A stretch of 31,340 nt of DNA from a virus. A program made the translations under genes and the position numbers. Below the pieces are notes generated by a model that ran no database searches, was not told where the DNA came from, and saw only the letters and a program-made list of their open reading frames with translations. Positions 1 to 31,340 of this stretch are shown one piece after another; position 1 is the first letter of the stretch; each line of letters begins with the position of its first letter. The stretch is taken from the IMG/VR virus record IMGVR_UViG_3300000101_000086. The stretch is one strand, 5' to 3'.

Positions 1-105
1 ATCAGTTGTTTCTATTCGTTCTGATAATGCTAGTTCAACTGGAAATGTACTTCATGTACAAGGCGATGGAACTGGCAATCTACTTACTTTAAGCAAAGAT
101 GGTTC
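1..105. repeat. Terminal direct repeat, identical to 31236..31340 (contig closure / terminal redundancy)
   Basis: Base-by-base reading shows that 1..105 (atcagttgtttctattcgttctgataatgc...aagatggttc) equals 31236..31340. Confidence 0.95.
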
Positions 106-2566
106 GGATAAACTAACTGTTACTCACGAAGGCAATTCTACATTTGCTGGAGATATAACTACAAATGAAAGATTAATATTTGGTGGGACAAACGATTCAA
201 TAGTAGCATCAGCAATCACTCCTCATTCTAATGGATTTATATATATAGCTGGTGGAAGTGGTGGGTTAGTTATTGGAGATGATGCTACATCAAGTAGAAT
301 CCAAATAATGAACGATGCTGAAATTAAATTTGAAGTAAATGGTTCTGAAAGAATGAGAATAGATGGTTCAGGTAATGTAGGTATAGGAGTTACGGATATA
401 CCATCTGCTTTAATGATAACTAGAAATGAAAGTTCAGCATTTAATGGGTCTACAGATGATGGTCAAGCTGGTGTTGGCTCAACTATAACAGTATCTAATG
501 ATAGTACATCAGCTAATTCTTTTGCACAATTAAATTTTCAAGTAAGTGCTTCTAGTGGAAGAGGAGTTGCTAGAATTGTAGGTATTAGAGAAGCATCTCA
601 AACATCTTCACTAGCTTTTGTAACAGAGAATAGTAATACTGCTTCTGAGGCAATGAGAATTACTGGTTCAGGAAATGTAGGTATAGGAACTGCATCTCCA
701 ACTTCTAAACTATCTGTTAGTGCTGGAAGAGGTGCTAACACTGGGTTGGAAATATTAGATAGTGCTGATTCTAATAATAAAAGAATTGATTTAAGATTAG
801 ATGCTGATGGTGATGGATACCTCAGTTTAGTTGATGCTAGTGAAACTACTAAAGTTCAATTATACTCAAATGGTGTTTCTTATTTTAATGGTGGCAACGT
901 AGGTATCGGAACTACATCTCCAGACTATCAGCTTGAGCTAGAAAAAGCTGGTGGTGGATTTTTAAGTTTTAAAACCACAGATACAGAAATAGTGAATAAT
1001 GATGTTTTAGGAACAATTCAATTTGGTGCTGATGACGCTACTGCAAGTGGCATTGACATAGGTGCTAAAATTGTAGCTACTGCAACAGACAACTTTCAAA
1101 GTGCTAGTAGCAATGTGGATGCTCCTACAAAATTAGAATTTTTTACTCAAGATAATACTACTACAGATGTAATGAGTACAGTTGGAGCAACTCTAACTTT
1201 AGGTGGAGATGACCAAAACGCAACATTTGCTGGTAAAGTAGCAATATCATCAGACTTTAATGCTGGTGAATTATTAGGAGTAAAAGGTTCTGCTGGTTCT
1301 GAGTGGGGAGCTAGAATTGATAACACATCTTCAACTGGTTATGGAGCTTTAGTTAAAAGTGGAGGTACAAGTAGTAGTCAATTATTATTCCAAGTAAGAG
1401 GTGGTTCTGTAAACGCTCTTACAATTAGAGGAGACAGTAGCTCAACATTTGTTGGTAATGTAAAAATAACTAAAGCTGAATCATCTGCTAGTGAATTTAT
1501 TAGTGCATTAGAAATCAACAGAGATTATGGGAGTGCAACAGGAACAGACTTACTAACTGGAATGATTTTTACAGATGATAATTCTGTACAAGCTGGAATA
1601 TTTACCAATAGATATAATTCTGCTGGTAATTACAATAGTAGACTCCAGTTTTATGTAAATAATAGTTCATCGAGCATGACACCACAAACTGCTTTAGGTG
1701 ACCCATCAATGATAATTGATGAAAATTCACGAATCTCACTATCTAATAATGATAGTGGTACATCTAATACAGTCTTTGGAAAGTTGGCTGGAGATGCAAT
1801 TACAACTGGTTCATCTAACACAATTATTGGTGATGGTGCAGATGTAAGTGCTTCAGGCTCAACAAACCAAATAGTAGTAGGTCAAGGTGCAACTGGTGTA
1901 GCAGATAACTCAGTAACTCTTGGAAATTCTAGTGTAACTGATGTCTATATAGCACCCGGACAGACAAGTGAGCAAGCTATTGTATTCAGAGATAGTGTAG
2001 ACGCAGGTAAAATAGTCTACAGTCATAATAATGAACAAATTCAATTCAGAGTTGGTGGTACTGGCGGTAATAGTATTAAAGCTAGAATTAGGTCAGGTGG
2101 AGATTTATACCTTGATGGTGGTCAAATTACTTTCCCGGGTACTCAAGTTCCAAGTTCAGATGCCAATACTTTAGATGATTATGAGGAAGGTGATTATGAT
2201 GTTGCGATTACAATGGGTAGTGGAACTGCAACTGTTGCTGGGGCGCAAAACAGACTAGCATACACAAAGATTGGACAAGTTTGTCATGTTCAAGGTGAGT
2301 TTGCAGTAAGTGCAATAAGTAGTCCTTCAGGTTCGTTTTCAATTAATCTACCTTTTACTAGTAATAATAGTAAAACTGATAATGCAGACAGAGGAGCTGG
2401 ACTAGCTAGAATGATTGGATTTGCGAGTGGAGACAATGGGACTGGAACTTTTCAATTTGATAATAATTCAGCCTCAGCAAATTTAAAAACTTTTGATTTA
2501 AGTGGAGACCCAGTACCAACAACATCAACGACTGTATATGTTAGTATTAGTTTTATAACGGCTTAA
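2..2566 (+). CDS. Tail fibre / receptor-binding fibre protein, C-terminal part (5' part is 30886..31340; about 971 aa when the genome is closed)
   Basis: Frame 2 is open from nt 2 with no stop before the first listed Met at 308, and is in phase with the ORF starting at 30886 across the 105-nt repeat. The protein is Ser/Thr/Gly/Asn-rich. It carries reiterated MRI(D/T)GSGNVGIG(V/T) and GNVGIGTTSP motifs typical of phage fibre proteins. Confidence 0.7.
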   Translation, partial: SVVSIRSDNASSTGNVLHVQGDGTGNLLTLSKDGSDKLTVTHEGNSTFAGDITTNERLIFGGTNDSIVASAITPHSNGFIYIAGGSGGLVIGDDATSSRIQIMNDAEIKFEVNGSERMRIDGSGNVGIGVTDIPSALMITRNESSAFNGSTDDGQAGVGSTITVSNDSTSANSFAQLNFQVSASSGRGVARIVGIREASQTSSLAFVTENSNTASEAMRITGSGNVGIGTASPTSKLSVSAGRGANTGLEILDSADSNNKRIDLRLDADGDGYLSLVDASETTKVQLYSNGVSYFNGGNVGIGTTSPDYQLELEKAGGGFLSFKTTDTEIVNNDVLGTIQFGADDATASGIDIGAKIVATATDNFQSASSNVDAPTKLEFFTQDNTTTDVMSTVGATLTLGGDDQNATFAGKVAISSDFNAGELLGVKGSAGSEWGARIDNTSSTGYGALVKSGGTSSSQLLFQVRGGSVNALTIRGDSSSTFVGNVKITKAESSASEFISALEINRDYGSATGTDLLTGMIFTDDNSVQAGIFTNRYNSAGNYNSRLQFYVNNSSSSMTPQTALGDPSMIIDENSRISLSNNDSGTSNTVFGKLAGDAITTGSSNTIIGDGADVSASGSTNQIVVGQGATGVADNSVTLGNSSVTDVYIAPGQTSEQAIVFRDSVDAGKIVYSHNNEQIQFRVGGTGGNSIKARIRSGGDLYLDGGQITFPGTQVPSSDANTLDDYEEGDYDVAITMGSGTATVAGAQNRLAYTKIGQVCHVQGEFAVSAISSPSGSFSINLPFTSNNSKTDNADRGAGLARMIGFASGDNGTGTFQFDNNSASANLKTFDLSGDPVPTTSTTVYVSISFITA

Positions 2567-2603
2567 TTGGATAATTAAGTGGAATGAATAACAAGGAGTT
2601 AAA

Positions 2604-2840
2604 ATGGCTTTAAGCAAAGTAGTATCAGACGATTACGAAGTTAGAACAGAGTATAAACATATTAATATGCGCACTAAAACTTCAATTATAGAAGATGGAA
2701 AAGAATTGTCATTTTCATATCATAGAAAAGTATTTACACCTGATATGGATGTAAGTGGTGAGTCTACTGAATTACAGGCACTAGCTGGTGCTTTATGGAC
2801 AGATGCAGTAAAAGAAGCATACGAAGCAAGTAAATCTTAA
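2604..2840 (+). CDS. Hypothetical protein (78 aa)
   Basis: ORF with an AAGGAG Shine-Dalgarno a few nt upstream of the ATG. It packs tightly with its neighbours. Confidence 0.6.
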   Translation: MALSKVVSDDYEVRTEYKHINMRTKTSIIEDGKELSFSYHRKVFTPDMDVSGESTELQALAGALWTDAVKEAYEASKS

Positions 2841-2857
2841 CAAACAAGGAGTCAATA

Positions 2858-3076
2858 ATGGCAAAAAAAGAAAAGAAGCCAGTCTTGAACCTAGATGATA
2901 AAGAGTATATCATAGAGGATATGACTGACGAGCAAAAAATGATGGTGAATCATATTAACGATATTCAGAACAAACAGAATAGTAATCAGTTTATCGCTGA
3001 CCAACTAGCTGTTGGTAAAGAAGCGTTTATTAATATGCTTAGAGAATCATTAAACTCTGAGGAAGAAGCAGAGTAA
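2858..3076 (+). CDS. Hypothetical protein (72 aa), acidic C-terminus
   Basis: ORF preceded by an AAGGAG Shine-Dalgarno. Its stop overlaps the next start (TAATG). Confidence 0.6.
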   Translation: MAKKEKKPVLNLDDKEYIIEDMTDEQKMMVNHINDIQNKQNSNQFIADQLAVGKEAFINMLRESLNSEEEAE

Positions 3077-3366
3077 TGATTGTAAGGAGATGCGCTCAAG
3101 GTCACGATGTAGTTATTCACAAGAATACGAAACCGAATATGGAAAAAATCATTAAAATGGTAGATGGATCTTATATAACAATTCAGTATCCAAACTCCAA
3201 AGATTACTTTTTAATGGTAGATGGTGAAATCGTACAAAAAAGCGATTCATTTAAAACTATTGAAAATGCATATGTCTCTGCCTGTGCAGATAAGCATAAT
3301 AATGGACATGGGCGCATCGACTATATGATTCATAAAATAATAAATAACCAGGTGGTAGATAGATGA
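3076..3366 (+). CDS. Hypothetical protein (96 aa)
   Basis: ORF coupled to the upstream gene by a TAATG overlap and to the downstream gene by a 4-nt overlap. Confidence 0.55.
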   Translation: MIVRRCAQGHDVVIHKNTKPNMEKIIKMVDGSYITIQYPNSKDYFLMVDGEIVQKSDSFKTIENAYVSACADKHNNGHGRIDYMIHKIINNQVVDR

Positions 3367-3653
3367 ATAATCCTTTAGCAAAGTTAGTAGCATGGCAATA
3401 CAAGACTGGGCAACTGGATGGTTGGACTAGTTATCACCTCGCAGCAGGCGCATTCTTTTGCAAAATCTTTCAATGGTGTGGGTTTAGCGATTTATGGTGC
3501 GTTTTAGGTGTTTTGACACTTGGTATCGCCTGGGAAATATTTGAATGGATAATCGAGAACTACCAGCCTTATAAGACAAAGCGTGCATGGGCATACAATA
3601 CAATGTCTGATATAGTGGTAGAAACTGCAATAGCATGGTGGATGGTATTATGA
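3363..3653 (+). CDS. Small integral membrane protein (96 aa, about 3 hydrophobic segments, Trp-rich)
   Basis: Hydrophobic stretches AAGAFFCKIFQWCGF, LWCVLGVLTLGIAWEIF and IVVETAIAWWMVL. Confidence 0.55.
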   Translation: MNNPLAKLVAWQYKTGQLDGWTSYHLAAGAFFCKIFQWCGFSDLWCVLGVLTLGIAWEIFEWIIENYQPYKTKRAWAYNTMSDIVVETAIAWWMVL

Positions 3654-3686
3654 ATAAAGTAATTAAGAAATTAGAAAACGGAGATT

Positions 3687-3920
3687 TTGAAGTTGTTAGT
3701 ACGTCTTATAGTATTAGTATCAAGTATGTTTATAGCGAGTAGTTGTTCCAATGGTTGGTCCGTGCTTGGTTTTGAACCAAATTTAAACGACTCTATGTAT
3801 ACATTTGTCGAGGTAATGGATCAAGATTCTACACTGCATTTTTATTCAGACAATGTTCGATTTGATAGAGATATGTGGTGTTTTACACATAGTAGATGGG
3901 AAATAGTAAGGAAGAAATGA
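3687..3920 (+). CDS. Putative secreted protein or lipoprotein (77 aa)
   Basis: TTG start with GGAG just upstream. The N-terminus MKLLVRLIVLVSSMFIASSC resembles a signal peptide with a lipobox-like ASSC. Confidence 0.45.
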   Translation: MKLLVRLIVLVSSMFIASSCSNGWSVLGFEPNLNDSMYTFVEVMDQDSTLHFYSDNVRFDRDMWCFTHSRWEIVRKK

Positions 3921-4234
3921 GTGAAAAAACTGCTAGAAGTTATCGCGCTGATGTTATCGATGACAATTTTTCTATACATCTTAATATTAAGTGGCTATTT
4001 CAAATATTATGTTTTGTTGCTGGTATTAGCTATTATGGTGTGCGTATGGAAAATCGGATTGCTAGGCTTGAAACTGAACTTATTAGTGCGGAGACAACAA
4101 TTAAAGATTTACTGGCAAAGCATACAATGGAAGAAGAGTCGAAGAGGCAAGAATTAGAAGAAAAAATTTCTTTTTATGAAAAAGAATTAAAAATTAATTT
4201 AAATCCAATGAGTTGGAAAAAGCGGAAGAAGTAA
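3917..4234 (+). CDS. N-terminally membrane-anchored coiled-coil protein (105 aa)
   Basis: I prefer the ATG at 3917 (ATGA overlap with the upstream stop, AAGGAAG upstream) over the listed 3896 start. It has a TM segment WLFQILCFVAGISYYGV, then a heptad-like region (IARLETELISAETTIKDLL) and a basic C-terminal tail (KKRKK). Confidence 0.55.
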   Translation: MSEKTARSYRADVIDDNFSIHLNIKWLFQILCFVAGISYYGVRMENRIARLETELISAETTIKDLLAKHTMEEESKRQELEEKISFYEKELKINLNPMSWKKRKK

Positions 4235-4561
4235 ATGGATATGATGGCTATATATGGCGAAGCAGGAATGATAGGAGTATGTGCTGCACTACTCATATAT
4301 TTAGTAATGAATTTGTCTAAAAAATCAGAAGCTCAAGCGGAGTCTTTAAAAAATTTAGAAGTAGAGAATAAAGGTCAGTCAGAGTCAATCAATAATATGG
4401 AAGGAATGATTATCAAATTAATTAATAGATGGAATGATAGCGATGCTGTACGAGACAGACGATATGAACAGACGATGGAAGCTATTAGCGATTTAGAAAA
4501 ACAGTTATCAAGAATGGATGGTATTATGAGCCGTATGAATGGGAATGGAAGACATGGATGA
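4235..4561 (+). CDS. N-terminally membrane-anchored coiled-coil protein (108 aa)
   Basis: The ATG immediately follows the upstream stop. It has a TM segment AGMIGVCAALLIYLVMNL followed by a charged helical region. Confidence 0.55.
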   Translation: MDMMAIYGEAGMIGVCAALLIYLVMNLSKKSEAQAESLKNLEVENKGQSESINNMEGMIIKLINRWNDSDAVRDRRYEQTMEAISDLEKQLSRMDGIMSRMNGNGRHG

Positions 4562-4766
4562 TCAAGATTTAATCAGAGTATTAACTAGGCATGATGAACG
4601 ATTAAAGAATATTTATTCTACGCTTAATAGAATTGAAAAACATTTAAGCCAGTTAAATGGCAAAGTAGATCGGCACGATATTGCTATCGCTAAAATACAG
4701 ACTTGGGGTGGTGTTGCATTAGTCACATTCCCAATCATAGTAAATATAATAATGAGGTTCATATAA
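4539..4766 (+). CDS. Coiled-coil protein with C-terminal TM anchor (XhlA-like architecture)
   Basis: The helical N-terminal part (RLKNIYSTLNRIEKHLSQLNGKVDRHD) is followed by WGGVALVTFPIIVNIIMRFI at the C-terminus. The start is ambiguous (ATG at 4539, 4545 or 4554). Confidence 0.5.
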   Translation: MGMEDMDDQDLIRVLTRHDERLKNIYSTLNRIEKHLSQLNGKVDRHDIAIAKIQTWGGVALVTFPIIVNIIMRFI

Positions 4767-4993
4767 TGGATATAAAATCAATGCTAGTAAAACTAGCGGA
4801 AGAACAAGCTGATAAAATGCAAAATGAAGCAATTGGTCATATAGGATCAAATGCTTTTTCAGATAAGTTAGCACAACTACTAAATGATAAAATAAACATA
4901 CCTTTTGTAAAAGAAGAAAAAGAAGGTAAAATGTTTAAGGAGTTAGTAGAAGTAATTCAATCTATTACTATCGGTTTAATTAAAGGTAAGTAA
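4766..4993 (+). CDS. Hypothetical protein (75 aa)
   Basis: I prefer the ATG at 4766 (TAATG overlap with the upstream stop, GAGG 9 nt upstream) over the listed 4703 start, which overlaps the previous gene. Confidence 0.5.
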   Translation: MDIKSMLVKLAEEQADKMQNEAIGHIGSNAFSDKLAQLLNDKINIPFVKEEKEGKMFKELVEVIQSITIGLIKGK

Positions 4994-5277
4994 TGGCAGT
5001 ACCTGCAAGAGTCAAAGCAACAATGCGTAGATTAGGTCTGCGCGGAGTGAATAAACCAAAACGTACACCAAGTCACAAAACAAAGTCACATGTAGTGATG
5101 GCATCTAGTGGCGGTAGATATAAGGTAGTTAGATTTGGGCAGCAAGGTGTACGTGGCGCAGGTAAGAATCCAAAAAGTAAATCGCAACAAGCACGAAGAC
5201 GAGCATACTATGCGAGACATGGAAGAACAACCAATAAGTTCTCAGCAAAGTTCTGGTCAAATAAGGTAAAGTGGTAA
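4993..5277 (+). CDS. Highly basic small protein (94 aa, 13 K + 13 R, no Asp/Glu)
   Basis: ORF coupled to the upstream gene by TAATG. The composition was counted from the translation. The KPKRTPSHKTKSHVV...VRFGQQGV motif resembles a conserved phage family whose name I cannot recall with certainty. Confidence 0.65.
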   Translation: MAVPARVKATMRRLGLRGVNKPKRTPSHKTKSHVVMASSGGRYKVVRFGQQGVRGAGKNPKSKSQQARRRAYYARHGRTTNKFSAKFWSNKVKW

Positions 5278-5450
5278 TGAAAGTAAAAGGTATTAGCGTT
5301 ACAGGATTAAGTAAACGACAAGTATCTGCAATGCGTAGACATGCAAGACATCATACTGCAAAACATCTTAAATCTATGGTATCTGCAATGCGCAAAGGAT
5401 CAACCTTTGGTCAATCTCATTCTAGTGCAATGAGAAAGGTGGGCAAATGA
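5277..5450 (+). CDS. Highly basic small protein (57 aa, no Asp/Glu, three SAMR(K/R) repeats)
   Basis: Not in the ORF track because it is under 60 aa. I translated it by hand: MKVKGISVTGLSKRQVSAMRRHARHHTAKHLKSMVSAMRKGSTFGQSHSSAMRKVGK. It has a TAATG overlap upstream and an ATGA overlap downstream. Confidence 0.5.
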   Translation: MKVKGISVTGLSKRQVSAMRRHARHHTAKHLKSMVSAMRKGSTFGQSHSSAMRKVGK

Positions 5451-5623
5451 GAAAGAAATCATCTGTAAATAAAGCAGGTAACTACACCAAACCATCGTTA
5501 CGTAAACGAATCTTTTATCGAATTAAAGCAGGTAACAAAGGTGGAAGAGCAGGTCAATGGAGTGCAAGGAAAGCGCAGATGCTAGCAAGAGCATATAAGA
5601 AAGCAGGCGGTGGATATAAATAA
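5447..5623 (+). CDS. Highly basic small protein (58 aa, no Asp/Glu) with GQWSARKAQ...GGGY motif
   Basis: Hand translation: MRKKSSVNKAGNYTKPSLRKRIFYRIKAGNKGGRAGQWSARKAQMLARAYKKAGGGYK. It has ATGA/TAATG overlaps on both sides. The motif resembles a widespread conserved phage/viral small-protein family. Confidence 0.55.
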   Translation: MRKKSSVNKAGNYTKPSLRKRIFYRIKAGNKGGRAGQWSARKAQMLARAYKKAGGGYK

Positions 5624-5871
5624 TGGCACTAAAAAAATCACAAAAAAGTTTAAAGAGATGGACAAAGCAAGATTGGGGTTACGTCACAAAAGGTGATGAA
5701 AAGAAACCACGCAGAAAGCGAGGTAGATATTTACCTGCTAGTGTACGTAAGAATTTAACGAAATCACAAAAGGCATATGAGAATAGGCTTAAAAGAGCTG
5801 CTAGTAAACAAGGTAAGCAGAAAGCTAGTTATTCTAAAAGAACTGCCAAGAAAGTAAGGAGAGCAAGATAA
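5623..5871 (+). CDS. Highly basic small protein (82 aa)
   Basis: Listed ORF, Lys/Arg-rich (KSLKRWTKQDWGY...RYLPASVRKNL). It is coupled by TAATG at both ends. Confidence 0.6.
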   Translation: MALKKSQKSLKRWTKQDWGYVTKGDEKKPRRKRGRYLPASVRKNLTKSQKAYENRLKRAASKQGKQKASYSKRTAKKVRRAR

Positions 5872-5957
5872 TGCCGTATCATTATGGAAAGAAGAAGAAG
5901 TCCAAGAAAGTAAAAGTTAAAAAGAAGAAAATGAAAAAAGGTATGAAGCGCAAATGA
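5871..5957 (+). CDS. Possible 28-aa poly-lysine peptide
   Basis: Hand translation: MPYHYGKKKKSKKVKVKKKKMKKGMKRK. It exactly fills the gap between neighbouring genes, with a TAATG overlap upstream and an ATGA overlap downstream. Confidence 0.3.
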   Translation: MPYHYGKKKKSKKVKVKKKKMKKGMKRK

Positions 5958-6430
5958 TCAATCCAGACCAAATAAAAAAACTCATTAAACGTGTCTTACA
6001 GAAGATAGATTTATATTCTCCTGAAGCAGCAGAGTTTATTTATAATATTGGATTAGTGGAGTCAAAGTATATTTATATTGAGCAAATTAAAGGACCTGCA
6101 CGTGGTGTCTATCAATGTGAACCTTGGGTAGCGGTAGATATAATAGAAAACTATCTTCAGTATCGAGAAGAACTAATGAAGAAAGTTGCAAAGGCATGTT
6201 ATTTAGATTGGTCACATTTTACTGCGCCAGTTGAAAAGGATTGGGAATATATTTTAACTACGAACCTTGCAGCTCAAATAGTTTTTTGTAGATTACACCT
6301 ACGTAGAATACCAAAAAAACTACCAAAAACATTAGAAGATCAAGCAAATCAATGGAAAACATACTATAACACTGCAAAAGGCAAAGGTACTCCAGAGAAG
6401 TTTTGCGAGATAGTACAGAAATATGGATGA
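5954..6430 (+). CDS. Putative lysozyme-like / lytic transglycosylase (SLT-like) protein
   Basis: GLVES ... GPARGVYQCEP resembles the E-S catalytic motif followed by a G-x-x-Q motif in SLT-type muramidases. This is motif-level evidence only. Confidence 0.4.
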   Translation: MINPDQIKKLIKRVLQKIDLYSPEAAEFIYNIGLVESKYIYIEQIKGPARGVYQCEPWVAVDIIENYLQYREELMKKVAKACYLDWSHFTAPVEKDWEYILTTNLAAQIVFCRLHLRRIPKKLPKTLEDQANQWKTYYNTAKGKGTPEKFCEIVQKYG

Positions 6431-6620
6431 AACAGAGAAAATAGATAGATTAATTGATACAATGCACGAGTTACAAGAGCTAACACGTCAATTAGAAGAT
6501 CCGAGAATGGATATGGATGTGATTTTAGGAGCAATGATTGCAATAATTATCTGCACTGATATACCTAATGTCACCATTTTACCTACTAGTAGCATAACTA
6601 ATGAGATAGCACAAGCATGA
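6423..6620 (+). CDS. Hypothetical protein (65 aa)
   Basis: ORF overlapping both neighbours by a few nt. Confidence 0.45.
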   Translation: MDETEKIDRLIDTMHELQELTRQLEDPRMDMDVILGAMIAIIICTDIPNVTILPTSSITNEIAQA

Positions 6621-7588
6621 GTTACTTAACAGCATTCTGCAATATAACAACTGATTTACAGGCAATTCTTAGTGATATAGATCGCTATGATCGTAAGCGT
6701 GTACTAATGTCAAATTGGACAAATCCATCTACAAATCTTTATAGATTACATAATACTGGATATATAGAAAATTTATACAAAGATGGTTTAGAATTAACAA
6801 AAGTTAATGATACGCCAGATGCAGATAACGAATTTAAATATAACGAATCCGCAGATTACGTGGACGTATTTCTAGCATCTAGTTCTGTTAGTGCATTTAA
6901 TTCTAGTGTATGTGAAGCAGGACAAGATTGGGAAGATTTAAAAAACCGCGTGGTAAAAGAGCAAGCGGATCATATGCGCAGTTATTTAAATAGACCTATC
7001 TATAAGCGTGGTAATAGTAATTATCAAGGCGCATCAGATCGACCATATGACTTTATTATAATACGATGCAATGCGTTATTAGCCTGCGCAGATTTAGTGC
7101 GTAGCCAAGATCCAGAGAAAGCAGCAGAACTTCAAGAGCAGGTATTAGGTGATGAAGGTATGCTCACAAAATTAAAGTCACGTGATTACGTGATGTGGAA
7201 TGAAACTAGTTTTCGTTCAGAATCTGGCGTTATTCGTGAGATTAGTGTAAACGGCAGTAGCACTGGCTACATTGAAGATGTAAAGATGTATGGTCCGCCT
7301 AGCACAGATTATGATGAAGTACGAGTAGTGATTAGTACCGCAGGTACATTCACACCTGGTACTGCAAGTACAGTGAAGTACGATGTATTTACAAAAGATG
7401 ATACAGGACTAAAAAGACATAAATCTGTAGATGCAGAAGTAATGAATGGTGACTATCAACCACTAGCATATGGCGCATCAATACGCTTTCAAGCAGGCGT
7501 TTATACATTAAATGATGAATGGAGTGTAACCTTTCAATCCGATGAAATTCAAATAGGAACTGTGCGCAGTGGACAGATTTATAGATAA
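6617..7588 (+). CDS. Virion structural protein, function unknown (323 aa; connector/neck region by position)
   Basis: Long ORF at the start of the block that leads into the tail genes. I recognised no motif. Confidence 0.45.
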   Translation: MSYLTAFCNITTDLQAILSDIDRYDRKRVLMSNWTNPSTNLYRLHNTGYIENLYKDGLELTKVNDTPDADNEFKYNESADYVDVFLASSSVSAFNSSVCEAGQDWEDLKNRVVKEQADHMRSYLNRPIYKRGNSNYQGASDRPYDFIIIRCNALLACADLVRSQDPEKAAELQEQVLGDEGMLTKLKSRDYVMWNETSFRSESGVIREISVNGSSTGYIEDVKMYGPPSTDYDEVRVVISTAGTFTPGTASTVKYDVFTKDDTGLKRHKSVDAEVMNGDYQPLAYGASIRFQAGVYTLNDEWSVTFQSDEIQIGTVRSGQIYR

Positions 7589-8019
7589 TGGCTATATCAT
7601 TTAACAATGTCATCTATGAACGAGTCATTGATAATTTACATAGTATCATTGCTGATGAATTTGGGATTCAGATTTTTTACGATGAACATCAATCTAATCA
7701 AAGTTTTTTATTACAGCCTGTGTCAGATGATCTTAACGAGCAAATTAATACAGGAATGGTGCGAGATTATACAATCCTTATCAGTTACCAAGTGGATTTC
7801 GCAGGTAATTACACAAAGGAGAGTTTTAGGCAGGTATCGTTAGTAGCGGAGCGTATGAAAAGACTTATTTACAATAACAGAAACTATAGCGTGTCAGGTA
7901 CGAGGCAATTTTACAATGCTGTCATCGACAACACTATATATGAGCGTGATGATGATAATACAGACTTATTACGCGCTAATATGACTGCTGTAGTATCAGC
8001 AATGGAGATAATAGGATGA
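7588..8019 (+). CDS. Virion structural protein, function unknown (143 aa; head-tail joining by position)
   Basis: TAATG coupling upstream. Its position is two genes before the major tail candidate. Confidence 0.45.
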   Translation: MAISFNNVIYERVIDNLHSIIADEFGIQIFYDEHQSNQSFLLQPVSDDLNEQINTGMVRDYTILISYQVDFAGNYTKESFRQVSLVAERMKRLIYNNRNYSVSGTRQFYNAVIDNTIYERDDDNTDLLRANMTAVVSAMEIIG

Positions 8020-8204
8020 TTTACAAAGCAAAGAAATCATATTTTGACTTAAAAGATAGTGAAAACTTTAATGGATTTGATAGTCCTGCAAAACATAATC
8101 GTCTTATAAATGGCGAATCAGTAGAAATCACATCTGTGCCTAAACCACTTGAAAAGTATCTAGAAAGCGCAGAACCAAAAAAAGCAAAAAAGGAAGATAA
8201 GTAA
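8016..8204 (+). CDS. Hypothetical protein (62 aa)
   Basis: ORF coupled to both neighbours by overlaps. Confidence 0.45.
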   Translation: MIYKAKKSYFDLKDSENFNGFDSPAKHNRLINGESVEITSVPKPLEKYLESAEPKKAKKEDK

Positions 8205-9190
8205 TGGCAACTAATTTTCAACCGAGAGGTGACATAAAGGTAATTATGGGCAGTGGTGCTAAAGCATTAGGTACTGCACACGCAGCAGATGATACATGGA
8301 ACGAATTACAAGTAGTGGATTACAACATTGAACATGCAAGCGCACCAATTGATGTTGCACCATCACGCAGTGGTATTTATGGTCAAGTAGAATCACAAGG
8401 ACATCATAGACCAGACACACAAATTTATGAAGTTACTTTAACAATGCGAGGAACTCCAACAGCAGTATTAAAAAGCTGTTTAGCTCTTTTTGGTGATGGA
8501 GCAAGTGCATCCGAACTTACTAGTGCAAGTACCACTGGCTCAATGAAAGATGGTGTTTCCAACGCAAATCAAGTTACGCTTTTATATCCTAATGCAGGTT
8601 CTGATTCTTCAGAATCTACTCCAAATGATGATGTGGTTATGGCAGGATGTATGGCTACTCAAATGGTTATCCGAGAAGATGTAGGCACAAATGGTGGTGA
8701 AATGGTAGTAGAAACTACTTTTATTAGTGCCTATCAACCTACTGAAACTGCTCTTACACCATCTTCAACTACTGTAGATGAAGATGCACCAAAAAATATT
8801 TTTGATTTAAGTGCCTCTACATTAGATGCTGAACCATTAGTATTGAATAACTTTGAAATCACTATATCAAGACCACTTGCAAGAGTACATCATCAGAATA
8901 CAGCTGATTATAAGCCATTTGGTTACGTGCAAACAGGTCCTTATGAAGTCACAGGTTCTATTACTGCAAAACGTGATGACTCTATACATGACTTAATAGC
9001 TCATATTAAAGGAGATAGTACAGGTATTGCGCTTTCAATTGCAGAAGCAAGTGGTTTAACCATATCATTACCAACAGTAATGATTGACAATTCAAAGCCT
9101 GAAGTAAGTGATTTCTTACTACAGACAATACCTTTTAGAGCTTTTGGAGCTAACGAAGCAGGAAATATAATTTCAATCACGATCGCTTAA
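8204..9190 (+). CDS. Major tail (tube) protein candidate (328 aa)
   Basis: It sits immediately upstream of the chaperone pair and the tape measure gene, which is the canonical siphovirus order. A hairpin follows it. Confidence 0.5.
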   Translation: MATNFQPRGDIKVIMGSGAKALGTAHAADDTWNELQVVDYNIEHASAPIDVAPSRSGIYGQVESQGHHRPDTQIYEVTLTMRGTPTAVLKSCLALFGDGASASELTSASTTGSMKDGVSNANQVTLLYPNAGSDSSESTPNDDVVMAGCMATQMVIREDVGTNGGEMVVETTFISAYQPTETALTPSSTTVDEDAPKNIFDLSASTLDAEPLVLNNFEITISRPLARVHHQNTADYKPFGYVQTGPYEVTGSITAKRDDSIHDLIAHIKGDSTGIALSIAEASGLTISLPTVMIDNSKPEVSDFLLQTIPFRAFGANEAGNIISITIA

Positions 9191-9200
9191 TACACGCCGT

Positions 9201-9218
9201 TTTCATCGTAGGATGAAA
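9201..9218 (+). other. Hairpin (7-bp stem tttcatc/gatgaaa, loop gtag) between the major tail gene and the chaperone gene
   Basis: Read directly from the sequence. The 3' arm ends 2 nt before the ATG at 9220. Confidence 0.35.
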
Positions 9219-9219
9219 C

Positions 9220-9483
9220 ATGAAAGTAAAAACAGACCATGGTACATTTGATGTACCTGACATTAGTTTCAAGTCACGCAGAGAACTGCATAAACTTGAA
9301 GTAGGTGCTATTACAGATAAAGGCGTGGTAGATACTGCGCAGTTTTTGAATGTACTAGATTGGATATTAAACTATTCATTTACCGATCCAGAAAAGCAGT
9401 TAGGTAAACTAGATGATAATTCAATTGATGAAGTGTTGATGGCTATTTATAACGCATACAAAGAACCAAACAAAAAAAAGTAA
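9220..9483 (+). CDS. Tail assembly chaperone (G-like, 87 aa)
   Basis: It is the first of two small ORFs directly upstream of the tape measure gene. It ends in a slippery A-run. Confidence 0.6.
   Translation: MKVKTDHGTFDVPDISFKSRRELHKLEVGAITDKGVVDTAQFLNVLDWILNYSFTDPEKQLGKLDDNSIDEVLMAIYNAYKEPNKKK
9474..9480 (+). promoter_or_regulatory. Candidate -1 programmed ribosomal frameshift site, A_AAA_AAG
   Basis: The zero-frame codons are AAA AAA AAG TAA at 9472..9483. A -1 slip on A AAA AAG reads GTA ATC ATG CAC ..., which is exactly the frame of ORF 9486..9884. Confidence 0.6.
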
Positions 9484-9485
9484 TC

Positions 9486-9884
9486 ATGCACCGAGTTGCC
9501 GTGTGGATGAGTTATAAGAACCAACCCACACGCAACTTAGCTTTTCCATACACTGCGCAGTCTCCTACGCTCAAGAAAAACATCACATATACAGAAGATG
9601 AACTATGGGAAGAGATTGGTCGTATCGTAGAACAAGATAGTGATGGAAAATTTACGCTTGGTGCTGCGTTATATTACTCATTGGTATTCTGTGCTGACTC
9701 TACGTACTTTCTAACACCTGAGACTGTATTTGCGCTTGAGGAGTATATGGCTATGAAGAGATTTAACTTACCACTGGCTACAACGATAGATAATGCAGAT
9801 TATCATCGCTTAGTCATCTTTTCAGCTATAGATGAAGAATTTAATGCATTACAATCTGAAGATATGAAGAAAAAAAATGGCTGA
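9486..9884 (+). CDS. Tail assembly chaperone, frameshift extension (T-like part; probably made as a 9220..9884 fusion)
   Basis: The ORF is in the -1 frame relative to 9220..9483 and open from the slippery site. It overlaps the tape measure start. Confidence 0.6.
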   Translation: MHRVAVWMSYKNQPTRNLAFPYTAQSPTLKKNITYTEDELWEEIGRIVEQDSDGKFTLGAALYYSLVFCADSTYFLTPETVFALEEYMAMKRFNLPLATTIDNADYHRLVIFSAIDEEFNALQSEDMKKKNG

Positions 9885-11745
9885 AAAAAAGTTTATTATT
9901 GAAGTACGCACGAAAGGTTTTTCACGTGCGACAAAAGATATAAAAGATTTAGATACAAATAGTAGAAAGTACAATCGCACTACAGAGAGAATGCGAGGAC
10001 AAAGCAAAGGATTAATTGCAAATCTAGGTAGTTTAAGAAATAAAATTTTAGTATATAGTTTTGCCGTAGGTGGTGCTGTAGCTGCAATGAATAAGTTTGT
10101 GCAAGCAGCATCTGGATTTCAAGATGTACAAACTCGATTAGTAGGCTTAACAGGAAGTACGGAAGCAGCAAAACAAGCGTTTGAAACTTTTAATCAAGTA
10201 GCGGCAACTACTCCATTTGCATTGCAAGATGTTGTAAACGCAGGTGCGCAGTTAGAAGCATTTGGAGTAGACTCAGAAGCAACGCTAGGTGCAGTAACTG
10301 ACTTAGCAGCATTCATGGGTACTACTGCAACAGAAGCTGCTAGTGCGCTTGGTCGTGCTTTCGCTGGAGGTGCAGGTGCGGCCGACATTTTGCGCGAGAG
10401 AGGCATACTACAGTTAATTAAAGATTCTCAAGGTATTCAAGATTTAAGTAAAATTACGCTTCCTGAATTTCGTAAAGCCTTAATTAGTGCAATGGTCGAT
10501 CCAGTTGCTGGTATTCAAGGTAGCTCTGATCGATTATCAAAAACTTTTTCAGGTGCAGTATCTAATATGAATGATGCAGTTACTCGCTTTGCTGCTAGTA
10601 TTGGTAATATTATGTTACCATCATTAACAAAAGCAGCAAATTCTATAGAAACTTTTTTTCGAGAACTCAATATACAGAGATTAGCGCAAATAACAACAGC
10701 AATTACAGCTATGGCAACTGCTTTTGTCTTAGTCAATAATAAAGCACTTATTTTTAAAGCAACTGTTGGTTTATTAACATTTAATTTAAAATCTTTAGGT
10801 ATTGCATTAACTGCGGCAGGATTAGCTTTTGGTTTAGATAAATATTTACAAGCTAAAAATGCTTTTTCAAGTTTAAACACTGCAACACAAACATTAAGTA
10901 ATAGCACAGCGCAATTAGCTCAAAGACAACAACAATATGTTAGTAGTTTACAAACTACAACTATTAATCTTGGAATTAGTGCAGATGCGCAAAAAAGAAT
11001 TAACGATATAATGGCAGAAACAGTGTTATTAACAATGCAAAATAATGATGTTGATGAAAAAAGAATAAGAATTGCTCAAATGATTTTTCAAGCAGAAGCA
11101 AATTTAAGTGGTGCGTTAAAAGGAAAAATTAAAATTGATAGAGAGCTTGCTACTCAAGGTATTTTTAGTATGTCAACAACTGAAGAATTGACTGAAGCAG
11201 AAAATAAAGAATTTATGGCTCTTGATAGACTAATTGGAGCAAAAATGGAATCTATTATGTCTGGAAAAGAATTAATTAAAACTAATGATCAAATGGCTAG
11301 ATCATTAAATACAGTTTCAAGTGCTATGGGGGAATTAAAAAATGGCACAATGGATAGCGATCAAGTATTAAGTTTGTTTTTGAAAACTGCTGCAAGTTTA
11401 GTTGGAGTTGCAAATCCATTTGCAGGAGCAGTTTTAGGACTTGGAGCAGCGTTTACTGCTCACACAGGCGGATTAATAAAGCAAAATGGAATCCAACGCT
11501 TTGCAAATGGTGGTCAAGTTCAAGGTGAAGATAACGTACCTATTTTAGCACAGGCAGGTGAGTTTATAATGAAAAGATCCGCAGTACAAAATATTGGAGT
11601 ACAGAATCTAGCCAATATGAATAGAACTGGCAACGCAGGTGGTGTTACTATCAATATTTCAGGAAACATGATTGGCAATGATGAGTTTGTTCGAGATAAT
11701 TTAATTCCAGAAATACAAAAAGTTAGTAATCAAGGACTAGCATAG
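9877..11745 (+). CDS. Tail tape measure protein (622 aa)
   Basis: Its size, its position after the chaperone pair and an Ala/Gly-rich helical sequence support the call. It has a conserved-looking core (FNQVAATTPFALQDVVNAGAQLEAFGV), internal hydrophobic segments and a Gly-rich C-terminal region. Confidence 0.8.
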   Translation: MAEKKFIIEVRTKGFSRATKDIKDLDTNSRKYNRTTERMRGQSKGLIANLGSLRNKILVYSFAVGGAVAAMNKFVQAASGFQDVQTRLVGLTGSTEAAKQAFETFNQVAATTPFALQDVVNAGAQLEAFGVDSEATLGAVTDLAAFMGTTATEAASALGRAFAGGAGAADILRERGILQLIKDSQGIQDLSKITLPEFRKALISAMVDPVAGIQGSSDRLSKTFSGAVSNMNDAVTRFAASIGNIMLPSLTKAANSIETFFRELNIQRLAQITTAITAMATAFVLVNNKALIFKATVGLLTFNLKSLGIALTAAGLAFGLDKYLQAKNAFSSLNTATQTLSNSTAQLAQRQQQYVSSLQTTTINLGISADAQKRINDIMAETVLLTMQNNDVDEKRIRIAQMIFQAEANLSGALKGKIKIDRELATQGIFSMSTTEELTEAENKEFMALDRLIGAKMESIMSGKELIKTNDQMARSLNTVSSAMGELKNGTMDSDQVLSLFLKTAASLVGVANPFAGAVLGLGAAFTAHTGGLIKQNGIQRFANGGQVQGEDNVPILAQAGEFIMKRSAVQNIGVQNLANMNRTGNAGGVTINISGNMIGNDEFVRDNLIPEIQKVSNQGLA

Positions 11746-11746
11746 A

Positions 11747-14581
11747 ATGGCATTAAGTAATGCGCCATCAGAATCCAACGTCAATGAGAATTGGCTATTT
11801 CAATTTAGTGCTGATAATAACAATTGTTTAGAGTTTGATGGTACTGGTGATCGAATAGACTTTGGTGACATACTCCAAAGTTATACTGAGTTTACGATAG
11901 AATTTTGGATGAAAGCAGATGCCGTAAATAGTGGTGTTATAATTCAATTATCTGCTGGTTCTGGAGAAGATGCAGAAGATAACGTATCTTTTAACGTAAA
12001 TATGCCAGGTAGTGCAGAGCTACAATTATTTTATGAGTATGGAAGTGGCTCAAATGAATCCAATACTACTTCTGATTTTGATTTAACTACGAACACATGG
12101 ATTCATGTTGCAGTAGTCCGAGATGATGCAAGTGGTACTGCGTTATTTTATAAGAATGGTGTTTTAGTAGAAACAGAAACTGCAAGCAATGCTCCAAGTG
12201 ATGGTACAAGTAGTAGTGCAAATATGAGCATTGGAAATAACTTTGCTAATAGTAATGGATTTGATGGCGAATTAGCACATGTAAGAGTGTGGAGTGATGC
12301 ACGAAGCGCAGCAGAAATTGCTCACTACTATAACAGAACCATTGATAGCACTGCATCAAATTTAGTTGGTTACTGGAAACTAGATGAAGGTACAGGATCA
12401 ACAGTATTGGATAGTAGTAGTAATTCTAATAGTGGTACTATTACAGATGCTACATGGTCAGTTGGTGGTTTTGATGAATTTATTCATAGTTTTGGAATTG
12501 CTAATAGCGATGCGACAGTAGATAATAATTTTTATACTGGTGCAGTGCTAAATAAAAATGTGAGTGTACGTGATTCTATTGACATAACTGCTGGACAATC
12601 TACTACAAGTAATATTTCTTTAAATGTCGCTAATGTAGTTTTTGATGGTATTGATTTATATAAAAGAATCTTTAATGGTACAAATAACTATTTAAATAAA
12701 GAAGTTCGCGTTTATGCGCAGTTTAACGGATCAAATTCTTTAGCTGATTGTCAACGCATTTTTACTGGTCGATTAGTCGATGTAAAAATTGATCAAAATC
12801 AAAAATTATCATTACAAATTAATTCACATCGTCCTTGGGATAAAATATCTTTTCCACAAACCAAACACAGTGTAAAAGGAATATATGAGCCAACTGTTTA
12901 TGGGGAGTACGATTTTGTTGATTTAACCACTACTCCAATACAAGCTGTGTATGGTAATGTATTTCCAGTACCATTATTAAATGTTTCTCAAGGTAGCGCA
13001 ACATCTGGTTCAACGACACATGATGGAACATTTGATGTTTTAATGCCTCAATCTTATTCTAGTGGTGATAAAAACTATATTCATTTACATTTAGATGATT
13101 ATTTTCTTGTTGTAACCCAACAACCTGGTGTTTATACAGTGCAAGAAGCAACTGTGAGTGAGTCTAATGTAAATGTTCTTAAAACACCTATTTCGTATTT
13201 TGCACATGGATTAATTATACCATCTGTTGGTGAAAATCAATGGGGAGTATCTATGATTAGTAATATGGAAAATGCATTTGTTAGAAAATTAAATGGAGAT
13301 TATGATCTCACTACATTTGCTAGTGCAGATATAAATAGTGTTGGAGATATTGCTTATATACAAAGCAAATCCTTTACTAAAAATTTTACAGATAGCCAAA
13401 TACATGGAATTAGAGTGCAAATTAAAGCAGAACGCGATGATTCGGATACATCCGTAGCTGGTTACCAAGCATATGATGTAGATATATTTAAAAACGGAAG
13501 TACATTGTCTAGTAACTCAGTTTATGACGAAGATGCTGCTATCATACAAACATCGGGCAATGGAAATGAAGATGTTTATGATATTACCAACACAGATGCT
13601 CCAACTGAATTTCAAATGCAATTTACTTCACTTGGTACATCTGGAGCTGGTAACAATCCATTTTCTGCACATACTCTAAAAATATATGGAGTAAAATTAA
13701 GAGCAGTGATTGATATACATGACAGCGATCAAGAAGATGTCACGAGATTATCAAATATGAAATATTTATATAGTGGTGGCGCAGGATTACCTGCATCTTG
13801 GGATAACGGAGCAATTAAACACGGACACGATGCACACAGAGATTTATTAATGAGATTTGGTGGAATACCTAGCACAACTCCAGTGAATTATGATTCATTA
13901 AACACGGATAGAACAAGGAACACGGCAAATGATGCAGATATTGATAATTGGAAAATACGTTACTGGCAATTAGAACCAGCTTTATTAAAAGATAAATTAG
14001 ATCAGTTAGCATACGAATTTGGTTTTTGTTATAAAATAGATAATAATGGCATATTAAAATATATTCACGTAAAGCAATCTAGCGAATTATCAGCTACATT
14101 AAATTTAACACAATCTGATTTAAATAATATAAATCTTAGCACTACTGGATTAAGTGAAGTAATTACTAAAATGGAATTATCTAACAGGTTGCATCCAGCA
14201 GAAAGTAGTAGGTATTATCAATCAGTGACTGCAACCAATATAGTCTCTAGAGCTAAATATAACCTCGGTGATAAAGAAGGCATAAAGCAACAAAACTTAG
14301 ATATGCATGTTGGAGATTTACCAACATCCGCAGCATCAGATTGCAATGCAGATTGGTATTCCTATTATAACAACATTATTGGTGATATAAAAGTATTAGT
14401 ACAGTGCGATGTAGTCAATCCAGCAAAAGGATGCCAACTAGAAACTGGTGATATAGTCACATTCACAGATATGCCAGTAGAGATGTTTGGCACTGATTTT
14501 AGTACCAGTAAATATTTTATGATTGTAGAAACAAAACGCTCACCAGGTAAGGTAAGCATAACAGCAAGAGAGGTAGGCTAG
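11747..14581 (+). CDS. Tail tip / distal tail protein with N-terminal LamG (concanavalin-A-like lectin) domain (944 aa)
   Basis: Residues ~25-235 carry LamG-type signatures: FDGTGDRIDFG, FTIEFWMK, WIHVAVVRD, LFYKNGVL, GELAHVRVWS and LVGYWKLDEGTGSTVLDSS. It sits directly downstream of the TMP. Confidence 0.65.
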   Translation: MALSNAPSESNVNENWLFQFSADNNNCLEFDGTGDRIDFGDILQSYTEFTIEFWMKADAVNSGVIIQLSAGSGEDAEDNVSFNVNMPGSAELQLFYEYGSGSNESNTTSDFDLTTNTWIHVAVVRDDASGTALFYKNGVLVETETASNAPSDGTSSSANMSIGNNFANSNGFDGELAHVRVWSDARSAAEIAHYYNRTIDSTASNLVGYWKLDEGTGSTVLDSSSNSNSGTITDATWSVGGFDEFIHSFGIANSDATVDNNFYTGAVLNKNVSVRDSIDITAGQSTTSNISLNVANVVFDGIDLYKRIFNGTNNYLNKEVRVYAQFNGSNSLADCQRIFTGRLVDVKIDQNQKLSLQINSHRPWDKISFPQTKHSVKGIYEPTVYGEYDFVDLTTTPIQAVYGNVFPVPLLNVSQGSATSGSTTHDGTFDVLMPQSYSSGDKNYIHLHLDDYFLVVTQQPGVYTVQEATVSESNVNVLKTPISYFAHGLIIPSVGENQWGVSMISNMENAFVRKLNGDYDLTTFASADINSVGDIAYIQSKSFTKNFTDSQIHGIRVQIKAERDDSDTSVAGYQAYDVDIFKNGSTLSSNSVYDEDAAIIQTSGNGNEDVYDITNTDAPTEFQMQFTSLGTSGAGNNPFSAHTLKIYGVKLRAVIDIHDSDQEDVTRLSNMKYLYSGGAGLPASWDNGAIKHGHDAHRDLLMRFGGIPSTTPVNYDSLNTDRTRNTANDADIDNWKIRYWQLEPALLKDKLDQLAYEFGFCYKIDNNGILKYIHVKQSSELSATLNLTQSDLNNINLSTTGLSEVITKMELSNRLHPAESSRYYQSVTATNIVSRAKYNLGDKEGIKQQNLDMHVGDLPTSAASDCNADWYSYYNNIIGDIKVLVQCDVVNPAKGCQLETGDIVTFTDMPVEMFGTDFSTSKYFMIVETKRSPGKVSITAREVG

Positions 14582-15630
14582 TGGCTAACCAAACTATAAA
14601 AACACCAAGATTTTATCCAGACTTAATTAGTTATCATAGAGCAAGAGGAGCATCACCTGGTATCGTAAAATCAGATATAGTAAATACACTTGCGGTACAA
14701 ACAGGTAGCGCAGGTGAGTTATTTGATCTTCGACCACTAAATCAAGTGACATTTGATACTTCTGCAAATACTTCTAAGCACGTATTAACTAATTTTAGTT
14801 TTACAACTGCTAGTTATAAACAGAATTATATTGCAATTTTAAATCATAATTTAAATAGTTCAGGTGGACGTTTTAAGATATTTGCAGGTAATGAAGCAAG
14901 TGATATTACCGCTTTAGATGGTGGAAACGCAGATACTGCTGATATAAATTGGAGTAGTGTGAATGCTACAGAGATTGTCAACGCAGATACAATAGCTGCT
15001 TCTGATTCTAATAAAACAGTCACAGTGACACCTGCATCAGATGGCACAACTGTGCTTACGTTTGATGAGCAGGATTTGCGTTATTGGGCGATACAATTTG
15101 AAGGCGATACTTCATGGGATGGTACTACAGATTTTATCGTAGGTAGTATAATGATCGGTGAATACTTTGATATGCCTTTTTCACCAGACCTAAACCTTAC
15201 TAGGTCTATTGTATATGATAAAGTGAATGTAGCAGAGTCCTCAGGTGGACAGCGTTATGCTACTGCAACTAGTTTTGGAAGAACTGCATCTAGTACATCT
15301 AAAAGTCCATTTACACTTGGTACATATGGACAAAATGTTTATGGTGGTAGGCAGGCATACGATTTAACGTATAGTTATTTGCAGGATTCAGACTTATTAC
15401 CAAATGAGTATCCAGTATATCAGCATGGCAATGATAGTGTGATTTCTGATGTGTGGAATATGGTAGATGGTCCGAGTAGGCCATTCATATTTAGTTTAGA
15501 TAATACATCTACTGGTGCGAATGCAGAATCCGAACATTTGTTTGCTAGATTTGCACAAAATAGTTTAGATATGCAACAGGTAGCACCTGACGTGTACACT
15601 GTAGGCACTAGAATTGAAGAAGAATTTTAA
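14581..15630 (+). CDS. Tail / baseplate-associated structural protein (349 aa)
   Basis: GTG start overlapping the upstream stop (TAGTG). It is the last gene of the tail block. I recognised no motif. Confidence 0.45.
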   Translation: MANQTIKTPRFYPDLISYHRARGASPGIVKSDIVNTLAVQTGSAGELFDLRPLNQVTFDTSANTSKHVLTNFSFTTASYKQNYIAILNHNLNSSGGRFKIFAGNEASDITALDGGNADTADINWSSVNATEIVNADTIAASDSNKTVTVTPASDGTTVLTFDEQDLRYWAIQFEGDTSWDGTTDFIVGSIMIGEYFDMPFSPDLNLTRSIVYDKVNVAESSGGQRYATATSFGRTASSTSKSPFTLGTYGQNVYGGRQAYDLTYSYLQDSDLLPNEYPVYQHGNDSVISDVWNMVDGPSRPFIFSLDNTSTGANAESEHLFARFAQNSLDMQQVAPDVYTVGTRIEEEF

Positions 15631-15644
15631 TTTGTAAATAATAC

Positions 15645-15673
15645 TTGCATAGTGTTGACAATGGTTTTAATAT
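15645..15673 (+). promoter_or_regulatory. Candidate sigma70-type early promoter (TTGCAT-17 nt-TAATAT)
   Basis: The hexamers are at 15645..15650 and 15668..15673 with a 17-nt spacer. The predicted start lies about 5 nt before the ATG at 15686, so the transcript would be nearly leaderless. Confidence 0.45.
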
Positions 15674-15684
15674 CTGTCAACACT
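15651..15684. promoter_or_regulatory. Perfect 10-bp inverted repeat AGTGTTGACA-N14-TGTCAACACT (operator candidate)
   Basis: The arms are at 15651..15660 and 15675..15684. They overlap the promoter spacer and -10 element and end 1 nt before the HTH gene start. Confidence 0.6.
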
Positions 15685-15685
15685 T

Positions 15686-15874
15686 ATGAAGCCTTTAGAA
15701 CAACATATGAGAGAGTGTGGTTTTAGTCAAAACCAATTAGCGCGTGAAATCGCTCTAGATAAATCTATGCTTTCACTAATGATGCGAGGCAAACGAAAGT
15801 TTCGTCACGAGCATAAAGTTCGTATTGCTCGTGTATTAGGTATTAAAATAGAATTTATAGAATTTCCTTGGTAA
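15686..15874 (+). CDS. Cro/XRE-family helix-turn-helix transcriptional regulator (62 aa)
   Basis: GFSQNQLAREIALDKSMLSLMMRGKR is a typical XRE HTH. It is the first gene after the tail block and sits behind the palindromic operator. Confidence 0.75.
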   Translation: MKPLEQHMRECGFSQNQLAREIALDKSMLSLMMRGKRKFRHEHKVRIARVLGIKIEFIEFPW

Positions 15875-15888
15875 GTTTATTTCATATT

Positions 15889-15960
15889 TGGACAGTGCTG
15901 TTTGACGTGGCGTTTCCACTTCTACTCTCTCTCTCTCTTTTCGCCATTAGGTGCTGTCCA
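15889..15960 (+). other. Long-range stem (10 bp including 2 G-U pairs) enclosing a (CT)7 pyrimidine tract; the 3' arm covers the SD/start of the next gene
   Basis: tggacagtgc (15889..15898) pairs with gtgctgtcca (15951..15960). The (CT)7 tract is at 15925..15938. Confidence 0.35.
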
Positions 15961-16178
15961 TGTTCCTAACGATTCATATAAAAAATAAAGAAGAAAGAAT
16001 TAAGTTTGCGCAGGAAGTGCGTAAACTGTTGGGTGAATCCCAAACATACATTCCTGGAGCGCGAAAAGTCTGGAAATCAGATATTGGTGTACGAGCAACT
16101 ATAGATAAAGAAACATATACATCTATTGTGGCTCTCATTGATCGCAAAGGATATAACTACAATACAATAAAGGAGTAA
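15960..16178 (+). CDS. Hypothetical protein (72 aa)
   Basis: I prefer the ATG at 15960 with AGGTG 6 nt upstream over the listed GTG at 15951. They share the same frame and stop. Confidence 0.5.
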   Translation: MFLTIHIKNKEERIKFAQEVRKLLGESQTYIPGARKVWKSDIGVRATIDKETYTSIVALIDRKGYNYNTIKE

Positions 16179-16180
16179 CG

Positions 16181-16681
16181 ATGAGTGGACTTTTAGAAGC
16201 GACTTACAGCGTGCCAAGTGCAGGCGAAAGTAGTTTTATGAAATTTGTCAAAGGTGAAAATAGATTCCGTATATTGGATAAACCAGTTTTAGGCTATCAA
16301 TATTGGCAAGATGATAAAACGCCAGTACGGATTAAGAATGCAGGTGATGCACCAGCAGGAGAAAAGCCAAAACATTTTTGGCAGATTCCAGTTTATAGTG
16401 CTAATTCAGTCAAGGTTCTCGATATTACACAAAGTACTGTCCAGAAGCAACTTACAGAGTTAGATCGCAATAGTGAGTGGGGCAACCTCAAAGACTATGA
16501 TGTGATTGTCACTAAAAATGGTGATGGAATGGATACTACTTATACAGTAACACCATGTCCTAAAGCACCATTAAACAAAGAAGCAGAGGAGTCATATTCT
16601 TCATTTAAGAAGACATACGAACCTGATAAGGTATTTGATGTGACACCTACTGCGGAAGCTGAAGACGAGTTGCCTTTTTAA
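16181..16681 (+). CDS. Single-stranded DNA-binding protein
   Basis: 166 aa with an acidic C-terminal tail ending in an aromatic residue (AEAEDELPF), as in SSB and T7 gp2.5-type proteins. It sits at the head of the replication/recombination module. Confidence 0.6.
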   Translation: MSGLLEATYSVPSAGESSFMKFVKGENRFRILDKPVLGYQYWQDDKTPVRIKNAGDAPAGEKPKHFWQIPVYSANSVKVLDITQSTVQKQLTELDRNSEWGNLKDYDVIVTKNGDGMDTTYTVTPCPKAPLNKEAEESYSSFKKTYEPDKVFDVTPTAEAEDELPF

Positions 16682-17052
16682 TGCCGTCTAAAGCATCACG
16701 TAAAGGCTACCAAGGTGAAGTTGAGGTCGTTGAATTGCTCCGCGACCTCGGCTTCACAGCCGAGCGATCATGGGGCAGTGATGGTCGTAGCTTTGGTGAG
16801 AAGAGCGATATAGATGTAAAGGCTACCAAAGGTGACCTTACAATTTTAGTGCAGGTAAAACGCAGAAAAAAGATTGCAGATTTTTTATCATTCAAGAATG
16901 CAGATGTAGTTATGGTTCGACAGGATCGTAAACCTTGGCTATGGATCGTAAAGCATGAATGGATGAAGAACTTATTTAAAAGCGGAATCGTAGAAACCCA
17001 TAACCAAGAAAATGGCGTGTCTAAAGATCGTGATAGTCGTGATTCCGCTTAA
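16681..17052 (+). CDS. Hjc-like (archaeal-type) Holliday junction resolvase, PD-(D/E)XK fold
   Basis: The pattern is KGYQGEVEVVELLRDLGF ... SDIDV ... VQVKRRKK (E...D...xVK). Confidence 0.6.
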   Translation: MPSKASRKGYQGEVEVVELLRDLGFTAERSWGSDGRSFGEKSDIDVKATKGDLTILVQVKRRKKIADFLSFKNADVVMVRQDRKPWLWIVKHEWMKNLFKSGIVETHNQENGVSKDRDSRDSA

Positions 17053-17070
17053 CTTTAATTAGGAGAGAGA

Positions 17071-17253
17071 ATGCCACATCCAATGAAACCAAGTCCACGC
17101 GCAGCTTTAGTAGAGACAGTAGGTGATGCGATAGAAAAAGTGTTAAGAAAAACATTAGCAGATGCAGATTTACGTATGGACATAGCGATTGAAGTATGTG
17201 ATGAGGTGTTGAGAACTATAGATAACAAAACAAAAAAAAGAGAGGCAGTATGA
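17071..17253 (+). CDS. Hypothetical protein (60 aa)
   Basis: ORF with AGGAGAGAGA upstream. Confidence 0.5.
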   Translation: MPHPMKPSPRAALVETVGDAIEKVLRKTLADADLRMDIAIEVCDEVLRTIDNKTKKREAV

Positions 17254-17447
17254 GTTTATTTACGAATATAGAAGAAGTAGAAGATCAAGAGTTTTGCTGG
17301 AGTTCCTATCAACAGGAAGTAATTGCAAAATATAAAAAAGATTACGGATCTTTAGAAAAAGCAGTTGTAGTGATTGATGCAGAAATTCAAAGTATGCAGG
17401 CTACAATCACTGCATTAAGAGAACTAGTAAACTGGGAGAGCGAATGA
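17250..17447 (+). CDS. Hypothetical protein (65 aa)
   Basis: ORF with 4-nt overlaps on both sides. Confidence 0.5.
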   Translation: MSLFTNIEEVEDQEFCWSSYQQEVIAKYKKDYGSLEKAVVVIDAEIQSMQATITALRELVNWESE

Positions 17448-17857
17448 TATACGAAGAATATAATAAGTTTAGAGAGGACATGTTTGCGGAAGCCTCAAAG
17501 ATTAGTGATAATAAGTCTATTGAGTATACGATTAGTAATGAAGATAAATTTTATAATTTTAAGCATGTTGCGGAACGGCTTGGAATTACTTCAAAGCAGG
17601 CACTAATGGTATATGTCTTAAAACATGTCGATGCAATATGCAACGATGCAAAAACAGGAAAAACTCACAGCGATGAAACCACATACCAAAGGTGCTTAGA
17701 CGTAGTTAATTATATGGTTTTATATGCTGCAATGGATAAGGAAAGTACACATGCACATAATACTAAGCCAAATGGAATTAAGACTAGCAAAAGCACTAGC
17801 GAAAGCAAAAATGGATCAGAACCAAGCAAATGGAATGATTTCCAACGGACCACGTAG
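17444..17857 (+). CDS. Possible all-alpha NTP-pyrophosphohydrolase-like (MazG/DUF1599-like) protein
   Basis: K-x-x-EY ... KHVDAI ... E-x(6)-LD-x-x-NY spacing is reminiscent of MazG-like helical proteins. This is weak motif-level evidence. The C-terminal ~35 aa are low complexity and overlap the next gene. Confidence 0.3.
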   Translation: MIYEEYNKFREDMFAEASKISDNKSIEYTISNEDKFYNFKHVAERLGITSKQALMVYVLKHVDAICNDAKTGKTHSDETTYQRCLDVVNYMVLYAAMDKESTHAHNTKPNGIKTSKSTSESKNGSEPSKWNDFQRTT

Positions 17858-18224
17858 TTTAGAAATAGATTTACGTGGTGTCAGCGGTGAATTAGCCGTT
17901 TGTAAGAAATATAATACCTATCCAGATATGGTCATAGGTCCTCATTATAGTGGTTATGACTTAATATATAATAACATCAGAATCGATGTAAAGACCACCA
18001 AGTTTAAAAGTGGTTACCTGCAAGCCAAATTAAAAAAGCAACATACAGATTGTGACGTATTTATATTAGTGCGTGATGATTCTCCTAAGTTTATCCTAGA
18101 AGGCTGGATACCATCCATAGATTTTTTAACGCAGGATAATATAATGGACCTTGGCTATGGTAATAAGTTTACATTGCAGGCAGATCAGCTACGTCCAATG
18201 AGCGAGTTAGATCAGTATGCATAG
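17751..18224 (+). CDS. PD-(D/E)XK-fold nuclease-like protein
   Basis: GVSGELAV ... GYDLIY ... IDVKTT matches a D...(D/E)xK arrangement. I prefer the ATG at 17751 (AAGGA 8 nt upstream). The listed 17724 start and later Mets at 17772, 17811 and 17835 remain possible. Confidence 0.5.
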   Translation: MHIILSQMELRLAKALAKAKMDQNQANGMISNGPRSLEIDLRGVSGELAVCKKYNTYPDMVIGPHYSGYDLIYNNIRIDVKTTKFKSGYLQAKLKKQHTDCDVFILVRDDSPKFILEGWIPSIDFLTQDNIMDLGYGNKFTLQADQLRPMSELDQYA

Positions 18225-18603
18225 TATGACCAAAGGCAAGATAGGTGAACTGGCGATACGTCAAGACCTTCTCTCTAAAGGTTATAATGTATATCTACCA
18301 GAAGTAGATGTTACGCAGGTAGATATGATAGTAGAGACATCAACCTATGCTATTAAGCGTGTACAGATAAAGTGTATTACAAAATTACGCAGAGGTACAG
18401 CCGTAGAAGTCGATACTACAAAGTATAAAGATACCAACAGAGTAGATGTAATTGCAGTATACTATGAGCCTAAAAATATAATTGCATATGTACCATACGA
18501 GAATACTCATGCAATTAGTTTAGCATTAACGACAGGTAAGAATAATCAAACAAAGGGCAGGAAATGGTTCTATTCATATGAGCAGTTTCCTGATTTTAGC
18601 TAA
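18217..18603 (+). CDS. PD-(D/E)XK endonuclease (PDDEXK_5 / intron-associated-endonuclease-like family)
   Basis: KGKIGELAIRQDLLSKGYNVYLPEVD ... VDMIVE ... RVQIK is the characteristic layout of this family. Confidence 0.6.
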   Translation: MHSMTKGKIGELAIRQDLLSKGYNVYLPEVDVTQVDMIVETSTYAIKRVQIKCITKLRRGTAVEVDTTKYKDTNRVDVIAVYYEPKNIIAYVPYENTHAISLALTTGKNNQTKGRKWFYSYEQFPDFS

Positions 18604-18827
18604 TGAGTGACTTAAAAATAAAATATGCAGGTAGTATTGATTATGATGATGAAAATGGTGAGTGGACAGATGATATTATCTGGGGAAGTAATTATGCGGA
18701 GTTTATTGAGGATATGAAAGCACATATGAAAAAACGCAAGAATAGTAGTGTATTATTTGCAGCAAAGTATGTAAATAATCAAGAACGTGATATAACAATG
18801 CAGGTAAAGGCGGATTGCAATGGATGA
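18603..18827 (+). CDS. Hypothetical protein (74 aa)
   Basis: ORF coupled to the upstream gene by TAATG. Confidence 0.5.
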   Translation: MSDLKIKYAGSIDYDDENGEWTDDIIWGSNYAEFIEDMKAHMKKRKNSSVLFAAKYVNNQERDITMQVKADCNG

Positions 18828-19074
18828 TTACTTTATCAAGCTAAGTTCGATTGAAAATGAGGTCGTAAGTAACACGAAAAAGAATTTAGATGCTACTCTT
18901 GCAGATAAGTATATTTACTTTTGTACTAGTTGCAAGACATGTTGGGAAGTGACAAAAACAAAATGGCATCATCGTATTGAATATTATGATAATTTTCCAT
19001 CGTATAAGAAGAAAAGAAAGATTTGTGAAAGATGTACACCTGACAAAAATGTGGAACAAGAGGATGAATCCTAA
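18820..19074 (+). CDS. Zinc-ribbon protein (84 aa)
   Basis: Two Cys pairs: CTSCKTC and CERC. Confidence 0.5.
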   Translation: MDDYFIKLSSIENEVVSNTKKNLDATLADKYIYFCTSCKTCWEVTKTKWHHRIEYYDNFPSYKKKRKICERCTPDKNVEQEDES

Positions 19075-19085
19075 GTTGGCTTTGG

Positions 19086-19114
19086 TTGACACAGCCATGT
19101 CAGGTGTATTTAAT
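19086..19114 (+). promoter_or_regulatory. Candidate sigma70-type promoter (TTGACA-17 nt-TTTAAT)
   Basis: The hexamers are at 19086..19091 and 19109..19114 in the 54-nt gap before the small membrane ORF. The spacer contains a TGACA-N6-TGTCA inverted repeat. Confidence 0.4.
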
Positions 19115-19128
19115 AATAGGAGTCTAAA

Positions 19129-19269
19129 ATGATAATGTTCGATATAGCAGAATGGATTGCGAATGTGCTAGTGTTAGGTTTAGGAGTATTCTTTTGGATG
19201 CTCGCACTTGCAATTGGCTTTTTAATTATCGATGAACTAAGAAGAACCATAAGGAGAGAATATGAGTAG
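19129..19269 (+). CDS. Small membrane protein (46 aa)
   Basis: Not in the ORF track. Hand translation: MIMFDIAEWIANVLVLGLGVFFWMLALAIGFLIIDELRRTIRREYE. It has AGGAG 6 nt upstream. Confidence 0.4.
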   Translation: MIMFDIAEWIANVLVLGLGVFFWMLALAIGFLIIDELRRTIRREYE

Positions 19270-19918
19270 AACAAAACTACATGGTCAAAACTATGTATTA
19301 AAGGACGGCAAACGCGCTGCCAGTGTAACTACAGTAATTAATAATCAGCTTGGCTGGAATAAGAATACATTGATAGCGTGGGCAAAAAGAATCACAGCGC
19401 AAGGCGATGATGCGGATGAAGTAATGCGTGAGGCAGGACATATTGGTACATTATGCCATTTAATGATTCAAGGTTATTTGGATGGGTTTGATGTCGATAC
19501 ACGAGATTACACACCAAACCAGGAAGAGCAGGCACTAAAAGCATTTATAGGATTTAGGAATTGGTACGATAAAGCCAATTTTAAAGCATTAAAAAATGAA
19601 TTTGCCTTAGTAAACGAGGAATTACGTGTCGGTGGAACAGTCGATTGCATTGGTAAAATTGATGATGATCTTGTATTAGTGGACTGGAAGACCTCGAAAG
19701 GTGGACCATATCCAGAAATGATAGTGCAGTTAGGAGCATATACGATGATGTTTGAAGCTGCGCAGCCAAAAGCGAAGATCGCTTATGGTGTTATTATGAG
19801 GTTTGGTAAGGAAGATGGAAAGTTTCATAAGCATGTCATTAGTCGTGAAAAGCTCGATATTGGTGCGCAGGTATTCAGGCATTGTTGTGCGCTGTATTCT
19901 TTGCGTAGCAAACTCTAA
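19262..19918 (+). CDS. PD-(D/E)XK (RecB/Cas4-like fold) exonuclease
   Basis: GGTVDCIG ... LVLVDWKTSK ... QLGAY matches the D / (D/E)xK / QxxxY motifs of phage recombination exonucleases. Confidence 0.6.
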   Translation: MSRTKLHGQNYVLKDGKRAASVTTVINNQLGWNKNTLIAWAKRITAQGDDADEVMREAGHIGTLCHLMIQGYLDGFDVDTRDYTPNQEEQALKAFIGFRNWYDKANFKALKNEFALVNEELRVGGTVDCIGKIDDDLVLVDWKTSKGGPYPEMIVQLGAYTMMFEAAQPKAKIAYGVIMRFGKEDGKFHKHVISREKLDIGAQVFRHCCALYSLRSKL

Positions 19919-21765
19919 TGTTGCCTAGTGACGTATTCTCCAAAATAACCAATAACGGAACACGAGCATACTGCCCAAAGTGCGATGATAAAGCAAGTCG
20001 CATCCAAGGCACAGTGCAGATTAATGCGGATTATGCGTATTGTCATAAGTGTTTAGGACATTGGGATTTTGTTGGAGAATCCGATAAAACCGCCAAGATA
20101 GAATATAATTTAAAGAATACCACACCAAAAGTTGCCAGTAAAGAAGTAGAAAAGAGTGGCTACGCAGAGGCACGTTCACTGTTTATTGCACATTGGGATT
20201 TGGTGATCCAGGAATTGGACCTTCCCTGGAATAAACAATGTATCTATATGCCAGTTGGTGTACGCAGAGATGAGAAAAAGAAAGCTCAACTCGTATTTCA
20301 GATTACAGATAATCATGTAAAGTATCATAAAGGAGCGCAGTTCGGTGATGCAAAGTGTAAGGTGTTTGAGACTCCGCATCTCTCCAATGAATACCTACTC
20401 ATCTGCGAAGGTGAGAAAGATGTCATCACCGCTTACTGCAATGGCGTACCTGCGCTGACTTTTACGTCTGGTGCAGGTGCGCTGCCTGCTGAAGTAACCT
20501 TGCCATCTCAATATAATAAGGTATACATTGTGTATGATAACGATGAAAAAGGCGAGGAAGGCGCAAAAAAACTAGCGAAACGGCTTTTTGGCACTGGTGT
20601 TGAATTGTATCTTATGCAGTGGAAAGATAAGGCGGACCGCTACGATCTTACGGATTGGTTTCACGATGGACATACGATGGATGAATTGATTGGATCGTGT
20701 GTTCGATTTGGGGATAAGCCTGAAGATTTAGGTGGGATGCGCAGGTTTAGTCCTAGTCAATTTGCGCAGACGTTTACTAAGATGCCAGAGCCGATCATTG
20801 AAAGTATGTTTTTTGAGAAAGACTTAATGGGATTGGCAGGTGGTACGAATGTGGGGAAGTCGGTGATGAGTATGCAGTTGTCGGCGTGCCTTGCGATGGG
20901 AGTGCCGTTTCTTAACTTTCGTATTCCAAAGCCACGTAAGGTGATGCACGTGCAGTTTGAATTGAAAGATGAAGGATTCCGTGTGCTGTTGGAACGCACC
21001 GCAGGATATGTTTTAGATCAGTATCCAAAGGAAGCTCATTTATTTGAGGAGAATTGCAGTATTTTGAGTAGTGGGCAGATTGATGTATTTACGGATAAAT
21101 GGGATCAAATAGATAGTAACCTGACCTTTGAACCACGTGATGTGCTGGTGGTGGACAATCTATATACTAGTACCAATAAGAATGTAAGTAAAAATGAAGA
21201 TGTGATGCATTTGCTACGTAAGATGGTGAATTTGAAGAACAAGCATAATGTGGCCATTGTGGTGGTGAGTCATCATAAGAAGCTCGGTGAAGCGAGTCCT
21301 TTGGATGTTAGTCATATGTTAGGTGGTAGTGCATATACAAATCATCTGGATGGGATTGTGCAGTTGGCGAGTAGTAATCGGATGCCTGGATTAAAGGTAA
21401 TGAAAATCACGAAGGTGCGCAGTCACAATGATCTTCATGGTGTGCCAGTTGGGATTAAAATGGTGAATGATCCAGATGGCTTTCTACACTTTGAATATTT
21501 GAAGCCACTTCCAAAGAATGAGATGTTTTGGTATACCGATCCTGCGGAGTCGATAGAAGAAAAAGTATTGAAAGCAGTTGTGACAGATGGTCATAATTTT
21601 AATATGAATGCATTTGCTTCTGCGCTGGAAGCGGTGGCTGGATTGAAGAGTAATACTGCTGTTTACAATTGGTTAGATCGGATGGAAAATCAAGGTTTAA
21701 TTATGAAGGTATCTCATGGAAACTATAGAAAACTTGAGAGTGAATTGGATGGATTCCAGGAATAG
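19918..21765 (+). CDS. Bifunctional DNA primase / replicative helicase (zinc finger + Toprim + RecA-like NTPase)
   Basis: It has an N-terminal CPKC...CHKC zinc finger and Toprim motifs ICEGEKDV and YDNDEKGEEG. It also has Walker A GGTNVGKS and Walker B-like VLVVDNL. Confidence 0.85.
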   Translation: MLPSDVFSKITNNGTRAYCPKCDDKASRIQGTVQINADYAYCHKCLGHWDFVGESDKTAKIEYNLKNTTPKVASKEVEKSGYAEARSLFIAHWDLVIQELDLPWNKQCIYMPVGVRRDEKKKAQLVFQITDNHVKYHKGAQFGDAKCKVFETPHLSNEYLLICEGEKDVITAYCNGVPALTFTSGAGALPAEVTLPSQYNKVYIVYDNDEKGEEGAKKLAKRLFGTGVELYLMQWKDKADRYDLTDWFHDGHTMDELIGSCVRFGDKPEDLGGMRRFSPSQFAQTFTKMPEPIIESMFFEKDLMGLAGGTNVGKSVMSMQLSACLAMGVPFLNFRIPKPRKVMHVQFELKDEGFRVLLERTAGYVLDQYPKEAHLFEENCSILSSGQIDVFTDKWDQIDSNLTFEPRDVLVVDNLYTSTNKNVSKNEDVMHLLRKMVNLKNKHNVAIVVVSHHKKLGEASPLDVSHMLGGSAYTNHLDGIVQLASSNRMPGLKVMKITKVRSHNDLHGVPVGIKMVNDPDGFLHFEYLKPLPKNEMFWYTDPAESIEEKVLKAVVTDGHNFNMNAFASALEAVAGLKSNTAVYNWLDRMENQGLIMKVSHGNYRKLESELDGFQE

Positions 21766-21780
21766 CCGTGGTGTGGAGAA

Positions 21781-21897
21781 GCGGAATATGAAGAATATGC
21801 GGAATTTCAAATTCCGTTTGGTGTTTTTGGAACGGAATATAAATCGTGCTTGTATGTACAAGAGAGAGAGATATTCTTCATTTTCTTTATATTCCGC
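21781..21897. repeat. Iteron-like cluster: five copies of CGGAAT(A/T)T in both orientations, including the 17-bp palindrome CGGAATTTCAAATTCCG
   Basis: The copies are at 21781..21789 (+), 21799..21807 (+), 21809..21816 (-), 21832..21840 (+) and 21889..21897 (-). The palindrome is at 21800..21816 and an (AG)5 tract at 21861..21870. Confidence 0.55.
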
Positions 21898-21974
21898 TTT
21901 CTAGACACGCTAGTGATTTACGCTGAAAAATGTCCATTATCGGAGAAAAAGGATAAATCCTGCGAATGGGCATT

Positions 21975-22119
21975 TATGGCTAGTGATGGACTGCGCTGTG
22001 GCATGGTGATTGAGTGGTATGAAGACACACGAGTTTGCAATTTAGATCGGTGCTGGATTGGAATGTTGAGTCGTGACAAATTGGCGTGGCGGAACAGAAT
22101 GCTGAAGAAAAAAAAATAA
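21975..22119 (+). CDS. Doubtful small ORF (47 aa from the internal Met of listed ORF 21850..22119; Trp/Cys-rich)
   Basis: It is the only + strand ORF not overlapping the repeat cluster. There is no convincing SD and the composition is odd. It may be non-coding. Confidence 0.2.
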
Positions 22120-22128
22120 CCACGCCAG

Positions 22129-22163
22129 TATAATATAATAACCCTGAGCATATAATATAATAA
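22129..22163. repeat. Two copies of TATAATATAATAA spaced 22 bp apart, in the AT-rich non-coding region
   Basis: The copies are at 22129..22141 and 22151..22163. Confidence 0.5.
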
Positions 22164-22430
22164 GCACCAAATAATGCCAAAAAGCGCGTAAAAATGCGCA
22201 AAAAATAAATCGAAATAAAAATTTCATATAATTTATATTATGTATAATAGGATTAAAAATACAAGTTATGAGATGTAAAAAAGCATGTAAATATCTAACG
22301 TTATTTAGTCAATGTTTTGAATTATGATAGTATTTAAACGGCGTTTAATACTTATAATTGATTATAGTTTAAAAGCTCTAAATTTAGGCTTTAAAGCTCG
22401 TTAAATTGTTTTGCTTGGTTCATGTTAGAC

Positions 22431-22463
22431 CAAAAAAAAAGCCGTATAAATACGGCTCTTTTT
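22431..22463. terminator. Bidirectional rho-independent terminator (A9 - GCCGTA taaa TACGGC - TCTTTTT)
   Basis: The stem is 22441..22446 / 22451..22456. It is flanked by an A9 run (a T9 run on the minus strand) and a T-rich run. It lies between the convergent rightward and leftward units. Confidence 0.75.
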
Positions 22464-22604
22464 AGTTTGTTTTATAGTGTTCTAGTTGTCCATTGAATAA
22501 ACAAATATTAACGCTATTATGAAGTATATTAAAATTTCATACATAAACGCATTATTACAATAAAGATCCATAAAACAAAAAATAGGTCCATTAATTCAAA
22601 TAGT

Positions 22605-22814
22605 TTATTCATTTTCAGACTCATAATTTTTTAAAGCTGCAATAATGGCTCTTTTAGCTTCTTTTTTATTAGGCGCTAAAAAATACACCATTTCAAACAC
22701 AGAATACAAAACACCGTAAACAATGCAAAAAACATCAAAATTCAACCACTTTTTTTTATTTAAAAATTTATTAGTATCTTTTATTACTTTATTATATTGT
22801 TTGTGTTTATTCAT
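22605..22814 (-). CDS. Small membrane protein (69 aa), last gene of the leftward cassette
   Basis: The hydrophobic core is FDVFCIVYGVLYSVFEMVYFLA. It is preceded by the conserved AAAGAGAGGTAACAAATG. Confidence 0.6.
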   Translation of the reverse strand: MNKHKQYNKVIKDTNKFLNKKKWLNFDVFCIVYGVLYSVFEMVYFLAPNKKEAKRAIIAALKNYESENE

Positions 22815-22829
22815 TTGTTACCTCTCTTT

Positions 22830-22994
22830 TTAATTAGTATTTAAATTTAAAGATATTATTAAACTTGCTAAACTTTTAAAGGCTTCCTGTTTTTTTTGGT
22901 CATATTCTTTTAAAGTCTCTTTTTTATCTTTTAATAAATTAAAATCATCTGATAAAATCATTAAATTTAATATGTATTTTTTTTCTTTATTCAT
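22830..22994 (-). CDS. Hypothetical protein (54 aa)
   Basis: Not in the ORF track. Hand translation: MNKEKKYILNLMILSDDFNLLKDKKETLKEYDQKKQEAFKSLASLIISLNLNTN. It is preceded by the same AAAGAGAGGTAACAAATG element. Confidence 0.5.
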   Translation of the reverse strand: MNKEKKYILNLMILSDDFNLLKDKKETLKEYDQKKQEAFKSLASLIISLNLNTN

Positions 22995-23015
22995 TTGTTA
23001 CCTCTCTTTTTTTGT

Positions 23016-23591
23016 TTAATGTAAGACTAAGCCTACTTTATTTGTAGTGATCATTTTCATGTCGTTAACGCTGCAATCAGTGAAGCGCGCTTTTTTTAAC
23101 TCTTCTAAGCTGTTAAAAATTACGGCTTTTTTATCAGTGTCTTTTATTAAGTGGTCCGCCTTGCCGCCAGTAGAAAAGCAAAAAATAAAATTTTGCGGTA
23201 GATCTACTTTTTTGAATAAAGGAACGCTTTTTGTATATCCATAAAAAATTACGTTTGGATTGCCGCGCGCAATTTCTAACCATGCTTTAAGATATTTTAA
23301 GTTATAAAAATCACCGCTGGAATGTATGCGGACATATTCAATATGTTTTTTTATTAACTCGTTTTGAACTACTTTAATGAAAAGATCTTTATTTTTGGTT
23401 AGTTCATAATTACTGTGATATTTTGCCTGGACTACTGGATATTTAAACGTCCCTTTATCCGCGTAGCAAATTTCTTTGCACGTGTCCGCAAATGGACAGG
23501 TACTTACCGCGGGTAAATTAAACTCGAATAAGCGTACGTTATTTAATTTAGCGGTCTTTTTTATTTTGCTGTTTGTGTTTGTTAATATCAT
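23016..23591 (-). CDS. GP88-like protein with CX5CX3C motif (191 aa), function unknown
   Basis: LPAVSTCPFADTCKEICYADKG ... VRIHSSGDF ... FYGYTK resembles the Pfam GP88 (phage gene product 88) family layout as I remember it. It is preceded by the conserved RBS element. Confidence 0.45.
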   Translation of the reverse strand: MILTNTNSKIKKTAKLNNVRLFEFNLPAVSTCPFADTCKEICYADKGTFKYPVVQAKYHSNYELTKNKDLFIKVVQNELIKKHIEYVRIHSSGDFYNLKYLKAWLEIARGNPNVIFYGYTKSVPLFKKVDLPQNFIFCFSTGGKADHLIKDTDKKAVIFNSLEELKKARFTDCSVNDMKMITTNKVGLVLH

Positions 23592-23875
23592 TTGTTACCT
23601 CTCTTTTTTAGTTCAGTTTTAAAATCAGTAGTTAATAAACTATAAGTGTAATTTCTTGTATTATATGAATAGCCAAATATATTTATATTACACTCTTTGC
23701 AAAATTCTAAGCCGTGATCAATTGCACCGTTTAATGCGTAGTTGTATGGTATTGTTACGGTTGTTTTACGTTCTGAATTTCTACCGTTGTAAAACGTATC
23801 GGTTAATTTAATGCGCGTGCCTTGGGTATTGGTTGCGCTTAATTTTTTTACTTGTATGGTTCTTAGTTTCTTCAT
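23588..23875 (-). CDS. Hypothetical protein (95 aa), first gene of the leftward cassette
   Basis: ORF with AAAGAGAGGTAATAAATG upstream. An ATGA overlap couples it to the next gene. Confidence 0.6.
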   Translation of the reverse strand: MKKLRTIQVKKLSATNTQGTRIKLTDTFYNGRNSERKTTVTIPYNYALNGAIDHGLEFCKECNINIFGYSYNTRNYTYSLLTTDFKTELKKRGNK

Positions 23876-23931
23876 TTATTACCTCTCTTTAGTTTCTCTT
23901 TTTATTTAATGCGGCTCTCATTCCGCGGTTA

Positions 23932-23960
23932 AATGTAGTTAATTAATTAAAGCGTGTCAA
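23932..23960 (-). promoter_or_regulatory. Candidate sigma70-type promoter of the leftward cassette (TTGACA-17 nt-TACATT on the minus strand)
   Basis: The -35 element is the reverse complement of 23955..23960 and the -10 element is the reverse complement of 23932..23937. The -35 is embedded in the TGTCAACACT motif. Confidence 0.5.
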
Positions 23961-23964
23961 CACT
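23955..23964. promoter_or_regulatory. Copy of the 10-mer TGTCAACACT (operator half-site / extended -35)
   Basis: It matches exactly the right arm of the 15651..15684 palindrome. Confidence 0.5.
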
Positions 23965-24198
23965 TAATGAAATAAAATTTATCACACCAAACAAAATTAA
24001 AAAGAAATTAAACGAACTGATAAAAAAGTCAATGTTTTAAATTCTTTTTTGTGCTAAAAAAACTAAGTGTAACAATATCTAGAGTTACAGTTACAAATAA
24101 TTTCGCATAACATCTATTATGTATAATTGGAACGGATGCACCAAGGCAAAACCTCATTTTCGCCACTTACCGCGTCTTAAATTTTTTCTTTTCGTTTT

Positions 24199-24208
24199 TG
24201 TCAACACT
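24199..24208. promoter_or_regulatory. Copy of the 10-mer TGTCAACACT, 19 nt upstream of the late regulator start
   Basis: It is an exact match. On the minus strand it gives TTGACA-17 nt-TTTAAG. Confidence 0.45.
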
Positions 24209-24226
24209 CTATGCTTAATTTCACAT

Positions 24227-24568
24227 ATGGAAGAAGTTTGGTCTAACTTAACAGACGAAAATACTGATAAATGGCTACATGCTATCAACCGCGCAGATCG
24301 CTACCACCTACGCATGTTAGTTTTCCGAAGTGGTATGATTGAACCAGAACTGCGTAATCTCCAACTTGCTGCGCATAAGTTTTATGATTTGATGTCTCCG
24401 CAGGAGCTACGTGTGTTTAAGCAACGCACATTAGGTCACACTTTTGTGGATATTGCAGTGGAGATGCAAATAACAGAATCCAGCGTTAAAGAATACTGGC
24501 GCAGAACATTAAAGAAAATCGGTGATGTCATCGAAAAGACTAATAGCGATGAAGAAAAAGAAAGTTGA
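24227..24568 (+). CDS. Sigma-70 region-4-like / LuxR-type HTH regulator (candidate late-gene activator, RinA/ArpU-like position)
   Basis: LSPQELRVFKQRTLGHTFVDIAVEMQITESSVKEYWRRTLKKI is a region-4-type HTH. I prefer the ATG at 24227, because the listed 24119 start would run the ORF through the regulatory region. It lies immediately upstream of terS. Confidence 0.55.
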   Translation: MEEVWSNLTDENTDKWLHAINRADRYHLRMLVFRSGMIEPELRNLQLAAHKFYDLMSPQELRVFKQRTLGHTFVDIAVEMQITESSVKEYWRRTLKKIGDVIEKTNSDEEKES

Positions 24569-24950
24569 TCCAGATAAAGTAAGAATGCTCGCATCATTTG
24601 GGTGTAAGTACATGGATATAGGCAAATACTTCGAGGTTAGTGAAGCATATATACGTAGAGAGTTCAAGGAGCAGTATGAAGCAGGTCGTGAGGACATGAA
24701 GTTCAAACTGCGCAGAGCGATGTGGACATCTGCGATGGAGAATAACTCCATTGCAATGCAGATATTCATGGCGAAGAACTATTTAGGTATGAGTGATAAG
24801 ACTGCCGTTGACATGACTACAAACCTGCAATCCGTACTCCAAGAGTGTGGATTTGAGGAGAACCCAGTTGATAAAACAAATAGTGAACAAGCACAAGCTC
24901 TGGAGGATCTTGGGATACGACCCGACTCCACAGCAGTTGGCAGTTCATAA
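24549..24950 (+). CDS. terS: Terminase small subunit
   Basis: It lies directly upstream of and overlapping the large terminase. It has an N-terminal HTH-like MKKKKVDPDKVRMLASFGCKYMDIGKYFEVSEAYIRR and an IFMAKNYLGMSDK motif common in small terminases. The start is ambiguous (GTG 24522, ATG 24525 or ATG 24549). Confidence 0.6.
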   Translation: MKKKKVDPDKVRMLASFGCKYMDIGKYFEVSEAYIRREFKEQYEAGREDMKFKLRRAMWTSAMENNSIAMQIFMAKNYLGMSDKTAVDMTTNLQSVLQECGFEENPVDKTNSEQAQALEDLGIRPDSTAVGSS

Positions 24951-26175
24951 CAGTAAAGCGAGATTTCGTGTCTGCCTAATGGGTAGACGTTCTGGAAAAA
25001 GTTTTATGGCAGCGCATGAGATACTGCCTTGGTTACTAACACCGAATACTCGTGGTTGGATCGTAGGTCCTAATTATGCGCTGGCAAATAAGATTGCTCG
25101 TGAGGTGAAGCGAGTGGTAATGACTCAGTTGCAGTTACCGCTTGAATCCAAGAAAGAGATTTCAGGTGACTTATATTATATGAAGTTAGCTGGACTCAAT
25201 TCTGAGTTATCTGTGAAGTCAGCAGAGAATCAGGAATCTTTGATTGGAGAAGGTGTGGACTGGCTAGTTATTGATGAGGCCGCGCTTATATCTAGAAATG
25301 TATTTGAAATGTATTTAAGACCAACACTATCAGATAGACAAGGATGGGCATTATTCTGCTCCACACCGCGTGGGTTCAACTACCTGCACAAACTTTACGA
25401 CTTTGGCAACAAACCAGAGCATCCAGATTGGGAGTCCTGGAGATTTCCTAGTACACTATCACCATATTTCAAGGATGACCACGAAGAATTAAAGCGCACC
25501 TTGACAAAAGAGACATATTTACAGGAGATTCTCTGCGAATTTCAATCCTATAGTGGGAAAGTATATCCATTAAACAGAGATACACAAATCAGAGCAGACG
25601 TAAAATACGATCCATCCAAACCAGTATATGTTGGCCTAGATTTTGGCTATCGTCATGCACATGCAAATATCGTCCAAATCCACAACCGCGAGAAGAATTT
25701 TGCTGATATACATCAAATAGATGAGGTAAACCTGCAAAACACACGCACAGAAGAGTTTGCGCAGAAGCTAAACTCATTAGGTTATGAATATACTGGCATA
25801 TGGGGTGATCCAGCAGGAAGTGGCACAAATTTGCAGTCTGGAATTAGTGATTTGCAAGTATTTGCCAATCATGGTTTGCGAGTCAGCATAAAACGTGATG
25901 CAGTGACAAGAAATGTAGTTTCTGGAGTATCGCACGTGCGTAGATGGTTTGAAGATGCAAATGGTGAGCCACATTTCTTTATTAACCCAAAATGCAAGAA
26001 AAGTATTGAATCCTACGAGAATTATCACTATCCAGAGCATCGTGATGACCAAACACTGCGCCATGAACCAAAGAAAGATGGTAAGTTTGATCATGCGTGC
26101 GATGCGCTTAGATTTTTATTAACCAACTTATTTCCAATGAAAAACAGACACGCTGGTGTCATCGATTTCTTTTAA
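24847..26175 (+). CDS. terL: Terminase large subunit
   Basis: It has Walker A GRRSGKS and Walker B LVIDEAA. Acidic nuclease motifs are VGLDFG, WGDPAG and DHACDALR. The listed start is GTG at 24847. A TTG at 24910 behind GGAGG is an alternative. Confidence 0.85.
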   Translation: MDLRRTQLIKQIVNKHKLWRILGYDPTPQQLAVHNSKARFRVCLMGRRSGKSFMAAHEILPWLLTPNTRGWIVGPNYALANKIAREVKRVVMTQLQLPLESKKEISGDLYYMKLAGLNSELSVKSAENQESLIGEGVDWLVIDEAALISRNVFEMYLRPTLSDRQGWALFCSTPRGFNYLHKLYDFGNKPEHPDWESWRFPSTLSPYFKDDHEELKRTLTKETYLQEILCEFQSYSGKVYPLNRDTQIRADVKYDPSKPVYVGLDFGYRHAHANIVQIHNREKNFADIHQIDEVNLQNTRTEEFAQKLNSLGYEYTGIWGDPAGSGTNLQSGISDLQVFANHGLRVSIKRDAVTRNVVSGVSHVRRWFEDANGEPHFFINPKCKKSIESYENYHYPEHRDDQTLRHEPKKDGKFDHACDALRFLLTNLFPMKNRHAGVIDFF

Positions 26176-26184
26176 AGGTAGACT

Positions 26185-27555
26185 ATGCTAACAATATCCG
26201 ATCAATCAGAAGGCGCACTATTAGGCGCACTGCAAGAGCAGTTAAAATACATCGAAGACGAGCGTACTCGTGAACGTGATTACTTAATGGACTTCTATGA
26301 AGGCATTAATATCGATCATTATGTGAGTGAGTATTTTGGTGCAGAGACACTGCGCCAAGCCGTAACGCCTCAAAATAACTTAACGAGGCGTGTGTGTTCT
26401 TTACGTGCAATGACTTACAAACGGCCACCACGTATGCGTACAAGCGATGAGTATATGGACTTCATTGATAAACATAGTTTAAATGCGCAACGCAGGATGT
26501 TGGAGCGACTTACATTTTTATTAGGTAATATGGCATTTCGCAGTAAATGGAATGAAGTAAACCAAAAGGTAGAATATGAAATCCTTTCCCATTTCACTCC
26601 ATTATTTTTAGCTGGTGATTCCAGAGATAAGCCATTTGGTGTTATGTATCCAATTGAAAATCAAGGCAACGCACGTGTAGAGCAAGCGGTGTATGCTGTG
26701 TGGACAGAAGAGCGTTATGGGATACCAGGAAGACATTTCTTAGTGGATGAAGAAGGTAAGGTTATTAGTATTAATGATTCAGATATTAATCCGTATGGAA
26801 TCTTGCCAGTTACCTTTTGCCACAGGTATCCACCAATGCGTGATTATCATGTAGGCAACGCAATGGACGTTGCTCAAACCGATCTTGCGGTAAATGTTGC
26901 ATTATTAGAGTTAAACCTAGCAATACGATATGGTTGCCTTGGTATTAAATACATTAGTGGTGTGGATGATCCATCACGTATTAGTATTGGAACAGATAAG
27001 ATTTTATATTTGCCAGAGCAGGCAAACTTTGGTGTGACTTCCAGTGGTGGTAATTTAAATCAAATTATTGATTCTACACGATTCTTAGTGGAGACAACAC
27101 TAAATAACAATCATATACGTGCAAAATACGCACGTGATGACTCAGGAAACGCACCAAGTGCTGCAAGTCTTAGTATTGTAGAGATGGAAAACATGGACGA
27201 GCGTTCTGCAATGACAGAAGATACTTGGAGACCTTGGGAACATAAAAGATTTGAAGTAGATAGTCGTATTATTCAGGTAGAGGCAAATCGCAACGTAGGA
27301 ACAGAATATAGTGTTGACTTCCTCGAACCAAACTACGCATTAACACCTGAAGCAGAAATTATGCTATGGGATTGGCGTTTCTCACGTAATTTAGCAACAC
27401 CTATGGACTGGTTTCAATATCATAACCCAGATGCCTCACCAGAGGACTTAGCTCGTTTTGAAGAACAGCAAGTGGAATCAGAGAAGCCAGAACCCACTCA
27501 AAATCGTTTATTAAACATCTTAGCTTCTAATGGCAACGATAGACCAAGCAATTAA
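26185..27555 (+). CDS. Portal protein
   Basis: 456-aa ORF immediately downstream of terL and upstream of the Mu-F-like head protein. The call rests on size and position. Confidence 0.7.
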   Translation: MLTISDQSEGALLGALQEQLKYIEDERTRERDYLMDFYEGINIDHYVSEYFGAETLRQAVTPQNNLTRRVCSLRAMTYKRPPRMRTSDEYMDFIDKHSLNAQRRMLERLTFLLGNMAFRSKWNEVNQKVEYEILSHFTPLFLAGDSRDKPFGVMYPIENQGNARVEQAVYAVWTEERYGIPGRHFLVDEEGKVISINDSDINPYGILPVTFCHRYPPMRDYHVGNAMDVAQTDLAVNVALLELNLAIRYGCLGIKYISGVDDPSRISIGTDKILYLPEQANFGVTSSGGNLNQIIDSTRFLVETTLNNNHIRAKYARDDSGNAPSAASLSIVEMENMDERSAMTEDTWRPWEHKRFEVDSRIIQVEANRNVGTEYSVDFLEPNYALTPEAEIMLWDWRFSRNLATPMDWFQYHNPDASPEDLARFEEQQVESEKPEPTQNRLLNILASNGNDRPSN

Positions 27556-28201
27556 TAGTTATGAAAGCAATATTGAAAGCGCATTGGATGGATTTCAATC
27601 GGATATTGAAGAATTGGAAGAAGGTGGTTTATCAACAGCAGAAATCTTGGGTATTATCGCTGCGATTGACTTTACGTCCTATTTTATTGAAGATTTACGC
27701 TTTTCTACCTCCATCAACACCTTCATGGCTACAACGGAAACTATTCTTAGTGATTTGCCGATGTTTGGGGTTACGTCCGAAGTACAACTCCTGGCTCTCC
27801 AGAATTTACAAAGACAAGGAATTGAAGGCGTGACACGTTCTGTAGCAAATACAATGCAAAATGCGATGGCTTCAGGTCTTTCTAGTGGATTACGAGGTGA
27901 TTTATTAAAAGATTCAATACGAGCATCGATTAAAACCAATGTGCCACGTGTGGAAAACGTAATTGGTACTATGCTTGGTGATTATAGAAGATCCGTAGTG
28001 TCCGTTATGGCGATGGACCTACCAGAAGATACATTATATGAGTATGTCGGACCAGACGATGAGAAGAATCGTCCTGTATGCAGAACATTTTTAGCCAATG
28101 ATCCATTAACAATAGATGAGATTAGAGCAGTAAAGTCCGATGGTTTTGAACATGGCGGTGGCATCCGTTGCAGACATTACTGGTATCCTATTAATGTTTA
28201 A
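27530..28201 (+). CDS. Minor head / head morphogenesis protein (Mu F / SPP1 gp7-like)
   Basis: The C-terminal NRPVCRTF ... GGGIRCRHYWYPI resembles the conserved Cys/His end of Mu-F-type proteins. It follows the portal gene. Confidence 0.65.
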   Translation: MATIDQAINSYESNIESALDGFQSDIEELEEGGLSTAEILGIIAAIDFTSYFIEDLRFSTSINTFMATTETILSDLPMFGVTSEVQLLALQNLQRQGIEGVTRSVANTMQNAMASGLSSGLRGDLLKDSIRASIKTNVPRVENVIGTMLGDYRRSVVSVMAMDLPEDTLYEYVGPDDEKNRPVCRTFLANDPLTIDEIRAVKSDGFEHGGGIRCRHYWYPINV

Positions 28202-28655
28202 TTTACCAGACATATTAAAGTTTCGTAATGCGGATGTTAAAGAGATGGCAAAGAATGCTGTTGACAACCATAAAAGTCAGATTGCTAGTGGTAAAGGATT
28301 TGATAATAGTCCATTCAAAGACTATTCTGATAGTTATGCAAAGCGTAAGAAAGGTGGGCAGAAACAACCTGTTACGTTAAAAGATACTGGCAAGATGTTA
28401 AAAGCATTTCAAGTGCAACGCACCTTAGTAAAAAAGAATCAAGAAATACAATTTTTATATGGTATTAAGAAAAATAAGCAAGGAACAAAGCTATTTAATC
28501 ACAATGAAGGTGAAGGTAAAATGCGAAAGCGTTCCATTGCAGAAAATCAAGAATTAGGCGATGAAGTAGAAGAAGGTATCGTCAAAGACTTCGCCAATAT
28601 TATTGGCAAGAACCTATCACGTATGAGCAAGACACACGTTAAAGTAAACATATAG
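28194..28655 (+). CDS. Hypothetical virion morphogenesis-associated protein (153 aa)
   Basis: I prefer the ATG at 28194 (8-nt overlap with the upstream stop) over the listed 28140 start. No firm motif was seen. Confidence 0.4.
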   Translation: MFNLPDILKFRNADVKEMAKNAVDNHKSQIASGKGFDNSPFKDYSDSYAKRKKGGQKQPVTLKDTGKMLKAFQVQRTLVKKNQEIQFLYGIKKNKQGTKLFNHNEGEGKMRKRSIAENQELGDEVEEGIVKDFANIIGKNLSRMSKTHVKVNI

Positions 28656-28664
28656 GAGGACAGA

Positions 28665-29207
28665 ATGTCCGAAGAACAAGAACAAGTTGTACAGAAAGTA
28701 CCAGCACCTACAGTTGATCCTGAAGTGCAAGAACAAACAGAGAAGATCCAACAACTCGAAGTTGGAACACTTATCGCGGAAAGCAAGAAATATCGAGGTC
28801 GCGCACAAGTTGCCGAGCAAGAGCTTGCTAAAATTCGCAAAGAAGTCGAGGAAACACGTATTTCACAATTAGAGGAACAGGAGCAATGGAAGTCTCTTGC
28901 CGAGGAGCGTGCTGCAAAGCTCGCTGAACTCGAACCTATTGTGACTGCTGCACAAGAACAGGAAGCTGATCTACGTGCGGAGCTTCTTAGTGAGATACCA
29001 GAAGAAGAGCATGAAACATTTGGTGCATTACCACTGAATGCACTTCGTGCTGTTGTAAATAAATTGAAAACTCAACGCGTTGCGGTTTCCAATGCTCCTA
29101 GTGCGCCACTCAATGATAATAATGTGGAATTAAAAAAGATAAAAGATAGTGATCGGCGTATGAACTGGAATAATATATTGGAATCCTATAAACGCAAAAG
29201 TCAATAG
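28665..29207 (+). CDS. Scaffolding protein
   Basis: Glu/Gln/Ala-rich predicted coiled coil directly upstream of the major capsid gene, with an AGGAGGA SD. Confidence 0.65.
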   Translation: MSEEQEQVVQKVPAPTVDPEVQEQTEKIQQLEVGTLIAESKKYRGRAQVAEQELAKIRKEVEETRISQLEEQEQWKSLAEERAAKLAELEPIVTAAQEQEADLRAELLSEIPEEEHETFGALPLNALRAVVNKLKTQRVAVSNAPSAPLNDNNVELKKIKDSDRRMNWNNILESYKRKSQ

Positions 29208-29216
29208 GAAAATAAA

Positions 29217-30083
29217 ATGGCTAATGTTACTACAACAACTGCTGCCGCGTTTATCCCAGAGCTGTGGAGAGATGCAATCCTAGATTATGCGGAACGTAAG
29301 TTTCAGTTGCGTAATCAAGTGATGGATTTCTCATCGGAGATGAGTGGTGGTGGAGATGTGTTAAACATCCCAAAGGTTACTGAAGAAACTGCTGCTGCAA
29401 AAAGTGCAGGATCAGCGGTTACTTATAGTGCAAATACTGATAGTTCAGTTACTGTAACTGTCGATCAACATCATTACGAAGCAAAGAGAATTGAAGATAT
29501 TGTACGTGTACAAGAATCTGCAAATCTTTTTGGTGCATATGCTCAGTCTATGGGTTATGCTCTTGCAAAGAAAGTAGAAAACTACCTTGCAGTAGATGTT
29601 CTACAGTCTGCAACTGGTAACGATGTTACTTTAGCAAGTGATAATACCATAACCTCTGCGTTATTACGTAGTGGTTTGCAAAAACTGCTTGATGCAGGCT
29701 TTGATTATGCTGATGGTGAAACATACTTATATGCTTCTCCTGCTGCGTACATGGGATTATTAGGACTTCAGGATTTCTATGATTCATCTCGTAGAGGTGA
29801 TGAGCAGAATCCTAACGTATCTGGTGGAGTAGGCATGATCTATGGAATGCCAACATTTATCTCAACAGATTGGGATGATGATGGTGGTACTGGTGATGAA
29901 ACTGCAAGTGTATTCAAGAAAGAATCTGTTTACATGGCTATGCAGTTACAGCCTAGAGTGCAGAGTGCTTATGATATTGACCACTTAGCTACTTCCGTTG
30001 TTGCGGACGTGCTATTTGGAGCATCCTTATCACATGGTGCTTCTAGTACTTCACTTGGAGTTGTAAACTTCAATAATCCGTAA
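29217..30083 (+). CDS. Major capsid protein
   Basis: 288-aa ORF after the scaffold gene, with an N-terminal AAAFIPELW motif seen in HK97-fold coat proteins. A strong hairpin follows it. Confidence 0.75.
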   Translation: MANVTTTTAAAFIPELWRDAILDYAERKFQLRNQVMDFSSEMSGGGDVLNIPKVTEETAAAKSAGSAVTYSANTDSSVTVTVDQHHYEAKRIEDIVRVQESANLFGAYAQSMGYALAKKVENYLAVDVLQSATGNDVTLASDNTITSALLRSGLQKLLDAGFDYADGETYLYASPAAYMGLLGLQDFYDSSRRGDEQNPNVSGGVGMIYGMPTFISTDWDDDGGTGDETASVFKKESVYMAMQLQPRVQSAYDIDHLATSVVADVLFGASLSHGASSTSLGVVNFNNP

Positions 30084-30090
30084 GGTTAAA

Positions 30091-30118
30091 TGGGCAGGTC
30101 TTCTACTAGACCTGCCCA
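30091..30118 (+). terminator. Strong hairpin after the capsid gene (10-bp stem TGGGCAGGTC/GACCTGCCCA, 8-nt loop); attenuator or RNA-stabilising element
   Basis: The stem is perfect and was read directly. No U-run follows, so it is probably a partial terminator or a processing/stability element. Confidence 0.5.
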
Positions 30119-30135
30119 GTATAAAAGGAATAATT

Positions 30136-30300
30136 ATGTTATATTTTAAAAGAAAAGATGGATCAGTATTTGGAAAACAAGATTCAATTAGTAAGGAACA
30201 AATTGATGCCTATCTCAAAGATGGTTGTGAGCCTTGTAATGAGAATGGTGAAGTAAAAAAACCAAAGAAAAAATCTATATTGAAAAAGAAAAAGAAATGA
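30136..30300 (+). CDS. Hypothetical protein (54 aa), Lys-rich C-terminus
   Basis: Not in the ORF track. Hand translation: MLYFKRKDGSVFGKQDSISKEQIDAYLKDGCEPCNENGEVKKPKKKSILKKKKK. It has AAGGAA upstream and an ATGA overlap with the next gene. Confidence 0.4.
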   Translation: MLYFKRKDGSVFGKQDSISKEQIDAYLKDGCEPCNENGEVKKPKKKSILKKKKK

Positions 30301-30482
30301 GGACTAACGATTTCTTTTGTCATCCATGCAAGTATATATGGGAAATGGTATGGTCAAAGGATGAGGAAATTACTTGTCCTAGATGCAAAGGCAACAAGGT
30401 ACGTAAGTTAATCGCAAGTCCAATCATACATAGTAAGTCAATATCTGACTCAAGTTTACGAGAGCAAGGTATTGTAGATTAA
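30297..30482 (+). CDS. FmdB-type CxxC...CxxC zinc-ribbon protein (61 aa)
   Basis: FFCHPCKYIWE ... ITCPRCKG matches the CxxC_CxxC_SSSS zinc-ribbon layout. Confidence 0.55.
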   Translation: MRTNDFFCHPCKYIWEMVWSKDEEITCPRCKGNKVRKLIASPIIHSKSISDSSLREQGIVD

Positions 30483-30543
30483 ATAACCGAAATGCCCATG
30501 AGAGTAGCTACGCTCGGTAAGGCATTCATAAAGGAGAAACAAG

Positions 30544-30876
30544 ATGGCTGATCTTTCAAAACATTCAGTTGTTGAGTCACTTAATATTTCTAGTGCCGCA
30601 AATCATTCTGTGCAATCTGCACAATCCGTAACCACAGGAACAGAATATAATTTAGATGTAAGTGCTATACATAGCATTATATTACAGCCTAGTAGCGATG
30701 TTTACTATGGCTTTAGTTCATCTGCAAGTGATATGATAAACGCTTCAAATAGCCTGTATTTAGCAGGCGGAGACACTATCTATGAATTGAATATTCCGCA
30801 TGGTGTTGGTAGTGCTGTTTATTTACACTTACTTGGTAAAGGTGCAACGTCCACAGTTCGCATTGTTTTAGCATAG
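30544..30876 (+). CDS. Hypothetical structural protein (110 aa; possibly capsid-associated)
   Basis: AAGGAG SD. It sits between the capsid gene and the fibre gene. Confidence 0.45.
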   Translation: MADLSKHSVVESLNISSAANHSVQSAQSVTTGTEYNLDVSAIHSIILQPSSDVYYGFSSSASDMINASNSLYLAGGDTIYELNIPHGVGSAVYLHLLGKGATSTVRIVLA

Positions 30877-30885
30877 GAGCTTATT

Positions 30886-31340
30886 ATGGCATCATTTAAA
30901 AATTTAATTAGCACTACATCAGCACAAATATCATCTGGTGGAACAATCACTGGCGATTTGGTAATTAATGGTGATCTCCAGGTTGATGGAGGTGGTTCAC
31001 TTAGCTTTGATGAGATAGTTCAAGGTACACAAGTAATTGACGTAACCAATACAGAAGCCTTATTAGTTCGCAAGAATGATGATGGTGGAGATGTATTTGT
31101 TGTAGATACTACTAATTCACGAGTAGGTATAAATTCTACGCCAAGTAGAACATTTCAAGTGGATGGGACTGCTAGTGCTACAACTGCCACTGGTTATTTT
31201 TATACAAATGCAATTCATACTGGTGTAGATACTCAATCAGTTGTTTCTATTCGTTCTGATAATGCTAGTTCAACTGGAAATGTACTTCATGTACAAGGCG
31301 ATGGAACTGGCAATCTACTTACTTTAAGCAAAGATGGTTC
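30886..31340 (+). CDS. Tail fibre protein, N-terminal part (continues past the window end into 106..2566 of the closed genome)
   Basis: ATG at 30886 with GGAG 6 nt upstream. The frame is open to the window end and in phase with frame 2 at the window start. Confidence 0.7.
   Translation, partial: MASFKNLISTTSAQISSGGTITGDLVINGDLQVDGGGSLSFDEIVQGTQVIDVTNTEALLVRKNDDGGDVFVVDTTNSRVGINSTPSRTFQVDGTASATTATGYFYTNAIHTGVDTQSVVSIRSDNASSTGNVLHVQGDGTGNLLTLSKDG
31236..31340. repeat. Terminal direct repeat, identical to 1..105
   Basis: Direct comparison of the two ends. Confidence 0.95.

Follow-up and report, generated by a model that had tools for sequence, protein, structure and literature searches.

The window, by which we mean the whole 31,340-nt stretch of DNA analysed here, is a circular assembly whose start is repeated by its final ~105 nt. 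It belongs to a ~31-kb uncultured marine siphovirus-like phage; megablast with the cassette region gave no match among isolate phages, and the identity of TerL to that of any isolate phage is 30% or less. Four ORFs of 95, 191, 54 and 69 aa are closely packed into a single operon on the minus strand (Table 1), as the earlier note on this DNA had described, and they are indeed the only credible minus-strand genes in the window, since all remaining minus-strand ORFs lie within long plus-strand genes. A 77-aa minus-strand ORF at 21918..22151 was considered as an extra gene and ruled out, being the antisense shadow of the plus-strand gene at 21913..22119, which is conserved. The cassette sits precisely where the replication operon meets the packaging/structural operon. 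A tRNA scan of the cassette and its flanks found no tRNA, and Rfam returned sub-threshold terminator-like matches only.

Table 1 Features of the reverse-strand cassette and of related elements in the window
Feature	Position	Strand	Remarks
Gene 1, 95 aa	23588..23875	-	phrog_3199-like family; stop overlaps GP88 start (ATGA)
Gene 2, GP88 (PF17338), 191 aa	23016..23591	-	Cys32/Cys38/Cys42 triad; conserved cassette anchor
Gene 3, 54 aa	22830..22994	-	16% GC; helical by prediction
Gene 4, 69 aa	22605..22814	-	Single hydrophobic segment, residues 28-46
Predicted cassette promoter	23932..23964	-	-35 TTGACA 23960-23955, 17-nt spacer, -10 TACATT 23937-23932
Predicted bidirectional intrinsic terminator	22431..22470	.	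AGCCGTA/TACGGCT stem between A-run and T-run
Start-associated repeat, copy 1	23873..23890	-	AAAGAGAGGTAATAAATG
Start-associated repeat, copy 2	23589..23606	-	AAAGAGAGGTAACAAATG; doubles as codons for gene 1 C-terminal KKRGNK
Start-associated repeat, copy 3	22992..23009	-	37-nt similarity with copy 4 (92%, 34/37 nt)
Start-associated repeat, copy 4	22812..22829	-	18-nt match; partner of copy 3 in the 37-nt similarity
Left TATTATGTATAAT(A/T)GGA copy	22236..22252	+	Extended -10-like, faces terminator; conserved in relatives
Right TATTATGTATAAT(A/T)GGA copy	24115..24131	+	Likely packaging/late operon promoter; conserved in relatives
Second AGTGTTGACA copy	24199..24208	-	19 nt upstream of true start (24227) of first late gene
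Palindrome AGTGTTGACA-N14-TGTCAACACT	15651..15684	.	Spans promoter and start of 62-aa HTH_3 (Cro-like) gene

The promoter that had been proposed for the operon, TTGACA-17-TACATT, was located at 23960..23932 as a sequence prediction. Its -35 element falls inside a 10-mer, AGTGTTGACA (23964-23955), and many relatives keep the pattern TTGACAC-N17-cTAhATT 5' of their first cassette gene. At the other end, the strong T9 terminator was borne out: at 22431-22460 a GC-rich stem of 7 bp leads into T9 (-18.2 kcal/mol, z = -4.9). It is predicted to serve both the cassette and the convergent plus-strand replication operon, and relatives likewise present a hairpin and T7-9 after the last cassette gene, with different stem sequences. 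Conservation of the promoter and of terminators with differing stems argues for the cassette as an independent transcription unit. The impression that the cassette is AT-rich proved correct in part. Its GC content is 28.9% versus 37.1% for the rest of the genome, but outliers are confined to the 54-aa gene (16.4%, z = -5.5), the 69-aa gene (23.3%, z = -3.6) and the flanking spacers; neither GP88 (33.3%, z = -0.9) nor the 95-aa gene (30.9%, z = -1.6) is one.

Gene turnover in the slot of related phages

Relatives for a census of the slot were sampled via the terminase gene, which gave 29 loci; their ORFs were called mechanically, from ATG starts only, and some of the ORFs counted in them are therefore noise. 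The slot holds a conserved position between the F10/primase-helicase genes and s149/TerL, and is filled in all 29 loci (1.9-3.0 kb). A reverse-strand cassette with a GP88-family gene is found in 28 of them. The GP88 versions in this slot belong to at least five very divergent subfamilies, and alleles from different subfamilies are 19-29% identical even where TerL is 98% identical. Around this gene the small ORFs differ from phage to phage, with 45 cassette ORF families across the relatives, and the families f54 and f69 are confined to near relatives and a few others. Different relatives thus carry different sets, in agreement with the proposal that the small ORFs are accessory and shuffled. 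GP88 itself does not behave as an optional moron in this lineage: judged by variable presence and deviant composition, the small ORFs vary, while GP88 is retained in 28/29 relatives with a GC content (z = -0.9) that is not foreign.

Two further points concern the linkage of the four genes. Synteny of the whole four-gene set was found in the closest relatives only, and GP88 and the 95-aa gene, whose co-occurrence the earlier note had proposed to check, were found together in 9 of 74 loci from the 95-aa side (searched with a 9-sequence subset of the family alignment) and in none of 70 from the GP88 side. The 95-aa protein was accordingly rejected as an obligate partner, being absent from all 70 of these diverse GP88 loci; only a handful of further lineages link its family to GP88, and the two genes are recurrently adjacent in loci L074, L077-79 and L088. 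The family carries the motif VKxLxATNTxGxRIK. The phrog_3199 HMM matches the 95-aa protein weakly (E = 0.016), and 26 of its 43 HMMER-detected relatives match, the best with E = 9e-8. Its AF2 model (pLDDT 89.9) has no fold match in the PDB by Foldseek, and the gene has a pN/pS of 0.11-0.16. Homologues of the 54-aa protein (71-96% identical) occur in a few related cassettes. The 69-aa product had been called a membrane protein; a hydrophobic 19-mer is present, but its hydrophobicity is only moderate (Kyte-Doolittle 1.96). In some relatives homologues with 44-46% identity occupy the same slot and strand, distal to GP88, and pN/pS for this gene is 0.17. A functional hint comes from one relative, whose cassette also contains a C5 cytosine DNA methylase gene.

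Start-associated repeats and module boundaries

Each of the four genes had been said to follow essentially the same 18 nt, and this was confirmed. The initiation region AAAGAGAGGTAAYAAATG occurs four times on the minus strand, at 22812, 22992, 23589 and 23873, with no further match in the window even at 3 mismatches; the chance expectation is 0.17, and four or more matches were reached in 0 of 100 shuffles. The plus-strand genes do present heterogeneous, often weak SD contexts, with a partial AGAGAGG at two of them (14581 and 17250). Junctions of the AGAGAGGT type or of a second type stand at about 60% of cassette starts in the relatives, a second repeat, CAAACGGAGACAAC, being used by one clade. 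A type A or B junction was counted at 52 of 84 distinct cassette starts and at none of the 81 starts of flanking backbone genes (Fisher p = 5e-21), and is represented in 25 of the 45 cassette ORF families.

Comparison of relatives places breakpoints of homology at these same junctions. In locus L015 two junction copies enclose an inserted 58-aa gene, with f54 and f69 absent; in L034 the 95-aa gene is replaced and both edges of the replacement are at junctions; in distant relatives GP88 homology stops inside both flanking junctions. Conservation of a junction would by itself end alignments there, even if recombination happened elsewhere and selection then filtered the outcome. The earlier suggestion that the repeated initiation regions could link cassettes in recombination finds support insofar as they mark module boundaries, at which breakpoints and gene-precise insertions and replacements fall.

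It is possible, if on the doubtful side, that the repeats are optimised ribosome-binding sites and nothing else, kept similar by selection on short early genes for strong, coupled translation, and that gene turnover reflects illegitimate recombination with selection at gene boundaries, as in the classic mosaic model. The repeat includes a good SD (GAGGT) at a distance of 6 nt from the ATG, phages differ in the spacer that follows the SD, and most backbone genes lack an SD (present at 13/81 backbone starts versus 60/84 cassette starts); a role in translation has been proposed as well for the SAS elements of Cluster K mycobacteriophages (PMC3203893). Such an account must nevertheless accommodate an identity within one genome that exceeds the SD (18/18 nt, and 34/37 nt for two copies), a different clade with its own 14-24-nt repeat, and insertions and replacements flanked on both sides by repeat copies, with homology overlapping them. 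We infer that recombination takes place at the junctions themselves.

The likeness to SAS (PMC3203893) deserves comment in its own right. Both elements are conserved, asymmetric, at least 13 nt long and placed a few bases 5' of the ATG; both consist of an SD core with conserved non-pairing positions; both occur in a single orientation, at non-structural genes only and before unrelated gene families, and are kept across related phages. The sequences differ (AAAGAGAGGTwA in the cassette, GGGATAGGAGCCC in Cluster K), and the SAS consensus itself is not matched; host and phage lineage are also different. Unlike SAS, the cassette repeats keep to a single small operon on the reverse strand and fall together with mosaic breakpoints, and no ESAS-like inverted repeats were seen with them. 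Judged on sequence, they are an analogue of SAS and not a member of it.

Morons and hyperplastic regions are a second point of reference; in T4-type phages, shuffling of such regions is mediated by a promoter-stem-loop. The cassette resembles them in the lower GC content of some of its parts, in small ORFs that vary between close relatives, in short conserved boundary sequences at module edges and, by prediction, in having its own promoter and its own terminator, both conserved in relatives. It differs in that its anchor gene is nearly universal in the lineage, in that nothing indicates lysogeny or prophage expression, and in that its boundary element, in contrast to the promoter/stem-loop, is a translation-initiation region.

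The GP88-family protein and its distant likenesses

Assignment of the 191-aa protein to the GP88 family, made in the earlier note from resemblance, is now firm. Pfam PF17338 matches it with E = 1.4e-38 (133.5 bits versus a cut-off of 24.4), residues 2-174 aligning on profile positions 2-198 of 230, and all 49 of the aligned homologues match the profile. The family is named after gene 88 of mycobacteriophage L5, and is found in phages, archaeal viruses and some bacteria. Its distribution includes mycobacteriophages, Streptomyces phages, cyanophages and archaeal viruses, and at least 595 stretches of the viral contig collection encode relatives. The CX5CX3C motif followed by YA is present (CPFADTCKEICYA). 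Residues C32, C38, C42, R88, G93, D94, T120, N134 and S140 are invariant in the 49 homologues, and R88, D94, P132, N134 and S140 are 100% conserved across the 29 slot alleles. In the triad the first spacing varies between subfamilies (CX6CX3C, CX13CX2C or CX17CX3C in the others of this slot), and two of the cysteines are 97% conserved. The predicted model (pLDDT 93.6) is an alternating beta-alpha, alpha/beta fold of six strands, with the Cys triad after the first strand.

The protein and other members of PF17338 have in common the Cys triad with YA behind it and the motifs RIHxSGDFY, YGYTK and PxN....S, and their genes open a transcription unit beside the terminase genes or lie close to its start. 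GP88 has an early position in other lineages: in ~22 of 70 loci it comes first or second behind a strand switch and diverges from the terminase genes, and it lies upstream of ERF and exonuclease genes. The differences are that the cassette protein is a short form, which ends at a conserved ...GLVLH without a C-terminal extension, and that here it anchors a reverse-strand hypervariable cassette and is exchanged among at least five subfamilies in one lineage. A profile search of the protein database with the GP88 alignment recovered GP88 proteins only, with no domain fusions. An apparent ATP-cone + GP88 fusion, P0059, was discarded; it lacks the Cys triad and lies on a 1.1-kb contig, and is for these reasons probably chimeric.

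Searching PDB sequences with the GP88 profile returned nothing, and Foldseek of the model against the PDB gave no significant match (best E = 0.05, TM about 0.3-0.4), with NifB and MqnE as weak matches (E = 0.3-0.4, TM 0.35-0.41). PADLOC and NCBIfam yielded no meaningful match for any of the four cassette proteins. No functional study came up in the literature under PF17338, GP88 or gp88, the 'gp88' of these papers denoting unrelated genes. For the host-takeover, anti-defence and superinfection-exclusion roles floated earlier, PADLOC, NCBIfam, the PDB and the literature give no support either way.

A distant relation is suggested by the DUF5131/Gp37-Gp68 family (PF07505), which is listed as an SFLD radical-SAM subgroup (PMC9477430). 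In identical order, both families appear to present a Cys triad ending in CYA, hSxSD(L/F)(F/Y), (L/Y)TK and PxN...S. When GP88 was compared by hhalign with eight phage DUF5131 proteins recovered by tblastn, CYA, hSxSDlF, TK and PxN..S were aligned over 129 columns with E = 0.005, at a probability of only 6.9%. Bxb1 gp68 was considered as a DUF5131 protein, which proved wrong on checking. Foldseek matches in the BFVD include a protein named Gp37/Gp68-like (E = 6e-7) and one of DUF7227 (E = 4e-3), with weak radical-SAM matches ranking behind them; among predicted viral proteins the likeness appears to be structural as well. GP88 differs from DUF5131 in lacking the C-terminal GGESG...KQWG half and in Cys spacing (CX5CX3C versus CX6CX2C). 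The PF07505 HMM gave no match to the 191-aa protein at E <= 1 and matched one of the 49 GP88 homologues (E = 0.03); the canonical radical-SAM CX3CX2C is absent from the protein, with CX5CX3C in its stead, at a place behind the first strand that agrees with the radical-SAM pattern. The 'SGD' after beta-2 could be the counterpart of the GGE motif. Taken together, the similarity of GP88 to DUF5131 is weak but consistent.

Cys triads commonly bind Zn, and an active site typically has invariant residues such as R, D, N and S at the ends of strands. GP88 has both features. One may ask whether it is no enzyme at all and instead binds zinc as a structural, regulatory or DNA-binding protein, for instance in early regulation or as an accessory factor of packaging or replication. 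Its triad is of the kind that commonly binds Zn, the searches found no catalytic family match, and a packaging, replication or regulatory role would account for its frequent place beside terminase genes and genome ends (it adjoins TerS/TerL in several lineages and lies near the genome ends of actinophages). We regard this as rather unlikely, because the model is a barrel-like beta-alpha repeat and not a small zinc finger, the invariant R, D, N and S lie at strand ends, the likeness is to a radical-SAM subgroup, and pN/pS (0.03-0.04, indicating purifying selection) is very low over the whole length. GP88 would instead be a metal- or Fe-S-dependent enzyme, active as infection begins and with a nucleic acid or nucleotide as its substrate. 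A bolder version, in which the repeats are an integrase-free cassette exchange system that reshuffles a small early operon, GP88 is a new compact Fe-S/radical-SAM-like enzyme for an undescribed nucleic-acid modification or anti-defence reaction, and its rapid replacement by very divergent subfamilies reflects an arms race with host defence, is speculative and in our judgment unlikely.

Flanking elements and a model for the cassette

The elements around the cassette raise the question of whether it arrived as a mobile insertion into a promoter region, which it duplicated to leave TATTATGTATAAT-containing 36-mers as direct flanks. Two exact 13-mers within a 36-nt repeat of 81% identity do bracket the cassette in direct orientation, both TATTATGTATAAT copies are conserved in relatives, and direct copies of this kind would allow gain and loss of the cassette as a unit. 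The idea is improbable nonetheless: no relative without a cassette was found among the 29 terminase-sampled loci, the cassette has no recombinase or homing nuclease, the other repeat pair, D10, has a swapped order and is not significant alone, and the flanking repeats resemble plus-strand extended -10 promoters. Least credible is a leftward lysogeny or immunity-type module of a temperate phage (repressor or superinfection exclusion), which the reading direction, against that of the lytic genes and away from a regulated promoter region, would suit, as would the hydrophobic segment of the 69-aa protein, found in some exclusion proteins, but which is at odds with the absence of integrase, excisionase and repressor-type HTH from the cassette and the rest of the window, with a sole HTH_3 gene that is on the plus strand at 15686, and with the lack of family matches for exclusion functions.

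A candidate small RNA, in the stretch from the left extended -10 copy to the terminator, was set aside as doubtful, with a fold z of only -2.45 and a spacing of 40 to 185 nt in relatives. The AGTGTTGACA palindrome is found in 27 of 33 distinct relatives with invariant half-sites and a variable spacer, and the position of the second lone copy is kept across relatives. The palindrome is presumed to be an operator that links the Cro-like gene and the cassette units. Since the cassette -35 sits in the 10-mer of this putative operator, the cassette is probably switched with the early/late programme, to which Cro-like repressor control via AGTGTTGACA would tie it. The lone half-site at the cassette promoter may also be an extended -35 and nothing else.

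The reading that we favour, with a probability of about 0.6, is a self-contained hypervariable operon with a GP88 enzyme as its anchor, shuffled small ORFs, and repeats that act as homology patches. A sigma-70-type RNA polymerase of the host would read the cassette from the near-consensus promoter to the bidirectional terminator, and expression is probably early. The strong, near-identical, SD-containing start sequence before each ORF would give uniformly efficient, coupled translation. The same start sequence would serve as the homology patch for insertion, deletion and replacement of cassette genes, because it is the sole sequence common to otherwise unrelated genes. Across the lineage the slot is hypervariable, with GP88 as the constant anchor and one to six small ORFs that are gained and lost around it. 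For the anchor, the predicted partial-barrel-like alpha/beta fold, the Cys triad, the conserved Arg, Asp, Asn and Ser and the distant DUF5131/radical-SAM likeness would be the features of the enzyme.

This lineage offers a clean natural experiment, in which slot, promoter and terminator are fixed, GP88 subfamilies are interchangeable and partner ORFs are variable, and which could guide functional tests. The cassette repeats represent a second, independent SAS-like case, outside the mycobacteriophages, and one that is tied to mosaic boundaries. This tie makes the role of short boundary sequences in phage mosaicism directly testable. If GP88 is an Fe-S enzyme, it would constitute a new compact branch of the radical-SAM-like world.

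Layout and composition of the cassette

The ~31.2-kb phage genome, from marine metagenomes, is a circular assembly (1-105 is repeated at 31236-31340, ~105 nt), and no near relative was found among isolate phages. Its + strand carries the tail fibre, tape measure, exonuclease, primase/helicase, large terminase (TerL) and capsid genes. The earlier note had singled out a four-gene cassette as the sole minus-strand unit, and its ORFs are indeed the only credible minus-strand genes in the window. They are closely spaced: the first pair overlaps as ATGA and the remaining gaps are 21 and 15 nt. A further minus-strand ORF (21918..22151, 77 aa) was rejected because it only mirrors, in antisense, a conserved + strand gene; the "homologues" of this ORF seen in relatives are likewise artefacts.

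Features of the cassette and its surroundings
Feature	Position	Strand
Two AGTGTTGACA copies, palindrome over promoter/start of 62-aa HTH_3 (Cro-like) gene	15651-15684	
30-nt inverted repeat	21779-21808 / 21870-21899	
Cys-rich 68-aa conserved gene, GTG start	21913..22119	+
ORF-free stretch	22120-22604	
ATATAATATAATAA, twice	22129-22164	
TATTATGTATAAT, left copy	22236-22252	+
Terminator	22431-22470	
Cassette gene 4, 69 aa	22814..22605	-
Cassette gene 3, 54 aa	22994..22830	-
Cassette gene 2, 191 aa, GP88	23591..23016	-
Cassette gene 1, 95 aa	23875..23588	-
TTGACA-17-TACATT promoter	23960..23932	
AGTGTTGACA copy holding the cassette -35	23955-23964	
TATTATGTATAAT, right copy	24115-24131	+
AGTGTTGACA copy 19 nt ahead of the corrected first late gene start (24227)	24199-24208	

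The cassette has 28.9% GC compared with 37.1% for the rest of the window. Two genes, of 54 aa (16.4%, z = -5.5) and 69 aa (23.3%, z = -3.6), account for this together with the spacers. The AT-richness claimed for the whole block does not extend to GP88 (z = -0.9) or to the 95-aa gene (z = -1.6), both of which fall among the values of the 45 + strand genes.

An inverted repeat, its arms 83% complementary and 61 nt apart, lies after the primase/helicase stop and ahead of the gene that follows. From the replication operon to the cassette end runs a 485-nt AT-rich stretch that holds both ATATAATATAATAA copies, a possible origin or site of regulation; the case for an sRNA on its + strand is doubtful (fold z = -2.45).

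Transcription signals and putative control

The promoter and strong terminator described for the cassette were both located, and the claim of an independent unit is borne out in relatives, many of which keep the promoter as TTGACAC-N17-cTAhATT and carry hairpin and T7-9 terminators, differing in stem sequence, after the last cassette gene. An A-run and a T-run allow the window's terminator (-18.2 kcal/mol, z = -4.9) to work in either direction.

The 10-mer AGTGTTGACA occurs in four exact copies in the genome: two at the Cro-like gene, one around the cassette -35 and one ahead of the first late gene. In 27 of 33 distinct sequences of relatives the half-sites of the palindrome are invariant and its spacer variable, and 40 of 46 GTGTTGACA copies in relatives fall in the cassette/late intergenic region. 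The Cro-like protein probably uses AGTGTTGACA as its operator. The two exact copies of the extended -10 element TATTATGTATAAT that flank the cassette belong to a 36-nt direct repeat (81%), and both are kept in relatives; the left copy is directed into the bidirectional terminator, 40-185 nt distant. A 149-aa ORF at 24119-24568 proved over-extended: its ATG falls within the -10-like element, and relatives begin MEEVW..., which corresponds to 24227 and gives 113 aa with a sigma-70 region 4/LuxR-type HTH. Outside this lineage GP88 frequently comes first or second after a change of strand, divergent from the terminase genes and with recombination genes downstream of it. Taken together, the putative operator copies, the extended -10 elements and the position of GP88 elsewhere suggest that the cassette is an early unit controlled by the phage's own repressor, and it may insulate the replication operon from the late operon.

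GP88 as the anchor of the cassette and its probable distant kin

Related loci retrieved through GP88 itself share a constant backbone of TerL, s141 and s149 on one side of the reverse cassette and primase/helicase and exonuclease on the other, and their partner ORFs vary. A second sample of 80 loci was retrieved through the terminase gene to remove the GP88 sampling bias. The slot is spanned by 29 of these loci; its gap measures 1.9-3.0 kb in every one, and 28 hold a reverse-strand GP88-family gene by HMM. These alleles split into five or more subfamilies (191-317 aa) that share just 19-29% identity with the window protein, one phage with a 98% identical TerL included; all retain the Cys triad (first spacing variable) and R88, D94, P132, N134 and S140. 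GP88 is therefore a near-universal anchor of the cassette in this lineage and not an optional moron, one of the possibilities that had been raised for the cassette. The small ORFs are accessory; nearly all the remaining cassette ORFs in relatives are unrecognisable. The reverse cassette of one distant relative encodes a Dcm-type C5 cytosine DNA methylase (PF00145, E = 2e-93; L282:3207-4340); in another locus, L011, a DNA methylase lies on the backbone strand.

The 191-aa protein is a clear member of Pfam GP88 (PF17338, E = 1.4e-38), the family that the earlier note had thought it to resemble. C32, C38, C42, R88, G93, D94, Y100, W104, F116, T120, N134 and S140 are invariant in 49 homologues. 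Its confident AlphaFold model (pLDDT 93.6) alternates strands and helices. No solved structure was matched by sequence, and none significantly by fold (best E = 0.05), the weak fold matches including the radical-SAM enzymes NifB and MqnE and assorted TIM barrels. Among predicted viral structures the model matches GP88 proteins, a "Gp37/Gp68-like" protein (E = 6e-7) and a DUF7227 protein (E = 4e-3), then, weakly, radical-SAM proteins. A profile of eight genuine phage DUF5131 proteins aligns with that of GP88 over 129 columns (E = 0.005), pairing CYA, hSxSD(L/F)(F/Y), TK and PxN...S in the same order. DUF5131 has been listed among the radical-SAM subgroups (PMC9477430), and on these comparisons together GP88 is probably a compact distant relative of that group; it lacks the canonical CX3CX2C motif. 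No functional study of GP88 was found in the literature, and none of the functions that the earlier note proposed for the cassette could be assigned: PADLOC, NCBIfam, the PDB and the literature yielded nothing for or against host takeover, anti-defence or superinfection exclusion.

P0059, in which an ATP-cone N-terminus precedes the last two thirds of a GP88 protein that has no Cys triad, is probably not a true fusion: the 1.1-kb metagenome contig that encodes it is probably chimeric. In Mycobacterium phage Panchino (L195) and Natrialba phage PhiCh1 (L202) a DUF4326 gene adjoins or sits near the DUF5131 gene, possibly a conserved pairing.

Small proteins and repeated initiation regions

A word-indexed search with the 95-aa protein returned close relatives only; exhaustive HMMER searching gave 49 cluster representatives of ~80-110 aa with the motif VKYLGATNTKGSRVKITD, corresponding to phrog_3199 (uncharacterised). 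The structure predicted for the 95-aa protein (pLDDT 89.9) runs through three strands, a helix and two strands and matched nothing in the PDB. Of 74 viral loci with a 95-aa-family gene, a GP88-family gene lies within 6 kb in 9, three of them from the window's own lineage; the 95-aa family is found in 0 of 70 diverse GP88 loci. Three further lineages pair the two genes, overlapping (L074), one small ORF apart (L077-79) or one ORF apart (L088). The linkage is recurrent yet lineage-limited. No family matches were found for the 54-aa protein or for the 69-aa protein, which has a single hydrophobic stretch; homologues in some related cassettes are 71-96% and 44-46% identical, respectively. By pN/pS, GP88 stands at 0.03-0.04, the 95-aa gene at 0.11-0.16 and the 69-aa gene at 0.17; differences in the 54-aa gene are too few for a figure. 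Between the window and the related locus L013 that gene is nearly invariant in nucleotides and its neighbours differ at 24-45% of synonymous sites, which suggests recent exchange or nucleotide-level constraint.

The 18-mer reported before each cassette gene, AAAGAGAGGTAAYAAATG, occurs exactly four times, once per start, and nowhere else in the window with up to three mismatches (0.17 expected by chance); two copies are similar across 37 nt. In relatives, a junction of either the AGAGAGG(T) kind or another kind that one clade uses, CAAACGGAGACAAC, precedes 52 of 84 distinct cassette starts in 25 of 45 ORF families, compared with 0 of 81 flanking backbone starts (Fisher p = 5e-21); a partial AGAGAGG stands at two backbone genes of the window. 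Many cassette proteins end in K(K/E)RG(NK), because the next gene's repeat encodes that tail.

Homology breakpoints coincide with the repeats, as the recombination-linker idea would have it. Relative to the window, L015 has a 58-aa gene inserted precisely between two copies and lacks the 54-aa and 69-aa genes from a repeat onward, L034 has the 95-aa gene replaced with repeats as limits, and in more distant relatives GP88 homology starts and stops within the flanking repeats. These breakpoints fit recombination at the repeats but are no proof of it, since alignments would in any case stop where the junctions are conserved; the pattern supports shuffling of the small ORFs at the repeats. Among described elements the nearest analogue is the start-associated sequence (SAS) of Cluster K mycobacteriophages, a 13-bp sequence that precedes, by 3-7 bp, the ATG of non-structural genes of different families (PMC3203893).

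The observation is confirmed, with its AT-richness qualified, and its interpretation is partly supported. The cassette combines known kinds, a moron-like hyperplastic operon, SAS-like repeats and the GP88 family; it would gain in interest were GP88 shown to be a new Fe-S enzyme, or the repeats shown to drive exchange of cassette genes.
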